In this document: positions 1 through 64,000 of the stretch, in pieces
Position numbering within the stretch: the stretch's first letter is position 1
How the letters are laid out: every line of letters starts with the position of its first letter
Origin: an uncultured Bacillota bacterium
GTDB taxonomy: Bacteria; Bacillota_I; Bacilli_A; ML615J-28; CAG-313
Length of the DNA stretch: 64,000 bases
Direction: 5' to 3'
Assembly: GCA_946611195.1 (NCBI GenBank)
Contig: CAMODB010000002.1
Location: 16,301-80,300 of the forward strand
Made by a program: the position numbers and the translations under genes
Notes under the pieces: model-generated
The model's input: only the letters and a program-made list of their open reading frames with translations
Told to the model about the DNA's origin: nothing
Databases searched by the model: none

Positions 1-323
1 ACAGTTAATTTTTCATGATCTTTAACGAAATCATAAACAATTTTAGCAGCTGTTACTTCATCAGGGGCAGTAACAAATGCAGATGGACCAACTAAATGTT
101 CTTCAACTTCTTTTGCGCCAATCTTATCGATAGCACGTCTTAAGATGTTGTTTTTAGCAACTTTCATTTCACAATTTTCTGCATGTAACTTTCCACGAAG
201 TTCTGTAACTTCAGCAACAGTTAATCCTAGGTAATCAACGAATAATGTAGATCCGCTATTATTGATTTTATCAATAACTACTTGGACCTCGTTTTCTTTT
301 TTAGCGATAGTCGCTTCATTCAT
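1..323 (-). CDS. rplJ: 50S ribosomal protein L10, 5' part only (3' end lies beyond the window start)
   Basis: Manual translation from ATG 323-321 gives MNEATIAKKENEVQVVIDKINNSGSTLFVDYLGLTVAEVTELRGKLHAENCEMKVAKNNILRRAIDKIG..., a typical L10 N-terminus. GGAGGTG lies 8 nt upstream. Follows rplK-rplA as in the conserved cluster. Confidence 0.85.
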   Translation of the reverse strand, partial: MNEATIAKKENEVQVVIDKINNSGSTLFVDYLGLTVAEVTELRGKLHAENCEMKVAKNNILRRAIDKIGAKEVEEHLVGPSAFVTAPDEVTAAKIVYDFVKDHEKLT

Positions 324-496
324 TGTTTTCACCTCCTAAAAATTGGTTCTTTTATTTAAAAGAATATTTTTTCCTCGGTAGGATAATTTTTAAGCATTAG
401 AAACTTTCTTATTTTCATTATGCTCCTACTGTCTACGGCAGAGACTTTATATATAACTTATGAACTAGAATTATTATTTATTTTATTAAACTAATA
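324..496 (-). promoter_or_regulatory. Possible L10-leader-type structured 5' UTR between rplA and rplJ
   Basis: 173-nt spacer in an otherwise tightly packed operon. Minus strand shows nested pairings GTAGGAGCAT...ATGCTT...ATCCTAC and CTGCCGTAGACAG. Bacillota commonly carry an L10(L12)4-binding leader at this position. Not verified by covariance model. Confidence 0.3.
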
Positions 497-1189
497 TTAG
501 TCGATAGCCGAAGTATCAAGCTTGATACCAGGGCCCATAGTAGAAGTAATATTAGCACTTAGCATGTAAACACCTTTAACGGTTTGAGGCTTTACACGCA
601 TTAATTGACGGTAGATAGTCTTAACGTTTTCCATAAGAGCATCTTCAGTAAATGATACTTTACCAACTGGAGCTTGAACATTACCAACTTTATCAGCACG
701 GTATTCAACTTTACCAGCTTTAAATTCTTTTACTGTTGATTCAATATTCATTGTAACTGTACCAGTCTTAGGGTTTGGCATTAAGCCTTTAGGACCAAGG
801 ATACGACCTAATTTACCTAATTCACCCATCATATCTGGAGTTGCGATAATCATATCGAATTCAAACCAACCGTTTTTGATTTTTTCAAGGTATTCTACAT
901 CACCTGCATAATCAGCACCAGCATCTAAACCTTCTTTTGCTTTAGCACCTCTTGCGATAACTAAAACACGAACAGTTTTACCAGTACCACTAGGTAGTGA
1001 TACAGCACCTCTAATATTTTGATCCGCTTTACGTGGATCAATGTTTAATCTGAAAGCTACTTCTACAGTAGCATCAAATTTAACTGTACTTGTCTTTTTT
1101 ACTAATTCAACAGCTTCTTGTAAACTGTATTTTTTGTTATGATCTACAAGTTTTGCTGCTTCTTGGTATTTTTTACCTCTTTTAGCCAT
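497..1189 (-). CDS. rplA: 50S ribosomal protein L1
   Basis: 230-aa [19 protein letters not shown]...; unmistakable L1 sequence; SD GGAGGAAAAGAAA; TAA stop. Confidence 0.97.
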
Positions 1190-1248
1190 TTTCTTTTCCT
1201 CCTAAATGTGGTCTAACGGAATTTCCTCCCACAATTTTAAAAGTAGTA

Positions 1249-1680
1249 TTAGTCTACTACAGTAATCCCCATTTGTTTAGCAGTACCTTCAATGATTCTT
1301 GCTGCAGCTTCAACATCATAAGCATTCAAATCAGGTAATTTAGTTTGCGCAATTTCCATTAATTTTGCTCTAGTAATAGTAGCAACCTTAGTTTTCTTGG
1401 CATTTGAAGAACCTTTTTGAATATTTGCTGCCTTCTTAAGAAGGTCAGATGCTGGTGGAGTTTTTGTAACAAATGTGAAACTTCTGTCTTCATAAACATA
1501 GATTTCAACTGGAATTACATAACCTGCCATGCTTGCAGTCTTATCATTAAATTGACTACAAAATTGTTGGATATTAACACCTGCTTGTCCAAGAGCTGGA
1601 CCAACTGGTGGAGCTGGATTGGCTTTTCCTGCAGCAATTTGAAGTTTAACAACCTTTTTTACTTGCTTAGCTTTTGCCAC
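1249..1680 (-). CDS. rplK: 50S ribosomal protein L11
   Basis: ORF contains [37 protein letters not shown]. Most likely start is GTG at 1680-1678 with GGAGGTG 8 nt upstream; the track ORF extends 3 codons further to 1689. Confidence 0.95.
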
Positions 1681-1790
1681 GAAACACACCTCCTTTTAAT
1701 TGTCCGTGATGTGGTTTATGAGCACTATGATGCTCTCCCACACTTAATAAATAATTCATAGTATATAATTGCGTCACTACACGCGAATAT

Positions 1791-1819
1791 ATTATACTAT
1801 ATTTCATGATATTAATCAA
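1791..1819 (-). promoter_or_regulatory. Sigma-A type promoter of rplK-rplA-rplJ
   Basis: Minus strand reads TTGATT (1819-1814), 17 nt, TATAAT (1796-1791). About 100 nt of leader follows before rplK. Confidence 0.6.
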
Positions 1820-1842
1820 GTATTTTGTTTTATAATTTTTAG

Positions 1843-1878
1843 GTAAAAAAAGACCCTAAATTTAATAATTTAGAGTCA
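1843..1878 (-). terminator. Rho-independent terminator after the GNAT gene
   Basis: Minus strand GACTCTAAAT-TATTAA-ATTTAGGGTC followed by TTTTTTTACC. Confidence 0.65.
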
Positions 1879-1890
1879 AAAATTATTCAA

Positions 1891-2901
1891 TTATAATTCT
1901 TTTTTCATATCAGCGAAAGATTGCGCAACGAAGAATCCAGCACCAATGTACATATAACGAGCAGGATTTTCAAGACCAGTGAAGAATGTCATATAAGTAG
2001 CACCCATTTTCTTTAATTCATTACATAAATTACAGAATAACATTTTACCAAGGCCAGCTTTTCTTTCTTTAGGAGAAACGGTAATACCATCTAAATGTCC
2101 ACGACCTGTTGATTCAACATACATAGCACCAGTCCAACCACAAACTTTATTATTATGTAAAGCTACTAAGAATGGACGAGGTTGTTCTCTTTTTAAATTA
2201 TAACGGATGGAATTTGCAAAGCCAGGATTACCATCAGCTTCAATTTCATCACAGAATTCATAAACACCTTCATGTTTATTTGGATCATAGATTTCTACTG
2301 TTAAACCTAATTGCTTATTATATTCAATTCTTTCTTGAACTTTTTTCGGCATTTCATATTCAGAAAGTGGTAAATGGAATCCTTCATGAATACCATTAAC
2401 AACATAACGATGATGATATAAGAATAAATAGAAAGGTGAATTGATACGAACACAAGGCATACCAGGATGCATGTGATGATCAGTATTAGGAATATACCAA
2501 GGATAATTTATTCCACTTAAGAAGACAAAACGCATGCTTGTTCTCTTTTTATTTCTTGCATATTCTTCACAAAGAACAAGTAAATGAGAACCAATTCCTT
2601 GTAAACGATATTCTTTTTTAACAATCATAGTATGTAAAAAGGCAGAAGCATTAACCATACCATTTTCATCTTTTTTATTTTCATCACTATCACGAACCAT
2701 TGCAGACGCAAAGCCTACAATTAGATCTTTATCAAGGGCAATAAAAGAACCATCTATTTTAAAATTAGAATTTTTAAATAAATGACTTTCAAATTCTTCA
2801 TAACTCATTTTAACGAAGAAATCTTCTTCATCACATAAATCAACAAATAGTGCATAAACTCCCTTTTTATCTTGTTCTTCAAATTGACGGTAAGTAATCA
2901 T
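1891..2901 (-). CDS. Tandem (two-domain) GNAT family N-acetyltransferase
   Basis: 336 aa. The N-terminal half carries the acetyl-CoA motif RLQGIGSHLL and the C-terminal half a second one, RKAGLGKMLF. Substrate unknown. Confidence 0.7.
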   Translation of the reverse strand: MITYRQFEEQDKKGVYALFVDLCDEEDFFVKMSYEEFESHLFKNSNFKIDGSFIALDKDLIVGFASAMVRDSDENKKDENGMVNASAFLHTMIVKKEYRLQGIGSHLLVLCEEYARNKKRTSMRFVFLSGINYPWYIPNTDHHMHPGMPCVRINSPFYLFLYHHRYVVNGIHEGFHLPLSEYEMPKKVQERIEYNKQLGLTVEIYDPNKHEGVYEFCDEIEADGNPGFANSIRYNLKREQPRPFLVALHNNKVCGWTGAMYVESTGRGHLDGITVSPKERKAGLGKMLFCNLCNELKKMGATYMTFFTGLENPARYMYIGAGFFVAQSFADMKKEL

Positions 2902-2911
2902 GTTTCCTCCT

Positions 2912-3439
2912 TTAAATTAAAATACCTTGTCTTTTTAAATATTTTATTAGTGGTTCTAATACTTTATTATATTTTTCAATTTCTCTATTTTCTTTCTTTT
3001 CATCAATTCCCGCTAATAAATTAGTTATCTTAGAAAGTAAATCAAATGCTTGTTTGCATAAATGAAGTTCATTACCATTTTCCATTTGTTCTTTTTCAAA
3101 ACTTGCAAACATTTCCATAAATAGAGGAACTTTATTTAAAGCGTCTGTCGCAAGACTATTAATTTCTAAATCATCATTTTCATCTTGTTTCTTAAAATAA
3201 TTATGATAACGTGAAATATTTTTAATGAATAATAATTCTATTTTATCCACATCACCATCGCTATAGGCAACTTTAGCCAATAACGATTGAATAAAAAGAT
3301 CATAATCATCCATTATTTTCTTTTTTGATAATTTTACTTCATCATTTTTTCTCATTTCATCATATACTTCTTCTACTTTATCCGCAAGTTTATTATAAAA
3401 TTTTACGGCTGCATTGTAGCTTGTTTCTAATTCGTTCAT
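2912..3439 (-). CDS. Hypothetical protein, TerB-like helical domain (paralogue B)
   Basis: 175 aa. Contains LLAKVAYSDGDVDKIELLFIKNI and LNKVPLF, mirrored in the upstream neighbour. The TerB-like assignment comes from motif resemblance only. Confidence 0.5.
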   Translation of the reverse strand: MNELETSYNAAVKFYNKLADKVEEVYDEMRKNDEVKLSKKKIMDDYDLFIQSLLAKVAYSDGDVDKIELLFIKNISRYHNYFKKQDENDDLEINSLATDALNKVPLFMEMFASFEKEQMENGNELHLCKQAFDLLSKITNLLAGIDEKKENREIEKYNKVLEPLIKYLKRQGILI

Positions 3440-3979
3440 TTAATCTTCCTTTCTTTTAGGCGCATAACGCACATAATTCTTTTTAAAATATATAACGATA
3501 GGACTAAGAGCCATCTTTCCTATTTCATCTTCCGCTACGGGAACATGACCATCAACAAATTTTAAATAAGTAGGTAATCTTCTTAAGAAATCATAAGTCA
3601 TTTGACAAAAAGTAGGTTCAATCACTTTCAACATTTCGTCCATCTTTTTATCAGAAAGCACTGATAATTTAACAAATAAAGGAATCTTATTTAAAATATC
3701 TTCATAAATGGTCATTGATTCAATATTCTTAATATTGGTTCCTAATATATAATTAATAAAATCAAATTCAATATTTTGTAATTTTTGATCAGCGACCATT
3801 ATTTTAATAAGTAAAGCTTCTAAATATTGGTTTAAACCTTTAATTAATTCAGCTTTACTAAAATCAATTTTGTCTTTGGCCAAATCATACATCATATTTA
3901 AATTATCAAGATATTTTAAATATAAATTATTACCTAATTGATACATTTCTGGATAATTATCACGTATATTTTTTTCCAT
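3440..3979 (-). CDS. Hypothetical protein, TerB-like helical domain (paralogue A)
   Basis: 179 aa. Contains LLIKIMVADQKLQNIEFDFINYI and LNKIPLF. Its stop TAA abuts the ATG of paralogue B (TAAATG). Confidence 0.5.
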   Translation of the reverse strand: MEKNIRDNYPEMYQLGNNLYLKYLDNLNMMYDLAKDKIDFSKAELIKGLNQYLEALLIKIMVADQKLQNIEFDFINYILGTNIKNIESMTIYEDILNKIPLFVKLSVLSDKKMDEMLKVIEPTFCQMTYDFLRRLPTYLKFVDGHVPVAEDEIGKMALSPIVIYFKKNYVRYAPKRKED

Positions 3980-3995
3980 CTCACACCTCTAGTTT

Positions 3996-4024
3996 ATTAT
4001 AACATAATTTTATTTCTTATTCAA
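3996..4024 (-). promoter_or_regulatory. Sigma-A promoter of the inserted three-gene cassette
   Basis: Minus strand TTGAAT (4024-4019), 17 nt, TATAAT (4001-3996), with TGT giving an extended -10 (TGTTATAAT). Confidence 0.6.
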
Positions 4025-4030
4025 TTATAA

Positions 4031-4060
4031 TAAAAAAAGAATTTCCAAAACGGAAATTCT
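4031..4060 (-). terminator. Rho-independent terminator after nusG
   Basis: Minus strand AGAATTTCC-GTTTT-GGAAATTCT followed by TTTTTTTATT, starting 8 nt after the nusG stop. Confidence 0.7.
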
Positions 4061-4067
4061 AAAGATG

Positions 4068-4628
4068 TTATTTAATAGCTTTTACTTCTTCAAGACGAAG
4101 AGGTTGCGAAGTAACTCGCCCGAATAATTCAACTGCTACTGTAACCATTTGATTTTCTTCATCAATTTCCAGAACTTCTAAATCTTGATCAGCAAAATTA
4201 CCACTAATTACATGAACTTTATCGCCAACTTTAAAGTCGATATTTAATTCCATCTTCTTACCTACTTGACGGAAGATATTACCAATTTCTTCATTAGTTA
4301 AAGGTACTGGTTTAGCACCACCACCACTTGAACCAAGGAAGCCAGTAACAAGTGGAGTATTACGAACAATAAACCAAGAATCATCAGTAACAATCATATC
4401 GATAAAAGCATAGCCAGGATAAATTTTTTCAACGACTTCTTTTAATTCACCCTTCTTATTTTTTTCTTGTTTAGTTATTTCTGGAATAAATATTTCAAAG
4501 ATATAATCAGTCATATGTTGAGTAATTATTCTTTGTTCGATATTTCTTTTAGCCGCATATTCCATTCCATTTACAACTTTAATAACGTACCATGCTCTTT
4601 TGTTTTCTAAATCGATATCGTTTTGCAT
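4068..4628 (-). CDS. nusG: Transcription termination/antitermination factor NusG
   Basis: 186 aa with the WYVIKVVNGMEY NGN domain and a C-terminal KOW (GDKVHVISGNFADQ). secE-nusG synteny. Confidence 0.95.
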   Translation of the reverse strand: MQNDIDLENKRAWYVIKVVNGMEYAAKRNIEQRIITQHMTDYIFEIFIPEITKQEKNKKGELKEVVEKIYPGYAFIDMIVTDDSWFIVRNTPLVTGFLGSSGGGAKPVPLTNEEIGNIFRQVGKKMELNIDFKVGDKVHVISGNFADQDLEVLEIDEENQMVTVAVELFGRVTSQPLRLEEVKAIK

Positions 4629-4630
4629 GC

Positions 4631-5035
4631 TTACCTCTTAATAACGCCGTTGATGAATAATTCAATTAACGCATCATATCCTACAAATAAGAATGCAAGA
4701 ATAGCAGAGAAGATTAAAACAACAGCGATGTTAACAAAAAATTCTTTTCTCTTTAAGCCTGTAATATGTTTAATTTCTGCAAATGATGGACGATAAAAGG
4801 AAGAAGCAGCTAAGATAATAGAGAAGGCACCAATACCTACTAATACCCACGCAAATACTTTCCAATATTCACCAAGAATTGGTGTGGTAGACGCAATAGT
4901 TAAATGTTTAGTTAATAATAAAACACCTAATTCTAATGCGAATAACGCAAGAATTACAAGAATTAAATTTTCGTATTTCCATTCATGAGACATAGCCTCA
5001 ACTACACGATTCTTCTTTTCTTTTTTTTCAGCCAT
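4631..5035 (-). CDS. secE: Preprotein translocase subunit SecE
   Basis: Start placed at MAEKKEKKNRVV (ATG 5035) with GGAG 10 nt upstream. The track ORF start at 5080 would overlap rpmG. Multi-TM protein located between rpmG and nusG. Confidence 0.8.
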   Translation of the reverse strand: MAEKKEKKNRVVEAMSHEWKYENLILVILALFALELGVLLLTKHLTIASTTPILGEYWKVFAWVLVGIGAFSIILAASSFYRPSFAEIKHITGLKRKEFFVNIAVVLIFSAILAFLFVGYDALIELFINGVIKR

Positions 5036-5045
5036 AATTAACTCC

Positions 5046-5195
5046 TTATTTCGTTTCCCGATGAATGGTATGTTTACCACAGCGTGGACAGAATTTCTTA
5101 ATTTCCATTCTTTCGGTATTATTAAGTTTATTTTTCTTTGTTGTGTAATTGCGGGAAAGACATTCCGCGCAAACTAAGATGATTTTTTCTCTCAT
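5046..5195 (-). CDS. rpmG: 50S ribosomal protein L33
   Basis: Absent from the ORF track. Manual translation gives [49 protein letters not shown], with the L33 Cys4 pattern and conserved position upstream of secE. Confidence 0.9.
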
Positions 5196-5208
5196 AACTC
5201 ACCTATCT

Positions 5209-5237
5209 ATTTTACCAAAAAGAGTCATAAAAGTCAA
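5209..5237 (-). promoter_or_regulatory. Sigma-A promoter of rpmG-secE-nusG
   Basis: Minus strand TTGACT (5237-5232), 17 nt, TAAAAT (5214-5209). Confidence 0.6.
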
Positions 5238-5251
5238 ACAATATAATCTTT

Positions 5252-5794
5252 CTACCATGACCTTTTCCGGTTTCTTTCTCTTTTGATTTTATATAAAATA
5301 CGCTGTTTTGTATTAGATATCGTTCGTGATGATTGATTTAAAACAATAGAAATAGTCTTGACATTTATTTTCTTTATATAATAAAGATAATAAACATCCC
5401 GCTCTAAAGGTGAAAAATCATAACAATCTTCCGCAAGTTGTAATGTTTTATCTTCTTCATTATTATCAATTAAATTTTCATAATAATCATCATCAACTAC
5501 AATCATCTTTCTGTCTTTTCTAAGTAAGGTGATAAATCGACGCTTAATCAGCATATCTAAAAAATTAGTAAAAGACATTTGACTATCCGTATCATAAATC
5601 TTAATGGCTTCTTCGATCATTAACAAGCCTTCTTGTAAATAATCATCATATAAAGATTTAGGTACATTAAGTAATTTCATTCGCGAACGAACTAATATTG
5701 TATATTTTTCTATCAAAATGTTTTTCCCCTCTTGATTATTTTGTCTTGCTAAATACAATAGCTCATAATCATTATATTTAAACAAATCCCCCAC
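5252..5794 (-). CDS. sigH: SigH-like RNA polymerase sigma factor (sigma-70 family)
   Basis: 180 aa with region-2-like and region-4 HTH (KTISIVLNQSSRTISNTKQRI) segments. Sits between rlmB and rpmG-secE-nusG, the position of sigH in Bacillus. Confidence 0.7.
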   Translation of the reverse strand: MGDLFKYNDYELLYLARQNNQEGKNILIEKYTILVRSRMKLLNVPKSLYDDYLQEGLLMIEEAIKIYDTDSQMSFTNFLDMLIKRRFITLLRKDRKMIVVDDDYYENLIDNNEEDKTLQLAEDCYDFSPLERDVYYLYYIKKINVKTISIVLNQSSRTISNTKQRILYKIKRERNRKRSW

Positions 5795-5800
5795 TAAATT

Positions 5801-6502
5801 TTAACCCCTCTTTCTTAATATTTCAAAAAAGATAATTGAACAAGATACGCTGGCGTTAAGTGAATCAACATGACCAACCATAGGTATCTTAATTAAAGTA
5901 TCACAATTATCTTTGACAAGACGGCTTATCCCTTTACCTTCATTGCCGACCACAATTGCGACTTTACCAGAATAATCATAATCAGTATAACTAACACTAC
6001 CAGCCATATCAAGACCAGCAATCCAAAATCCATGTTTTTTTAATTTTTCCATTGTTTGAACAAGATTTGTTACTTGAAAACAAGGAACATGTTCAATAGC
6101 TCCTGTCGATACTTTCGCAACCGTATCATTTAAAGAAACACTACGATTCTTAGGAATAATAATTCCATCAATACCAGCCGCATCCGCACTTCTTAAGATA
6201 GCTCCTAAATTATGAGGATCTTCTAAATTATCAAGAATAGCGAGGCTACAAACAGCTAAATTCTTCTTTAAAAATTCATCTAAGTCTTGATATTGATAAT
6301 CGATTATTTCACAGATAAATCCTTGATGATTACCATTTGCGATTTTATCCATCTCTTTTAAAGTCTTAATTTCGATATTTAATTTTAAAGATGGAAAATT
6401 CTTTTTTACGATTTCTATTGTGTTAGTAGTTAAATATAATTTATTGATTTTTCTTTTCACTCGAAGTGCTTCGAGAACGGTATTTTTCCCATAAATTATC
6501 AT
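5801..6502 (-). CDS. rlmB: 23S rRNA 2'-O-ribose methyltransferase, SpoU/TrmH family (RlmB/YacO-like)
   Basis: MIIYGKNTVLEAL... with the SpoU motifs GNEGKGIS and SLNASVS. Start chosen at ATG 6502, preceded by GGAGAAG. The track ORF runs to 6529. Confidence 0.85.
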   Translation of the reverse strand: MIIYGKNTVLEALRVKRKINKLYLTTNTIEIVKKNFPSLKLNIEIKTLKEMDKIANGNHQGFICEIIDYQYQDLDEFLKKNLAVCSLAILDNLEDPHNLGAILRSADAAGIDGIIIPKNRSVSLNDTVAKVSTGAIEHVPCFQVTNLVQTMEKLKKHGFWIAGLDMAGSVSYTDYDYSGKVAIVVGNEGKGISRLVKDNCDTLIKIPMVGHVDSLNASVSCSIIFFEILRKRG

Positions 6503-6881
6503 TATTCTTCTCCACTGTTTCAAATACAAGTTGCATCAAAAAATCTAATCTTTCTGTATTTTTTTTTAAATAAAGATAACCAATTAAAGCTTCAAAGCCA
6601 CTCGCAACAATATATTCACTTTGATCAACATTCTTTCGATAAACATGATGAACACCATTACGACCTCTTAAATAAATCTTCTTTTCTTCTTCATTTAAGA
6701 TATCTAAAAGATTATTCATAATCATAGCTTGCGAAGATGCGGATACAAAATAAATACTCATCTTTTGTAATTCTTTATTCTTAGTAATATTATGATTAAT
6801 TAGATATTCTCTTACCTTTAATTCATAATAAGCATCGCCAATATAAGCCAAATTGCTGCCATTTAATAATTCAAAACGCAT
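6441..6881 (-). CDS. mrnC: Mini-ribonuclease III
   Basis: 146 aa with NGSNLAYIGDAYYELKVREYL and SGFEALIGYLYL RNase III-like motifs. cysS-mrnC-rlmB synteny. Its 3' end overlaps rlmB by 62 nt. Confidence 0.85.
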   Translation of the reverse strand: MRFELLNGSNLAYIGDAYYELKVREYLINHNITKNKELQKMSIYFVSASSQAMIMNNLLDILNEEEKKIYLRGRNGVHHVYRKNVDQSEYIVASGFEALIGYLYLKKNTERLDFLMQLVFETVEKNNDNLWEKYRSRSTSSEKKNQ

Positions 6882-6882
6882 T

Positions 6883-8241
6883 TTATAATTTAATACCTAA
6901 TTCAGTAATCTTATTTCTTAATTCATCAGCTTTCACAAAATCTTTTTCTTTACGGCTCTTTTGCCATTCTAAAACAAGTTCTAATTCTGATTTTGTTAAA
7001 GGTTTAACATCTACTTTAAGACCTAAAATATATAACATATCCGTAAATGTTTTGAATTCATCTTGATATGTTTTAAGTTCAACATCATTCTTTCTTAAAT
7101 CAACATTGATTTGTTTCATTAAACTATATAAGTGAGTAATCGCTGTACTAGTATTAAAATCATAAGCCATTTCTTTTAAGAAATCATCCATAATTGGTAA
7201 TACTTCACCACTTAAATCTTGATTAGGATTATTTAATTCAATTTTACGTTCTAAGGAAATATATAATTTTTCAATTTTATTCCATTCCCCACTCATTTGT
7301 TCCATCAAGTCATCTTGATAACTAATAACTTGACGATAATGATTTGATAAAATTGCCATTCTTAAAACCATTGGTGGATATTGTTCAATAATATCTTTAA
7401 CTAAGATAACATTGCCTAAAGATTTACTCATCTTTTCGCCTCTTAAATCAAGACGCGCATTATGAATCCAATAATGAGCTAAATAATCTTTATATAAAGA
7501 ATAATTTTGCGCTATTTCATTTTCATGATGTGGGAATCTTAAATCAGTTCCACCACCATGAATATCAATTGAGCCATTAAATATTTTATGAATCATAACT
7601 ACACATTCTGTATGCCAACCAGGGCGACCATCACCAAAACGACTTGGCCATTTTTTACCAGTATCTTTCGTCTTTTTCCATAAAGTAAAATCTCTTGGAT
7701 CTTTTTTACCACTATTAATTTCAATACGAGAACCAACTTCTAATTCATCAAGCTTTTGATTACTTAAAATACCATAAGTCGGATTACTATTTACATCATA
7801 ATAAACATCATCACCAGAAACATAAGCACTATTATTATCAACTAATCTTTGAATAAAATCAACAATGCCTTCGATATTTTCCGTAACTCTTGGACGAATA
7901 ACATCCATTTCACAGCCTAATTTTTCCACAACATCAAGATAAGCCTTAATATATTTATTAGCAATTTCTTCTTCACTAAGACCTTCTTTTAAAGCGGCTT
8001 TGATGATTTTATCATCAATATCAGTAAAATTAGAAGCATATACTACTTTATAACCAACATATTTTAAGAAACGACGAACAGTATCAAAAAAGATTACCGG
8101 ACGGGCATTACCAATATGAATATTATCATAAACAGTAGGTCCACAAACATACATATCGACTTCATCTTTTTTGATTGTCTTAAAATCTTCAATAGTTCCC
8201 GTTAATGAATTATAAACTTTAATTGTATTACGATCAAACAT
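6883..8241 (-). CDS. cysS: Cysteine--tRNA ligase
   Basis: 452 aa with class I motifs HIGNARP and KMSKSLGN. Confidence 0.97.
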   Translation of the reverse strand: MFDRNTIKVYNSLTGTIEDFKTIKKDEVDMYVCGPTVYDNIHIGNARPVIFFDTVRRFLKYVGYKVVYASNFTDIDDKIIKAALKEGLSEEEIANKYIKAYLDVVEKLGCEMDVIRPRVTENIEGIVDFIQRLVDNNSAYVSGDDVYYDVNSNPTYGILSNQKLDELEVGSRIEINSGKKDPRDFTLWKKTKDTGKKWPSRFGDGRPGWHTECVVMIHKIFNGSIDIHGGGTDLRFPHHENEIAQNYSLYKDYLAHYWIHNARLDLRGEKMSKSLGNVILVKDIIEQYPPMVLRMAILSNHYRQVISYQDDLMEQMSGEWNKIEKLYISLERKIELNNPNQDLSGEVLPIMDDFLKEMAYDFNTSTAITHLYSLMKQINVDLRKNDVELKTYQDEFKTFTDMLYILGLKVDVKPLTKSELELVLEWQKSRKEKDFVKADELRNKITELGIKL

Positions 8242-8260
8242 CTAATACCTCCCATAATAA

Positions 8261-8296
8261 TTTAATAAAAGGAGTCGATTGTTCATCAACTCCTTA
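8261..8296 (-). terminator. Rho-independent terminator after rplM-rpsI
   Basis: Minus strand AAGGAGT-TGATGAACAATCG-ACTCCTT followed by TTTATTAAA. Confidence 0.55.
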
Positions 8297-8351
8297 TTTT
8301 TAGTTTGCGGATAGTTTATTAATTTTGGAAATAAACCAAAATATAAATAAA

Positions 8352-8744
8352 TTAACGCTTTGAGAATTGTGGTGAACGACGAGCTTTCTTAAGACCGTAT
8401 TTCTTACGTTCAACAACACGAGAATCACGAGTAAGTAATCCCGCTTTCTTTAGTCTTCCACGATACTCAGGATTAACTAATAATAATGCACGAGCCATAC
8501 CTAAACGGATAGCACCAGCTTGACCTGTCATACCACCACCATAGACATTAACGATAACATCATATTGACTGCCAGTTTCAGTAAGTGTTAAAGGTTGAAG
8601 AATGTCTAAACGAGTAGCTGCAGAAGGGAAATATTCAACAAAGTTACGATCATTTACAACAAATTGTCCATTTCCTGGAATTAATCTAACTCTTGCAACT
8701 GAACTCTTACGACGACCAGTAGCTTGATATTGAGTAAGTGCCAT
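8352..8744 (-). CDS. rpsI: 30S ribosomal protein S9
   Basis: 130 aa ending ...[12 protein letters not shown], the typical S9 C-terminus. Confidence 0.97.
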
Positions 8745-8757
8745 TAACTTTTACCTC

Positions 8758-9204
8758 CTACTTAACTTCTAAAGGAAATGCTTCTGGTTTTTGAGCAGCG
8801 TGTTCATGTTCAGGACCTGCATAAACATAAAGTCTTGAATACATTTGAGCACCAAGCTTACCCTTTGGTAACATTCCTTTTACCGCAAATTCAATTAATT
8901 TAGTTGGATGTTGATCCAATTGTTCTTGAGCGGTACGAGTTTTTAAGCCACCTGCATAATGAGATGCACGGTAGTATTTTTTATCTTGTAATTTATTGCC
9001 TGTTAAAGCAACTTTTTCTGCATTAACAACGATAACATAATCACCACCATCAATATTAGGTGTAAATGTTGGTTTATGTTTTCCTCTTAATACAGTAGCG
9101 ACTGCTGTTGATAAGCGGCCAAGTACTAGATCAGTAGCATCGATAACATACCATTTACGATCTGCTCTAGCTAATTCATTTGTGTTCATAAAAGTAGAAC
9201 GCAT
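8758..9204 (-). CDS. rplM: 50S ribosomal protein L13
   Basis: 148 aa with [18 protein letters not shown]...[11 protein letters not shown]. Confidence 0.97.
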
Positions 9205-9285
9205 AATTTAATTTCCTCCATTTTTTCTTCTAATTGAAGGGCATTTTGTGGGTTTAAAGTCTCAACGACTAATGTATCGTAGATA

Positions 9286-9314
9286 TTATACACTAATTAG
9301 CCAAAAAAGTCAAA
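9286..9314 (-). promoter_or_regulatory. Sigma-A promoter of rplM-rpsI
   Basis: Minus strand TTGACT (9314-9309), 17 nt, TATAAT (9291-9286). About 75 nt of leader follows. Confidence 0.65.
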
Positions 9315-9390
9315 TTATTCACTTAATAATTTTAATAATGTTTTTGATAGTTCTATTCATTAATAAATATAACAAAATAAAGAATATCTA

Positions 9391-9433
9391 ATTATAAAAA
9401 GACTAAGTTCTTTTAAATTTAGAACTCAGTCTT
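9391..9433 (-). terminator. Rho-independent terminator after the small membrane protein gene
   Basis: Minus strand AAGACTGAGTTCT-AAATTTAA-AGAACTTAGTCTT followed by TTTTATAATT. Confidence 0.7.
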
Positions 9434-9439
9434 CTCTTT

Positions 9440-9775
9440 TTATTCTTTTATTTCTTCTTTTGAATTTTTAAGATATTGTCTTAATTTATCAGACGCAAGA
9501 ATCGAAGCTAAACCTTGAATGATCCCCGCAATCGAAAAGATCATCGCTAAAATTGATAATACAACAGGAATCGGTTTTAATTTTTTATAAATTAAAAACA
9601 TTAATAAGGTATTAACTCCTATTTGCAAAACCCCTGTTACAATTAAGACTATCATATAATTTAAATCAAAGAATTTCCAAACAAAATAGCCAATGATACC
9701 TATTAAGATAACTACAAGGCATAGACCATAAACCACGTAAAATAGGCTTTTATAAGCTTTAAATGAATTATTCAA
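9440..9775 (-). CDS. Small hypothetical membrane protein (3 predicted TM helices)
   Basis: 111-aa hydrophobic ORF; no recognisable family. Confidence 0.5.
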   Translation of the reverse strand: MNNSFKAYKSLFYVVYGLCLVVILIGIIGYFVWKFFDLNYMIVLIVTGVLQIGVNTLLMFLIYKKLKPIPVVLSILAMIFSIAGIIQGLASILASDKLRQYLKNSKEEIKE

Positions 9776-9793
9776 TTCTATATCCTCCTTATA

Positions 9794-10897
9794 TTATGCG
9801 ATAGTAGATTGAATATAATTACCACGTTTAATATCTACTTTCGCAACCGTAATAAATGCATCTTTATCCACACTACGAACAATTTCTGTATATTTAGGAA
9901 TTTCAAAGCGTGATGCATAAATAACAATCGAAGTTTTTTCTAAGCCTGTAAAACCACCAATACATGTATAAATAGTCATACCATGATGGATGTTCGCAAG
10001 AAGTGTATCCCGCATTTCATTTTCTTTTTCTTTCGACGTAATTATTTCAATACGATTAATCTTATAGGCATTATAAGTTAAATCAATGGTTTTCGTATAA
10101 GCAATAAGTCTAATTAAAGTGTATAAGACATTTTCTACACTAAAGATACCAGACAGTGCGATAATTACTCCATCAACTAAAGCACTGATTTTGGTAAAAG
10201 ATACTTTTCTTTTTACTTGTAAATAATTGGCAATAATATCCATACCACCAGTTGAACCACCATATTTTAAACATAAAGCAGCTCCATAACCAGTTACAAT
10301 ACCACCAAAAATAGCTAACAATAATCGTGTTCCTGGTAACATACTATTACCAAATTCAGCTACTTCTGGTACTACTTCATTAATTCCTTTAAAGAAGCGG
10401 AAACTACCGCTCTTAATGGTATCAAAGATTCCTCCACCAACTCCCGCTGTTCCATTATTAATAGCTTCTAACATTTCTTTACTATTAGTAATTAAATAAA
10501 CAAACGGACTAATTGTAAAGGCTGATATTAAATTCAAAAAGATGGTTTGGGTAATAATGGAAACAAGAGTAAGTAACGCAAATCTTTTACTTAAGCCTTT
10601 CCAACTAAAGACAAGTAATGGCACATTGATTAACATAACAAATGTACCTAAGTTATTACTTAAGAAATTAGCTACATCTTCATTATTACCATATTTACCA
10701 AATAAACCAACTATTAATTGAGAAATACCAGTAGCTCCACCTGAATAAAAGCCACATAGAAGGAGAATCCAAGATACACCAAAGGCGTAAATAATGGAAC
10801 CAAGAATTACTTTAAAATAATAATTAACGGTCTTCTTTCGATCTATTTTTCTTTTTTCTTCCGGAGTCATTTCTACATAACGAACTTTATTATCCAT
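9794..10897 (-). CDS. YitT family membrane protein (DUF2179 C-terminal domain)
   Basis: 367 aa, polytopic, with GGTGG/GSTGG motifs and a soluble C-terminal domain typical of YitT/YpjC-type proteins. Confidence 0.7.
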   Translation of the reverse strand: MDNKVRYVEMTPEEKRKIDRKKTVNYYFKVILGSIIYAFGVSWILLLCGFYSGGATGISQLIVGLFGKYGNNEDVANFLSNNLGTFVMLINVPLLVFSWKGLSKRFALLTLVSIITQTIFLNLISAFTISPFVYLITNSKEMLEAINNGTAGVGGGIFDTIKSGSFRFFKGINEVVPEVAEFGNSMLPGTRLLLAIFGGIVTGYGAALCLKYGGSTGGMDIIANYLQVKRKVSFTKISALVDGVIIALSGIFSVENVLYTLIRLIAYTKTIDLTYNAYKINRIEIITSKEKENEMRDTLLANIHHGMTIYTCIGGFTGLEKTSIVIYASRFEIPKYTEIVRSVDKDAFITVAKVDIKRGNYIQSTIA

Positions 10898-10898
10898 A

Positions 10899-12818
10899 TT
10901 ATCTTACACTTGCGCCGCTTTCAGCATCTTTAACTGTAACAATTTCTAAATTCTTACCATCTTCTGCACATAGAACCATACCATTAGATTCTACACCACG
11001 AATAATGGCTTTTTTTAGATTTGTTACCACTATAACTTTTTTACCAACAAATTCTTCAGGTTGATAATATTTTGCGATACCAGAAACAATTTGTCTTACT
11101 TCATTACCGATTTTAATCTTCGACACTAATAATTTATCCGCATTTTCATGTTTCTTACATTCTAAGACAACACCAACTTTTAATTCTACTTTGCTAAAAT
11201 CTTCAATGCTGATTTCATTAATTTCTTTAACTTCTTCTTTTACTTCTTTTGTTTCATTTAAAGTTGAAAAATAAGCTAATTCTTTACTTACATCTAAACG
11301 ATCAAATAAATGTTCAATCTTATGTAATTGATGATTTTTATAATCATGACCAAATTTTAAATCAACAAAAGTATTAGAATTAACATTTAAAGCATCTAAA
11401 ACAATTTTTGAAGTCTTAACTAAATATGGACTTGCTAAAACAGTTGCAATTCGAATTACTTCTATTAAATGATACATTACACTTGCAAGTTCATCTTTTC
11501 TATTTTCATCTTTTACTAAAGACCAAGGCGTAGTTTCATCAATATATTTATTAGCTCTTCTAATTAATTCCCAAGTCTTTTCCACCGCATCTTGTAATCT
11601 AAATTCTGTGAAAGCTTTATTAACTTCTGCAATTACTTCACTGATTTTATCTTCAAGATTTTTGTCAAAAGCTGTTTCTTTATAATTAGCTGGAATGATA
11701 GAATTAAAATATTTATCAACCATAGAAAATGTACGCGATACTAAATTACCATAATCATTTACTAAATCATTATTATAACGTTCAATAAAACGATCATAAC
11801 TAAATAAGCCATCATTACCTAAAGGCATTTCTTTTACTAAATAATAACGAACACTATCTGAACCATAACGATCATATAAATAATTTGGATATACCGCATT
11901 ACCTCTTGATTTACTCATTTTACCATCACGAGCTAGTATCCAGCCATGAGCAATAAGTTTAAAATTAAGTGGTAAATCAAGAGCCATTAACATGATAGGC
12001 CAATATACCGCATGGAATCTTAAAATATCTTTACCAATAACATGATAAGTATTAACACCACTTAACCAATAATCTTTAAATTTTTGATCATCTTCTTGTA
12101 GATATCCTAGAGCACTAATATAATTCGTTAGCGCATCAATCCAAACATAAACAACATGTTTAGGATTAGATAAAACAGGAATACCCCATTTAAAACTAGT
12201 TCTTGATACACATAAATCATCTAAACCTGATTCAATGAAAGAAACCACTTCATTCTTTCTAGTTTCAGGCATAATAAAATCAGGATGATCTTTGATATAT
12301 TTTAATAATCTATCTTGATATTTACTAAGACGTAAGAAATAAGCTTCTTCCGATACTATTTTAGTTGGCTTTCCACAATCTGGACAAGTACCATCTTCAT
12401 TAAGTTGAGTCTTAGTAAAGAAAGTTTCACATGATACACAATAAGCACCACTATATGAACCTAAATAGATATCATCTTGTTTAAGTAATCTTTCAAAGAT
12501 TTGTTGAACTGTTTTGACATGATTTTCATCCGTAGTTCTTATAAAATAATCATAAGAAATATCTAAATCCTTCCAAACAGCTTTGGCTTTTGCAGCAATA
12601 CCATCTACAAAGTCTTGCGGTTTAAGACCCGCTTCCTTTGCTTTTTCTTCAATCTTTTGACCATGTTCATCCATTCCAGTTAAATAGAATGTTTCATGAT
12701 TAGATTGACGATGATAACGTGCAAAGACATCACAAGCCACCGTTGAATAAGAATTACCTAGTTGGGGTGTACCACTAGCATAATAAATCGGTGTTGTTAC
12801 AAAACATTTTTTACACAT
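10899..12818 (-). CDS. metG: Methionine--tRNA ligase with C-terminal Trbp111/EMAP tRNA-binding domain
   Basis: 639 aa with the KMSKSRGN motif, a CPDCG zinc knuckle, and a C-terminal VGVVLECKKHENADKLLVSKI OB-fold. Confidence 0.97.
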   Translation of the reverse strand: MCKKCFVTTPIYYASGTPQLGNSYSTVACDVFARYHRQSNHETFYLTGMDEHGQKIEEKAKEAGLKPQDFVDGIAAKAKAVWKDLDISYDYFIRTTDENHVKTVQQIFERLLKQDDIYLGSYSGAYCVSCETFFTKTQLNEDGTCPDCGKPTKIVSEEAYFLRLSKYQDRLLKYIKDHPDFIMPETRKNEVVSFIESGLDDLCVSRTSFKWGIPVLSNPKHVVYVWIDALTNYISALGYLQEDDQKFKDYWLSGVNTYHVIGKDILRFHAVYWPIMLMALDLPLNFKLIAHGWILARDGKMSKSRGNAVYPNYLYDRYGSDSVRYYLVKEMPLGNDGLFSYDRFIERYNNDLVNDYGNLVSRTFSMVDKYFNSIIPANYKETAFDKNLEDKISEVIAEVNKAFTEFRLQDAVEKTWELIRRANKYIDETTPWSLVKDENRKDELASVMYHLIEVIRIATVLASPYLVKTSKIVLDALNVNSNTFVDLKFGHDYKNHQLHKIEHLFDRLDVSKELAYFSTLNETKEVKEEVKEINEISIEDFSKVELKVGVVLECKKHENADKLLVSKIKIGNEVRQIVSGIAKYYQPEEFVGKKVIVVTNLKKAIIRGVESNGMVLCAEDGKNLEIVTVKDAESGASVR

Positions 12819-12827
12819 AATAACCTC

Positions 12828-13799
12828 TTATTTACTAGCGTTAGTATTTACTTCTACAGCGTATTTACGGAAAATATTTTTTGTCATCTTAAAGCTTTCT
12901 TCAATTTCAATTGGCACGATTTCATTATGTTGTAAGCCTAAAACAATTCCTGAATTACCAGCTAATAATTCTTGAACTGCTACTACCCCAAAACGAGTAG
13001 CTAAAACACGGTCAAATGGAGTTGGAATACCACCTCTTTGAATATGACCAAGAATAGTAGCTCGAGAATCAAAACCTGTTTCATCTTTAATTTTCTTCGC
13101 TAAGGCATCAACATCAGTGATATGTTCTGTAAAGACAATTAAGATATGACGACGTTGTTGTTCTTTTGCTCTATTAACGACTTCCATTACACGTTCTACT
13201 GTATAACCAGTTTCACTAGTAACGATTAAATCACAACCTCCAGCAACACCAGCAGCATACGCAATATCACCACAATGACGTCCCATTACTTCAATAATTG
13301 AACATCTTTGATGTGAATTAGAAGTATCTCTTAATTTATCAATACATTCAACGGCTGTATTAACAGCTGTATCGAAACCAATAGTAATTTCCGATGACGC
13401 AATATCATTATCAATAGTTCCAGGAATACCAACACAATGAATACCTAAATCATGTAATCTTTTTGCACCACGATATGTACCATCACCGCCGATAACTACT
13501 AACGCATCAATACCTAATTTCTTTAAATTATCAGCACCTTTTTTTGTTACTTCCATATCTGCAAATTCAGGTAAACGAGCTGTGCCTAAAATTGTACCAC
13601 CACGATTGATAATATTAGTAACGGAACCTCTAGTTAAAGGACGAATATCATTTTGAACTAGTCCTAAATAACCATTATAAACACCATATACTTCTAAACC
13701 ATTATTAATTCCGCTTCTCACTATCGCTCTAATCGCAGCATTCATTCCTGGGGCATCACCACCAGAAGTTAAAACTGCAATTTTATGTATTTTTTTCAT
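12828..13799 (-). CDS. pfkA: ATP-dependent 6-phosphofructokinase
   Basis: 323 aa with IAVLTSGGDAPGMNAAIRA and GIPGTIDND. Confidence 0.97.
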   Translation of the reverse strand: MKKIHKIAVLTSGGDAPGMNAAIRAIVRSGINNGLEVYGVYNGYLGLVQNDIRPLTRGSVTNIINRGGTILGTARLPEFADMEVTKKGADNLKKLGIDALVVIGGDGTYRGAKRLHDLGIHCVGIPGTIDNDIASSEITIGFDTAVNTAVECIDKLRDTSNSHQRCSIIEVMGRHCGDIAYAAGVAGGCDLIVTSETGYTVERVMEVVNRAKEQQRRHILIVFTEHITDVDALAKKIKDETGFDSRATILGHIQRGGIPTPFDRVLATRFGVVAVQELLAGNSGIVLGLQHNEIVPIEIEESFKMTKNIFRKYAVEVNTNASK

Positions 13800-13812
13800 A
13801 GTATTCCTCTTT

Positions 13813-16236
13813 CTATTTTAATTTTTCTAAATGCCAAATATTCTTAGCGTATTCTTCAATACAACGGTCTCCAGCAAAAATACCAGCTTCCGCAATATTA
13901 ATTAATGACATCTTAGCAAATTCTTTCTTATTTCGATAAGTATGATCCATTTTATTATACACTTGAATATAATTTTCATAATCCGCAAAACACATATATT
14001 GATCAGCTACCGGACCAAGATATAATAAATAATTAACAATATTATTAAAGCTCTTTCCCGCAAAACCTTTTTTAAGTCGTTCAATAATTTTCATTAAACT
14101 GCTTGAATTATTATAATAATATAATGAATTATAACCAGCATTCCATAAATTATTAACTTCTTTAGCTGATAAACCAAAGATAAAGATATTATCACTGCCA
14201 ACCGCATCATGGATTTCGACATTAGCTCCATCCATAGTACCAAAAGTAATTGCCCCATTAATCATAAATTTCATATTGCTTGTTCCACTAGCTTCTTTAC
14301 CAGCTAAACTGATTTGTTCGCTAATTTCACTTGCGGGGATTAATTTTTCCGCTGTTGTGACACAATAATCTTCGACAAAGACTACATTAAGTTTCTTCTT
14401 AATTTCTGGATGCATATCCAAATCTTTAGAAATATAATTGATTAATTCGATTACTTCTTTCGCATGATAATATCCAGGAGCTGCTTTTGCACCAAAGATA
14501 TAAGTTTGTGGAGTAATTTCTAAATTAGGATTTTCAATTAATAAATTATATAATTCAATAATTTTTAAGACATTTAATAATTGTCTCTTATAAGCATGTA
14601 ATCTTTTAACTTGCGAATCAAAACGCGTTTTAGGATCAATAATTGTTCCTTGTTTTTTCTTAAGCCAATTACTAAATTCTACTTTATTGTCTTCTTTAAT
14701 GGCTAATAATTTCTTTAAGACTTCATCATCATCTTCATATTTACGGAAATCTTTTAATTTGGATGCATCTTTATACCAATCATGACCGATTGTTTCATCA
14801 AGTAATTGGGATAATCCTGGATTAGATTGATGTAACCAACGACGATGTGAGATACCATTAGTAACATTAGTGAATTTCTCTGGTGTTAATTCATAGAAAT
14901 CTTTAAAAGTTTCTTTCTTTATGATTTCACTATGTAAACTTGATACACCATTAACATGATGACTAGCTAAAATACTTAGATTAGCCATTCTAAAATGATT
15001 ATCCATAATTAAAGATAGACTAGCAGCTTTATCCCAGTTATTAGGATATTTACGCCATACTTGTTCCATAAAACGCTTATTAATTTCTTGTAAGATTTGA
15101 TAAATTCTTGGAAGAGTTCTTAACACTAAATCTAAATTCCAAGTTTCAAGTGCTTCAGCCATAACTGTATGATTAGTATAAGCTACTGTTTTAGTAACAA
15201 TATCCCAAGCTTCATCCCAACCAAGTTCTAAATCATCCATTAAGATTCTCATCATTTCGGGAATACATAAAGCAGGATGGGTATCATTAATATGAATAGC
15301 CGCTTTGGTTGGTAAAGTATGAATATCCCCATAACGTTTTAAATGGTCATTAATGATATTTTGAACAGAGGCTGATACTAAGAAATATTGTTGTTTAAGT
15401 CTTAAAGTCTTACCTTGAGAATGATCATCCGATGGATATAATACTTTAGTTATTACTTCAGCTTGACTAGCTTTTTCCATTGCTTTAAAATAATCACCTT
15501 GGGAGAATGACTTCATATCAAAAGTACTAATTGCTCTTGATTGCCATAAACGAAGAGTAGTTACAATATCGGAACCACCACCAGAAATAAGTAAATCATA
15601 AGGCATTGCTTCAATGACTGAATCATCATGATATTCAACCTTCATTTTACCATTTTCAAATTTTTCCGTTACCCATCCACCAAAACGAACCTTTAGTACT
15701 CTATCGGAACGAGGTACTAACCAAACTTCACCACCTGGTAACCAAACATCAGGCATTTCTGTTTGCCAACCATCAACTATTTTTTGTCTAAAAAGGCCAT
15801 ATTCATAACGTAAGGAAAAGCCCATAGCTGGATAATTAAGACTAGCTAAACTGTCCATAAAACAAGCCGCTAAACGTCCTAAACCACCATTACCTAAACC
15901 GGCATCTGGTTCTAATTCATATAATTCATCCAAATCAATATTTTCATCAGCTAAAGTTTTTTTGTATTGTTCAACAATTCCTAAATTATAAAGATTTGTT
16001 TTTAAACTTCTACCAACTAAGAATTCCATGCATAAATAATAAACACGTTTCTTTTGTTGTTGTTTCATCTTTTTATTAAATTGTCGTTTTTCTTCTAATA
16101 AAATATCAAGAACTGTCATACTTACAGCTTTATATAATTGTTCTTTGGATGCATCTTTAAAATTAACACCAAAATAACGATTTAATTTTTCTTCAATATT
16201 ATTCTTGATTTCTTTATTGGTTATTGAATAAGCCAT
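13813..16236 (-). CDS. glgP: Glycogen/alpha-glucan phosphorylase
   Basis: 807 aa with the EASGTSNMKFMINGA pyridoxal-phosphate lysine motif. Confidence 0.97.
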   Translation of the reverse strand: MAYSITNKEIKNNIEEKLNRYFGVNFKDASKEQLYKAVSMTVLDILLEEKRQFNKKMKQQQKKRVYYLCMEFLVGRSLKTNLYNLGIVEQYKKTLADENIDLDELYELEPDAGLGNGGLGRLAACFMDSLASLNYPAMGFSLRYEYGLFRQKIVDGWQTEMPDVWLPGGEVWLVPRSDRVLKVRFGGWVTEKFENGKMKVEYHDDSVIEAMPYDLLISGGGSDIVTTLRLWQSRAISTFDMKSFSQGDYFKAMEKASQAEVITKVLYPSDDHSQGKTLRLKQQYFLVSASVQNIINDHLKRYGDIHTLPTKAAIHINDTHPALCIPEMMRILMDDLELGWDEAWDIVTKTVAYTNHTVMAEALETWNLDLVLRTLPRIYQILQEINKRFMEQVWRKYPNNWDKAASLSLIMDNHFRMANLSILASHHVNGVSSLHSEIIKKETFKDFYELTPEKFTNVTNGISHRRWLHQSNPGLSQLLDETIGHDWYKDASKLKDFRKYEDDDEVLKKLLAIKEDNKVEFSNWLKKKQGTIIDPKTRFDSQVKRLHAYKRQLLNVLKIIELYNLLIENPNLEITPQTYIFGAKAAPGYYHAKEVIELINYISKDLDMHPEIKKKLNVVFVEDYCVTTAEKLIPASEISEQISLAGKEASGTSNMKFMINGAITFGTMDGANVEIHDAVGSDNIFIFGLSAKEVNNLWNAGYNSLYYYNNSSSLMKIIERLKKGFAGKSFNNIVNYLLYLGPVADQYMCFADYENYIQVYNKMDHTYRNKKEFAKMSLINIAEAGIFAGDRCIEEYAKNIWHLEKLK

Positions 16237-16288
16237 ATTTCCTCCAGTGAGGTAATTAGATAAAAATATTTAATTAATTATTATCTAA

Positions 16289-17731
16289 TTACATCAGAAT
16301 CTTTTTATATAAATCTAAATATACTTTAGCGGATTTATCCCAACTAAAATCTATTTGCATAACTTTCTTAATTTTATTATTCCAATCATCGTTTTTATAA
16401 TCATCAAGGGCTCTAAAAACCATTTCTTTTAAAGAATTAGGTTCCATTCCTTCAAAAGTATAACCATTACCACATTCTAAAGAAAAATCTTTAATGGAAT
16501 CTTTTAAACCACCGGTAACTCTTACCATAGGAATTGTACCATAACGTGATGCGATCATTTGACTTAAGCCACATGGTTCTGATGCTGATGGCATTAAGAA
16601 TAAATCACAGCCAGCATAAATTCGACGGGCAAGACCTTGATCAAAAGCTAAAATAGTTTTTATTTTATCTGGATATTTATTTTCTAAATCTTTAAAGAAA
16701 TTTTCAAAATATTCATCGCCTGTGCCAAGAATTACCATTTGTAAATCTTTTTGTAAAATTTGTTCACAACACTTAGATAAAATATTTAACCCTTTATGAG
16801 CTACAAGACGTGTAACCATACCAATTAATGGTACATTCTTTTCTTTTAAACCAATTTCTTTTTGTAAATAAGTTTTATTGATTTTCTTATTTTCTATATT
16901 ATCAGAATTAAATTTACTAACAATATTTTTATCTGTTTCTGGATTATAGAATTCATAATCAATACCGTTTAAGATACCTAATACTTTACCTTCAAGGCTT
17001 GCTTTTTTAATTATATCTTCTAAACCATGAGCAAAAGCTGCATCTTTGATTTCTTCCGCATAACTAGGACTAACAGTTGAAACAATATTAGATGTTTCAA
17101 TAGCCCCTTTCATAATATTTAACATACCATGATATTCAAGAAGATAACTATCATTTTTATCAATACCAAATACATCTTCAATAAAATTATTATCTTGACT
17201 AAAGATGCCTTGATATTCAATATTATGAATAGTAAAAATACGTTTTAATTGTTTGAATTCATTTTTATAATAATAATGGGTTCTAAGGTAAACCGGAACC
17301 ATTCCCGTTTGCCAATCATGACAATGAATAATATTTGGATATTCTTTAAGTCTAATTATTACTTCAATAACGGCTTTGGAAAAGAAAGCGAATCTTTCCG
17401 CATCATCAAAATAACCATAGAGTTTATCTCTTTTAAAATAATATTCATTATCGATAAAATAGAATTTAACACCTTTATAAGAACATTGATAAATACCACA
17501 ATATTGTTTACGCCAACTTAAGTCAACCGTAAAACTATCGATAAATTTTAATTTAGTGGCCATATCTTTAGAAATTGAGGCATATAAAGGTAAATAAACA
17601 CTTACTTCAAATTCTTTATTTGATTCACTAATTAAACGTTTAGGTAAGCTACCTATAACTTCTCCTAGACCTCCAGAAGTAAAGAAGGGTTGACATTCAC
17701 TAGCGACAAACGCAATTCTCTTTTTCTTCAT
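16289..17731 (-). CDS. glgA: Glycogen synthase (ADP-glucose type)
   Basis: 480 aa with the N-terminal motif ECQPFFTSGGLGEV and a GT5 family pattern. Confidence 0.95.
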   Translation of the reverse strand: MKKKRIAFVASECQPFFTSGGLGEVIGSLPKRLISESNKEFEVSVYLPLYASISKDMATKLKFIDSFTVDLSWRKQYCGIYQCSYKGVKFYFIDNEYYFKRDKLYGYFDDAERFAFFSKAVIEVIIRLKEYPNIIHCHDWQTGMVPVYLRTHYYYKNEFKQLKRIFTIHNIEYQGIFSQDNNFIEDVFGIDKNDSYLLEYHGMLNIMKGAIETSNIVSTVSPSYAEEIKDAAFAHGLEDIIKKASLEGKVLGILNGIDYEFYNPETDKNIVSKFNSDNIENKKINKTYLQKEIGLKEKNVPLIGMVTRLVAHKGLNILSKCCEQILQKDLQMVILGTGDEYFENFFKDLENKYPDKIKTILAFDQGLARRIYAGCDLFLMPSASEPCGLSQMIASRYGTIPMVRVTGGLKDSIKDFSLECGNGYTFEGMEPNSLKEMVFRALDDYKNDDWNNKIKKVMQIDFSWDKSAKVYLDLYKKILM

Positions 17732-17749
17732 TTTTTATTTCCTTGTTAA

Positions 17750-18868
17750 TTAGACTGTTTGATATTTACCTAAATAATAAGGTACTTCTTCACAGCCAGA
17801 TAAATTATTATTTTCTCTAATAGTAACATTCTTATCTGTTACGACATGATCAAGTGTTACTTTATTTTCAACGATGGTATCTTGCATCAAAATACTATTT
17901 TTAACAACCGCACCTTTAGCAATTTTTACCCCTCTAAAGATAATAGAATTGATTACTTGACCTTCAATAATACAACCATCCGCAATAAAGCAATTTTCGA
18001 CTTTCGCATTATCGCCATAACGAGTAGGTGCACTATCACGAACTTTTGTATAAATCTTTCTTTCTTCATCACCAAAGAGTTCATTTCTTACTTTTTCATC
18101 TAAAAGTAACATATTAGCTTTAAAATAATTAGCCATTGAACTCATCTTTAGATAGATTTTATCATAATTATAACCATACATCTTAAGTGATTTATAATTA
18201 CCATAAATAACATCTTGGGTAAAACTCTTAGCACCTGTAACAAGGGCATCAGATAATAATGATACTAAAAGTGATTTGGAAATAACCGTAATATTTAAAT
18301 GTACATTTGCTTTAGAACCAGGTTTAGAATGTAAATTGATTTTTTCTACTATTCCTTCACTATTTACATTTAAAGATAAATTATGATATAAATCACTAGT
18401 TACATTTAAAGTTTTATAAACTAAAGTGATATCAGCACCACTTTCTTTATGTTTCTTTAGAACATCATTATAATCAACGATATTAACACTATCCGAATCA
18501 GTTAAGACAAAATAATCAACTTTCGCTTTAGTGATATAACCGCTAACACTTTGTAATGCTTCAAAACGATTTTCATATAAGAAATCACTACGATGAGAAG
18601 AGAAAGGAGGGAAAATGATTAAACCACCATTTTTTCTTGATAAATCCCAATCTTTACCACTACCAACGTGATCCATTAAGGATTGATAATTCTTTTGGGT
18701 AAGAATACCAATATCAGTGATATCCGCATAAAGGAAATTAGATAAAGTAAAATCGATTAAACGATAACGAGCACCAAAAGGAATTGATGCGGAAGTACGT
18801 TTTCTAGTTAATTCATCAATAGTTTCATTATGGATACTAGAAAAAATAATAGCTGCTACATTACTCAT
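17750..18868 (-). CDS. glgD: Glucose-1-phosphate adenylyltransferase regulatory subunit GlgD
   Basis: 372 aa, a paralogue of GlgC lacking the catalytic GGxGxRL motif. Lies between glgC and glgA as in Bacillus. Confidence 0.9.
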   Translation of the reverse strand: MSNVAAIIFSSIHNETIDELTRKRTSASIPFGARYRLIDFTLSNFLYADITDIGILTQKNYQSLMDHVGSGKDWDLSRKNGGLIIFPPFSSHRSDFLYENRFEALQSVSGYITKAKVDYFVLTDSDSVNIVDYNDVLKKHKESGADITLVYKTLNVTSDLYHNLSLNVNSEGIVEKINLHSKPGSKANVHLNITVISKSLLVSLLSDALVTGAKSFTQDVIYGNYKSLKMYGYNYDKIYLKMSSMANYFKANMLLLDEKVRNELFGDEERKIYTKVRDSAPTRYGDNAKVENCFIADGCIIEGQVINSIIFRGVKIAKGAVVKNSILMQDTIVENKVTLDHVVTDKNVTIRENNNLSGCEEVPYYLGKYQTV

Positions 18869-18869
18869 T

Positions 18870-20057
18870 CTACATTTCCTCCTCTAAATTAGCGCCAGCA
18901 TCAACTGTTGTGCTATTTTTAATTTTGACATTACGACCAATAACGGTAATTTCTTTGCCTTCTTCTTTGGCTAAACCAATTTTACATTTTGCGCCAATTT
19001 TAACATTTTCATCAATAATAGAATATTCTACAACACTATTTTTACCAATAACAGTATCGGAGAAAATAACACTATCTCTAACAATAGCACCTTCTTCAAT
19101 AGTTACATTCTTACCAATGACACTATTGATAATCGTACCATATATTTTTGATCCTGTTGCAACTAACGAATTATGTAATTCACATTTAGGTGCAAAATAA
19201 GCGGGACTAGCCGCATTATTTCTTGAATAGATCTTCCAATTTGTATCATAAATATCAAAATTAGGTTCATTACCTAGTAAATCTTGATTAGCTTCCCAAA
19301 GTGAAGAAATTGTACCTACATCTTTCCAATAACCTTCGAATGGATATGCTATCATTTTCATACCCTCATTTAACATAGTTGGAATGATGTTTTTACCAAA
19401 GTCATTACTACTTTTTTCATCCATAGCATCTTTTCTTAAATATTCAAATAATTTATCAGTTTTAAAGATATAAATACCCATTGATGCTTTATTACTTTTT
19501 GGATGGGCTGGTTTTTCTTCAAATTCAATAATACGATTATTATCATCAGTATTCATAATACCAAAACGACTTGCTTCTTCAATTGGAACTGTCCGAACAG
19601 CTATCGTACAATCAGCATCATTATTGATATGTTCTTCTAACATCTTTTGATAATCCATCTTATAGATATGATCACCTGAGAGAATTAAAACATGATCGGG
19701 ATGATAATTTTCAATAAAGGGAATATTTTGATAAATAGCATTAGCTGTTCCTTTATACCATTCCATTCTATCTTTAGCTTGATATGGTGGAAGGACATGA
19801 ACACCTCCATATAATCTATCTAAATCCCATGGTTGTCCATTACCAATATATTCATTTAAAATTAATGGTTGATATTGGGTTAGAACACCAACTGTGTCAA
19901 TATCCGAATTAGAACAATTTGATAAAGTAAAATCGATAATTCGATATTTAGAGCCAAAAGATACAGCTGGTTTAGCTACTTTGGTTGTTAAAGCTTTCAA
20001 ACGACTGCCTTGTCCTCCAGCTAATAACATTGCGATACATTTTTTGTGACTATACAT
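18870..20057 (-). CDS. glgC: Glucose-1-phosphate adenylyltransferase
   Basis: 395 aa with [16 protein letters not shown] and a left-handed beta-helix C-terminus. Confidence 0.96.
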
Positions 20058-21888
20058 TCTCTACTCTCCTTAATATTACGCCACTATTATATGGCAAATC
20101 TATTACTATTCTTCCATCACAATGAATAATAGTTCCTTCAAGATTCTTCGATCCTGAATATTTAACATCTTCACTACAAAGAATTATTTCATAATCACCA
20201 GGTTCCGCATTAAAACAATATCCTGGCCATTCACAATAAGCAAAATTAATAATTGCAATTAATTTATCATTTCCACATTTTCTGTTGTACGCAAAAACAC
20301 TATGCATTTTATCATCAACTACTAACCAAGAAAAACCATCCCAATAAGTAGTATCATCATAAAGTGCTGGGTGTTGCAAATATATTTTATTCAAATCACG
20401 AATATATTCATTTAATTTTTCATGTTTTTCATAGGCAAGAGAACTCCAATCGAGTTCTTTTTCTTCATTCCATTCATTAAATTGTCCGAACTCATAACCC
20501 ATAAAATTAAGTTTTTTGCCAGGATGCGTCATCATATAAGTTAAATAAGATTTCACACCCGCAAATTTTTGATCATATTGACCAGGCATCTTTTGTAAAA
20601 GACTCTTCTTTAAATGGACTACTTCATCATGACTTAAAGCTAAGATATAATGTTCAGAGAAAATATAAGTTAATTGGAAAGTTATTAAACCAAAATTATC
20701 GCCTCTAAACATTGGATCAGTTTCAATATAACGTAAAGTATCATTCATCCAACCCATATTCCATTTATAATCAAAGCCAAGACCACCTTCTTCTACCTTT
20801 TTAGTGATACCAGCAAAAGCAGTTGATTCTTCCGCAATCATCATAATAGAAGGATCAAATTCTTTAATTTTCGTATTGACTTTTTTTATAAAGGCTAAAG
20901 CTTCTAAATTGATATTATTACCATAGGCATTAGGTATCCATTCTCCAGCTTTTCTACCATAATCTAGATACAGCATTGATGATACCGCATCAACTCTTAA
21001 GCCATCAATATGGAATTTATCACACCAAAAGACAGCATTAGAAACTAAGAAGCTTTGAATTTCACATCTTCCATAATCAAAACATCTCGTTCCCCAATCT
21101 TTATTTTCTTTTCGGTATTCACTAGCTGGTTCATATAATGGACCACCATCAAAATCAATTAGACCATGTTCATCCTTCGTAAAATGACCAGGAACCCAAT
21201 CCATGATTACACCAATATTATTTTGATGCAGGATATCAACAAATTGTCTAAAATTATCTGGCGTACCATATCGCGATGTAACCGCATAATAACCTGTTAC
21301 CTGATAACCCCATGATGGATCATATGGATATTCCGAAAGTGGCATTATTTCCACATGAGTATAATTCATCTTCTTTACATAATCACAAAGTTCATGAGCC
21401 ATTTTCACATAATCAAAGGTATTACCATCTTGATAACGCCGCCATGAACCTAAATGAACTTCATAAATATTTAAAGGTTGATTGTATCTTTGTTTATTTA
21501 TTCGATTCTTCATCCATTCTTCATCATGAAAAACATAATTATTTAAATCGAATACTTTACTAGCTCTTTTGGGGCGTAATTCACTATGATAACCATAAGG
21601 ATCCGTTTTATAAATTAAACGTCCATCATATGTTGTTATCACATATTGATAAGTATCATATTCCTTAACGCCTTTAATTTTTACTTCCCACAAACCATTA
21701 TTGGTAATTCTTTCCATGGGATTTTTAAATAAATCCCAGTTATTAAAATCACCAATAACATTTACAAATTTAGCATTTGGAGCCCAAACACAGAATCTCG
21801 TATATTCTTTTTGGTAATGTGCTCCTAATAACTCATAAGCCTTACTAGTAGTACCTTGATGAAAATAGTAACAAGCTAACTCATCCAT
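20050..21888 (-). CDS. glgB: 1,4-alpha-glucan branching enzyme
   Basis: 612 aa of the GH13 family, with the DGLRVDAV and EES regions. Overlaps glgC by 8 nt. Confidence 0.96.
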
Positions 21889-21911
21889 AGCGATACCCTC
21901 CCATTTTATTT

Positions 21912-21940
21912 ATTATATCATAAAGGCAATTAAAATACAA
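21912..21940 (-). promoter_or_regulatory. Sigma-A promoter of the glg operon
   Basis: Minus strand TTGTAT (21940-21935), 17 nt, TATAAT (21917-21912), with extended -10 TGATATAAT. Confidence 0.55.
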
Positions 21941-21995
21941 AAGAAGTGGTTTTATTTAAATTCCTTCATTTTTTTACTATTTAAATATTTCCTAT

Positions 21996-22024
21996 TAAAA
22001 AAAGGTTAATCATCAAGATTAACC
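21996..22024 (-). terminator. Rho-independent terminator after the 335-aa membrane protein gene
   Basis: Minus strand GGTTAATC-TTGAT-GATTAACC followed by TTTTTTTAA. Confidence 0.7.
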
Positions 22025-22031
22025 ATTTTTA

Positions 22032-23039
22032 TTATTTATTTTTTATAGTTTCTTCATCGTACATTAAATCTTTAGAAACGAAATTTTCTTCTTTCTCTTC
22101 TTCATCCGCAAGCATTTTTTGTAATTCTTCTTGTTTTCTTTTAGCTTCTAAAATATCTTCTTCCGTCGCAACCCGCGTTTCACCTGTTTCAAGATCAACA
22201 ACAGCTTGATATGTTGTTTCCACATTATTAATACTCTTGCCTAATTGTAAACTAATTATTCCCGCAAATATTAAGAATAACGCAAATAAAATTCGCGAAA
22301 GATTACTAAAAATACCAGTTCCAACAAAGAGTTCAATTTTTGAAATATCGACTTGAATCATTTTAACGCTTAAGAAATTAAGGATTGAATAAAGAATTAA
22401 GACTCCGGCCGTAACAAAGAAATAAATACCAGTGAATTTAAAATCATTAAAGAATTTAATTCCTTTATTAGCATATTTTTGATAACCATCAGCCAATTTC
22501 ATTACTGCATAATAATAAACACAAGTAACAATTGATATTGTTAAAGCGATAACTAAAGTCAATAAATGACTCCAGAAAACTATTGATGATTTATGTCTTG
22601 CGTCAGCTAAAACTTGTTCATTAGTTTGTTTTTTAGCAGCATCTAAAGCTTGGTGAGCTAAATTTCCTTTATTAATCCAATCTAGAATAATTAAAATTAA
22701 TGCGATAACAATTAAAACAAAAACAATAAAATATTTTACCGCATGAGCAATTTGAAACATCTTTAATCCATTTTGGGGAAGAACATTATTATCAGTTTTT
22801 TTAAATGAAAACATAAATAACCACATAGCAACACAAATTAAAGAATGAACAGCGGCATTAATTACGGCCATTACATAGGCACCGCTTAAAATGGTTAAAG
22901 CTAAATTAATTACCACAAAGCCAGTATAAACATAAAGGAGAATTGGTAATAATTTATTTTTCATTGCCGTTCTAAAAACCGAATAATCTTCAACATCAAT
23001 AATCTTTGTTTTTTCTTCTTCAATATTATATAATCTCAT
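22032..23039 (-). CDS. Hypothetical polytopic membrane protein with acidic coiled-coil C-terminus
   Basis: 335 aa with about 7 hydrophobic segments, then EEDILEAKRKQEELQKMLADEEEKEE. No family recognised. Confidence 0.55.
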   Translation of the reverse strand: MRLYNIEEEKTKIIDVEDYSVFRTAMKNKLLPILLYVYTGFVVINLALTILSGAYVMAVINAAVHSLICVAMWLFMFSFKKTDNNVLPQNGLKMFQIAHAVKYFIVFVLIVIALILIILDWINKGNLAHQALDAAKKQTNEQVLADARHKSSIVFWSHLLTLVIALTISIVTCVYYYAVMKLADGYQKYANKGIKFFNDFKFTGIYFFVTAGVLILYSILNFLSVKMIQVDISKIELFVGTGIFSNLSRILFALFLIFAGIISLQLGKSINNVETTYQAVVDLETGETRVATEEDILEAKRKQEELQKMLADEEEKEENFVSKDLMYDEETIKNK

Positions 23040-23119
23040 TTTTTATTCCTCATGTCTTTTTATTCTCTATTATTATACCAAATCTTTACACTTTTTGCAA
23101 ATGATAAATATTAAGTCTC

Positions 23120-24142
23120 TTATTTAATAAACATTGCGTCACCAAAACTAAAGAAACGATACCTTTCTTTAACTGCTTCTTCATAGGCATGCATAATATG
23201 ATTCTTTCCTGCTAAGCTTGATACAAGCATAATTAAGGTTGATTTTGGTAAATGGAAATTAGTAATTAAACCCTTAACAATTTTCCATTCATAACCTGGA
23301 TAAATAAAAATATTAGTATCTTCCACACATTCTTTAAAAGTACCATATTTTGTATAAATACTTTCTAATGTTCTTGTTGATGTTGTTCCTACCGCAATAA
23401 TTCTTTTACCATTTTTAACAGCTTCATTAAGTCGATCAGCAGTTTCTTTATTCATATGATATTTCTCTGTATGCATATGATGTTCTTCAACTGTATCAAC
23501 CTGAACTGGTCTAAAGGTACCTAAACCAACATTTAAAGTAACATATTCAATTTGAATACCTTTTTCTTTGATTTGTGTGAGTAATTCTTTTGTAAAATGT
23601 AACCCTGCTGTAGGAGCAGCTGCGCTTCCATAATCTTTCGCATAAACAGTTTGATAACGATCATTATCTTTTAATTTTTCATGAATATATGGTGGTAGAG
23701 GCATCATGCCTATTTCTTCTAAGATTTCCAGAAGAATTCCTTCATAATTCATTTTAAAAAGACGAATTCCTTCTTCTTTTTCTTCAACACAAGTAGCACT
23801 TAATTTATCACTAAATTTAATAACTGTACCTACTTTTACTCTTCGAGCAGGTTTTGTTAAAGCTTCCCAGACATCATTACCTTTGTCTTTAAGTAGTAAT
23901 ACTTCAATTTTCGCATCCGTATCGATTTTTTTACCATATAATCTTGATGGTATTACTTTTGTATCATTGAGTACTAAAACATCATTAGGTGTTAAATAAT
24001 TGATAATATTTCTAAATGTTTCATGTTTAATACTACCATCATTCTTATCTAAGATTAATAATCTTGAACTAGTTCGATCAGCTAAAGGGGTTTGGGCTAT
24101 TAATTCTTCTGGTAAATAATAATCAAATTCATCTACTTTCAA
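23120..24142 (-). CDS. queA: S-adenosylmethionine:tRNA ribosyltransferase-isomerase
   Basis: 340 aa, (M)[19 protein letters not shown]..., with a TTG start that overlaps the ruvB TGA stop (TTGA). Confidence 0.95.
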
Positions 24143-25137
24143 AATAAGCCTCCCATTTTAATACCTAAATGTTTATAGGCTTTCTCTGTTGCGGTACGAC
24201 CGCGATTAGTTCTAACAATATATCCTTCTTGAAGTAAGAATGGTTCGTTAACATCTTCTAATGTTACACTTTCTTCTGATATTGTAGCTGCTAAAGCTTC
24301 TAAGCCAACGGGACCACCATGAAATCTTTCAATTAAACATTCTAAATATTTTCTATCAGTTGTATCAAGACCAGCTTGATCAATATTTAATTTTTCTAAT
24401 GCGTAATCAGTTATCTTTTTAGTAATTATTTTCGAACCATCGTATTGCGCAAAATCTCTAATTCTTCTAAATAAGCGGTTTGCAATTCTTGGTGTACCAC
24501 GACTACGTGATGCAAGTTCTAAAGTAGCTTCATCATCAATTTCAAAACCTAATATTTTTGATGTTCTCTTAATAATACTAGATAATTCTTCTTTATTATA
24601 ATAATGAAGAGCATGAATAATACCAAAACGATCCCGCATTGGTGCTGTTAAATCACCAAATCTCGTTGTAGCACCTACTAAAGTGAAAGGAGGAAGCGTC
24701 ATTCGCAATGATGAAGCACCGGTATCTTTTCCCATAACAATATCAATAACATAATCTTCCATTGCGGAATACAACATTTCTTCCATTACTTTTGGTAAAC
24801 GATGTATTTCATCAATAAAAAGGATATCACCTGGTTCAAGTTCCATAAGAATAGAAGCTAAATCTCCAGGTCGAGATAAAGCTGGTCCCGTTGTTACTTT
24901 AATACCGGTTCCCATTTCGTTGGCGATAATATGGGATAAAGTCGTTTTACCAAGTCCTGGAGGACCAAATAAAAGAACATGATCAAGTGGTTCTTGACGC
25001 ATTTTAGCAGTGGTAATATAAACATTCAACATTTCTTTGATTTCTTCTTGACCAACATATTCTGTTAATCTTTTCGGACGAAGAGTAGCTTCTTCTTCAT
25101 CTCCAGGAATCATCTTTTGATCGGTTATATTTTCCAT
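24139..25137 (-). CDS. ruvB: Holliday junction branch migration ATPase RuvB
   Basis: Walker [10 protein letters not shown] and Walker B FIDEIH. Start set at ATG 25137 (MENITDQK), with AAGGAG 7 nt upstream; the track start 25170 is a TTG. Stop is TGA, followed by AAG TAG. Confidence 0.95.
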
Positions 25138-25205
25138 AAAAGACTCCTTTCTTTTGCTTTTACACTCCAATTATGATATAATTTATTTAATTAAGGAGGT
25201 AAATT

Positions 25206-25769
25206 ATGTATAGTTATTTTAAAGGAGAAGTTACTGAAATAACTTCTACTCACATCACTTGTGAAGTAAATAATGTAGGTTATTTAATTAAAGTACCTAA
25301 CCCTTATATTTTCACACTTAATACCCCAACCATCATCTATATTCACCATCATGTTAGGGAAGATGCCATTGAACTCTATGGCTTTTCAACTAAAGACGAA
25401 AAAATCTTTTTTGAAAAACTCATCAGCGTTAAAGGTCTAGGCCCTAAAGGTGCTCTCGCAATCCTTGCTTCTAGCACACCTAGTGAAATTAAAGAAGCAG
25501 TAGAAAATGGTGAAGCTAAATATTTTTCTAAATTCCCTGGCATTGGCACAAAATTAAGTCAACAAATAATTCTTGATTTAAAAGGTAAAGTTGATTTAGA
25601 TGTTGAATCAAAAGTTGCCGATGTAAGAATTGAAGAAACTAGTTTAGCTCTTAAATCTTTAGGTTATTCTAGTACGGAAATTAAGAATGTCATAAAGAAA
25701 TTAAAATTAGATAATGATACAACCTTAGCAGAAGCTGTGAAAATGGCTTTAAGGTTACTTAAAAATTAA
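25206..25769 (+). CDS. ruvA: Holliday junction DNA helicase subunit RuvA
   Basis: 187 aa, MYSYFKGEV..., with HhH motifs (VKGLGPKGALAIL and FPGIGTKLSQQI). One of only two plus-strand genes; divergent from ruvB. Confidence 0.93.
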   Translation: MYSYFKGEVTEITSTHITCEVNNVGYLIKVPNPYIFTLNTPTIIYIHHHVREDAIELYGFSTKDEKIFFEKLISVKGLGPKGALAILASSTPSEIKEAVENGEAKYFSKFPGIGTKLSQQIILDLKGKVDLDVESKVADVRIEETSLALKSLGYSSTEIKNVIKKLKLDNDTTLAEAVKMALRLLKN

Positions 25770-25775
25770 TCTTGA

Positions 25776-25815
25776 AAGGAGACTTCTAGAAACGGAAGCC
25801 TCCTTTATTTTTTCC
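25776..25815 (+). terminator. Rho-independent terminator of ruvA, embedded in the 3' end of convergent ffh
   Basis: Plus strand AAGGAGaCTTC-TAGAAACG-GAAGcCTCCTT followed by TATTTTTTCC. Confidence 0.55.
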
Positions 25816-27189
25816 TTTACCTTTCTTTGGCTTACCAGCTCTAATTGGCATATTACCATTACGAGCTGCTTTTTGCATATCTTCTTCACTCATGCCGGCC
25901 ATAGCTATCATTTGTTTTTTCATATCTTCAAAACGTTTTGTTAAATTATTAATTTCCTGATATGGACGTCCTGATCCTTTCGCAATCCGCATCTTTCTCG
26001 AATGTGATGTTGCAACTTCATCAGGATGTTTTCTTTCATATTTAGTCATTGAACTAATAGCTACTTCAATATAAGTAAATTGTTTTTCATCAATTTCCAT
26101 ATTTCTGATTTGACTACCAATACCGGGAATCATACCAAGTAAGCCTTTTAATGAACCCATTCTCTTAATCATCTTAATTTGATCTAAGAAATCATCATAA
26201 GTAAAGATTCCTTTTTGGAGTCTTTCATTTAATTTCATTGCGTCAGTTTCATCAATATTTTCCGTAGCTTTTTCAATTAAGCCTAAAACATCACCCATAC
26301 CAAGAATTCTTTTTGCCATTCTTTCGGGATGGAAGACTTCTAATTGATCTAATTTTTCTCCGACACCGGTAAATTTAATCGGAATGTGGGTTAAATAACG
26401 AATTGATAAAGCAGCACCACCACGGGTATCTGAATCAAGTTTAGTTAATAAACAACCAGTCACACCTAATTTTTCATGAAAGGTAGATGCTACATTAACT
26501 GCATCTTGACCAGTCATCGCATCAATTGTTAACATGATTTCATCTGGATGAGCAATTTCTTTAATGTCTACTAATTCCTGCATTAAGACTTCATCAATTT
26601 GTAAACGACCAGCGGTATCAATAATGACTAAATTATTATTATGTTCTTTCGCATATTCTAAACCTTTTTTAACAATAACTTGTGGTTTAGCCATAATGCC
26701 CATTTCAAAAACATCAATATCGAGTTGTTTACCAAGTTGAACTAATTGATTAACAGCTGCGGGTCGATAAACGTCAGCCGCAATCATTAATGGCTTCATA
26801 TTATTATATTTACGCAAGTGATTAGCTAATTTTGCTGTATGAGTAGTTTTACCACTACCTTGTAAACCACACATAAGAATAATACTAGTTCCACTCTTTT
26901 TAAGATTAATAGGACTAGCTTCTTCACCCATTAATTTAACTAATTCTTCATAAACAATTTTTATTACTTGATCACCTGGTGTTAAAGATTTCATAACTCT
27001 TTCACCAAGAGCTTGTTCTTTGATATCCGCAATAAATTCTTTAACTATTTTATAATTTACATCTGCTTCTAGTAACGCTACTCTTATTTCCCGCATTGCG
27101 GTATCAATATCATTTTCATTTAAGCGACCACGTCCTGTTAAACGACGTAAACTCATTTGAATCTTATCAGATAAAGTTTCTAAAGGCAT
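25786..27189 (-). CDS. ffh: Signal recognition particle protein Ffh
   Basis: 467 aa with GLQGSGKTT, DTAGR, and a Met-rich M domain. Confidence 0.97.
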   Translation of the reverse strand: MPLETLSDKIQMSLRRLTGRGRLNENDIDTAMREIRVALLEADVNYKIVKEFIADIKEQALGERVMKSLTPGDQVIKIVYEELVKLMGEEASPINLKKSGTSIILMCGLQGSGKTTHTAKLANHLRKYNNMKPLMIAADVYRPAAVNQLVQLGKQLDIDVFEMGIMAKPQVIVKKGLEYAKEHNNNLVIIDTAGRLQIDEVLMQELVDIKEIAHPDEIMLTIDAMTGQDAVNVASTFHEKLGVTGCLLTKLDSDTRGGAALSIRYLTHIPIKFTGVGEKLDQLEVFHPERMAKRILGMGDVLGLIEKATENIDETDAMKLNERLQKGIFTYDDFLDQIKMIKRMGSLKGLLGMIPGIGSQIRNMEIDEKQFTYIEVAISSMTKYERKHPDEVATSHSRKMRIAKGSGRPYQEINNLTKRFEDMKKQMIAMAGMSEEDMQKAARNGNMPIRAGKPKKGKGKNKGGFRF

Positions 27190-27193
27190 CTTA

Positions 27194-27514
27194 TTACTCC
27201 ATTTCTTCGAGTTCTTTAATCAATTCTTTTCCTTCATCATCACAATGATTTTTAAGATTTTGATAGATTTTATCTCTCTGTAAATCTTTTTGATAAAGAC
27301 CAAGTTTATTTTCAAATTCTTCAAGACTATTTATTACTTTTTTTAAGGTATCCCAAACCGCATTACGGCTAATATGTAATTCATTAGCTATTTCTGCTAA
27401 GCTATAATCTTCATTATAATAATATATAAATAAATCTTGTTGTTTAGGGGTTAAAAGCTCACTATAATAAGCAAACAAGCAAGAATAGTAAGCCTTTTTT
27501 TCAATATCATTCAT
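27194..27514 (-). CDS. ylxM: YlxM/p13-like putative DNA-binding protein
   Basis: HTH segment YSLAEIANELHISRNAVWDTLKK, located upstream of ffh. Start chosen at MNDIEKK (ATG 27514), giving the ATGAATGA overlap with ftsY. The track ORF starts at 27529. Confidence 0.85.
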   Translation of the reverse strand: MNDIEKKAYYSCLFAYYSELLTPKQQDLFIYYYNEDYSLAEIANELHISRNAVWDTLKKVINSLEEFENKLGLYQKDLQRDKIYQNLKNHCDDEGKELIKELEEME

Positions 27515-28478
27515 CCTCTTCCTCATCAAATAAACTATTAATATAATTTTCTAAATCAAAATATTCTAGATCTTCCATCTTTTCACCAAGACCAACCATC
27601 TTGATCGGTAAATTATATTTATCTTTAATAGCTAGAACGATACCACCTTTACTAGTACCATCAAGCTTAGTTAAAATAACACCAGTAACATTAGTTACTT
27701 CCATAAAGGCTTCCGCTTGTGATAAACCATTTTGACCTGTTGTTGCGTCAATAACTAGTAAAGTTTCATGTGGAGCATTAGGTACTTCTCTTTCTATTAC
27801 TTTATTCATTTTCGCAAGTTCAGCCATTAAGCCTGCTTTATTTTGAAGTCTACCAGCAGTATCACAGAGAAGGACATCATATTTACCTTCTTTAGCTCTC
27901 TTTATCGCATCAAAGATTACACTAGATGGATCAGTAGCACCTTTTTTAATTACAATGTCTACCCCTACTCTTTTTGCCCATTCTTCTAATTGATCAACAG
28001 CTCCTGCTCTAAATGTATCACCGGCAGCTAATAATACTTTCTTACCTTCTTTTTTCAATCGATAAGCAATTTTTGCGATAGTAGTTGTTTTACCAACACC
28101 ATTAACACCAACAAATAAGAAAACACTTAAGCCTTCTTTTTGTACATTTAAGTTATTATTAACAATTTCACCTTTAAGATATAAATCAAACATCTTATCG
28201 ACAATGATTGGTTGAAGTTCACTAGCTGTTTTACAATCTTTTACTCTTTCATCACTTTTTAATTCTTCAATGAAATTAAGAGTAGTTTCAACCCCAACAT
28301 CAGCCATAATAAAGATATCGGTTAAATCATCAAATAAATCTTCGGTAACAGAATTGTAACCAGTTAAGACTTGTTTTAAACGACCTAATAAACCAGTTCT
28401 TGTTTTCTTTAATCCTAAATTATATTTTTTACTTTGTTCATTTTTTTCTTTTCTTTTACCAAAAAATAAAAAACCCAT
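27507..28478 (-). CDS. ftsY: Signal recognition particle receptor FtsY
   Basis: 323 aa with GVNGVGKTT and DTAGR motifs. TGA stop. Confidence 0.96.
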   Translation of the reverse strand: MGFLFFGKRKEKNEQSKKYNLGLKKTRTGLLGRLKQVLTGYNSVTEDLFDDLTDIFIMADVGVETTLNFIEELKSDERVKDCKTASELQPIIVDKMFDLYLKGEIVNNNLNVQKEGLSVFLFVGVNGVGKTTTIAKIAYRLKKEGKKVLLAAGDTFRAGAVDQLEEWAKRVGVDIVIKKGATDPSSVIFDAIKRAKEGKYDVLLCDTAGRLQNKAGLMAELAKMNKVIEREVPNAPHETLLVIDATTGQNGLSQAEAFMEVTNVTGVILTKLDGTSKGGIVLAIKDKYNLPIKMVGLGEKMEDLEYFDLENYINSLFDEEEDE

Positions 28479-28500
28479 TTTGTAGAACCTCTTTCATTAT

Positions 28501-28529
28501 ATTATACAATATTCTTCTTACTTTTTCAA
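28501..28529 (-). promoter_or_regulatory. Sigma-A promoter of ftsY-ylxM-ffh
   Basis: Minus strand TTGAAA (28529-28524), 17 nt, TATAAT (28506-28501). Confidence 0.6.
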
Positions 28530-28562
28530 GGTATAAGTAAGAAAAGAATTTGACAAAATTTT

Positions 28563-28654
28563 TAAATAAAAAGTTAGGTGGAGGGGACCACCTAACTTAA
28601 GGGGGATGTGAGTTATTCACTCACTAAAGGGGATATGTGTAATCTTTCGATTAC
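28563..28654 (-). ncRNA. Candidate ~90-nt C-rich trans-acting sRNA (RsaE/RoxS-like architecture)
   Basis: Minus strand reads GTAATC-GAAA-GATTAC ACATATCCCCTTTA GTGAGT-GAATA-ACTCAC ATCCCCCTTA AGTTAGGTGG-TCCCCT-CCACCTAACT TTTTATTT. That is three hairpins, the last an intrinsic terminator, with CCCC motifs in both linkers and in the terminator loop. It has its own promoter (next feature). Confidence 0.5.
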
Positions 28655-28659
28655 GTTTT

Positions 28660-28688
28660 ATTTTATCATTATTTCGACTTTTTTTCAA
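28660..28688 (-). promoter_or_regulatory. Sigma-A promoter of the candidate sRNA
   Basis: Minus strand TTGAAA (28688-28683), 17 nt, TAAAAT (28665-28660), with extended -10 TGATAAAAT. Begins 5 nt after the topA stop codon. Confidence 0.55.
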
Positions 28689-28692
28689 ATAA

Positions 28693-30807
28693 TTAGTCTT
28701 TTTTTGCAGCAAGCTTTTTTAACGCAATAACCGTTTTACACTTTTCATTACCACAGCGTGTAGTACCATCTTTCATGGTAATCATAAAGCCACCACAAAC
28801 TTCACATTTTTCTCCATTAGGGATTCCAGAGAAAGTAGTTTTACATTTAGGATATCTATCACAGGCATAGAAGATGGATCCTTTAGTACGACCTCTAACA
28901 TTAATTCTTTCTACTAATTCTCCTTCACCACAAATTGGACATTTAACACCAGTACGAACTGGTTCAACTTTTGGTTTCTTTTTAATGAATTTACAATGTG
29001 GATAATCGGAACAAGCCGTAAATTCACCAAAAGGTCCTCGACGAATTACTAATGGACAACCACATTCTGGACAGAATTCATCTGTTTTCTTTGGATATAT
29101 TTTAACCATATTGTCTCTAGCATTTTCAATTAATGGTACAAATCGATCATAGAATTTACGAATTTCTTCATACCAAACTGCTTTGCCTTCCGCAATCAAG
29201 TCTAAAGTATTTTCCATTTTAGCAGTATATTCAACATTAATAATAGAACTAAAGAATAAATCCAATTGTTCACTTGTTAAAATACCTTGTTCAGTTGGTA
29301 CAAAAGCCCGATGATCCATCACCGCATAAGCTCTAAGTCTTAAAGTTTCCATTGTTAAGGCATATGTTGAAGGACGACCAATACCTAATTCTTCCATTTT
29401 CTTAATTAATCTTGCTTCAGTATAACGATATGGAGGAAGCGTGAATTTTTGTTCCATCTTAATATCTTCTTTAATTAAAGTTTCACCAATATTCATTTCT
29501 GGTAAAATATTTAATTCTTCTTCGGGACTAGCTTCGATGCTTGTTTCTTCATATACTTTTAAGAAGCCATCATAAATAGTAATTTCCCCATTAACATTAA
29601 AAATGTAGCCATTATTATTAATATCAATTTTAGTATCTTCAACAACCGCATCAGCCATAAGAGAAGATAAGGCCCGATTATAAATTAATGAATAAATTTT
29701 ATAATCTTCTAAAGATAAATATTTTTTAATACTTTCTGGTGTTCTTCTAATATCTGTAGGTCTGATTGCTTCATGGGCATCTTGAACATTCTTCGTTTTA
29801 CTACTTTTTTTAACACCTTTATAATAATCTTTACCAAAATTATTAACAATATAATTTTTAGCATTTTCCACAAATTCATCGCTTAGACGAATCGAATCGG
29901 TACGCATATAAGTAATTAAACCAACCCGTTCATCACCTAATTCCACACCTTCATATAATTTTTGTGCAATACCCATTACTCTTTTCGCATTATAATTGAA
30001 TTTTGCGGAAGCATCTTGTTGAAGCGTTGAAGTAATAAATGGTGGTTTAGAACTACGTGAACGTCTCTTTTTAACAACATCGGTAATAACATAATCACTA
30101 TTTAATGAATCCACTATTTTTTTCGCTTCTTCTTCATTTTTAACATCGATTTTATTACCATTATAACTATTCAATTTTGCTTTAAAATGATATTCACCTT
30201 TATCAGTTTCTTTAACTAAGAAAGCATTAATATCCCAATATTCACTACTATCAAAAGCTTTAATTTCTTTTTCTCTATCAACTACTAATTTTAATGCTAC
30301 GCTTTGAACACGACCAGCTGATTTAGAACCAAGTTTTTGCTGCATCAAGCTTGATAAGCGGAACCCTATAATACGGTCTAAGATTCTTCTTGATTCTTGA
30401 GAATGCACTAAATTCATATCAACTTGGCGATCATTGCCAATAGCTTTTAGAATTGCTCCTTTAGTAATTTCATTGAAGACAATTCTTGATACTTTTTTAT
30501 TAGGTTGTTCTAACACTTCTTTTAAGTGCCAACTAATAGCTTCTCCTTCTCTATCGGGGTCGGTCGCAAGATAAATATGATCAGCTTTTCTAGCTAAAGC
30601 TTTTAGATGTTCTACAATTTCTACTTTATCTTTTAATATTACATATTCAGGCGCAAAGTTGTTATTAATATCAACTCCAAAACCACCTTTTCCTTTGATA
30701 CTTAAATCTCTAATATGACCAATACTAGATTCTACTTGATAATCACTGCCTAAATAATTACCAATAGTTTTACATTTTGCAGGTGATTCTACAATAACTA
30801 AATTCAT
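28693..30807 (-). CDS. topA: DNA topoisomerase I
   Basis: 704 aa with a TOPRIM domain (LVIVESPAKCKTI), the active-site region, and C-terminal CxxC zinc ribbons. Confidence 0.97.
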   Translation of the reverse strand: MNLVIVESPAKCKTIGNYLGSDYQVESSIGHIRDLSIKGKGGFGVDINNNFAPEYVILKDKVEIVEHLKALARKADHIYLATDPDREGEAISWHLKEVLEQPNKKVSRIVFNEITKGAILKAIGNDRQVDMNLVHSQESRRILDRIIGFRLSSLMQQKLGSKSAGRVQSVALKLVVDREKEIKAFDSSEYWDINAFLVKETDKGEYHFKAKLNSYNGNKIDVKNEEEAKKIVDSLNSDYVITDVVKKRRSRSSKPPFITSTLQQDASAKFNYNAKRVMGIAQKLYEGVELGDERVGLITYMRTDSIRLSDEFVENAKNYIVNNFGKDYYKGVKKSSKTKNVQDAHEAIRPTDIRRTPESIKKYLSLEDYKIYSLIYNRALSSLMADAVVEDTKIDINNNGYIFNVNGEITIYDGFLKVYEETSIEASPEEELNILPEMNIGETLIKEDIKMEQKFTLPPYRYTEARLIKKMEELGIGRPSTYALTMETLRLRAYAVMDHRAFVPTEQGILTSEQLDLFFSSIINVEYTAKMENTLDLIAEGKAVWYEEIRKFYDRFVPLIENARDNMVKIYPKKTDEFCPECGCPLVIRRGPFGEFTACSDYPHCKFIKKKPKVEPVRTGVKCPICGEGELVERINVRGRTKGSIFYACDRYPKCKTTFSGIPNGEKCEVCGGFMITMKDGTTRCGNEKCKTVIALKKLAAKKD

Positions 30808-30833
30808 TTTTATTACCTACCTATTCGCGTTAA

Positions 30834-30862
30834 ATTATACAAATTAATTTTTTAAAAGTCAA
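30834..30862 (-). promoter_or_regulatory. Sigma-A promoter of topA
   Basis: Minus strand TTGACT (30862-30857), 17 nt, TATAAT (30839-30834). Confidence 0.65.
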
Positions 30863-30890
30863 TTAAATAAACTTTTAAATTTTTTCTAAT

Positions 30891-30924
30891 TTAAAAAAAG
30901 TTTATCTATTTTCTAGATAAACTT
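30891..30924 (-). terminator. Rho-independent terminator after rnhB
   Basis: Minus strand AAGTTTATCTA-GAAAA-TAGATAAACTT followed by TTTTTTTAA. Confidence 0.7.
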
Positions 30925-30928
30925 CTTA

Positions 30929-31576
30929 TTATTCTTTATTCTGATAAAGTTCGTCAAAAAGCGTTCTTTCCATTTTATTTTTAACTGGGCCAAAACTTTG
31001 ACGATGAATTGGACAAATTCCATATTTTTCAATGGCTTCTAAATGAGCTTTAGTTCCATATCCTTTATGTTTATCAAAACCATATTCCGGATATTTCTTA
31101 GCTATTTTAATCATATATTCATCACGCGCTACTTTTGCTAAAATCGAAGCACAAGCTATTGTAAAACTTAAAGAATCACCTTTAATATAGTCTTGATATG
31201 GAAGATCAATATCTAATTTCATCGCATCAGTTAAAACATAATCTGGAATTATTTTAAGGCTTTTTATTGCTTCAGTCATTGCTAATCTACTAGCTTCTAA
31301 GATATTAATATCATCGATTGTTTTTTCATCAATAAAGATAACTGAATAAGCTAAAGCTTTTTCTTTAATTTCTTTTTCTAAAATTAAACGATTCTTAAGT
31401 GTTACTTTTTTTGAATCTGTTACGCCTTCAATTATCATGCCTTTAGGCATAATAACAGCGGCAGCTACTACTGGTCCCGCTAAAGGTCCTCGACCGGCTT
31501 CATCGGTGCCACAAATATATTTAAATCCTTGTTTATATAAAGATTCTTCTATTTGATGATTATCATAATGTTTCAT
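30929..31576 (-). CDS. rnhB: Ribonuclease HII
   Basis: 215 aa with GTDEAGRGPLAGPVVAAAV and DSK motifs. Confidence 0.95.
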   Translation of the reverse strand: MKHYDNHQIEESLYKQGFKYICGTDEAGRGPLAGPVVAAAVIMPKGMIIEGVTDSKKVTLKNRLILEKEIKEKALAYSVIFIDEKTIDDINILEASRLAMTEAIKSLKIIPDYVLTDAMKLDIDLPYQDYIKGDSLSFTIACASILAKVARDEYMIKIAKKYPEYGFDKHKGYGTKAHLEAIEKYGICPIHRQSFGPVKNKMERTLFDELYQNKE

Positions 31577-32384
31577 CTTTTTGATCTAATGTGATACGAC
31601 CGAAAACTCCTGTTTGGAATTCTCTTAAGACGTATTCACTCACCTTATCAATATCTATTTCTTTATTATGGTTATAAAAGCCTAAACTTTCACCAATACT
31701 AATTAAATTAGCTTCTTCTATTTTATAACGTTCTTTTAAAACATTACTATAATAATGATTTAAGAAATTAATTAAATATTCGCCAACTTTATCGACTGGT
31801 AAAATATCTAATTTAATAGAACCAACACAAGCTAATTTATAGCCAATTTCTTCATCATCGAATTTAGGCCATAAGACACCTGGTGTATCAAGCAATTCAA
31901 AAGTTTTACTAATTCGTACCCATTGTTGACTTTTTGTAACACCTGGTTTATCCGCCACATTAGCAATCTTCTTACCACTTAAGGTATTGATTAAAGTAGA
32001 TTTGCCAACATTTGGAATACCTACAATCATTGTTCTAATAGGACGAAATTTAAGACCTTTATTTAAATCTCTTTTAATTTTTTCATCCATTATTTTAAGG
32101 GATGCATTTTCAATAATCTTAATAGCTTCTTTCTTTCTCCCATCAATGACTACCGCATCTTTAAATTTCTTTAAATGATAATTTGTTAAATTGGGATCGG
32201 CTTTATCAGCTTTCGTTAAAACCATTAATACTTTTTTATTTTTAAATAAATCAATTAATTTGGGATTAATTGATGAAGTAGGAATTCTTGCGTCTATCAA
32301 AATAATAATTAAATCAACTAATTTAATTTTTTCTTCCATTTCTTTAAAAGCTTTGGCCATATGACCAGGATACCATTGAATCAT
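31563..32384 (-). CDS. rbgA: Ribosome biogenesis GTPase A (YlqF)
   Basis: 273 aa, MIQWYPGHMAKA..., with circularly permuted GTPase motifs (TKADK and GIPNVGKST). Stop is TGA TAA. Confidence 0.93.
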   Translation of the reverse strand: MIQWYPGHMAKAFKEMEEKIKLVDLIIILIDARIPTSSINPKLIDLFKNKKVLMVLTKADKADPNLTNYHLKKFKDAVVIDGRKKEAIKIIENASLKIMDEKIKRDLNKGLKFRPIRTMIVGIPNVGKSTLINTLSGKKIANVADKPGVTKSQQWVRISKTFELLDTPGVLWPKFDDEEIGYKLACVGSIKLDILPVDKVGEYLINFLNHYYSNVLKERYKIEEANLISIGESLGFYNHNKEIDIDKVSEYVLREFQTGVFGRITLDQKDETL

Positions 32385-32385
32385 C

Positions 32386-33600
32386 TTAAGCTCCTTTTAT
32401 TCCGGAAGAAGTAAATCTAAATTTAACTACACCGATAATATTATCACTAGGGATTAACCCAATCATTCTTGAATCACGACTATTATTACGGTTATCACCC
32501 ATTACAAAATAATAACCATCAGGAATAACTGTACTTGTTTTAACTTCCCCTGCTTCTTTATATTTAAAATTACCATTAAAATTATAAGAACTATAGTTTC
32601 TAAAACTTTGAATAGTTTCTTCATCAAAATAACTAGATTCATCAAATACATTTCCATTAATAGTTAAATATCCATTTTCCCATGTTAAAGTATCGCCAGG
32701 GAGGCCAATAACTCTTTTAATATAGAATTCTGGATAAATGGAAACATAATTAGGAATATTTTCCACTACATTATCTTGAATAGTAATATAAGCCACTACT
32801 ACATCACTACGATCAACATGGTCTAAATAAGAAATAAAGACTGTTTCTCCATCACTATAATTAGGTCGCATACTACTTCCATCAACACTACCTAAGGTAA
32901 AGAAGAAACAAAAACAAATAGAAGCCGCAATTGTACAAAGTGGTAATATCAATACCCAATCTAAAATATTAAATATTAACATTTTAATTTTGTATTTGAT
33001 TTTTAAGAATGCTTCTTTAAATTTCGGTACCGCATTATAAAGTACTAAGAAGATTAGACTTAAAAATGATATACCAAAACATAAATACATAATCACTGAT
33101 ACAAAAGAATTAATAGTTTTAGTTTGTATTTCTAAAGCACCACGATTAAGACTGATTACATAAATACCTATATAAATGAAAGAACAAAGAATAAAGAGAA
33201 TCATCCTAATAAAGATCTTTGTAACTAATCTTACTTCACTTATATAATAGTTTTTATCTGAATCTTCATCTTTAATATCATCATCAATTAAATCATTTTC
33301 CGACTCTTCTATTTCATTATTATCCGTTTCATTAGAAGCTTCAGATTCATTAGAGACTTCAGTCTCATCAGAAACATTTTCATCAGAAGCTTCAGTTTCG
33401 TCAGAAACATCTTCATCAGAAACTTTAGTTTCATTAGAGACTTCAGTTTCGTCAGAAACTTCAGTTTCATTAGAAACATTTTCATCAGAAACTTCAGTTT
33501 CATTAGAAACATTTTCATCAGAGACTTCAGTCTCATCAGAAACATTTTCGTTAGAAGTTTCAGTTTCTTCTGAAGTATTAGTTTCCTTTAAGTCTTGCAT
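32386..33600 (-). CDS. lepB: Signal peptidase I with a long N-terminal acidic repeat and multi-TM extension
   Basis: The C-terminal 170 aa carry SPase I boxes (DGSSMRPNY, YIKRVIGLPGD, GDNRNNSRDSR). The N-terminal ~230 aa consist of an E/S/T/N/V repeat region and three hydrophobic segments. Confidence 0.88.
   Translation of the reverse strand: MQDLKETNTSEETETSNENVSDETEVSDENVSNETEVSDENVSNETEVSDETEVSNETKVSDEDVSDETEASDENVSDETEVSNESEASNETDNNEIEESENDLIDDDIKDEDSDKNYYISEVRLVTKIFIRMILFILCSFIYIGIYVISLNRGALEIQTKTINSFVSVIMYLCFGISFLSLIFLVLYNAVPKFKEAFLKIKYKIKMLIFNILDWVLILPLCTIAASICFCFFFTLGSVDGSSMRPNYSDGETVFISYLDHVDRSDVVVAYITIQDNVVENIPNYVSIYPEFYIKRVIGLPGDTLTWENGYLTINGNVFDESSYFDEETIQSFRNYSSYNFNGNFKYKEAGEVKTSTVIPDGYYFVMGDNRNNSRDSRMIGLIPSDNIIGVVKFRFTSSGIKGA
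33330..33560 (-). repeat. In-frame coding tandem repeat inside lepB (33-bp unit built from 15/18-bp sub-repeats)
   Basis: Plus strand acttcagtttcattagaaacattttcatcagaa occurs at 33458-33490 and again, 32/33 identical, at 33491-33523. Degenerate copies flank these. The repeat encodes (ETEVSDENVSN)n. Confidence 0.9.
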
Positions 33601-33628
33601 AGAGATTCTCCTTTCTTTTTATTCAATC

Positions 33629-33847
33629 TTATTTATTTAATATTTTTAATAATTCTTCTTCATTAACTAAAATTTCACGTTTTAATTGTTTATTAATTGG
33701 CGTTATAATCTTTAATTCTTCTAATTGTCTAAAGATTTTATCCATTCTATTAAAACCAACATTGAATATCATAATTAATTTATTCATTGATGTTACATTG
33801 TTTTTTACAATATAGAGGGCAACATCTTTTAATAATTCATCATTCAT
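33629..33847 (-). CDS. Stand-alone FtsK gamma (winged-helix) domain protein
   Basis: 72 aa, MNDELLKDVALYIVKNNVTSMNKLIMIFNVGFNRMDKIFRQLEELKIITP... This aligns along its full length with the C-terminal 72 aa of the upstream FtsK (NDEIFEEVALYVVRNQNASVNQLLKIFGTGFNRMDAIFKEMETLGIIS...). It starts 1 nt after the ftsK stop. Confidence 0.75.
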   Translation of the reverse strand: MNDELLKDVALYIVKNNVTSMNKLIMIFNVGFNRMDKIFRQLEELKIITPINKQLKREILVNEEELLKILNK

Positions 33848-33848
33848 T

Positions 33849-36011
33849 TTAAATACCTTTTAAGATTTCATCTAGTTCTACTTCTGATACTAATACTTTA
33901 CGTTTAGTTCCTTGTTGAGCTTTACTGATGATACCTAATGTCTCCATTTCTTTAAATATTGCGTCCATTCTATTAAAGCCTGTACCAAATATCTTTAATA
34001 ATTGGTTTACAGAAGCATTTTGATTTCTAACTACATATAATGCTACTTCTTCAAAGATTTCATCATTACGTCCAACATGTGGATCACTACTACCATTACC
34101 AGCACCACGAGATGTTGAACTTTGTAATAATTCTTCTAAGGTAACAATATAATCTACTTCATTATTATCTCTTAAGAAATTATTAACTTTGGCGATTTCA
34201 TCATTACTTACAAAAGCAGCTTGTAATCTTGTATCATTACGTCCTGTATAACGAAGAATCATATCACCATAACCTTCTAGTTTTTCCGCACCTGCTTGAC
34301 CAAGGATTACACTTGAATCGGCAAATGATGATACTCTAAACGCAAATCTTGTAGTAAGGTTTGCTTTAATAGCACCTTTGATAACATCAGCACTTGGTCT
34401 TTGGGTTGCAAGAATAATATTAATACCAGCTGCTCTTGCTTTTTGCATAAGTCTTGTAACATAGATTTGAACTTGATTACTTGCTTCTAAGAACCAATCA
34501 TTAAATTCATCAAAGAACATTACAATATAAGGAATCTTTGATTCTTTCTTTTCAATTAAAGTCTTATTTAATTCATCGAGATTTACACAACCATATTTAT
34601 TAAGAATTTTATATCGACGTTCCATTTCATTACATAACCATTCCATTACTGGTTCAAAATATTCTTGATCAACAATAACGGGAACAGCTAAATGAGGGAT
34701 ATCTTGATAACGGTCAAATTCTACACGTTTAGGGTCAATTAGAATAATTCTTACATCATTAGGCGTAAAATGATAAATTAAGCTCATAATAAAGGTATTT
34801 AAGCATACTGATTTACCACTCTTAGAAGCACCAGCTGCTAAACCATGCGGCATATCAGATAAATCAATATAAATGTTATTATTGAAGTTATCTTTTCCAA
34901 CCGCAACCGGTAAAACATATTTACTATTAATAAATGCCTTATCACTTAACATATCACCTAAATGAACCATACTTCTTTTATCAGCTGGTCTTGGAACTTC
35001 AATACCTGCATATGGCATATTAGGAATAGGTGTTAACATCCGGATATTATTAGTAGCTAAATACATTTGTAAATTCTTTTCACATTTACGAATACTATTA
35101 ACATCTTCAACCATTGTTTCAAATTTAATTAAATATTCAATAACGGTAGGTCCAAAGATATATTTTTCAACATGAGCTTTAATATTATAACTACTAATGA
35201 TTTCATCAATTAATTGTTTTTGTTCTTCCGCAAGTTTAATATCATCATCACTAGTTTGGGTACCTTTTTTAAGTAAATCTAAAGAAGGGCCAACATAATT
35301 CTTATATTCTCTAATTTTACCTAAATCTTCTGCTTTGGGAGCTGGTTTATCATAACTTGATACGGTTTGTTTAAGTTCAGTAAAAGTATTTTTTCTTTCA
35401 TCAAAACTTTCTTGAGCAATATCTTCTTCTTCCACTATTTCGTTTTCTTCTTCTATTTCTTCATTATCTTCTTTATCTTCGATTATTTCTTCATCCTTAT
35501 TTTCTAGTGAATCTTCTTGATAAACTTCATTTACTATCGCATCCATTGGTGTAGGTTTAGTAAAGAGATGTTTATCAGTCCTATTTTCTTTCTTTATTTC
35601 TATTACAGGCTCTGGCATTTCTTTTTCCATAGCTTCCATTTCTTCAATAGAAATTACTTCATCAAATTGTGTTTCACCATCAAAATCATCTTCCACATAA
35701 TGATCAGCTATTTCATCATAATTAACTTTAGTTTCTTCAATCTTTTCTTTTTTTGGTTTGTTAATTACTTTTGGTTGTTCATAAATAGGTGTTTCATTAA
35801 TTGGTTCATTAGATTTGCGAGGAGGCATTTTAGTAGTTCTTAAAGAATCATAACGACTAGGATCAAGATGATAACCAACGCTTTCCGCAAGTTTATTAGT
35901 ATTCTTCTTTTTCATTGTTGTGATATCAACTTTTTCTTCTGCTTTTATTTCTTCTTTCCGAACTATTTGATGAATATAAAAAGTTTTTTTGTTCTTATTA
36001 CTTGTTTTCAT
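33849..36011 (-). CDS. ftsK: DNA translocase FtsK/SpoIIIE family, soluble SftA-like (no N-terminal TM helices)
   Basis: 720 aa with a charged low-complexity N-terminus, a motor domain (Walker A GASKSGKS, Walker B FFDEF) and a C-terminal gamma domain. Confidence 0.9.
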   Translation of the reverse strand: MKTSNKNKKTFYIHQIVRKEEIKAEEKVDITTMKKKNTNKLAESVGYHLDPSRYDSLRTTKMPPRKSNEPINETPIYEQPKVINKPKKEKIEETKVNYDEIADHYVEDDFDGETQFDEVISIEEMEAMEKEMPEPVIEIKKENRTDKHLFTKPTPMDAIVNEVYQEDSLENKDEEIIEDKEDNEEIEEENEIVEEEDIAQESFDERKNTFTELKQTVSSYDKPAPKAEDLGKIREYKNYVGPSLDLLKKGTQTSDDDIKLAEEQKQLIDEIISSYNIKAHVEKYIFGPTVIEYLIKFETMVEDVNSIRKCEKNLQMYLATNNIRMLTPIPNMPYAGIEVPRPADKRSMVHLGDMLSDKAFINSKYVLPVAVGKDNFNNNIYIDLSDMPHGLAAGASKSGKSVCLNTFIMSLIYHFTPNDVRIILIDPKRVEFDRYQDIPHLAVPVIVDQEYFEPVMEWLCNEMERRYKILNKYGCVNLDELNKTLIEKKESKIPYIVMFFDEFNDWFLEASNQVQIYVTRLMQKARAAGINIILATQRPSADVIKGAIKANLTTRFAFRVSSFADSSVILGQAGAEKLEGYGDMILRYTGRNDTRLQAAFVSNDEIAKVNNFLRDNNEVDYIVTLEELLQSSTSRGAGNGSSDPHVGRNDEIFEEVALYVVRNQNASVNQLLKIFGTGFNRMDAIFKEMETLGIISKAQQGTKRKVLVSEVELDEILKGI

Positions 36012-36085
36012 CTTTCCACCTCTTATTTTTTTTACACACTTTTATTTATCTTATCATAAATCAATCAAAAAAGCAAAATATCTAC

Positions 36086-36122
36086 TAAATAAAAAATTCA
36101 AAGATTTTTATTCTTTGAATTT
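36086..36122 (-). terminator. Rho-independent terminator after the ribU-fusion gene
   Basis: Minus strand AAATTCAAAGA-ATAAAAA-TCTTTGAATTT followed by TTTATTT. Confidence 0.65.
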
Positions 36123-36130
36123 TTAATTCT

Positions 36131-37933
36131 TTAATAATAATAATCGATTAATTTTTTAAGTCCTTCTTCCGGATTTTTAATGGAATCTTCCTTACTCATG
36201 AAATGAGGAGTAACACTATATAGGCGATGATGTTTAATTTTACTTATGCCACAAATAATCGTAATTGGTCGAATACTATTTTCTTTAATACCAGAATAGA
36301 CTTTTCCTTGTAAGCTTTGTGAATCAAAACAACCTTCACCAGTGATTACTTCATCATAATTTTTAACTAATTCTTTAAATTGTATTTCTTTAAGAAGGAA
36401 ATTAATACCTTGATCTACTTCACTATTTAAATATGACATGATACCAAAGCCACAACCACCAGCCGCACCAGATCCTTCTTTTTCACTTAAATCTTTATCT
36501 AATGTTTGAATAGTCACATCTTTAAAATTCTTTAGATTATTTTCTAATTCTATAAAGTCTCTTTCTCTAGCTCCTTTTTGTTTAGAATAAACATAAGTGG
36601 CTCCATTAGGTCCAAGTAAAGGATTTGTTACATCTGTTAAAAGCGTAAATTTAACATTTTTAATTCTATTTAATAAATTAGTAACTTTAATATTTTTAAT
36701 TAAAGCTAATTTTTCATTATTTAATTTTTCAATTAATTCATTATTTTCGTTATAGAATTCTAATCCTAAAGCTTCTAACATTCCACTACCACCATCATTA
36801 GAAGCACTACCACCGATACCGATAAAACAATGTTCAATATCATAATTCTCTAAAGCGTAATTAATGATATAACCTAAGCCATAAGTTGATGCGGTGAAAG
36901 GATTACGTTCTTTAGTCTTCATAATACCTACTACTTCCGCAAGTTCAAAATAAGCATGTTTACTATTTTCATCATATAAGAAGCTTGCGTAAGAAGGATT
37001 TAGAAAAGCATCATAAGAAAAGGCATAAATTCGTTTTAAGGAATGCATACTAGCTTCTAAACAATCAAGAAAGCCTTCACCACCATCCGATAACGCAATA
37101 ACGCCCGTTTGATAACCTTTTTTCTCTAATTCATTAGAAATCGTTCTCCCAACTTCTAGACTTGATAAACTACCTTTAAAGGAATCAGACGCAATTAAAA
37201 TACGATGGCCTTTTTTCGTAAAGAAATCTTTTTTAAAGATCGTGGATACTCTTTTATAAACAAAATAAGTAACAACATTTACCACCAGAGCTAGTAAGGC
37301 GTTAAAAGGAATAACCGCTAAGAATAGATAATATTGATAAAAATTATCTTTATTAATATTACTATATAATGGTTTTAACATATTTACTAATGGTTCAAAT
37401 TCTCCATTAAAATAGAATTTAACATAGAAGGGGATATTGATATAATAATTAGTAACTACACCACCAACAATCCAGGCGACAAACGCAAAGATTAAAGAGA
37501 TTAAACCACCTTTTTTATTCTTATGATAATTATAAAATAGACTTGATGATAAAACAACCATTGCGCCTATCATTAAATCAGCTAATTCACCGACATAATT
37601 AGTATGAGTAAATGGTATTTTTAAGACAAATCTAACTACAACTACTGCTAAACCCCACCAAGGTCCTAAAACAAAACCCGCTAAAAGAATAGGGAACATT
37701 GAGAAATTAATTTCTAAGAATGATGGAAAAAAAGGAAGTGGAAATTTTAAAAAATATAAAATATAAGATAAAGCAGAAAAGATTGCTACTTTTGCAATCA
37801 TATTAATGGTATAAGTAGTTCTTCGACCATGCTTTTCATTTCTTTCTTTTTTTCTCTTTTCGTTTATTAAGGTATAAGTTACTACATACATAACAAATAA
37901 AGTAATAATGATACCTAAATATAAATAATCCAT
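36131..37933 (-). CDS. Fusion protein: RibU-type ECF riboflavin-binding S component (N-terminal) plus glycerate kinase family domain (C-terminal)
   Basis: 600 aa. Residues ~40-235 match RibU (FLKFPLPFFPSFLEINFSMFPILLAGFVLGPWWG). Residues ~240-600 carry glycerate kinase family motifs (ASDSFKGSLS, LSDGGEGF, IGIGGSASNDGGSGM, EGSGAAGG, VITGEGCFDSQS). The frame is continuous and an FMN riboswitch lies immediately upstream. Confidence 0.8.
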   Translation of the reverse strand: MDYLYLGIIITLFVMYVVTYTLINEKRKKERNEKHGRRTTYTINMIAKVAIFSALSYILYFLKFPLPFFPSFLEINFSMFPILLAGFVLGPWWGLAVVVVRFVLKIPFTHTNYVGELADLMIGAMVVLSSSLFYNYHKNKKGGLISLIFAFVAWIVGGVVTNYYINIPFYVKFYFNGEFEPLVNMLKPLYSNINKDNFYQYYLFLAVIPFNALLALVVNVVTYFVYKRVSTIFKKDFFTKKGHRILIASDSFKGSLSSLEVGRTISNELEKKGYQTGVIALSDGGEGFLDCLEASMHSLKRIYAFSYDAFLNPSYASFLYDENSKHAYFELAEVVGIMKTKERNPFTASTYGLGYIINYALENYDIEHCFIGIGGSASNDGGSGMLEALGLEFYNENNELIEKLNNEKLALIKNIKVTNLLNRIKNVKFTLLTDVTNPLLGPNGATYVYSKQKGARERDFIELENNLKNFKDVTIQTLDKDLSEKEGSGAAGGCGFGIMSYLNSEVDQGINFLLKEIQFKELVKNYDEVITGEGCFDSQSLQGKVYSGIKENSIRPITIICGISKIKHHRLYSVTPHFMSKEDSIKNPEEGLKKLIDYYY

Positions 37934-37956
37934 ATTTAATCCTTTCTATCTATCAA

Positions 37957-38125
37957 GGAAAAAAACCCTCTATCATTCAGAGGGTTTTTATTACATACAA
38001 AAAGATGTTATTCTTCTTTCATCTAGACTTTACTATCGGTTTTGGAATTTCACCAAATCATGAGTTTATGACACCCTCGTGGACTATACCACCGGTTGGG
38101 AATTACACCCGACCCTGAAGACATT
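37957..38125 (-). promoter_or_regulatory. FMN riboswitch (RFN element) with intrinsic terminator expression platform
   Basis: Minus strand reads GTCTTCAGGGTCGGGTGTAATTCCCAACCGGTGGTATAGTCCACGAGG...GATTTGGTGAAATTCCAAAACCGATAGTAAAGTCTAGATGAAAGAAGA, which matches the conserved RFN cores and the P1 stem (TCTTC/GAAGA). It is followed by AAAAACCCTCT-GAATGAT-AGAGGGTTTTTTT at 37990-37957. Confidence 0.9.
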
Positions 38126-38169
38126 TCTATTTTATCACTATTAATTAAGTGATGGTTAATATTTGCATA

Positions 38170-38931
38170 TTAGAATAATTTTTTAATATCGGAATATTCA
38201 TAACCTTTACTGAGAAGCTTTTGAATAATCTTATTTTTATCATTTTCTTTTTCTTTGATTTTTTCATATAAAGCTTTTAATTTATCATAATCAACTTTCT
38301 GATATTCGATATTATTCATAACATAATTAATAATGTTAGTATTATATCCTTTCATCGTAAGTTTATTATAAAGAGCTTCTTTTTGTTTATTGATAGGTTC
38401 ACCAGCCAAAGATTTTAAAGTGTTTTTGCCAATATTTAAAGCCATTTCTCTTTGACTATTTTCATCTAAATTATTTAAATATTTGTCAATTAATTCTTCA
38501 TTAATTCCTTTACTAATAAGATTATATTTAATTAATTTTGGACCGCTATTCTTTCTTATTTCTTGTTCAATATAAATTTTTGTATAGCGTTCATCATCAA
38601 TGAAATTTAATTCTTTTAATCTTTTGATAATATTATTGATGATTTTTTCTTCTGTCGTTTTGGTTAATAATTTTTCTCTAACTTCTTTTTCTGTTCGCAT
38701 TTTAAAATCAATAAATTTTAAAATAGAATCAAAGATATTTACTTCATCAACACTTTTTTTGATTTTTTTAAATTCATCTTTGGAATAGGAATTACCTTTA
38801 ATAATTCGATTATTAACAATGGCATCTTCGGTTAAAAGAAGTATTTCTTCTGAATCCGTCGTATAGACTTGATATTTCTTACCTTTTTTTTCAACTTTAG
38901 TAATCCATACTAATTCTTCATTATCATTCAT
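38170..38931 (-). CDS. recX: Recombination regulator RecX (long Bacillus YfhG-like form)
   Basis: Three-helix repeats, e.g. RTEKEVREKLL and IINNIIKRLKELNFIDDERY. Start taken at MNDNEEL (ATG 38931); several in-frame ATGs occur up to 38955. Overlaps the prfB 3' end. Confidence 0.75.
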   Translation of the reverse strand: MNDNEELVWITKVEKKGKKYQVYTTDSEEILLLTEDAIVNNRIIKGNSYSKDEFKKIKKSVDEVNIFDSILKFIDFKMRTEKEVREKLLTKTTEEKIINNIIKRLKELNFIDDERYTKIYIEQEIRKNSGPKLIKYNLISKGINEELIDKYLNNLDENSQREMALNIGKNTLKSLAGEPINKQKEALYNKLTMKGYNTNIINYVMNNIEYQKVDYDKLKALYEKIKEKENDKNKIIQKLLSKGYEYSDIKKLF

Positions 38932-40048
38932 CATCATCACCATCATCAAGGACAAAACTACCTTTTTTAAGGCATTGTAGATAAGCCATCATGAAATCCA
39001 TCAAATCCCCATCTAAAACCTCTTGTGGTTGATTAGATACAAAAGATGTACGATGATCTTTTACCATTGAATAAGGATGTAAGATATAAGAACGGATTTG
39101 ACTACCCCAACCATTTTCTGATAATTCTCCAGCTGCTTCTTTCTTTTTTAAAGCTAATTCATTTAATTCTTTTTGATATAAACGGGCTTTTAAGATTTGC
39201 ATCGCTTTTTCCCGATTTTGAATTTGACTTCTTTGATTCTGACAACAAACGACAATTTCCGTCGGTAGATGGGTTAAACGAACTGCTGAATCTGTTTTAT
39301 TAATATGTTGACCACCAGCACCACTAGAACGATAAGTATCAATTCGTAAATCTTCATCCTTTATTTCAATATTGATATCTTCATTGACATCTGGCGTAAC
39401 AGTACAAGCTACAAAAGAAGTATGACGACGAGCATTAGAATCAAAAGGAGAAATACGTACTAAACGGTGAACACCATTTTCACTTTTTAAATAGCCATAA
39501 GCATTCTTACCACTAATTTCAAAAGTAACACTTTTGATTCCCGCATCAAGAGCTTCTTCATAATTAATAATATCAAATTTAAAATTATTTCTTTCCGCAA
39601 ATCTCTTATACATTCTAAATAACATTAAACCCCAGTCTTGTGATTCTGTTCCCCCAGCTCCAGGATGAAGTTCCATAATGGCATTTTCATTATCAAATTC
39701 ATCATTTAATAATTGTTCTGTTTCAAAATGTTTTAAGGAATAATCCAACTTATTAACAGTATCATCACAATTTTCATAATAACTATCTTCATTTAACATA
39801 ATTATTAATTCAATATCATCTAGACCTTTTTTTAATTCACTTAAGCCTTTTAAATTATCTTTTAATTTGTTACAACTATTAATTATTTTACTAGCTGCTC
39901 TTTGATCAGTTCAAAAATCATCCTCACTCATTTTTTGTTCATATTCAGCTATTTTATCTAAGCTTTCTTCAACATGAATGACATCTTCTAATTCTTTAAT
40001 TCTTTTTTGATAATCATTATATCTTTTTAATACTTCTGCTTTTTCCAT
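38924..40048 (-). CDS. prfB: Peptide chain release factor 2, interrupted by a single in-frame TGA at codon 46 (39911-39913); no +1 frameshift site
   Basis: ATG 40048 gives MEKAEVLKRYNDYQKRIKELEDVIHVEESLDKIAEYEQKMSEDDF-TGA-TDQRAASKIINS..., which continues in the same frame into the track ORF (HPGAGGTESQDW, RISPFD = SPF motif, SGAGGQHINKT = GGQ). Total 375 codons. The gene ends TGA TAA. Confidence 0.85.
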
Positions 40049-40063
40049 TTTATTCTTCCTTTT

Positions 40064-40091
40064 TTTAAAGAAAAACACCTAAAAAGGTGTT
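40064..40091 (-). terminator. Short hairpin plus U-run between secA and prfB (weak terminator or attenuator)
   Basis: Minus strand AACACCT-TTTT-AGGTGTT followed by TTTCTTTAAAAAAA. The stem overlaps the secA stop codon. Confidence 0.4.
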
Positions 40092-42762
40092 AATTCTTAC
40101 CATGACATTTTTTATATTTTAAGCCAGATCCGCATGGGCATGGATCATTAGGGCCAATCTTTTTTTCTTTTTTCACAATTGGTTTCTTCTTTGTGTCTTC
40201 CATTGAACCACCAGAAGCTACTAAATTTTTCGCAATCTTTTCCCTTGCCCCCATACTGATTGGAATAGAACGTTGATTTAATACCGCAACAGTTTCATTT
40301 TCAATTGATTCAATCATTCTTGAGAACATTTCAAAACCAATTTCTTGATATTGACGTAATGGATTTTGTTGACCATATGATTGTAATGATACACTTTGTC
40401 TTAAAGTAGACATTTGATCGATATGTTCCATCCAATGTTTATCAACAACGGATAATAAAATTCGTTTTAAGAATTCTTTATAATTTTCTGGATCAGCATC
40501 CGCTTTCTTATGTTCCAAATTCTTATGGAAGATATTTGTGATAAATTCAATCGTTTCGTTTAAATTCTTTCCTTCGATATCATCAATTGATAACGCATTA
40601 ATGATTGCTTTTTGATTTTCTGTTTCTTTAATACGACGGGCAGTAAATGATTCACGACAAGCAAGGTTAGTACAAGTTGTTGGTACACCTTCATGAACTC
40701 TTTGAACCTTACCACATTTAGGACAGCTTACCATAATATAATCTTGGTCAAAATATTTAACCACGAATTCTTTCATGAAACGAATCTTATCGATTTCATT
40801 AGGATTAGACACATCCACAAATTTTGATACTTCACGACTAGCGACATTATCAATCATCTTAAGAATAGTTGGTTCAATATCATCAAGGAATAAGATATCA
40901 TTTCTTTGACCATAAATAACTTCTCTTTGTTTTCTTAAGACTTCATCATATTCAACAACACTCTTACGACGATCGTAGTTTTGTCCTTCAATTTTCTTTT
41001 GGGCACTTTCTACGACACTAGAGAAACCTTTATATTCAATTGGTTTCGTTTCTCCCGATTCATCTTTACCACCTGATGCGAGCATCAATAATCTTTCTAG
41101 ACGTTCACCACCGAAACGAATTAATAATTCATCTTTAGTTGATAAATAGAATCGTGAATAACCAGGGTCACCTTGACGTCCACTACGACCTCTTAATTGG
41201 TTATCAATACGTCTTGATTCATGTCTTTCTGTACCTAAAACAGCTAACCCACCTAATTCTTTAACCCCAGGAGCAAGTTTAATATCGGTACCACGACCAG
41301 CCATATTGGTTGCGATAGTAACAGCACCAATTTCCCCAGCATGAGCGATAATTTCTGCTTCTCTTTGATGTTGTTTAGCATTTAATACATTATGTTTAAT
41401 ACCATATTTTTTTAGATATGATGATATTAATTCACTGGATTCAATTGAAATTGTACCAACTAGAACTGGTTGTCCTTTTTCATGACGTTCTTTAATATCT
41501 TTCGCAAGAGCTTCATATTTAGCTTTTTCCGAGAAGAAAATTAAATCAGTATCATCGATACGACGAACAGGTTCGTTAGTTGGAATTTCCACAACTAACA
41601 TATTATAGATTTCTCTAAATTCTTCTTCTTCCGTTTTTGCGGTACCAGTCATACCAGCTAATTTAGAATACATTCTAAAATAATTTTGGAAAGTAATAGT
41701 CGCTAAAGTTCTTGTTTCTTTCTTAACTTCAACATGTTCTTTTGCTTCAATAGCTTGGTGTAAACCTTCACTCCATTGACGGCCATGCATCAAACGACCA
41801 GTAAATTGGTCAACGATAACAATCTTACCATCTTGCACAACATAGTCTACTTCATTCTTCATAATATAATTAGCTCTTAAAGCATTATTAATACGATGTA
41901 ATAATTCTACGTTAGAAATATCATATAGATTATTAATATGGAAATATTCTTCAGCTTTACTAATACCAGCTGGCGTAAGTGAAGCATGACGATCTTTTTC
42001 ATCTACTTCATAATCTTCATCTTTAATTAATCTTTTAACAAAGTTATTAGCTTGTTCATAAAGATTTTGGGTTTCTTTTGCGCCACCACTAATGATTAAA
42101 GGTGTTCTTGCTTCATCAATTAGGATGGAATCGACTTCATCGACAATCGCAAAATTCAATTCTCTTCTTTGAACCATATCTTCTTTATAAACAACCATAT
42201 GGTCTCTTAGATAATCAAAACCTAATTCATTATTGGTTGAATAAGTGATATCACAAGCATATTGAGCTCTCTTTTCTTCACTAGTCATATCTTTTAAATT
42301 TAAACCAACTGTTAAACCTAAAAATTTATGAATTTCACCCATTTCGCTCGCATCACGACCAGCTAGGTATTCATTGACTGTTACGATATGAACTCCTTTA
42401 CCACTTAATGCATTTAAATAAGCAACCATAACAGAAGTTAAAGTCTTACCTTCACCAGTCTTCATTTCCGCAATATTACCATAATGCATAGCAGCTGCAC
42501 CAATAACTTGTACCTTAAATGGAGTTAAACCACTTACTCTGGTTGATGCTTCTCTTGCTACCGCAAAAGCTTCAACCAAAATATCATCTAAAGTTTCACC
42601 ATTTTTTAATCGTTCTCTAAAGATGTTTGTTTGTGCCTTTAGTTCATCATCGCTCATTGCTTTATAATAATCAGCAAGTGCAAGAACTTTATCGGCAATT
42701 TTTGTACATTTCTTTAATTCTTTATTGGCAGGATCAAATAATTTTGCTAAACCTTTTGCCAT
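40090..42762 (-). CDS. secA: Preprotein translocase ATPase SecA
   Basis: 890 aa with the DEAD motor (MKTGEGKTL, VDEVDSILIDEARTPLIISG) and the C-terminal zinc motif CPCGSGLKYKKCHG. It also has an extra internal CPKC...CTNLAC motif. Confidence 0.97.
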   Translation of the reverse strand: MAKGLAKLFDPANKELKKCTKIADKVLALADYYKAMSDDELKAQTNIFRERLKNGETLDDILVEAFAVAREASTRVSGLTPFKVQVIGAAAMHYGNIAEMKTGEGKTLTSVMVAYLNALSGKGVHIVTVNEYLAGRDASEMGEIHKFLGLTVGLNLKDMTSEEKRAQYACDITYSTNNELGFDYLRDHMVVYKEDMVQRRELNFAIVDEVDSILIDEARTPLIISGGAKETQNLYEQANNFVKRLIKDEDYEVDEKDRHASLTPAGISKAEEYFHINNLYDISNVELLHRINNALRANYIMKNEVDYVVQDGKIVIVDQFTGRLMHGRQWSEGLHQAIEAKEHVEVKKETRTLATITFQNYFRMYSKLAGMTGTAKTEEEEFREIYNMLVVEIPTNEPVRRIDDTDLIFFSEKAKYEALAKDIKERHEKGQPVLVGTISIESSELISSYLKKYGIKHNVLNAKQHQREAEIIAHAGEIGAVTIATNMAGRGTDIKLAPGVKELGGLAVLGTERHESRRIDNQLRGRSGRQGDPGYSRFYLSTKDELLIRFGGERLERLLMLASGGKDESGETKPIEYKGFSSVVESAQKKIEGQNYDRRKSVVEYDEVLRKQREVIYGQRNDILFLDDIEPTILKMIDNVASREVSKFVDVSNPNEIDKIRFMKEFVVKYFDQDYIMVSCPKCGKVQRVHEGVPTTCTNLACRESFTARRIKETENQKAIINALSIDDIEGKNLNETIEFITNIFHKNLEHKKADADPENYKEFLKRILLSVVDKHWMEHIDQMSTLRQSVSLQSYGQQNPLRQYQEIGFEMFSRMIESIENETVAVLNQRSIPISMGAREKIAKNLVASGGSMEDTKKKPIVKKEKKIGPNDPCPCGSGLKYKKCHGKN

Positions 42763-42822
42763 ATAATCACCTCAATATTTAATATATTATCTAGTATAAT
42801 ATATCATATTTTTTAAAACTTT

Positions 42823-43440
42823 TCAACTAATCTTTCTTCTTTCCTCGTGTTCAATTATTGAATATTTACATCCACAATAATCTTGTCGATATAAATCGTA
42901 TTCTTTCGACATTTTTATAGTTTCTTGATAACCATTATCTTTTTTGAAATTAGAATATAGAGGCTTTGAATTACCAACATCTTTATTTAAGATTTCATTA
43001 ATCCAAATACTATTTTTATATGGACTAACACTCATTACACTGGAATAATAATTAAAGCCTTTTTCTTCCGCATATTCTTTTAATTTTTTTAAACGAAATT
43101 CATAACATTTATAACAGCGTAAACTACCTTCTGGAAGATTTTCACAGCCTTTTATTGCTTCTTCATATAATTTATAATCTTCTTTTATGGCAATAATGTC
43201 AATATCTTTATCGATAACATCTCTTATTTTCTTTTGATATTCTAATCTTTTATCAAATTCTTCTAAGGGATAAATATTAGGATTATAATAAAAGATTGTA
43301 ATTTTAAAAGCTTTATGTAACATTTTTAAAACATGAGAACTACATGGTCCACAACAAGAATGAAGTAAAAGAGTCGGTTTCTCTTTTTGTAATTCTAAAT
43401 CTTTAATTAATTCTTTTAATTTTAGATATTCTTCATCCAT
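42823..43440 (-). CDS. queH: Epoxyqueuosine reductase QueH (DUF208)
   Basis: 205 aa with cysteine motifs HSCCGPCSSH, CYKCYEFRL and DYCGC. TGA stop. Confidence 0.85.
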   Translation of the reverse strand: MDEEYLKLKELIKDLELQKEKPTLLLHSCCGPCSSHVLKMLHKAFKITIFYYNPNIYPLEEFDKRLEYQKKIRDVIDKDIDIIAIKEDYKLYEEAIKGCENLPEGSLRCYKCYEFRLKKLKEYAEEKGFNYYSSVMSVSPYKNSIWINEILNKDVGNSKPLYSNFKKDNGYQETIKMSKEYDLYRQDYCGCKYSIIEHEERRKIS

Positions 43441-44119
43441 TATTTTTAAACCATCCTAAGAGTGAATCATAAGATTTAAATTTTATGTAGCCATCTTCTT
43501 CTTTATCACAATCAGATTTCAAGAAAGCTTTCATCCCTAATTTAATAGGAGCACTCATGTCTACATAACAATCATTACCGACATACGCAATATCACTATT
43601 CTTAATTCCTTTTAAATATTTTAAATAAACATTAAAAATCATTTCGCTCGGTTTTCTTAATAAATGATCCCCAGTAGCAAGTACCTTCTTAAAATATTTT
43701 AATATTCCTAATTGATTTAATTCTTTTTCTACTTCGATTGTTGAAAACATCGTATTACTTAAAACATATAAATCATAATGATTATTGATTAAATATTCTA
43801 AGAATTCTTTTACACCATCAATTAATCTGATTTGATATACTCTTTTAACAAATTCATGTTCTATTTCTTCACTATTTTTTTCACTTTTCTTGCCGTAAGC
43901 GAAAATTAAATAATTCAAATAGCTTTGAAAATTTACTTCTAAATCACTATTTTTTCTTCTTTCAAAGACATCATAAAAAGAATCAATAAATTTTAAATAA
44001 TCGTCATAACTTTCTTTAATATCTAAGATTTCATCATAAAGATATTTAAGTCCTTTTTGAAAATCAAAATTCTCGTTTTCAAGGAGTGTTCCTCCAACAT
44101 CAAAAATAATGGCTTTCAT
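43433..44119 (-). CDS. HAD superfamily hydrolase
   Basis: MKAIIFDVGGTLL (DxG/DxD motif I), SNT (motif II), GND (motif IV). Start at ATG 44119, preceded by AAGGAAGG; the track ORF runs to 44170. TGA stop overlaps the queH start. Confidence 0.8.
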   Translation of the reverse strand: MKAIIFDVGGTLLENENFDFQKGLKYLYDEILDIKESYDDYLKFIDSFYDVFERRKNSDLEVNFQSYLNYLIFAYGKKSEKNSEEIEHEFVKRVYQIRLIDGVKEFLEYLINNHYDLYVLSNTMFSTIEVEKELNQLGILKYFKKVLATGDHLLRKPSEMIFNVYLKYLKGIKNSDIAYVGNDCYVDMSAPIKLGMKAFLKSDCDKEEDGYIKFKSYDSLLGWFKNNG

Positions 44120-44188
44120 AACGCAACCTTCCTTATAAAAATGGTATATTCTAAATTTAGAATACACCATAATTATTAATAATTAATT

Positions 44189-44731
44189 TTATTCTAATGA
44201 TTGTAATAAACCATAACCACCATTCTTACGTTTATAAACTACACAGTAAGTATGACTTTCTTCATTTTTAAACATATAGAATTCATGGTCAGATAATTCC
44301 ATTTCGGTAATAGCTTCATCAACACTCATTTCCATAACATCTAAATGCTTAACCTTAATTTCGGGAGTTTTTTCTACTTCTTCTACTTCGTTAGCCTTAG
44401 TAACAAAATATTGAGAAATACCTTCACGTTTACGAATAATGTCATTAACTTTTTTCTTGTGACGAATAAGTTGTTGTTCAATCTTATCAACAGCTTGATC
44501 AATAGCTGCATATAAAGTATCACCATTACATTCAGCACGTAGTACTACATGTTTTAAAACAATAGTGATTTCACATTTGAACTTTTGGCTTTTTTCAATA
44601 CATAACACATTTACTGTGACATTCTCACTCCTATTAAATAATTTGTCAAGGGCTACAACTTGTTCGTTGATATGAGCCTTAACTGCGTCACTCATCTTAA
44701 CGCTACCTTTTGTTTTTATAATAATGTTCAT
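44189..44731 (-). CDS. hpf: Ribosome hibernation promoting factor, long form (YvyD/HPF)
   Basis: 180 aa with an N-terminal S30AE domain and a C-terminal dimerisation domain (YCVVYKRKNGGYGLL). Lies upstream of secA-prfB as in Bacillus. Confidence 0.92.
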   Translation of the reverse strand: MNIIIKTKGSVKMSDAVKAHINEQVVALDKLFNRSENVTVNVLCIEKSQKFKCEITIVLKHVVLRAECNGDTLYAAIDQAVDKIEQQLIRHKKKVNDIIRKREGISQYFVTKANEVEEVEKTPEIKVKHLDVMEMSVDEAITEMELSDHEFYMFKNEESHTYCVVYKRKNGGYGLLQSLE

Positions 44732-44819
44732 AAGATGTCCTCCTTTGTAAGCACTTTCATTACTTACATTTATATTTTATCATATAAATAAATTAAAGTA
44801 AAGTAGATAACTAAAATTA

Positions 44820-45095
44820 CTAACCAATTAAAACAAAACAATAATTATCAGGAAATGAAAGAAAAGAAAATACCGTTTCAAATTCATAAAGGGAAGAAAA
44901 ATAAAAGAAATTTAAACGATTAGCAATGATATAATCAATTAAATCATTTTTAATAAATAACTCATGTTCTTTGTTTTCAAAGATTAAATATTGCGTTTTA
45001 CCGATAATAAAGCTTCTAAATGCTAATTTCGTATCGTAAGAATCTAAATCTAAATAATTAATAATTTTATTCCACAATCTTTCTAATTTATTCAT
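44820..45095 (-). CDS. Hypothetical 91-aa protein, possibly translated from a leaderless mRNA
   Basis: ORF with no SD. An extended -10 (TGATATAAT, 45109-45101) ends 5 nt before the ATG at 45095. No family recognised, and the ORF could be spurious. Confidence 0.35.
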   Translation of the reverse strand: MNKLERLWNKIINYLDLDSYDTKLAFRSFIIGKTQYLIFENKEHELFIKNDLIDYIIANRLNFFYFSSLYEFETVFSFLSFPDNYCFVLIG

Positions 45096-45135
45096 AATTC
45101 ATTATATCATTCAATTGTTAATTAAATGTTAAGTA

Positions 45136-45172
45136 TTAAAAAGTCCTTTTTTAATTAAAAGGACTTTTTTTG
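45136..45172 (-). terminator. Bidirectional-looking rho-independent terminator after leuS
   Basis: AAAAAGTCCTTTT-AATTAA-AAAAGGACTTTTT with T-runs on both strands. Confidence 0.7.
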
Positions 45173-45190
45173 TTATTTAAATATTTCCTA

Positions 45191-47608
45191 TTATAATACG
45201 ATACTTACAAGTTTATTAGGTACAACAATAACCTTTTTAGGACTCTGATTATTTAGATAGAATTGAATCTTTTCCCGACCTAAAGCAATCTTTTCTAATT
45301 CTTCTTTAGCTAAACCTATCTCTACTTCTACCTTATCACGAATCTTACCATTGATTTGAATAACAATTGTTACGACATCATCTTTAGTCTTATCACTTTC
45401 AAAACTTGGCCAAGGCTCATAAGTAATAGTTTGTTTATTACCAATAAATTCCCATAATTCTTCACCAATATGTGGAGCAAAAGGATAAACCAATTTAATA
45501 AATCCTTCTAAGAATTCTTTTGGCATAATTGGATGTTTATAAGCTTCATTCGTAAAGATCATTAATTGCGCAATAGCTGTATTAAAATGAAGAATTTCGA
45601 TATCTTCTGTAACTTTCTTAACACTTTGATGATATATTTTTTCTAGCGTTTTATCATTATCATCAACTTTAACAATCTCTGTAACTAATCTAAAGACACG
45701 TTCTAAGAATCGACGACCACCTTCAACCGAAGTTGTTGACCATGGTTTCATTGCGTCAAGAGGTCCCATAAACATTTCATAAACTCTTAATGTATCCGCA
45801 CCATATTCATTAACAATATCATCTGGGTTAATAACATTACCAAGTGATTTAGACATCTTTTGACCATTTTCACCAAGAATCATTCCTTGATTAAATAATT
45901 TATGGAATGGTTCTTTAGTCTTAACGATGCCGCAATCATATAATACTTTATGCCAGAAACGAGCATATAATAAATGAAGAACAGCATGTTCAGCTCCTCC
46001 AATATATAAATCTACAGGTAGCCATTTATTGATAACATCTTGAACTTTCTTATCACTTAAATCTTTATATTCACCATTATCAGCAAGTAAATAAGCAATG
46101 TAATACCAACATGAACCAGCCCATTGTGGCATTGTATTACTTTCTCGATGACCTTTAACACCATCACTACGTACCACATTAATCCAATCTGTTGCGTTAA
46201 CAAGTGGACTTTCACTAGTACCTGATAAAGTAATCTTACCCATTTCTGGTAATACTAATGGTAATTCACTTTCATCAAGCAAGCTAACTTTTCCATCATT
46301 CCAGAAAATAACCGGGAATGGTTCACCCCAATATCTTTGACGAGAGAAAATCCAATCTCTCAAGCGATAATTAACACTTAATTTACCAATACCATTTTTA
46401 GTTAAATATTCTCCCATTTCTTTAATAGCATCTTTTTTATTCATACCATCAAGGAAACCAGAATTAATATGAAGTCCATCCGCTGTATAAGCTTCTTTAC
46501 TGATATCGCCGCCAGCAAGAACAGGAATAATATCTAAATTAAATTTCTTTGCGAAAGCATAATCACGTTCATCATGAGCAGGAACAGCCATAATAGCACC
46601 CGTACCATAACTTGATAATACATAATCAGCAATCCAAATTGGAATCTTCTTACCATTTACTGGGTTAATAGCATAAGCACCAGTAAAACAACCAGTCTTT
46701 TCTTTATTAAGTTCTGTTCTATCTAAATCAGATTTAGCTTTAGCATAATTTTGATATTCTTCTACTTGCTTTCTCATTTCTGGTGTGCAAATCTTATTAA
46801 CTAAAGGATGTTCAGGAGCAAGTACACAATAAGTAGCACCAAATAATGTATCACAACGAGTAGTAAAGACCGTGAATTTTTCATCATGATCAGCTACTTT
46901 AAAATCAACTAAGGCTCCTTCACTCTTGCCAATCCAGTTTCTTTGCATTTCCTTAATTGATTCTGGCCAATCAAGTTCTTCCAAATCATTTAATAATCTT
47001 TCCGCATATTTAGTGATTTTAAGAACCCATTGTTTCATTGGTTTCTTTTCAACAGGGAAATTTCCTCTTTCGGATACCATCTTACCATCAACATTAATGA
47101 TTTCTTCATTAGCAAGAACAGTACCTAAACCACTACACCAATTCACTTCAATTTCTTTGACTTCCGCAAGACCTAGATTATATAATTTACAGAAAATCCA
47201 TTGTGTCCATTTATAATATTTAGGATCACAAGTAGCTACTTCTTTACTCCAGTCATATGATAAACCTAACATCTTAATTTGACGTTTGAAATTCGCAATA
47301 TTTTGATAAGTAAAGATAGCTGGATGATTACCAGTCTTAATCGCATATTGTTCGGCTGGTAAACCAAAAGCATCCCAGCCCATAGGATGAAGAACATTGA
47401 AGCCTCTCATTCTTTTATAACGCGATATGATATCAGTGGCAGTATAACCTTCTGGATGTCCTACATGTAGACCAGCACCACTAGGATAAGGGAACATATC
47501 CATACAATAATATTTAGGTTTAGAATCATTTAAATCGACTTTAAATACTTCTTCTTTGTCCCATCTTTCTTGCCATTTCTTTTCTATTTTATGATGATCA
47601 TAATTCAT
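45191..47608 (-). CDS. leuS: Leucine--tRNA ligase
   Basis: 805 aa with HVGHPEGY (HIGH) and KMSKSLGN motifs. Confidence 0.97.
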
Positions 47609-47612
47609 TCGA

Positions 47613-48491
47613 TCACGACCTTTCTCTAATATTATTTTGATCTATTTGCGATATAGTTTTAAAAATATAACTACCGGTAATAATAATACCAATAATTTGG
47701 AAGATATAACCCCCAAATAACATTTGTAACCAAGTAGATATAATATAAGGAAAACTACAATAAATAACTATTTTGATAGTTTTACCAAATTTAATTTTTA
47801 TTTGACGATATAAAATCATACATAATAAAGCATAAATAATTATTTCTACTAAATAAGAAATAATACCTTGAATAATTATAATAGCGACAATTATTGGTAA
47901 AAATTTATTAATTAAGCTTAAGGAAAAATTTTCTAATACTTTTTTATGATTAATATTTAAAGTTGTTAAATTAGTACTATTAAAACTTAAATTATTAAGA
48001 TTCAATTCTCGATAAGTTTTTGTTGCTAAAGCTTTATAACTTACATTATCTTTATTAACATTTGCGTAATAAAGACTTAAAGAATCTTTTCCAAATAAAA
48101 CAATGATATTTTGGCCATTATTTATTTTATATTCATCTAAATTATAATCAATATCTATTGAATTATCCATATTATAAATAAGAACAGCATCAATCATAAA
48201 CGAATTAAAGATGACTTGTCCTTTTAACATCTCTATTTTATAATCAGGTTCAATATTATTTAATTGATAATCTTTTATTTCATAATTAATACTTTTTTTA
48301 ATATTGCTGTCGCCAAAATTGGAATCAAAGTTTCTAACATAATTTAAACTATTAGTTCCAGTTAAGATATTTGGTAATAAATAAAGCAGTAAAAAAAAGA
48401 TAAAAATTCCTAAAGTTACTCCTTTTTTATCATTAATATAATTAATGATTCCCTTTGGTGACACCATTAATGTTTTTATTCTTTGATACAT
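47613..48491 (-). CDS. DUF1189-like polytopic membrane protein
   Basis: Start set at [14 protein letters not shown] (ATG 48491); the track ORF start at 48689 would overlap the divergent gene. One N-terminal TM, an extracytoplasmic Asn-rich domain, and 3-4 C-terminal TMs. TGA stop lies 4 nt before the leuS ATG. Confidence 0.6.
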
Positions 48492-48576
48492 ATTTCTATT
48501 CACTTTCTTAATTATTATATCATAAATCCTAAGAAATAATAAATTTTTTGATATAATAATAAATGAGGTGAATAAA

Positions 48577-57389: not shown

Positions 57390-58052
57390 TTATAACTCTT
57401 TTCTTTGTTTTAATAGCTTTTCCATATTAGATGCATGATTATAGAAATTACCTAATTTATTTTCTTTAAAATCACGATCCATAAAATAAGTGATTTCAAA
57501 AATACGTTTTTCTAATTTTTCAATTTCATCATTAGTTTCTTTTTTTACCATCGCAAGATCTAATAATTTTTCCGCAGTCTTACGAACATTTTCTTCCCCA
57601 TTTTTTGTTAGATTATCAAGATAGAGAATTAAGCCTTCCATATCAATTACTTTAACTTCTTTTACTTCAATTGATTTTAAATGATCTTTATACATAAAAC
57701 CAAAAGCAAAGCCAATCGCAATTAAGGCAGCAAAGACAATTAAAATAATTAATGGTACCATAAATGGAATCTTAGTAAAGAATAAGAAAGCAATACCTGC
57801 TATAAATACTATTAAACTAAGTGGAAACATTAATGGTAAGAAAACACTTTGTTTTCTTTCATTATCAGGATTAGCTAATCTCATAATAAGTAATGCTACT
57901 AAAGGCAACATTACCATTACATAAGCTAACCACCAAGATAAGGATTTAAAAGCTTCTTTATTATTGTTATAAGTAATCAAAAAGATTAGAGCGTTTAACG
58001 CAACAAAAACAATAGCTAAAATCATTAAAAAATATTTTTTTGTACTTTTCAT
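57390..58052 (-). CDS. Hypothetical membrane protein with cytoplasmic helical C-terminal domain
   Basis: 220 aa with four hydrophobic segments followed by ~90 aa of charged helical sequence. First gene of the operon. Confidence 0.55.
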   Translation of the reverse strand: MKSTKKYFLMILAIVFVALNALIFLITYNNNKEAFKSLSWWLAYVMVMLPLVALLIMRLANPDNERKQSVFLPLMFPLSLIVFIAGIAFLFFTKIPFMVPLIILIVFAALIAIGFAFGFMYKDHLKSIEVKEVKVIDMEGLILYLDNLTKNGEENVRKTAEKLLDLAMVKKETNDEIEKLEKRIFEITYFMDRDFKENKLGNFYNHASNMEKLLKQRKEL

Positions 58053-58125
58053 TTTTTCTTTCTCCTTTTATATTTCTATAATTTACTTCATTTTATCATA
58101 AAAATAACTGGATGTAAAGATTATA

Positions 58126-58158
58126 ACAAAAAAAAGATGAACGTTTTTCGTTCATCTT
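58126..58158 (-). terminator. Rho-independent terminator after nagA
   Basis: Minus strand AAGATGAACG-AAAAA-CGTTCATCTT followed by TTTTTTTTGT. Confidence 0.75.
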
Positions 58159-58163
58159 ATGTC

Positions 58164-59315
58164 TTATGCTTTATACACTTCTAAACCATCACGAATTGTT
58201 GAAATAACATTGACGTCTTTGTCAACAACTACAAGATTAGCTTTCTTACCAACTTTAATACTACCATAATCTTTATCAATACCAAGATTTTTAGCTGGAT
58301 TGATAGTTGCAAATTTAACTACTTCTTCAAGTGGTAAATCTAAGAATTTCATAACATTCTTAACCGCATTATTCATTTTTAAAATACTACCAGCTAAAGT
58401 ACCATTTTCAAGACGAGCTTCACCATTTTTAACGATAACAACTTGTCCACCTAATTCACTAACCCCATCAGGCATACCTTTAGCCCGCATTGCGTCAGTA
58501 ATTAAAGTAAATTTATCATTAGGTTTATTTTTCCATAATAATTTAATAGCTGGAGCTGATAAATGAATACCATCACAAATAGCTTCACAATTGACATTAT
58601 CAAATAACATAGCAGAACCGACTGTTCCTACTTCGCGGTGATGAATTGGTTTTTGGGCATTATAAGTATGCGTAATATTAGATGCGCCCGCTTCAATAGC
58701 TTTTTTACAATCTTCATATTTTGCGTTAGTATGACCGATTGACGCAACAATTCCTTTTGATTTTAAATATTTGATTAAATCTGTAGCTCCTTCAACTTCG
58801 ACAGCCATTGTGATAATTTTAATATTATTACCACTAACTGTTTCATAATGTTTAAAGGTTTCAATTTTTGGTTCAGCCACATATTCAATTGGTTGAGCAC
58901 CAACATAATCTTTCGAAATGAATGGTCCTTCTAAATGAACGCCCAATACTTCTGCTCCTTCTGGATGTTTTTCACTCATATATTCTTTAACATTATTTAA
59001 AGCTTTATCAATATTTTCCATACTTTGTGTCATTGTCGTTGCACAAAAAGCAGTTGTTCCTTCTTTAGCTAAGAACTCCGCAATAGTACTTAAGGCTTCT
59101 TTGGTACCATCCATTGCATCACTACCACCAGCACCATGAATATGTTGATCAATGAAACCAGGAATGACAATTTGATTTTCTGGTAATTTAATTAAGCCTT
59201 CTACAGAAGTAGAACCTATTTCTTTAATACGTCCATCTTCAATTAATAAATTAGTTTTCTTTAAACCTTCTTCGGTTAAAATCCAAGAATCTTTAAATCC
59301 TAAAATTTTTTTCAT
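58164..59315 (-). CDS. nagA: N-acetylglucosamine-6-phosphate deacetylase
   Basis: 383 aa with PGFIDQHIHGAGG and the amidohydrolase metal ligands. Confidence 0.93.
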   Translation of the reverse strand: MKKILGFKDSWILTEEGLKKTNLLIEDGRIKEIGSTSVEGLIKLPENQIVIPGFIDQHIHGAGGSDAMDGTKEALSTIAEFLAKEGTTAFCATTMTQSMENIDKALNNVKEYMSEKHPEGAEVLGVHLEGPFISKDYVGAQPIEYVAEPKIETFKHYETVSGNNIKIITMAVEVEGATDLIKYLKSKGIVASIGHTNAKYEDCKKAIEAGASNITHTYNAQKPIHHREVGTVGSAMLFDNVNCEAICDGIHLSAPAIKLLWKNKPNDKFTLITDAMRAKGMPDGVSELGGQVVIVKNGEARLENGTLAGSILKMNNAVKNVMKFLDLPLEEVVKFATINPAKNLGIDKDYGSIKVGKKANLVVVDKDVNVISTIRDGLEVYKA

Positions 59316-59316
59316 C

Positions 59317-59826
59317 TTATCCTTCTTTCTTAAATAATAAACTTATCTCAATTTTATATTTTTGATTATTATTGGTAAAAGTAACTAAAAATTCATAGGA
59401 TGTATTACTTAAATCAAAAGATTCAGTTACTTCTTTGTTTATTTCTACTTGACCATTTTTTAAATACATTGGATAAAATTTAATCTTTTTTAAATTTTCA
59501 TCCCGAATACTTAAATTGACAGCACCATGATAAACCTTAACACCATCAACTGTTTTGATATTATTAGCTTGGTTATTAATTATAACACTAGTAGTTCCAG
59601 AACCACTAGAAGTAAAAAAACTAACTGGATTTTTTGCAAAATCAAAAAACATTTTGGGATTAGCATCATAGCGACTTGCATCAGCTTGTTCACCAATTTC
59701 TAGATATAAACCCATAACATAATAATCGATTTTTCCATAATCAAAATTATTAAATTCAATTTTTTTCTTACAACCACTAAATAATAATAAACAAGTAAGT
59801 AGTAGAATTAAACAACATTTTTTCAT
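59317..59826 (-). CDS. Hypothetical lipoprotein
   Basis: 169 aa with signal peptide and lipobox LLFSGC. Confidence 0.65.
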   Translation of the reverse strand: MKKCCLILLLTCLLLFSGCKKKIEFNNFDYGKIDYYVMGLYLEIGEQADASRYDANPKMFFDFAKNPVSFFTSSGSGTTSVIINNQANNIKTVDGVKVYHGAVNLSIRDENLKKIKFYPMYLKNGQVEINKEVTESFDLSNTSYEFLVTFTNNNQKYKIEISLLFKKEG

Positions 59827-59884
59827 TTTCTTTTACCCTTTACATTTTATATTATACTCTTTTTTAAGAAATTTTATTATTTCT

Positions 59885-61522
<1,638 letters not shown>

Positions 61523-61581
61523 TTATTATTTTATCACATTTAGAAAATTATAACCATTAAAATATTAAAGAAAAATTTTCA

Positions 61582-61613
61582 TAATAAAAGTCCTTAAGTT
61601 TTAACTTAAGGAC
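61582..61613 (-). terminator. Rho-independent terminator after the malic enzyme gene
   Basis: Minus strand GTCCTTAAG-TTAAAA-CTTAAGGAC followed by TTTTATTAT. Confidence 0.65.
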
Positions 61614-61622
61614 AATTTTATG

Positions 61623-62801
61623 TTATTTATATATTTTAGATACTTTTGTTCTAATTGCTGCCTCAAAAACTGATTTTGCGACAATCTCATGAGCTTTCTT
61701 ATCGTAAGCATATGGAAGAATATATTCAGGTGATAATTCTTCTTCACTTACACACTCACTAATACCTACTGATGCGGCTTTCATCATTTCAAAATTAACA
61801 GTACTTGCTCTTGCATCTAAGGCTCCTCTAAATAAGCCTGGGAATACGAGAACATTGTTAATTTGATTTGCATATTGACTAGAACCAGTACCTAAGATAT
61901 AAGCACCTGCTTCTTTCGCAAGAATTGGATTAATTTCGGGAACTGGGTTAGCAAGTGTAAAGAGAATAGATTTTTCATTCATTGATTGAACCATTTCTTT
62001 GGTTACACAATTAGGTCCTGAAACCCCAATGAAGACATCACTATTTCGCATTGCATCTTTTAAAGTACCTTGTAATTTATTTTCATTAGTCATTTTACTA
62101 ATTTCCATTTGGGCTTTATTAAGCCAAGGTGCTCCATCATAAATGATTCCTTTTAAATCACACATGATAAGATGTTTTGCGCCAAATTGCATTAAGAATT
62201 TACAAATAGAGATACCAGCTGCCCCTGCTCCATTAATAACGATTTTTACTTCTTCCATTTTTTTATTGGCGAGTTTCAACGCATTAATTAAAGCAGCTGC
62301 TGTTACAATAGCTGTACCATGTTGATCATCATGGAAGACTGGAATATCTAATTCTTCTTTTAGTCTTGTTTCAATTTCAAAACAACGCGGTGCTGAAATA
62401 TCTTCTAAGTTAATTCCACCCCATGATCCCGCAAATAATTTAATTGTTCTAATTATTTCTTCCGTATCTTTTGATCTAATACATAATGGGTAAGCATCAA
62501 CATCACCAAAGGTTTTAAATAAAGCAGCTTTACCTTCCATAACAGGCATACCAGCTTCTGGTCCAATATCACCTAAACCTAATACTGCTGTTCCGTCAGT
62601 AATAACTGGTACGGTATTCCAACGTCTTGTTAATTCATAACTTTTATCAATATCATTTTTAATTTCAAGACAAGCAGCTGCTACTCCTGGAGTATATGCT
62701 GTCGATAATCTATCTCTAGTGTCAACTTTAACTCTTGCCTTAATTTCTATTTTTCCTCGCCATTTTTTATGACATTTTACTGATCTTTTTGAATAATCCA
62801 T
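61623..62801 (-). CDS. NAD(P)-dependent malic enzyme (short form, no PTA domain)
   Basis: 392 aa with [17 protein letters not shown]-like NLEDIS, and VINGAGAAG Rossmann motifs. Confidence 0.92.
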
Positions 62802-62844
62802 AAGATCCTCCTTAAATATATTTTAAATTTTGAAATGAGTTATT

Positions 62845-64000
62845 TTACATTGGAATAAAGGAAATAGATGCAGATAATGACATCATAATAAATATCATAC
62901 ACCATAAGAGAGCACCTGCATATACATTACCTATTTTCTTATATACTAAACGGTTAAAGATTGGTAGAATTGCCATCATAACAATTAAGCCAAATACCAT
63001 ATTAATATATAACCACATTTCAGATGCATCAGTAGCTGAATAATAGCCATAATAAACAGTACCAGTTCTGAAATATACCCAATAATTAATGATGATCATG
63101 AATACTAAACCTAAAGAATTAGCTAAAGCACCAATCACCATAACTTGCCATTCTTTATAACCTTCTCTTGCAATAGAAAGATTAACTCTAATTGAATTAG
63201 AAATATAGAAGACAAAGAATCCTGCAAGATAGATTAACCATGTTACAACAAATCTCATTGATAATGGTGAAGCAGAGATTAACATGAAACGCCAATCTTG
63301 ATGTGTTAATAAATACATTAACGCAAGTAAACCATAGAATACTAAGAAAAGAACGATTGCTAAAGCTAAAGTCTTAAGTAAATTAAGTGGTTTAACTTTT
63401 AAACCTTTAAATTTAGACCAATCAGCTTTATTCACTTCACCGGTTACTTTACTCTTAATTGTATAATAAAGATTTTCTAAAGCTGTTAAACCAGCCCAAA
63501 CAACTAAGCCCACAGCACCATTTACTACGGCCCATAAGAAGACTGCATTCATCATTCTCGCTGGGAATTTATAAGTATAAATATTACCAGCAGCTTCTGG
63601 GAACATATCCATGGAAAGTCTTGCTAAAGGAATATAATCTAAACATGCAATAATGGCTGTTAAAATCATCGGTAACCAGAAAAGAGCTCTTTTGCCAAAA
63701 GTCTTTTCTTTTTGTTCAATAACAGCTACACCTCTTTCATAAACATTAAGAGTATAAGCTTGTCTGATTTCTTGTTCATTATTCTTTCTTTCATCAGCTT
63801 CTTCTTTAACACTCTTCATAAATGGAATAACGTCAACTGCAACAAATAATAAACTAATGATAAATGTAAAGGCTAAAGCTAAACATAAACCATTTGCTAA
63901 TTCTTGACCAAACCATACTTGACTACTATCTTTAATCTTCGTATTTAAACCAAGATTAATTCTAAAGAAGTTAGTAGTATTAGTAATAGAGGTTGGATCA
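62845..64000 (-). CDS. Hypothetical polytopic membrane protein, 5' end beyond the window
   Basis: The track ORF starts at Met 63819, but the same frame stays open to the window edge (…DPTSITNTTNFFRINLGLNTKIKDSSQVWFGQELANGLCLALAFTFIISLLFVAVDVIPF-MKSV…). The gene therefore probably continues upstream. Confidence 0.55.
   Translation of the reverse strand, partial: DPTSITNTTNFFRINLGLNTKIKDSSQVWFGQELANGLCLALAFTFIISLLFVAVDVIPFMKSVKEEADERKNNEQEIRQAYTLNVYERGVAVIEQKEKTFGKRALFWLPMILTAIIACLDYIPLARLSMDMFPEAAGNIYTYKFPARMMNAVFLWAVVNGAVGLVVWAGLTALENLYYTIKSKVTGEVNKADWSKFKGLKVKPLNLLKTLALAIVLFLVFYGLLALMYLLTHQDWRFMLISASPLSMRFVVTWLIYLAGFFVFYISNSIRVNLSIAREGYKEWQVMVIGALANSLGLVFMIIINYWVYFRTGTVYYGYYSATDASEMWLYINMVFGLIVMMAILPIFNRLVYKKIGNVYAGALLWCMIFIMMSLSASISFIPM

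What the first reader, a model, noticed from the sequence alone, without database searches (positions are those of the whole stretch)
28563..28688. Independent ~90-nt sRNA gene with three CCCC motifs (RsaE/RoxS-like) between topA and ftsY
What the sequence shows:
- The 214-bp topA-ftsY spacer holds a near-consensus promoter: TTGAAA, 17 nt, and extended -10 TGATAAAAT.
- Next comes a GNRA-capped hairpin (GTAATC-GAAA-GATTAC), then the linker ACATATCCCCTTTA.
- A second hairpin (GTGAGT-GAATA-ACTCAC) follows, then the linker ATCCCCCTTA.
- A strong terminator closes the unit: AGTTAGGTGG-TCCCCT-CCACCTAACT followed by TTTTTATTT.

Interpretation:
- Unpaired CCCC(U) motifs in linkers and in the terminator loop are the hallmark of RsaE/RoxS. 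These sRNAs pair with Shine-Dalgarno G-tracts of central-metabolism mRNAs in Bacillales.
- The motif context (CAUAUCCCCUUU) resembles the RsaE repeat as I recall it.
- A separate ftsY promoter lies downstream, so the element is not simply a 5' UTR.
Basis: partly seen in the sequence, partly recalled or inferred. Interest (0 to 1): 0.6.

Follow-up and report, generated by a model that had tools for sequence, protein, structure and literature searches.

The report
C-rich small RNA gene after topA
The gap between the topoisomerase I and ftsY genes holds a self-contained gene for a regulatory RNA of about 90 nt. Its exposed CCCC motifs probably block ribosome-binding sites, and it belongs to an uncatalogued family shared by uncultured gut bacteria and Acholeplasma-like relatives, not to RsaE/RoxS.

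Summary
The unit lies on the minus strand at 28688-28564. It has a promoter, three hairpins, two unpaired C-rich linkers, a C-rich terminator loop and a T-run.

It is a real conserved RNA gene.
- A covariance model finds one copy per genome in 38 of 48 species of the same family, and copies in parts of three further families.
- All 20 modelled base pairs show compensatory changes (92-94% paired, against 54-58% in shuffles).
- 61 of 64 copies keep their own sigma-A-type promoter.
- The 12-nt linker ACAUAUCCCCUA is nearly invariant.
- topA lies directly upstream in two deeply diverged families.

It is not RsaE/RoxS or LhrC. Rfam scores are 25 bits (threshold 79) and 27 bits (threshold 110), the architecture differs, and no Rfam family matches.

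The best reading is an Hfq-independent, trans-acting anti-Shine-Dalgarno sRNA of a new family.

A weaker lead ties it to sporulation. Relatives carry Spo0A-box-like TGTCGAA motifs at the promoter, and the GGGGG-type ribosome-binding site of spo0A is complementary to the conserved linker. However, that G-rich site also occurs in families without the RNA.

Earlier notes of this scan describe the same family on other genomes.

The parts
28683..28688 (-). -35 box TTGAAA of the sRNA promoter, 4 nt after the topA stop codon
   Evidence: An equivalent box is present in 61 of 64 family copies.
28660..28668 (-). Extended -10 element TGATAAAAT
   Evidence: 10 of 12 matches, TG present. An extended -10 is present in 47 of 64 copies.
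28673..28679 (-). AGTCGAA in the promoter spacer, a one-mismatch version of the TGTCGAA box seen in relatives (Spo0A-box-like)
   Evidence: The assignment to Spo0A is an inference.
28639..28654 (-). 5' hairpin 1 (GUAAUC-GAAA-GAUUAC); predicted 5' end near G28654
   Evidence: Fold. All 5 modelled pairs covary. The 5' end is inferred from the distance to the -10 box, not measured.
28625..28638 (-). Unpaired C-rich region 1, ACAUAUCCCCUUUA, the most conserved segment and the likely seed
   Evidence: Unpaired in the fold. ACaTATCCCCTAcA is at least 90% conserved across 46 copies.
28608..28624 (-). Hairpin 2 (GUGAGU-GAAUA-ACUCAC)
   Evidence: The stem varies in sequence and length but is kept by covariation.
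28598..28607 (-). Unpaired C-rich region 2, AUCCCCCUUA (CCCUUCCU in most relatives)
28564..28597 (-). Intrinsic terminator with the C-rich loop UCCCCU (C-rich region 3) and a T-run; it also ends topA transcripts
   Evidence: 11 pairs, loop of 6. All 10 modelled pairs covary. There is no terminator between the topA stop codon and the sRNA promoter.
28693..30807 (-). topA (704 aa), the conserved upstream neighbour
   Evidence: Pfam hits Topoisom_bac, Toprim and Zn_ribbon_Top1. Synteny is shown.
28501..28529 (-). Separate ftsY promoter, TTGAAA-17-TATAAT
   Evidence: 11 of 12 matches.
27507..28478 (-). ftsY (323 aa), the downstream neighbour
   Evidence: Pfam hits SRP54 and SRP54_N. Its translation start region does not pair with the sRNA.

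Best explanation
This is the gene for a trans-acting regulatory RNA of about 87-90 nt that works without Hfq.

It is transcribed from its own sigma-A-type promoter. Because topA has no terminator of its own, the same sequence is also the 3' end of topA transcripts. Transcription ends at the strong intrinsic terminator.

Hairpin 1 at the very 5' end and the terminator hairpin frame the molecule. Two single-stranded linkers, ACAUAUCCCCUUUA and AUCCCCCUUA, and the terminator loop UCCCCU are left exposed.

These C-rich segments pair with G-rich (GGGG-type) Shine-Dalgarno regions of a small set of mRNAs. That pairing blocks 30S binding and probably exposes the mRNA to RNases, as shown for RsaE/RoxS and LhrC.

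It is a member of an uncatalogued sRNA family. The family is conserved directly downstream of topA in this family of uncultured gut and rumen Mollicutes-like Bacilli and in a second, deeply diverged family.

Shown: the gene anatomy, conservation, covariation, synteny, and absence from Rfam. Inferred: transcription, trans action, and the identity of the targets.
For: Anatomy and fold:
- The promoter, three hairpins and terminator are at the stated coordinates, with fold z = -7.8.

Conservation:
- Covariance models built here find one copy in 38 of 48 species of the family and in 21 of 57 of the sister family.
- In the class sample they find it in 9 of 11 and 8 of 9 genomes of two further families. 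In the phylum sample the figures are 14 of 16 and 6 of 6, against 0 of 39 and 0 of 43 in the mycoplasma-sized families.

Covariation:
- 94.1% of cells are paired, against 58% in shuffles and 32-49% when the partners are slid. All 20 pairs show double changes.
- On 46 copies the figure is 92.0% against 53.7%.

Seed-like conservation:
- The unpaired ACaUAUCCCCUAcA is the most conserved segment, while the stems vary freely.

Independent gene:
- 61 of 64 copies have a -35/-10 pair at the right distance.
- The gene sits at other loci in two families and is tandemly triplicated in one genus.
- Some relatives have the topA-ftsY spacer without it.
- ftsY has its own promoter.

Synteny:
- The order topA-sRNA-ftsY-ylxM holds through the family. 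topA is also directly upstream in the diverged second family, where TopA is 43-49% identical.

Hfq:
- No Hfq was found in 5 near-complete relatives, while the controls gave hits.

Target type:
- GGGG-containing ribosome-binding sites are rare, 31 of 853 predicted start regions. They top the duplex ranking.

Mechanistic precedent:
- RoxS C-rich regions pair with Shine-Dalgarno sequences (PMC4409812).
Against: - There is no expression evidence.
- The organism is an uncultured metagenome-assembled genome, only 65% complete.
- Targets are predictions on home-made gene calls. C-rich against G-rich pairing is generic.
- A 12-nt invariant linker could equally be a protein-binding site.
- No compensatory sRNA-target changes were demonstrated.
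- The covariation counts were made on alignments fitted to the model, which leans them towards the structure. The slid-partner controls still argue strongly for it.
Confidence: 0.7

Rival explanations
1. It is a true, diverged orthologue of RsaE/RoxS. On this view it regulates central-metabolism and redox genes under ResDE/SrrAB- or Rex-type control.
For: - RsaE is one of the two best, though weak, Rfam hits: 25.1 bits, E = 0.04 in a 401-nt search.
- The two share AUCCCCUUU, unpaired C-rich regions and a terminator.
- RsaE is known to be conserved between Bacillus and Staphylococcus (PMC4409812).
Against: - The score is far below the gathering score of 79.
- 0 of 31 relatives pass the cut-off, while the Bacillus subtilis control does.
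- The orthologous RNAs of most relatives give no RsaE hit at E <= 1 or E <= 0.1.
- The Rfam alignment needs a 34-nt deletion and a 17-nt insertion.
- There is no C-rich hairpin loop at the 5' end and no CCCCUUUGUU duplication.
- LhrC scores equally well at 27.4 bits, so the signal reflects the motif class and not ancestry.
Confidence: 0.06
2. It is only a cis element: the topA 3' UTR and terminator, or a transcription-attenuating leader of ftsY, with no trans function.
For: - topA has no other terminator, so its transcripts must end at this hairpin.
- The position between topA and ftsY is conserved in two families.
Against: - A plain terminator needs neither a conserved promoter (61 of 64 copies), nor two extra covarying hairpins, nor invariant unpaired C-rich linkers.
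- Relatives that lack the element have a simple terminator there.
- ftsY has its own near-consensus promoter downstream of the terminator.
- In two other families the gene lies away from both topA and ftsY, and it can be triplicated.
Confidence: 0.07
3. It is a protein-binding or sponge RNA. The invariant ACAUAUCCCCUA and CCCUUCC segments would be bound by a C-rich-specific RNA-binding protein (for example a KH-domain protein) or by another G-rich RNA, rather than by mRNA ribosome-binding sites.
For: - The linker is conserved over 12 nt across families that differ in gene content. That is longer than an anti-Shine-Dalgarno seed needs.
- No universal mRNA target was identified.
- The RNA persists in families with and without Spo0A.
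Against: - No candidate partner was identified.
- Seed regions of base-pairing sRNAs are typically the most conserved part.
- The motif is the complement of a G-rich Shine-Dalgarno sequence plus flanks, and real start regions complementary to it exist.
Confidence: 0.1

Closest known systems
RsaE / RoxS (Rfam RF01820; Staphylococcaceae, Bacillaceae)
   Same: - It is a stand-alone sRNA of about 90-110 nt with its own promoter and terminator.
- It has several unpaired C-rich regions that pair with G-rich Shine-Dalgarno sequences.
- From memory (not checked here), its action does not depend on Hfq.
- It shares a local AUCCCCUUU match with this window.
   Different: - This RNA scores 25 bits against a threshold of 79.
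- Here both main C-rich regions are in linkers between hairpins, and hairpin 1 carries no C-rich loop.
- There is no CCCCUUUGUU duplication.
- The genomic context differs: this RNA lies after topA.
- No ResDE- or Rex-type control is evident.
- The lineage differs: Mollicutes-like Bacilli.
LhrC family (Rfam RF00616; Listeria)
   Same: - It has three C-rich motifs, one of them in the terminator loop and one in a single-stranded stretch.
- It acts on ribosome-binding sites.
- Multi-copy tandem arrays exist, and one genus here has three tandem copies.
   Different: - This RNA scores 27 bits against a threshold of 110.
- LhrC's first motif is in a hairpin loop.
- This RNA is single-copy in its own family.
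SpoY (Clostridioides difficile sRNA that represses spo0A translation; PMC10267692)
   Same: This is a possible functional analogue. SpoY is an sRNA that pairs with the spo0A mRNA leader and lowers Spo0A synthesis. Here the conserved linker is complementary to the spo0A ribosome-binding site in most genera of the family.
   Different: - There is no evidence of sequence relationship.
- SpoY is associated with Hfq, and these genomes lack Hfq.
- The link here is only predicted, and the RNA family also exists in families without spo0A.
Other C-rich Firmicute sRNAs (FsrA and CsfG of B. subtilis; the Rsa family of S. aureus)
   Same: They have C-rich regions in predicted single-stranded segments (PMC4409812). 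CsfG is tied to sporulation.
   Different: - From memory, CsfG is driven by forespore sigma factors. This RNA has a sigma-A-type promoter.
- No sequence or model match was seen in Rfam searches at E <= 10.

Membership tests
RsaE/RoxS (RF01820) | Covariance-model score at or above Rfam's gathering score (79 bits) | tested here: not met
   The window scores 25.1 bits. 0 of 31 relatives pass the cut-off, while the Bacillus subtilis control does.
RsaE/RoxS (RF01820) | Architecture: a 5' stem enclosing a C-rich loop, then duplicated CCCCUUUGUU motifs, then a terminator (PMC4409812) | tested here: not met
   Hairpin 1 has a GAAA loop and no C-rich motif. There is one CCCCUUUAG here and CCCCUACA or CCCCUAUA in relatives. 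The Rfam alignment needs large indels.
RsaE/RoxS (RF01820) | Unpaired C-rich regions able to pair with Shine-Dalgarno sequences | tested here: met
   Two CCCC linkers and the CCCC terminator loop are unpaired in the minimum-free-energy and consensus structures.
RsaE/RoxS (RF01820) | Control by ResDE/SrrAB or Rex, and central-metabolism targets | not tested
   No operator search for these regulators was made. The top predicted targets are not TCA or folate genes.
LhrC (RF00616) | Covariance-model score at or above the gathering score (110 bits) | tested here: not met
   27.4 bits.
C-rich anti-Shine-Dalgarno sRNA class of Firmicutes (functional class, not a homology family) | Independent transcription unit: own promoter, intrinsic terminator, no ORF | tested here: met
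   The promoter is kept in 61 of 64 copies. This is sequence-level evidence only.
C-rich anti-Shine-Dalgarno sRNA class of Firmicutes (functional class, not a homology family) | A discrete small transcript is made | not testable with these tools
The organism is uncultured.
C-rich anti-Shine-Dalgarno sRNA class of Firmicutes (functional class, not a homology family) | Base pairing with the ribosome-binding sites of target mRNAs | tested here: inconclusive
   Strong predicted duplexes of -15 to -17 kcal/mol form with GGGG-type start regions, against a background of -6.9 +/- 2.5. The spo0A site recurs across genera. The G-rich spo0A site also exists where the sRNA is absent.
topA-downstream C-rich sRNA family (defined here; not in Rfam 15) | Match to the family covariance model: three hairpins with the ACAUAUCCCCUA linker | tested here: met
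   67.6-73.1 bits, E = 5e-12 to 4e-13, and a single copy in the genome. By construction this window is among the seed sequences. Independent members score 40-93 bits.
topA-downstream C-rich sRNA family (defined here; not in Rfam 15) | Location directly 3' of topA | tested here: met

The most novel reading that the evidence does not exclude
In this family of small-genome, Spo0A-bearing gut bacteria, the sRNA may have been wired into the decision to sporulate.

The proposed loop has two halves:
- Its promoter carries Spo0A-box-like TGTCGAA or TGTAGAA motifs.
- Its invariant linker pairs with the GGGGG-type ribosome-binding site of spo0A, and possibly with that of the SigH-like sigma factor.

Together these would form a Spo0A-sRNA feedback loop that sets Spo0A synthesis.

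The loop could matter most in the window's own genus. There Spo0A has lost the phospho-acceptor aspartate and so cannot be controlled by a phosphorelay.
Probability: 0.25. Interest if true: 0.7.

Novelty: new member of a known kind. Interest (0 to 1): 0.45.

Why it matters
Base-pairing sRNAs are almost unexplored in the Mollicutes-like branch of the Firmicutes and in uncultured gut and rumen lineages.

This is a clean new family. It is supported by covariation, absent from Rfam, and traceable by its position after topA. It appears to include cultured relatives, so it can be tested at the bench.

It extends the C-rich anti-Shine-Dalgarno strategy, known from Bacillus, Staphylococcus and Listeria, to Hfq-less reduced genomes.

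If the Spo0A link holds, it would be a second, independent case of sRNA control of the sporulation master regulator, after SpoY/SpoX of C. difficile. It would occur in organisms whose Spo0A seems to have escaped phosphorelay control.

Tried and rejected
- **BLAST of the whole spacer against relatives.** Most hits were AT-rich promoter noise. Only four hits touched the RNA body, and those seeded the family.
- **MAFFT alignment of 17 copies.** The hairpins were misaligned, so it was replaced by iterative covariance-model alignment.
- **Rfam.** Nothing reached gathering thresholds, and nothing relevant appeared at E <= 0.1 on 11 homologous loci.
- **Literature.** I found no description of this RNA. 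The Mollicutes promoter-mapping paper (PMC5138195) does not mention it.
- **topA, ftsY, ylxM, ffh, rnhB and ylqF as targets.** For five of the six, the start regions pair poorly with all three C-rich regions (ranks 368-831 of 853). The exception is ylxM, which ranks 41 with C-rich region 2.
- **Spo0A as the universal partner.** Rejected. The RNA is common in two families with no Spo0A (0 of 11 and 0 of 9). It is rare in three families that all have Spo0A.
- **Co-evolution of the spo0A G-rich ribosome-binding site with the sRNA.** Rejected. The AGGGGG site is also present in families without the sRNA.
- **Coding potential.** There is no ORF on the RNA strand. The 40-codon plus-strand ORF at 28608-28730 merely overlaps it.

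Full report
**Observation**

The element is on the minus strand.
- topA (704 aa; Pfam Topoisom_bac, Toprim and zinc ribbons) ends at 28695-28693. ftsY (323 aa, SRP54 family) starts at 28478. ylxM and ffh follow.
- Four nucleotides after the topA stop codon comes TTGAAA (28688-28683), then 17 nt, then TGATAAAAT (28668-28660).
- The RNA body follows:
  - GUAAUC-GAAA-GAUUAC, 28654-28639
  - ACAUAUCCCCUUUA, 28638-28625
  - GUGAGU-GAAUA-ACUCAC, 28624-28608
  - AUCCCCCUUA, 28607-28598
  - the terminator AGUUAGGUGG-UCCCCU-CCACCUAACU, 28597-28572, and its T-run
- A second promoter, TTGAAA-17-TATAAT (28529-28501), serves ftsY.
- The minimum-free-energy fold is exactly the three hairpins, with both linkers unpaired. 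Its energy is -31.0 kcal/mol against -10.7 +/- 2.6 for shuffles (z = -7.8).
- Only three loci in the 0.98-Mb assembly carry three CCCC runs within 70 nt.

**Is it a known RNA?**

- At Rfam gathering thresholds the window holds only an FMN riboswitch and an L10 leader.
- A permissive scan of the spacer gives LhrC at 27.4 bits (threshold 110) and RsaE at 25.1 bits (threshold 79). Both hits rest on the C-rich stretch and the terminator, with large indels.
- RF01820 run over 31 related genomes passes its cut-off in none, while the Bacillus subtilis control passes. The orthologous RNAs of most relatives do not appear at all.
- Eleven homologous loci gave nothing relevant at E <= 0.1.

**Conservation**

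- The window is contig C2:16301-80300 of a 65%-complete assembly of 0.98 Mb with about 30% G+C.
- The 11-mer ACATATCCCCT occurs in 58 of 106 genomes of the order. There were 88 hits, against about 10 for the reversed control.
- The intergenic hits show the same layout: promoter, hairpin, ACAUAUCCCCU, hairpin, (U)CCCUUCCU, and a terminator that often has a C-rich loop. The stem sequences differ.
- I built a seed model and realigned the candidates.
  - On 34 copies, 94.1% of cells pair, against 58.0% in column shuffles and 32-49% when partners are slid by 1-3 columns. All 20 pairs show changes on both sides.
  - On 46 copies from four families, 92.0% pair against 53.7%.
- The second model finds exactly one copy in 38 of 48 species of the family and copies in 21 of 57 of the sister family. 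One genus has three tandem copies.
- The third model finds the RNA in two further families.
  - In the class sample these were 9 of 11 and 8 of 9 genomes, with 2-3 copies in the latter.
  - In the phylum sample they were 14 of 16 and 6 of 6, with none in 39 and 43 genomes of the mycoplasma-sized families.
- The consensus keeps ACaUAUCCCCUAcA at 90% or more, while the stems vary.
- 61 of 64 copies have a -35/-10 pair at the right distance, and 47 have an extended -10.

**Context**

- In the window's family the order topA-sRNA-ftsY-ylxM is almost universal.
- In one of the distant families (TopA 43-49% identical) topA is again directly upstream, with ftsY a little further downstream.
- In the other two families the gene lies elsewhere.
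- Several relatives have a topA-ftsY spacer with only a plain terminator and the ftsY promoter.

So it is an autonomous gene with an old address, not an ftsY leader. Because topA has no terminator of its own here, topA transcripts must also end at the sRNA terminator. The RNA could therefore also arise by 3'-UTR processing. This is an inference.

**Who carries it**

- Public records with the closest FtsY are labelled:
  - 'uncultured Firmicutes bacterium RUG293' (91% identity)
  - 'Staphylococcus sp. CAG:324'
  - 'uncultured Mollicutes bacterium UMGS116/UMGS75'
  - 'Bacilli bacterium' assemblies from rumen, hindgut and human gut
- 22 of these loci carry the RNA just upstream of ftsY. Loci with FtsY at or below about 69% identity do not.
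- Earlier notes of this scan describe the same family after topA in other gut Bacilli and in Acholeplasma laidlawii. I confirmed a topA-linked family of complete 1.1-1.8-Mb genomes but could not name it.

**Mechanism**

- The anatomy is that of the C-rich anti-Shine-Dalgarno sRNAs. These include RoxS/RsaE, whose C-rich regions block 30S binding (PMC4409812), and LhrC.
- No Hfq was found in five near-complete relatives, while the controls gave hits.
- I made rough gene calls on the assembly, giving 853 start regions.
  - Duplexes with C-rich region 1 average -6.9 +/- 2.5 kcal/mol.
  - The best are -15 to -17 kcal/mol and belong to GGGG-type ribosome-binding sites. Only 31 of the 853 start regions contain GGGG.
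- The top candidates are:
  - an SSB paralogue
  - a Y_phosphatase3 protein
  - several unknown proteins
  - spo0A (rank 4)
  - a divergent SigH-like sigma factor at window 5252-5794
- The neighbours topA and ftsY do not pair.

**The sporulation lead**

Evidence in favour:
- Spo0A is present in the assembly and in 42 of 48 species of the family.
- Upstream of the sRNA, 13 of 38 family copies carry TGTCGAA and 10 carry TGTAGAA. The expected number is about 0.005-0.008 per copy.
  - The boxes lie either in the promoter spacer or 57-73 nt upstream of the modelled 5' end of the RNA.
  - None of 27 copies from the other three families has one. Two of those families lack Spo0A.
- TGTCGAA is the Spo0A box of Bacillus. 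This is from memory.
- Of only 12 intergenic TGTCGAA in this assembly, two lie upstream of spo0A itself.
- The spo0A start regions of 20 family members were paired with their own sRNA linker. They fall at a median 0.6% tail of the background.
- An unbiased search for GGGGATAT followed by ATG in five genomes gave 28 hits against 12 for the control. spo0A was the only gene that recurred, in 4 of 5 genomes.
- Eleven more genomes show GGGGG flanked by AUAU or UGUA, matching the flanks of the linker.

Evidence against:
- The window's own box is imperfect (AGTCGAA), and its nearest relative has none.
- Two genera have spo0A sites that do not match.
- spo0A has an AGGGGG(AU) site also in four families where the sRNA is absent or rare. 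The G-rich site is therefore ancestral and not co-evolved.
- The RNA thrives in Spo0A-less families.

I therefore treat the Spo0A loop as a lineage-specific possibility with a probability of about 0.25, not as the function of the family.

**Verdict**

- The class assignment (C-rich, ribosome-binding-site-targeting sRNA) is well supported by anatomy and conservation, though not by experiment.
- Membership in RsaE/RoxS or LhrC is rejected.
- This is a new family of a known kind, already met by this scan on other genomes.

Noticed in passing
L195 1501-2283 (G000:C19:20987-21769), and loci L196-L204: In the window's genus (nine species), Spo0A lacks the phospho-acceptor aspartate. The position of B. 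subtilis D56 is S, T, C or N, and the N-terminal acidic pair is also altered. Other genera of the family keep the aspartate. This suggests a Spo0A that does not depend on phosphorylation.
   Followed up: partly
L195 1337-1343 and 1375-1381 (G000:C19:20823-20829 and 20861-20867): Two of the only 12 intergenic TGTCGAA motifs of the assembly lie 164 and 126 nt upstream of spo0A, in opposite orientations. This resembles the autoregulatory 0A boxes of Bacillus.
   Followed up: partly
window 5252-5794 (-): A divergent 181-aa sigma factor sits in the sigH position, after an rlmB-like gene and before secE-nusG. Its best NCBIfam hit is SigH, but at 44 bits against a cut-off of 295. It has a GGGG-type ribosome-binding site that is also complementary to the sRNA linker in several relatives.
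   Followed up: partly
L102 1496-1985 and L103 1481-1973: In one genus of the sister family the sRNA gene is triplicated in tandem. Each copy has its own promoter and terminator, recalling the LhrC1-4 array of Listeria.
   Followed up: partly
L109 1447-1532: A congener has a decayed copy of the sRNA. Only C-rich region 1 is kept, and G+C is 22%. The only spo0A match in that genome is weak and partial (residues 138-248 of 260, 140-aa open frame; 69% complete assembly).
   Followed up: no
G000:C1:52834-52935 (outside the window): An intergenic array holds four tandem ~33-nt units, each containing CCCCCCGATTTTATTCCTTTTTT. It is one of only three loci in the assembly with clustered CCCC runs. Its function is unknown.
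   Followed up: no
window 28608-28730 (+): A 40-codon GTG ORF lies on the opposite strand, overlapping the sRNA and the topA end. It is an artefact of the ORF listing and not a gene.
   Followed up: yes

What the first reader, a model, noticed from the sequence alone, without database searches (positions are those of the whole stretch)
36131..38125. FMN riboswitch controlling a RibU riboflavin-transporter / glycerate-kinase-family fusion protein
What the sequence shows:
- A textbook RFN element (cores AGGGTCGGGTGTAATTCCCAACCGGTGGTA and GATTTGGTGAAATTCCAAAACCGATAGTAAAGTCTAGATG, with P1 TCTTC/GAAGA) and an intrinsic terminator sit about 23 nt upstream of a single 600-aa ORF.
- The N-terminal ~235 aa form an ECF-type RibU substrate-binding membrane component, with one extra N-terminal TM.
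- The C-terminal ~360 aa form a complete glycerate kinase family domain: DSFKGS, SDGGEG, GIGGSASNDGG, GSGAAGG, ITGEG.
- There is no stop codon or frame change anywhere in the 1803 nt.

Interpretation:
- FMN-dependent repression of a glycerate kinase makes little metabolic sense on its own.
- The fusion suggests the kinase-fold domain acts on the imported flavin, for example trapping riboflavin as FMN. That would be a non-orthologous riboflavin kinase coupled to uptake.
- Alternatively it may regulate the transporter.
- I know of no characterised example of this architecture.
Basis: partly seen in the sequence, partly recalled or inferred. Interest (0 to 1): 0.8.

Follow-up and report, generated by a model that had tools for sequence, protein, structure and literature searches.

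The report
FMN-riboswitch riboflavin transporter coupled to kinase
A vitamin B2 (riboflavin) uptake protein of uncultured gut bacteria is fused to, or always encoded next to, an intact kinase of the "glycerate kinase" family under a flavin-sensing RNA switch, a conserved and undescribed pairing that suggests, but does not prove, that the kinase phosphorylates the imported vitamin.

Summary
An FMN riboswitch (RF00050, 108.5 bits) with an intrinsic terminator lies about 22 nt upstream of one uninterrupted 600-aa ORF. That ORF joins a RibU-type ECF S-component to a complete Gly_kinase (PF02595) domain.

It is not an assembly artefact. About 75 protein clusters carry the same fusion. In nine species-representative genomes of gut Bacilli the two halves are fused (4) or are adjacent or overlapping genes (5), and an FMN riboswitch precedes all nine. 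A RibU C-terminal motif (S-x-[IL]-FK-x-[DE]-FF) occurs only in kinase-partnered RibUs.

The eight predicted catalytic residues are kept. However, 52 of the 57 columns conserved in ordinary family members are also kept, so there is no sign of a rebuilt substrate pocket. Whether these genomes have RibF could not be determined.

- **Best reading (0.4):** transport-coupled phosphorylation of imported riboflavin.
- **Main rival (0.3):** a true glycerate kinase recruited to the flavin regulon.

I found no literature on this pairing. It is a new variant of a known kind, of moderately high interest, and directly testable. Side finding: the neighbouring RF2 gene has a conserved in-frame UGA at a Trp codon.

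The parts
38007..38126 (-). FMN riboswitch aptamer (RFN element)
   Evidence: Rfam RF00050, 108.5 bits against a gathering score of 66.2, E 2.7e-24, full model 1-138. Orthologous aptamers of 98-111 bits lie upstream of every related ribU-kinase locus tested.
37955..37989 (-). Intrinsic terminator of the riboswitch expression platform (12-bp stem, 5-nt loop, U-run)
   Evidence: RNA fold dG -19.4 kcal/mol, z -3.4. The aptamer segment CACGAGGGUG can pair with the terminator 5' arm AACCCUCUG (-11.7 kcal/mol), giving a plausible antiterminator. Similar hairpin plus T-run elements occur in L001, L005-L009, L011 and L089.
37940..37945 (-). Shine-Dalgarno-like AAAGGA, 6 nt before the ATG
   Evidence: Read directly from the sequence.
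36131..37933 (-). Single 600-aa ORF encoding the RibU::Gly_kinase fusion protein (stop codon included)
   Evidence: the ORF listing. The identical protein P0001 occurs in independent assemblies, and about 75 homologous fusion clusters exist. AF2 model: mean pLDDT 87.2, pTM 0.61.
37838..37933 (-). Subclade-specific extra N-terminal hydrophobic helix (aa 1-32) followed by a K/R-rich loop
   Evidence: Alignment A1 shows the extension in P0002 and its absence from most fusions. The split RibUs of L001 and L085 are about 40 aa longer at the N-terminus. AF2 predicts helix 2-32 at low pLDDT of 54-59.
37226..37810 (-). RibU-type ECF S-component (aa 42-236), with the helix-1 motif A50-x3-A54
   Evidence: Pfam PF12822 at 77 bits. 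The only PDB matches are RibU proteins (3p5n 1e-18; 5kc0 and 5kbw about 1e-11). It is 42-47% identical to plain FMN-riboswitch ribU genes. Homologues are named RibU/FmnP by their sources.
37220..37246 (-). Junction motif S230-T-I-F-K-K-D-F-F238, a signature of kinase-partnered RibU
   Evidence: S230 and F233 are invariant, and K234, D236 and F237 are at least 90% conserved, in 61 fusions. The motif is present at the C-terminus of the split RibUs L001, L085, L089 and L091 and absent from the plain RibUs L015, L034 and L049. The AF2 hinge at 235-239 has pLDDT below 50.
36143..37204 (-). Gly_kinase family (PF02595) domain, aa 244-597, catalytically intact
   Evidence: Pfam 316.5 bits; TIGR00045 286 bits. 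PDB 3cwc and 1to6 at about 1e-42. Active-site residues D250, K253, D283, D434, Q452, E533, D537 and K544 are kept: five are invariant in every group, D250 and K253 are each present in 84 of 85 linked sequences, and D250 is also absent from 1 of 31 other-phyla sequences. Clade-specific patch I546, Y552, P554, K555.

Best explanation
This is a flavin-salvage module of riboflavin-dependent gut Bacilli.

Regulation. When FMN is scarce, the FMN riboswitch lets transcription run past its terminator. When FMN is abundant, the aptamer folds, the terminator forms, and the gene is silenced.

The protein. The gene encodes the cell's RibU-type ECF S-component, which captures riboflavin outside the cell and delivers it to the cytoplasm, presumably together with a shared EcfAA'T module. 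A short flexible hinge tethers RibU to an active ATP-dependent small-molecule kinase of the glycerate-kinase fold.

Proposed function. I propose that the kinase phosphorylates the terminal CHOH-CH2OH of the ribityl chain of the riboflavin just delivered by RibU, which makes FMN. This would trap the vitamin and help release it from the transporter. The flavin ring may still be held by RibU during the reaction. That would explain why the kinase pocket looks unchanged and why docking to RibU is conserved.

Shown: the riboswitch and terminator, the RibU and kinase domain identities, the intact catalytic residues, and the conserved coupling of the two genes.

Inferred: the antiterminator, the use of an ECF module, and above all the identity of the phosphoryl acceptor.
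For: 1. FMN control. RF00050 plus a terminator precede the gene. The same aptamer lies upstream of all nine genome loci and of the split pairs L001, L089 and L091.

2. Obligate coupling. About 75 fusion clusters exist. Four fused and five adjacent or overlapping gene pairs occur in named genomes. A 90-leaf clade contains all 77 fused or split kinase domains, and 7 further nested 'solo' kinases belong to two groups whose looked-up members are ribU-adjacent pairs.

3. A RibU C-terminal motif occurs only when a kinase partner exists, whether fused or split.

4. The kinase is active-looking. All eight predicted active-site residues are conserved, in at least 84 of 85 linked sequences.

5. No second Gly_kinase and no second RibU locus from the same nine assemblies appears among the 80 best genome hits.

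6. Ordinary family members also pair with the permease of their likely substrate: GntP permease plus kinase in L093.

7. From established knowledge, not tested here: transporter-plus-kinase operons under a riboswitch are a standard salvage design (for example ThiW-ThiM and PnuC-NadR).

8. The catalytic DSFKG loop begins only 13 residues after the membrane-anchoring motif.
Against: - 52 of the 57 columns that are at least 85% conserved in non-linked glycerate kinases stay at least 85% conserved in the linked clade, and none is replaced by a different consensus residue. The only clade-specific residues form a four-residue patch at variable positions. A switch from a C3 acid to a flavin would be expected to leave more traces.
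- The kinase domain is nearly as similar to solo kinases of related Bacilli (46%) as fused domains are to each other (55%).
- A sister kinase::HAD fusion carries a phosphoglycolate-phosphatase-like HAD, which points to C2/C3-acid chemistry in the wider clade.
- Absence of RibF was not shown. The one RibU::P-loop relative has an intact ribF, and that fusion is a singleton.
- A five-member subgroup nested in the clade follows DUF6873, with no RibU or riboswitch.
- No EcfT was seen among the window ORFs scanned.
Confidence: 0.4

Rival explanations
1. The kinase is still a genuine D-glycerate kinase. It became the operon partner of ribU, and later its fusion partner, for a physiological reason other than phosphorylating the vitamin. 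One possibility is a flavin-independent route into lower glycolysis that is induced when flavoenzymes are starved, by analogy with B12 riboswitches that control B12-independent isozymes. Another is that glycerate or ATP status modulates RibU through the tethered domain.
For: - The catalytic residues and almost all family-conserved residues are identical to those of ordinary glycerate kinases.
- TIGR00045 'glycerate kinase' is passed at 286 bits against a cut-off of 168.
- Relatives sit in sugar-acid contexts (GntP, UxaC and KDPG aldolase in L093) or are fused to a phosphoglycolate-phosphatase-like HAD.
- It appears to be the only family member detected in these genomes, so it may also be their housekeeping glycerate kinase.
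Against: - It does not explain why the coupling to RibU is physical and ancient, or why a partner-specific RibU motif survives gene splitting.
- Placing a housekeeping glycolytic feeder under FMN repression has no known rationale.
- No glycerate-related gene accompanies the module in any of about 15 loci.
- The equivalog models for glycerate 2-kinase and 3-kinase are far below their cut-offs (187 against 686; 176 against 625).
Confidence: 0.3
2. The kinase acts on another flavin-related or polyol substrate, or works mainly as a regulatory or assembly domain. Candidate substrates are a different hydroxyl of the ribityl chain, a riboflavin analogue or precursor imported by RibU, or a damaged flavin. 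A regulatory role could be controlling the docking of RibU to the shared ECF module, or making RibU work without it.
For: - The coupling is conserved and under riboswitch control.
- The tether is flexible with a conserved junction motif, consistent with domain-domain communication.
- A Cof-type HAD phosphatase lies next to two split pairs, with a weak similarity to YcsE-related riboflavin-metabolism phosphatases (60.7 bits against a cut-off of 220).
- A kinase::HAD fusion lies directly upstream of truB-ribF in two genomes.
Against: - There is no positive evidence for any specific alternative substrate.
- Strict conservation of all catalytic residues argues for catalysis rather than a purely structural role.
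- The HAD hits are far below their cut-offs.
- The truB-ribF adjacency may be inherited synteny among related genomes.
Confidence: 0.2
3. The pairing is a neutral accident. Two unrelated neighbouring genes in a compact AT-rich genome lost the intervening stop codon, and there is no functional relationship.
For: - Singleton fusions of RibU to an unrelated neighbour do occur (P0386 RibU::FlaR-like, one contig only).
- The family is phylogenetically narrow: about four fused representatives at 50% clustering.
Against: - The adjacency persists across kinase-domain identities down to 38%, in both fused and split states, and always behind the riboswitch.
- The partner-specific RibU motif is conserved.
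- Plain ribU genes in sister lineages have no kinase neighbour.
Confidence: 0.1

Closest known systems
FMN-riboswitch-controlled ribU (ypaA/fmnP) of Firmicutes, the riboflavin-specific S-component of group II ECF transporters (S. aureus RibU, PDB 3P5N)
   Same: - The same riboswitch family with a terminator platform.
- The same S-component family with an AxxxA-type helix-1 motif.
- RibU proteins are the best and only PDB matches.
- 42-60% identity to plain ribU genes of Acholeplasma, Izemoplasma and Anaeroplasma-type Bacilli that carry the same riboswitch.
   Different: - It carries a 355-aa cytoplasmic kinase fused to helix 6, or encoded immediately downstream.
- It has a partner-specific C-terminal motif S-x-[IL]-FK-x-[DE]-FF that plain RibUs lack.
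- This subclade also has an extra N-terminal helix.
Class I glycerate kinases (PF02595/TIGR00045; E. coli GarK and GlxK; PDB 1TO6, 3CWC)
   Same: - The same fold family at 316 bits.
- All eight predicted active-site residues and all glycine-rich loops are conserved.
   Different: - It is never found with sugar-acid or glyoxylate genes. It is found with ribU and an FMN riboswitch.
- It is membrane-tethered.
- It fails the equivalog models for glycerate 2-kinase and 3-kinase.
- It has a small clade-specific patch after the catalytic Lys (I546, Y552, P554, K555).
Transporter-plus-kinase vitamin salvage pairs (PnuC-NadR ribosylnicotinamide kinase; ThiW-ThiM under a TPP riboswitch), recalled from established literature and not tested here
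   Same: The logic is the same: a riboswitch- or regulator-controlled importer is co-expressed with a kinase that traps the imported precursor.
   Different: In those systems the kinase belongs to a family known to act on the cargo, and it is not fused to an ECF S-component. Here the kinase family has no known flavin activity.
Riboflavin kinases: bacterial RibF/RibC flavokinase domain (PF01687), B. subtilis RibR, archaeal CTP-dependent RibK
   Same: Only the proposed reaction (riboflavin to FMN) would be the same.
   Different: There is no sequence or fold relationship, and Pfam shows no Flavokinase match in the protein. If the proposal is right, this would be a third, unrelated riboflavin kinase fold.

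Membership tests
FMN riboswitch (Rfam RF00050) | Covariance-model score above the curated gathering score over the full six-stem aptamer | tested here: met
   108.5 bits against 66.2, model positions 1-138, E 2.7e-24.
FMN riboswitch (Rfam RF00050) | Located in the 5' leader of a flavin gene on the same strand, with an expression platform | tested here: met
   The aptamer lies 73 nt upstream of the ATG on the minus strand. The terminator hairpin has z -3.4 and a plausible antiterminator pairing exists. The position is conserved in more than 12 related loci.
FMN riboswitch (Rfam RF00050) | Binds FMN and represses expression | not testable with these tools
   Needs in-line probing, ITC or reporter assays.
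ECF transporter S-component, RibU type | Membership of PF12822 above the curated cut-off, with nearest characterised relatives being RibU | tested here: met
   77 bits against 30.7. The PDB hits are RibU only (3p5n 1.1e-18; 5kc0; 5kbw). Homologues are named RibU/FmnP.
ECF transporter S-component, RibU type | AxxxA motif in helix 1, used for docking to EcfT (criterion from PMC11109136) | tested here: met
   A50-I-F-S-A54. A54 is invariant in the 24-sequence alignment A1 and at least 90% conserved in the 61-sequence A2. Position 50 varies (A, S, G or T) in A1.
ECF transporter S-component, RibU type | An EcfA/EcfA'/EcfT energising module in the genome | tested here: inconclusive
   Ten window ORFs were scanned. 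Two ABC ATPases were found (52873-53466 and 56675-57388), but no CbiQ/EcfT family hit. The rest of the genome is unavailable.
ECF transporter S-component, RibU type | High-affinity riboflavin binding and transport | not testable with these tools
   Needs binding or uptake assays. The riboflavin-contact residues could not be checked because the structure papers are not held.
Class I glycerate kinase (PF02595 / TIGR00045) | Family HMM above the curated cut-off over the full domain | tested here: met
   PF02595 at 316.5 bits (cut-off 23.3), profile positions 1-363 of 372. TIGR00045 at 286.1 bits (cut-off 168.45).
Class I glycerate kinase (PF02595 / TIGR00045) | The eight conserved active-site residues (1to6 D8, K11, D43, D191, Q209, E286, D290, K297; PMC1079889) | tested here: met
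   These map to D250, K253, D283, D434, Q452, E533, D537 and K544. Five are invariant in all groups; D250 and K253 are each present in 84 of 85 linked sequences, and D250 is also missing from 1 of 31 other-phyla sequences.
Class I glycerate kinase (PF02595 / TIGR00045) | Equivalog-level identity to glycerate 2-kinase (GarK) or 3-kinase (GlxK) | tested here: not met
   NF007668 at 187 bits against a cut-off of 686; NF007401 at 176 bits against 625.
Class I glycerate kinase (PF02595 / TIGR00045) | Genomic association with glycerate-forming or sugar-acid pathways or a glycerate permease | tested here: not met
   All linked loci show SecA-RF2-RecX-[riboswitch-ribU-kinase]-FtsK or similar, with no sugar-acid genes. 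Contrast L093, which has GntP, UxaC and KDPG aldolase.
Class I glycerate kinase (PF02595 / TIGR00045) | ATP-dependent phosphorylation of D-glycerate | not testable with these tools
   Needs an enzyme assay.
Riboflavin kinase (PF01687 Flavokinase) | Homology to a known flavokinase fold | tested here: not met
   No Flavokinase hit in the protein. tblastn with a lineage RibF finds nothing in the window or in 84 loci other than L004 itself.

The most novel reading that the evidence does not exclude
The glycerate-kinase-fold domain is a third, non-homologous type of riboflavin kinase. It works only in complex with RibU and phosphorylates the ribityl tail of riboflavin as the toppled S-component presents it at the cytoplasmic face. 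That would make this ECF transporter a transport-coupled phosphorylation (group-translocation-like) system for a vitamin.
Probability: 0.3. Interest if true: 0.85.

Novelty: new variant of a known kind. Interest (0 to 1): 0.6.

Why it matters
- **Enzymology.** If the kinase acts on the imported flavin, this would be a new enzymatic activity for a family that has only ever been assigned to glycerate. It would also be a new fold for riboflavin kinase.
- **Transport.** It would be the first ECF vitamin transporter with a built-in trapping enzyme. That bears on the open question of how ECF S-components release tightly bound cargo.
- **Annotation.** These proteins are currently auto-annotated simply as "glycerate kinase". 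That hides the sole detectable riboflavin transporter of a widespread group of uncultured, probably riboflavin-dependent gut Bacilli, and it distorts metabolic reconstructions of them.
- **If it is a true glycerate kinase.** A physical link between riboflavin uptake and lower glycolysis would still be unexplained biology.
- **Testability.** Either outcome can be reached with a simple recombinant assay.

Tried and rejected
1. **RibF in module-bearing genomes.**
   - tblastn with a lineage RibF against the window and all flanks found nothing.
   - A RibF homologue search gave only generic names.
   - NCBI accession blocks did not match: MBR6515387 for the fusion against MBQ8292715/MBQ8472090 for RibF.
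   - Matching longest-contig lengths linked only the kinase::HAD fusion P0114 to RibF P0126.
   - Result: unresolved.

2. **"Disrupted ribF" in L092.** The split into a 206-aa ORF and a 75-aa Flavokinase ORF first looked like a pseudogene supporting replacement. It is only a scaffold gap of Ns, and both domains are intact. Rejected.

3. **RibU::P-loop (FlaR-like) fusion as an independent second RibU-kinase fusion.** It is a singleton on one contig, so I gave it almost no weight.

4. **ABC_tran::Gly_kinase fusion as another transporter coupling.** Its context is ordinary sugar-acid catabolism, so it is not flavin related.

5. **Specificity-determining residues.** Strict and relaxed scans found no replaced family-conserved position.

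6. **Literature.** There are no papers combining glycerate kinase with the FMN riboswitch or with RibU. My first RibU search was spoiled by prefix matching to "ribulose". The gut riboflavin-degradation preprint and the S-component-fold survey do not mention this architecture. The RibU structure paper is not held.

7. **Terminator scan.** The consensus terminator scan missed the real terminator, so I used folding instead.

8. **Structure model.** The AF2 model gives confident domains but an uncertain relative orientation (pTM 0.61).
Full report
**1.

Rfam's FMN riboswitch model (RF00050) matches window 38007..38126 on the minus strand. The score is 108.5 bits against a gathering score of 66.2, with E 2.7e-24 over the full model.

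Downstream, the leader folds into a 12-bp hairpin (AAAAACCCUCUG/UAGAGGGUUUUU) followed by a U-run, at about 37955..37989. Its free energy is -19.4 kcal/mol with z = -3.4, and none of 200 shuffles folds as well. The simple terminator scanner missed it because its A/U ends pair into the T-run. Before the 3' arm is transcribed, the aptamer segment CACGAGGGUG can pair with the terminator's 5' arm at -11.7 kcal/mol. That gives a plausible antiterminator, which is an inference. A Shine-Dalgarno-like AAAGGA lies 6 nt before the ATG at 37933.

The ORF 36131..37933 (-) is a single 600-codon frame.
- **Domains.** Pfam finds ECF_trnsprt at aa 45-226 (2.3e-21) and Gly_kinase at aa 245-595 (3e-94). NCBIfam TIGR00045 "glycerate kinase" scores 286 bits against a cut-off of 168.
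- **N-terminal half.** It matches only RibU proteins in the PDB: S. aureus 3p5n at 1.1e-18, and 5kc0/5kbw at about 1e-11.
- **C-terminal half.** It matches the glycerate kinases 3cwc and 1to6 at about 1e-42.

**2. It is not an artefact and not unique**

The identical protein occurs in independent assemblies. About 75 clusters at 90% identity, which are 40-56% identical to it, have the same two-domain architecture. Where a source names them at all, they are called "glycerate kinase [Bacilli bacterium]".

A scan of species-representative genomes found the module in nine assemblies of uncultured gut Bacilli. Their submitters labelled them Bacilli, Erysipelotrichaceae, Acholeplasmatales, Bacillales UBA1737 and Staphylococcus sp. 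CAG:324. ORF analysis shows four true fusions (L005-L008) and five adjacent or overlapping ribU + kinase gene pairs (L009, L010, L011, L013, L023).

Further split pairs occur in metagenomic contigs (L001-3, L085, L089, L091), often in the same SecA-RF2-RecX-[module]-FtsK synteny as the window.

At 50% clustering the fused family collapses to about four representatives plus one split form, among 12,574 family hits. It is therefore a narrow, lineage-specific invention.

**3. The link to flavin is conserved**

An FMN riboswitch of 98-111 bits lies immediately upstream in all nine genome loci and in the split pairs L001, L089 and L091. L085's contig starts too close to ribU to test.

The controls behave as expected:
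- Solo kinases (L012, L014, L086, L090) and the kinase::HAD fusions (L004, L088) have no riboswitch.
- Plain ribU genes of sister lineages (L015, L026, L034, L049) have the riboswitch but no kinase.

So the conserved unit is "FMN riboswitch - ribU - kinase", and fusion is one frequent state of it.

**4. Evidence for physical coupling**

The C-terminus of RibU carries the motif S-x-[IL]-F-K-x-[DE]-F-F. In 61 fusions S230 and F233 are invariant, and K234, D236 and F237 are at least 90% conserved. The motif is retained at the very end of RibU in the split forms (L001, L085, L089, L091) and is absent from plain RibUs (L015, L034, L049).

The first catalytic loop of the kinase (D250-S-F-K253) begins 13 residues after this motif.

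AlphaFold2 on a 61-sequence alignment gives confident domains (mean pLDDT 87.2). It also gives a low-confidence hinge at residues 235-239 and pTM 0.61, which means a flexible tether and an undetermined mutual orientation.

**5. What the kinase domain looks like**

Cheek et al. [quoted passage not shown] They map to D250, K253, D283, D434, Q452, E533, D537 and K544. Five are invariant across all groups: 85 RibU-linked, 5 DUF6873-linked, 3 HAD-fused, 27 solo Bacilli and 31 other-phyla sequences. D250 and K253 are each present in 84 of the 85 linked sequences, and D250 is also missing from 1 of the 31 other-phyla sequences. The enzyme is therefore almost certainly active.

In an NJ tree of 151 domains, a 90-leaf clade contains all 77 fused or split kinases plus 13 "solo" ones. 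I looked up one member of each of three solo groups:
- P0103 (a group of six) and P0118 (a single leaf) proved to be ribU-adjacent pairs.
- P0088 (a group of five) follows a DUF6873 gene instead, with no RibU or riboswitch.
- P0078 was not checked.

Against a change of substrate, 57 columns are at least 85% conserved in non-linked kinases. Of these, 52 are equally conserved in the linked clade, and none is replaced by a different consensus residue. The only clade-specific residues are a small patch just after the catalytic Lys (I546, Y552, P554, K555) plus L460. Mean domain identity is 55% among fused proteins and 46% between fused proteins and solo Bacilli kinases. The protein is far below the equivalog cut-offs for E. 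coli-type glycerate 2-kinase and 3-kinase.

**6. Context of relatives**

- **Kinase::HAD fusion.** The kinase is N-terminal and the HAD_2 domain is C-terminal. It lies directly upstream of truB-ribF in two genomes whose RibFs are 57% identical. Its HAD is most like phosphoglycolate phosphatase, below cut-offs, which points to small-acid chemistry.
- **ABC-ATPase::Gly_kinase fusion.** It sits beside a GntP permease, UxaC and KDPG aldolase, which is ordinary sugar-acid catabolism. There too the kinase is paired with a transporter.
- **RibU::FlaR-like P-loop fusion (L092).** It is FMN-riboswitch controlled, but it is a singleton. Its genome has an intact truB-ribF that is broken only by an assembly gap.

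**7. RibF**

- There is no RibF or TruB in the 64-kb window or in any flank.
- RibF homologues could not be tied to module-bearing genomes.
- No second Gly_kinase and no second RibU from the nine assemblies appears among the 80 best genome hits. This is suggestive only, because the scan used a pattern prefilter and the genomes are MAGs.

**8. Interpretation**

The regulatory half is textbook: FMN-dependent transcription attenuation of the riboflavin S-component. The new element is an obligately partnered, catalytically intact kinase of the glycerate-kinase fold.

The comparative-genomic logic favours a kinase that acts on the transporter's cargo. That logic rests on riboswitch control, operon and fusion conservation, the docking motif and the transporter-kinase precedent. 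The unchanged pocket argues against a dedicated flavin site.

One model reconciles both lines of evidence: the kinase recognises only the terminal CHOH-CH2OH of the ribityl chain, which resembles C2-C3 of glycerate, while RibU holds the flavin ring. This is inference.

My estimates:

| Explanation | Probability |
|---|---|
| Riboflavin phosphorylation (trapping) | 0.40 |
| Genuine glycerate kinase recruited to the flavin regulon | 0.30 |
| Another substrate or a regulatory role | 0.20 |
| Neutral accident | 0.10 |

**9. Novelty**

I found no paper in the searchable library that connects this kinase family with RibU or with the FMN riboswitch. I classify the finding as a new variant of a known kind. 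It would be considerably more than that if the kinase proves to make FMN.

**10. Side finding**

The adjacent RF2 gene (38924..40048, -) is one reading frame interrupted by a single in-frame TGA at codon 46. It has no +1 frameshift site. The TGA replaces the Trp that eight relatives encode at that codon, in the F-W motif.
- TGA, always followed by A, occurs in five lineages: the window, L001-3, L005, L007 and L023.
- TGG occurs in the eight relatives.
- The window otherwise uses the standard code: TGA ends 7 of 41 long ORFs, and TGG makes up 0.86% of codons.

This looks like RF2 autoregulation by UGA read-through in place of the classical frameshift, and it deserves its own follow-up.

Noticed in passing
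window 38924-40048 (-), TGA at 39911-39913; also L001 3160-4284, L005 7683-8768, L007 6793-7881, L023 7921-9006: The RF2 gene (prfB, with SPF and GGQ motifs) is a single frame with one in-frame TGA at codon 46. The TGA replaces the Trp that relatives encode in the F-W motif, and there is no CUU-UGA-C frameshift site. TGA followed by A is conserved in five lineages; eight relatives have TGG. The window otherwise uses the standard code. This may be RF2 autoregulation by UGA read-through. Gene callers split it into 45-aa and 294-aa ORFs.
   Followed up: partly
L004 6001-9508; L088 4066-7582: A Gly_kinase::HAD_2 fusion (kinase N-terminal, phosphoglycolate-phosphatase-like HAD C-terminal, about 577 aa) lies directly upstream of truB-ribF, abutting or overlapping it, in two genomes whose RibFs are 57% identical. 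There is no FMN riboswitch.
   Followed up: partly
L092 5825-7104 (riboswitch 5825-5938; gene 6001-7104): RibU is fused to a FlaR-like 'DNA topology modulation' P-loop kinase-fold domain behind an FMN riboswitch, 1.4 kb downstream of an intact truB-ribF. It is a singleton (one sequence, one contig), so it may be a recent accident.
   Followed up: yes
L093 5700-8815: An ABC-transporter ATPase domain is fused to a canonical Gly_kinase (604 aa, seen on 11 contigs). It overlaps the end of a GntP-family permease gene and is followed by uxaC and KDPG aldolase, among pectin-degradation genes.
   Followed up: partly
L090 4282-6098: A five-member kinase subgroup nested inside the RibU-linked clade instead follows a soluble Cys-rich DUF6873 protein at a 5-nt gap, with no RibU or riboswitch.
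   Followed up: partly
L089 6158-6973 (-); L091 2365-3177 (-): A Cof-type HAD-IIB phosphatase is encoded convergently just downstream of the split ribU-kinase pair in two loci. It has a weak, sub-threshold similarity to YcsE-related riboflavin-metabolism phosphatases, among many other hits.
   Followed up: partly
L012 12589-14361; L086 8662-10431: A GKRP-like SIS-domain protein of about 590 aa lies two genes downstream of the solo Gly_kinase in two unrelated Bacilli contigs. This may be a conserved association for the ordinary kinases.
   Followed up: no
L014 7465-8298 (-): A heliorhodopsin gene (PF18761, 327 bits) occurs in a complete Acholeplasmataceae MAG chromosome, two genes from its solo Gly_kinase.
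   Followed up: no
window 328-456 (-): Ribosomal protein L10 leader (RF00557, 50 bits against a gathering score of 44) upstream of the rplJ region.
   Followed up: no
window 52873-53466, 55093-56688, 56675-57388, 57390-58052 (-): A cluster with two ABC ATPases and several ORFs (531, 297, 236, 221 and 220 aa) that have no Pfam match at E of 1e-4 or better. No EcfT/CbiQ was recognised, so it is unclear whether this is a divergent ABC or ECF system.
   Followed up: no
L031 14887-14960: A c-di-GMP-I riboswitch (58 bits) lies about 4 kb downstream of a plain ribU in Bacillales UBA1188. That ribU had no RF00050 hit in the scan.
   Followed up: no

What the first reader, a model, noticed from the sequence alone, without database searches (positions are those of the whole stretch)
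38924..40048. RF2 gene without the classical +1 frameshift but with an in-frame UGA at the invariant Trp codon (possible read-through autoregulation or onset of UGA reassignment)
What the sequence shows:
- Translating the minus strand from ATG 40048 gives MEKAEVLKRYNDYQKRIKELEDVIHVEESLDKIAEYEQKMSEDDF, then TGA (39913-39911), then TDQRAASKIINSCNKLKDNLKGLSELKKGLDDIELIIMLNEDSYY...
- The 45-codon head and the 291-aa ORF of the track are in the same frame, separated only by this TGA.
- The TGA aligns with the conserved W of the RF2 motif (B. subtilis ...ADPEFWNDQQKAQ..., E. coli ...PDVWNEPERAQ..., both recalled from memory). It is therefore a single TGG to TGA difference.
- The region that normally carries the CUU UGA C shift site (about codons 22-27) is uninterrupted here.
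- The remainder of the gene is intact, with the SPF and GGQ motifs.

Interpretation:
- RF2 is the factor that decodes UGA. An in-frame UGA in prfB gives the same feedback logic as the textbook frameshift, but through read-through by tRNA-Trp: low RF2 leads to more read-through, which leads to more RF2.
- I am not aware of this arrangement being described.
- Alternatives are a sequencing or assembly error, a very recent pseudogene, or a lineage beginning UGA-to-Trp reassignment.
Basis: partly seen in the sequence, partly recalled or inferred. Interest (0 to 1): 0.85.

Follow-up and report, generated by a model that had tools for sequence, protein, structure and literature searches.

The report
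Conserved in-frame UGA inside RF2 gene
In a whole clade of uncultured low-GC gut Bacilli that use the standard genetic code, the gene for release factor 2 (the protein that reads UGA stops) carries a conserved in-frame UGA at a tryptophan position, so full-length RF2 can only be made when that UGA is read through, which would let RF2 limit its own synthesis.

Summary
prfB (window 38924-40048, minus strand) has 45 sense codons, then TGA at 39911-39913, then an in-frame intact RF2 body. It is not an error or a one-off pseudogene. The same TGA at codon 46 occurs in all 13 distinct relatives examined (60-100% protein identity; goat, pig, rabbit and human gut). These form one clade whose sister lineages have TGG. 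A protein-database search found 31 clusters of the exactly 45-aa "head" mini-ORF on about 180 contigs.

These genomes use the standard code. The clade has 266 TGG codons and no other internal TGA in real genes, and TGA terminates about 7% of genes. The other Trp codons of prfB itself are all TGG. The head evolves under the same relative constraint as in TGG relatives. The classical +1 frameshift signals, a SECIS hairpin and a conserved re-initiation codon are all absent.

Best explanation (confidence about 0.65, inferred): UGA-46 is decoded, most likely as Trp by near-cognate tRNA-Trp, in competition with RF2. That gives negative feedback and would functionally replace the programmed frameshift this lineage lacks. 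I found no prior description. The nearest cases are a leech symbiont undergoing code change and plant eRF1 read-through autoregulation. The decoding tRNA, the inserted amino acid and the read-through efficiency are untested.

The parts
38924..40048 (-). Complete recoded prfB (RF2) gene: 374 sense positions including UGA-46, plus the terminal stop
   Evidence: TIGR00020 482.5 bits against cutoff 370; colinear with B. subtilis RF2 structures from residue 1.
40055..40060 (-). Shine-Dalgarno-like AGGAAG, 6 nt upstream of the ATG
   Evidence: Read directly from the sequence; function not tested.
39914..40048 (-). 45-codon head (RF2 N-terminal helix region), called as a separate 45-aa mini-ORF by code-11 gene callers
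   Evidence: 45-aa genes called upstream of truncated prfB. One search found 31 clusters of exactly 45 aa. One search shows a head/body divergence ratio equal to that of TGG relatives.
39911..39913 (-). In-frame TGA at codon 46, at the conserved Trp position of RF2: the proposed recoding and sensor codon
   Evidence: It is conserved in 13 of 13 clade members. All other RF2 sequences sampled have TGG (or TAY in one group).
39910..39910 (-). +4 base A following the UGA (context TTY UGA A)
   Evidence: A in 13 of 13 TGA carriers, and Ser is always AGT, never TCN. That a 3' A favours tRNA-Trp read-through in E. coli comes from Engelberg-Kulka 1981 and Kopelowitz 1992, as cited in PMC10540940.
38927..39910 (-). 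RF2 body (codons 47-374), in frame with the head. The SPF motif is at 39443-39451 and the GGQ motif at 39308-39316
   Evidence: Purifying selection in the closest pairs: pN 0.03-0.12 against pS of about 0.5.
38921..38926 (-). The gene's own terminator, TGA followed directly by TAA (tandem stop), lying inside the start region of the downstream recX ORF

Best explanation
prfB of this clade is a functional gene whose expression requires decoding of an in-frame UGA at codon 46 as a sense codon. The decoder is most probably near-cognate tRNA-Trp(CCA), which would insert Trp and restore the conserved F-W motif. RF2 is the only factor that terminates at UGA. The ribosome at UGA-46 therefore partitions between RF2-mediated termination, which releases a 45-aa peptide, and read-through, which yields full-length RF2. 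High RF2 lowers its own synthesis and low RF2 raises it. This is the same feedback logic as the classical +1 frameshift site but uses a different recoding event. It arose once, in a Mollicutes-like Bacilli lineage whose relatives have an uninterrupted prfB with no frameshift site. Shown here: the UGA is real, it is conserved across the clade, the genomes use the standard code, head and body are both under selection as one RF2, and frameshift, SECIS and re-initiation signals are absent. Inferred: read-through itself, Trp as the inserted residue, tRNA-Trp as the decoder, and the feedback.
For: 1. TGA-46 is in frame and unique. It is the only internal TGA among 57 genes and 158 TGG codons in the window. 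Pooled over the clade there are 266 TGG codons and no other internal TGA.
2. It is conserved. TT[T/C] TGA A[C/G]N occurs at codon 46 in 13 distinct sequences of 60-100% identity from different hosts and assemblies. These form a single clade in the RF2 tree, with TGG lineages as sister. There are 31 clusters of the exactly 45-aa head on about 180 contigs.
3. An unbiased TGR pattern scan of metagenomes returned 54 matches followed in frame by RF2's SPF and GGQ motifs. TGA occurred only in this low-GC clade, and all other RF2 sequences had TGG.
4. TGA is a real stop in these genomes. It terminates 6 of 57 window genes. Orthologues in L001 have essentially the same length (HAD 228 aa in both; QueH 205 vs 206 aa) but end in TAA or TAG.
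5. In the same 13 prfB genes, all other Trp codons (139, 314, 359) are TGG, despite an 88% preference for A at K/E/Q third positions.
6. The RF2 body is under purifying selection and its motifs are intact.
7. The head is always exactly 45 codons with no stop or indel; the chance of this in non-coding sequence is 0.023 per lineage. Its divergence relative to the body (1.9-2.1) equals that in TGG relatives (1.9-2.25).
8. Established knowledge supports feasibility. In B. subtilis, UGA is read as Trp at about 6%, rising to 19-54% in prfB mutants (Karow et al. 1998, as summarised in PMC7918605). A 3' A favours tRNA-Trp read-through (Engelberg-Kulka 1981 and Kopelowitz 1992, via PMC10540940).
Against: There is no direct evidence of a full-length protein, of read-through efficiency, or of feedback. 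The tRNA-Trp gene of these organisms was not seen: no tRNA genes occur in the window, in the contig extension or in any clade locus. A tRNA-Trp(UCA) or a 4-bp anticodon-stem tRNA-Trp therefore cannot be excluded. A second, uninterrupted prfB copy elsewhere in the genome cannot be excluded from 64-90 kb of sequence. The local context does not distinguish the site: ruvB terminates at TTT TGA A as well. No stimulatory RNA structure was found, so nothing beyond the codon and its +4 base explains efficient read-through. Synonymous sites are saturated, so dN/dS for the short head is noisy. Retention of A at the third codon position is partly what AT mutation pressure would give.
Confidence: 0.65

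Rival explanations
1. Arrested or incipient UGA-to-Trp code change. The clade would carry a dedicated UGA decoder, either tRNA-Trp(UCA) or a 4-bp anticodon-stem tRNA-Trp(CCA). UGA would then be ambiguously decoded genome-wide, and the prfB UGA would be the first fixed Trp-UGA and a step toward RF2 loss, not a regulatory device.
For: The clade is related to Mollicutes-like Bacilli, among which Mycoplasmatales reassigned UGA. TGA stop usage is low (8 of 107 genes). The leech symbiont Ca. Providencia siddallii PSAC has a UGG>UGA change in prfB during a code change (PMC10540940). Bacterial 4-bp anticodon-stem tRNA-Trp(CCA) genes exist in standard-code genomes and raise UGA read-through (PMC13092985). 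The tRNA complement could not be inspected.
Against: None of 266 other Trp codons in the clade is TGA, including the other Trp codons of prfB itself, despite strong A-ending bias. TGA is used as a terminator, and orthologues ending in TAA or TAG have essentially the same length. TGA stop usage matches the TGG sister group (2 of 27). The state is stable across 13 deeply diverged lineages with RF2 intact and under purifying selection. PSAC, by contrast, has in-frame UGA in about 20% of its genes.
Confidence: 0.15
2. Split expression. Translation terminates at UGA-46. A functional N-terminally truncated RF2 is made by re-initiation downstream, and the head is merely a leader peptide or upstream ORF.
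For: Gene callers find downstream starts giving products of 291-299 aa. From my own recollection, not checked here: domain-1-truncated release factors retain peptide-release activity in vitro (Mora et al. 2003).
Against: No start codon is conserved between codons 47 and 100. Met84 exists only in the window and L001, and called starts differ between lineages. The head keeps RF2 N-terminal sequence, and its divergence relative to the body equals that in relatives where it is certainly part of RF2. Codons 47-83 also remain open and RF2-like. Sequence conservation is strongest right across the junction, DDF-UGA-[S/T]DQ.
Confidence: 0.08
3. Non-functional prfB: a pseudogene or decaying RF2 in a lineage that no longer needs it.
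For: An internal stop is the usual hallmark of a pseudogene. TGA stop usage is low. Prince et al. speculate that RF2 may be decaying in Mycoplasmatota that retain prfB (10.1101/2024.09.24.614795).
Against: No frameshift, indel or second stop occurs in any of the 13 lineages, even though synonymous sites are saturated. The SPF and GGQ motifs are intact. In the closest pairs, body pN is 0.03-0.12 against pS of about 0.5. TGA still terminates about 7% of genes, and RF2 is the only factor that reads it.
Confidence: 0.03
4. A different recoding event at the site: selenocysteine insertion, a +1 or -1 frameshift, hopping, or transcriptional slippage on the T-run.
For: In the window the site reads TTTTTGA, which resembles the rare poly-T variant of the prfB slippery site described by Prince et al.. 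UGA is also the Sec codon.
Against: The downstream RF2 sequence is in the 0 frame. In the window, the +1 frame hits TAA after 9 codons. Three lineages have TTC TGA and no T-run. The upstream SD-like sequence is not conserved. No hairpin is conserved downstream: the consensus fold is -2.5 kcal/mol with 0 covarying pairs, and there is no Rfam match.
Confidence: 0.02
5. Sequencing or assembly error in this contig.
For: None beyond the prior that a single-base TGG/TGA difference can be an error.
Against: The same codon appears in 13 distinct sequences and in 31 head clusters on about 180 contigs, from independent samples, hosts and assemblers.
Confidence: 0.01

Closest known systems
Classical prfB +1 programmed ribosomal frameshift autoregulation (E. 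coli, B. subtilis; about 64% of RefSeq species per Prince, Lin & Feaga, 10.1101/2024.09.24.614795)
   Same: It is the same gene, with an RF2-specific in-frame UGA early in the ORF. The same competition applies between RF2-mediated termination and a recoding event, so the same negative-feedback logic holds. A short N-terminal peptide is the termination product.
   Different: The downstream ORF is in the 0 frame, not +1. The UGA is at codon 46, on a Trp position, instead of about codon 26. There is no CUU-U slippery codon (TTY here, and TTC in several lineages), no conserved SD-like stimulator, and the +4 base is A, not C. The recoding event would be near-cognate decoding, not tRNA slippage.
prfB of Ca. 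Providencia siddallii PSAC, a leech symbiont (PMC10540940)
   Same: It has a UGG>UGA change inside prfB with A-rich 3' context. The authors propose low-level tRNA-Trp read-through producing some RF2.
   Different: That case is a single endosymbiont genome in which 125 of 610 genes carry in-frame UGA; it is interpreted as an ongoing code 11-to-4 transition, and prfB is treated as a pseudogene under code 11. Here the UGA is confined to prfB, the code is standard, and the state is conserved across a deep clade of gut bacteria.
Plant eRF1 autoregulation by stop-codon read-through coupled to NMD (PMC5397192)
   Same: A release factor controls its own expression through the efficiency with which its own mRNA's stop codon is read through.
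   Different: That system is eukaryotic. The stop is the normal terminator of the ORF, and read-through protects the mRNA from NMD. The factor is not homologous, and no internal sense-position stop is involved.
UGA-to-Trp genetic code 4 lineages (Mycoplasmatales, Hodgkinia, Zinderia, Nasuia, Stammera, some Eggerthellaceae and Patescibacteriota)
   Same: UGA is decoded as Trp, in low-GC, reduced, host-associated genomes. The clade is a phylogenetic neighbour of Mollicutes.
   Different: Code-4 lineages have UGA at many Trp positions, lack UGA terminators, lack prfB and usually carry tRNA-Trp(UCA) (PMC13462651 and the gTranslate preprint). Here the first three features were tested and are not met.
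Leaky UGA decoding by wild-type tRNA-Trp in B. subtilis and E. coli (Karow et al. 1998 via PMC7918605; Lovett et al. 1991 recalled, not checked here; Engelberg-Kulka 1981 via PMC10540940)
   Same: This is the proposed molecular event: near-cognate tRNA-Trp(CCA) reads UGA in competition with RF2, more efficiently when RF2 is impaired and with A at +4.
   Different: Those are observations on nonsense mutants and reporters, not an evolutionarily fixed feature of an essential gene.

Membership tests
[quoted passage not shown] | Full-length match to the RF2 model above the curated cutoff, and better than the match to RF1 | tested here: met
   482.5 bits against a cutoff of 370. The RF1 models score 260-266 bits, below their cutoffs.
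[quoted passage not shown] | SPF stop-codon recognition tripeptide and GGQ catalytic motif | tested here: met
   RISPFDS and SGAGGQH. They are conserved in all 13 clade members.
[quoted passage not shown] | Colinearity with experimentally solved RF2, including the N-terminal domain | tested here: met
   residues 1-358 align to B. subtilis RF2 residues 1-362 (9fy1, E = 3e-117). UGA-46 aligns with W46.
Classical prfB +1 programmed frameshift site | Downstream RF2 coding sequence lies in the +1 frame relative to the head | tested here: not met
   the body is in the 0 frame, and the +1 frame reaches TAA after 9 codons.
Classical prfB +1 programmed frameshift site | Slippery CUU U (or UUU U) codon before UGA, allowing P-site tRNA re-pairing | tested here: not met
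   TTT in some lineages but TTC in L010-L012, which cannot re-pair in the +1 frame.
Classical prfB +1 programmed frameshift site | Conserved internal Shine-Dalgarno-like sequence 3 nt upstream of the slippery codon, and C at +4 | tested here: not met
   the upstream codons vary (GAG GAT GAT, GAA GAT GGC, GCT GAT GAT, AAA GAC GAC). The +4 base is A in 13 of 13.
Programmed stop-codon read-through (recoding) | In-frame stop of fixed identity conserved across species at the same codon | tested here: met
   TGA at codon 46 in 13 of 13 members of a monophyletic clade; 31 clusters of 45-aa heads.
Programmed stop-codon read-through (recoding) | Sequence on both sides of the stop evolves as one protein-coding unit | tested here: met
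   the body is under purifying selection. The head/body divergence ratio is 1.9-2.1, against 1.9-2.25 in TGG relatives. There are no indels or extra stops.
Programmed stop-codon read-through (recoding) | Detectable read-through product, and dependence on release-factor level | not testable with these tools
   This needs proteomics, ribosome profiling or reporters. The organisms are uncultured.
Programmed stop-codon read-through (recoding) | Stimulatory context or RNA structure | tested here: inconclusive
   A at +4 is conserved in 13 of 13, but ruvB terminates in the same TTT TGA A context. No conserved structure was found.
Genetic code 4 (UGA = Trp) | UGA at conserved Trp positions in many genes | tested here: not met
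   no such case apart from prfB codon 46, against 266 TGG codons across the clade loci.
Genetic code 4 (UGA = Trp) | No UGA terminators; prfB lost | tested here: not met
   TGA terminates 8 of 107 genes. prfB is present and constrained.
Genetic code 4 (UGA = Trp) | tRNA-Trp with a UCA anticodon | not testable with these tools
   No tRNA genes occur in the window, the contig extension or the clade loci.
Bacterial selenoprotein gene | SECIS hairpin immediately downstream of the UGA | tested here: not met
   the consensus fold is -2.5 kcal/mol with 0 compensatory pairs; no Rfam match; the single-sequence folds are inconsistent with one another.

The most novel reading that the evidence does not exclude
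UGA-46 is a true programmed read-through sensor. It would be the first natural case in which a bacterial release-factor gene is autoregulated by in-frame near-cognate decoding of its own cognate stop codon. It evolved once, in a Mollicutes-like Bacilli lineage that lacks the ancestral +1 frameshift, and has been kept for a long time. It would also be a stable, living example of an essential gene depending on tRNA-Trp reading UGA while UGA is still a stop. That is the intermediate state postulated on the route to UGA-to-Trp reassignment, possibly helped by a specialised tRNA-Trp.
Probability: 0.6. Interest if true: 0.85.

Novelty: new variant of a known kind. Interest (0 to 1): 0.78.

Why it matters
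RF2 autoregulation by +1 frameshifting is a textbook recoding example, and lineages without it are assumed to be unregulated. A clade that rebuilt the same feedback with a single TGG-to-TGA change would show three things.
- The selective value lies in the feedback, not in the frameshift.
- Stop-codon read-through can be a fixed, essential decoding event in a bacterial core gene.
- tRNA-Trp can read UGA efficiently enough to sustain an essential protein while UGA still terminates other genes.

The third point speaks directly to how UGA-to-Trp reassignment starts in Mollicutes and in symbionts.

There is also a practical side. Current pipelines either split this gene into a 45-aa 'hypothetical protein' plus a truncated RF2, or translate it with code 4. 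Either outcome can mislead genetic-code prediction and 'prfB present/absent' calls for these gut MAGs.

Tried and rejected
1. General UGA=Trp code. Rejected: no other internal TGA in real genes, and TGA is used as a terminator. The one other candidate, TGA at codon 36 of the stop-to-stop frame containing ffh (25786-27330), lies upstream of the real start.
2. +1 frameshift on the T-run. Rejected on frame, on the TTC variants and on the lack of a conserved SD-like sequence.
3. SECIS or a stimulatory RNA structure. None found.
4. Re-initiation. No conserved start codon, and the head is constrained like RF2.
5. Finding the tRNA-Trp. ARAGORN on the window, on the clade and sister-group loci, and on the 9.8-kb contig extension in L175 found no tRNA at all. 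The rplK/rplA neighbourhood lies within the window and has no tRNA-Trp either.
6. Naming the organism. The genome-contig scan did not return the source genome, and the closest titles are only 'Bacilli bacterium' or 'Erysipelotrichaceae bacterium' MAGs. Cluster look-up gave no names.
7. dN/dS on the head. Synonymous sites are saturated, so only the closest pairs are informative; I replaced it with the head/body divergence comparison.
8. Excess of back-up stops after TGA terminators. 3 of 6 window genes have TAA or TAG within one codon, but the sample is too small to conclude anything.
9. L009 looked like a 346-aa variant, but it is a chimeric or fused contig lacking the RF2 N-terminus, so it is uninformative.
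10. Literature. Five full-text searches and seven papers examined turned up no description of this arrangement.
Full report
**Observation.** On the minus strand, ATG 40048-40046 opens a 45-codon head (MEKAEVLKRYNDYQKRIKELEDVIHVEESLDKIAEYEQKMSEDDF). TGA follows at 39913-39911. The same frame then continues TDQRAASKI... through an intact RF2 to TGA 38926-38924, which is followed directly by TAA. With W placed at the TGA, the protein scores 482.5 bits on TIGR00020 prfB against a cutoff of 370. It aligns colinearly from residue 1 with solved B. subtilis RF2 (9fy1, 6szs), and the TGA falls on W46 of ADPEFWNDQQKAQ. The SPF and GGQ motifs are present. There is no CTTTGA-type shift site, and codons 20-30 are uninterrupted. 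The frame is open from codon 47; the '291-aa ORF' is just the gene-caller's Met84 start. The Trp is not strictly invariant, because the Coprobacillus CAG:698 group has Tyr there.

**Genetic code of the organism.** The window is 29% G+C, and almost all its genes lie on the minus strand with strong GC skew.
- Among 57 non-overlapping genes, the stops are TAA 44, TAG 7 and TGA 6.
- Those genes contain 158 TGG codons, and the TGA that splits prfB is the only one lying inside a real gene.
- The one other candidate, in the frame containing ffh, lies upstream of the true start.
- Genes that end in TGA here (HAD hydrolase, QueH) have orthologues in L001 of essentially the same length (228 aa in both; 205 vs 206 aa) that end in TAA or TAG.

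TGA is therefore a real stop, and the code is standard.

**Not an error, not a one-off.** The nearest database relatives are called either as truncated RF2 of 291-299 aa, in several cases with a separate 45-aa gene called upstream, or as full-length proteins with W. The full-length W versions checked against DNA (P0006, P0020, and P0009/P0011 whose sequence matches the L012 gene) turn out to be code-4 translations of the same TGA.
- Reading the DNA gives TT[T/C] TGA A[C/G]N at codon 46 in 13 distinct sequences of 60-100% protein identity. These come from goat, pig, rabbit and human gut assemblies, including four GTDB species representatives.
- A metagenome scan with a pattern that accepted either TGA or TGG returned 54 matches followed in frame by the SPF and GGQ motifs, from many phyla. 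TGA occurred only in this low-GC clade, and all others had TGG.
- In an RF2 neighbour-joining tree, the 13 TGA carriers form one clade. The TGG lineages L014, L015 and L174 are sister to it. Acholeplasma-like and Coprobacillus-like lineages, which also have an unbroken prfB without a frameshift, lie further out.
- A profile of the heads retrieved 31 clusters (at 90% identity) of mini-proteins of exactly 45 aa, on about 180 contigs. They are annotated 'hypothetical protein' or mislabelled 'CwlO-like'.

The pattern is one origin and then retention, with no reversion seen.

**The gene is functional, and the head is part of it.**
- The body keeps all its motifs. In the closest pairs it shows pN of 0.03-0.12 against pS of about 0.5.
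- The head is exactly 45 codons, without stop or indel, in every lineage. The chance of an open 45-codon stretch at this base composition is 0.023 per lineage.
- Head amino-acid divergence relative to the body is 1.9-2.1 in TGA carriers and 1.9-2.25 in TGG relatives, where the head is certainly part of RF2.
- No start codon is conserved between codons 47 and 100.
- In the same 13 genes, the other Trp codons (139, 314, 359) are all TGG, even though K/E/Q codons end in A 88% of the time. TGA is therefore not a free synonym, and codon 46 is specifically different.

**Other recoding mechanisms.**
- A +1 shift is excluded. The body is in the 0 frame, and the +1 frame stops after 9 codons. Three lineages have TTC TGA with no T-run, and the upstream purine-rich codons are not conserved.
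- No conserved hairpin follows the UGA. The RNAalifold consensus is -2.5 kcal/mol with no covarying pairs, and single-sequence folds are inconsistent. Rfam finds nothing. A SECIS-type signal is not supported.

**Proposed mechanism.** It is inferred that the ribosome at UGA-46 partitions between RF2-mediated termination and near-cognate decoding, most probably by tRNA-Trp(CCA), which would restore the conserved F-W motif. RF2 is the only factor that reads UGA, so the partition depends on RF2 concentration and gives negative feedback.

Feasibility rests on established observations. In B. subtilis a UGA is read through at about 6%, rising to 19-54% in prfB mutants (Karow et al. 1998, as summarised in PMC7918605). 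A 3' A favours tRNA-Trp read-through in E. coli (Engelberg-Kulka 1981 and Kopelowitz 1992, as cited in PMC10540940). The +4 base is A in 13 of 13 carriers, and Ser is always AGT.

One caveat applies: ruvB terminates at TTT TGA A too, with a back-up TAG one codon later. Context alone does not make the site special, so read-through at UGA may be generally appreciable in these organisms.

**Evolutionary setting.** Many Firmicutes recovered in the genome scan show the classical frame break before GG[L/I]FD. The Mollicutes-like Bacilli around this clade have an unbroken prfB. This agrees with the survey of 12,751 RefSeq genomes, which found no frameshift motif in any Mycoplasmatota that retain prfB (10.1101/2024.09.24.614795). 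The TGA clade thus sits inside a group that lacks the ancestral autoregulation, and it appears to have regained the same logic by a single TGG-to-TGA change. TGA stop usage is low and similar in the clade (8 of 107 genes) and its TGG sister (2 of 27). Low demand for RF2 may have made a low-yield read-through gene tolerable.

**Comparison with the literature.** I found no description of this arrangement.
- The closest case is Ca. Providencia siddallii PSAC, whose prfB carries a UGG>UGA change. There, 125 of 610 genes carry in-frame UGA, and the authors read it as a code change in progress (PMC10540940).
- Functionally, the nearest analogue is plant eRF1 autoregulation through read-through and NMD (PMC5397192).
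- Recent work on 4-bp anticodon-stem tRNA-Trp(CCA) in standard-code bacteria offers a candidate enhanced decoder (PMC13092985). I could not check it for this clade.

**Limits.**
- No tRNA gene was present in the window, in the 9.8 kb of extra contig sequence, or in any clade locus. The anticodon and structure of tRNA-Trp are therefore unknown.
- A second prfB copy elsewhere cannot be excluded.
- The organism is known only as uncultured 'Bacilli bacterium' MAGs.
- All mechanistic steps beyond sequence conservation are inference.

**Verdict.** The finding is real, conserved and apparently undescribed. It is best read as a new read-through variant of prfB autoregulation and not as a genome-wide code change.

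Noticed in passing
window 40074-40091 (minus strand): A terminator-like hairpin (AACACCTTTTTAGGTGTT followed by a T-run) sits directly after the secA stop, only about 26 nt before the prfB ATG, with no obvious promoter in between. In L001, by contrast, the secA stop overlaps the prfB ATG by 1 nt (coordinates). The secA-prfB junction therefore differs within the clade.
   Followed up: partly
window 38921-38955: prfB's own terminator is also TGA, followed immediately by TAA (GAA TGA TAA TGA). It lies inside the start region of the downstream recX ORF (38170-38955). L001 also ends prfB in TGA; other clade members use TAA or TAG.
   Followed up: partly
window 24139-24144 region (ruvB end): ruvB terminates in the same local context as the prfB internal site (TTT TGA A), with a back-up TAG one codon later. 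Of the 6 TGA-terminated genes in the window, 3 have TAA or TAG within one codon downstream. This hints at leaky UGA, but the sample is too small to test.
   Followed up: partly
window 36131-37933 (minus strand); L001 7881-9690: A 600-aa gene fuses an ECF-transporter S-component-like membrane domain to a glycerate kinase domain. The same fusion (608 aa) is in L005, but in L001 the two parts are separate, overlapping genes of 247 and 365 aa.
   Followed up: no
window 32386-33600 (minus strand): A signal-peptidase-I-like protein carries a long acidic N-terminal extension made of near-perfect repeats (…SDENVSNETEVSDETEV…).
   Followed up: no
window 40090-42762 (secA, minus strand): SecA (890 aa) contains an internal Cys-rich segment (…VSCPKCGKVQRVHEGVPTTCTNLACRESF…) in addition to the usual C-terminal CPCGSG zinc-binding tail. 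It may be an inserted zinc-ribbon.
   Followed up: no
L009 5334-6374; L003 3111-5752: L009 encodes a 346-aa ORF whose N-terminus is unrelated to RF2 (contains …CQHNCIYC…) and is joined in frame to an RF2 body of this clade; it is probably an assembly chimera. L003 has secA split into two ORFs of 357 and 527 aa, unlike the otherwise near-identical L001, L002 and L004.
   Followed up: partly
L017, L025, L026 (Coprobacillus sp. CAG:698 group): The RF2 'FW' motif is FY (TAT/TAC) in this group. The Trp position therefore tolerates another aromatic residue, which matters for what could be inserted at UGA-46.
   Followed up: partly
database proteins P0004-P0011, P0020, P0123-P0171: The same gene is represented inconsistently in public collections. 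It appears as full-length with W (code-4 calls, mostly on short contigs), as truncated RF2 fragments of 167-318 aa, or as a 45-aa 'hypothetical' or 'CwlO-like' protein. Such calls could bias genetic-code and prfB presence/absence surveys of gut MAGs.
   Followed up: partly
window 497-1689 and 3440-3988 (minus strand): rplK-rplA (L11 and L1) lie at the window start. A 336-aa acetyltransferase-like gene and a 175-aa gene are inserted between them and the upstream ORFs, one of which (3440-3988) is about the size of nusG but was not checked. No tRNA-Trp is present there.
   Followed up: no
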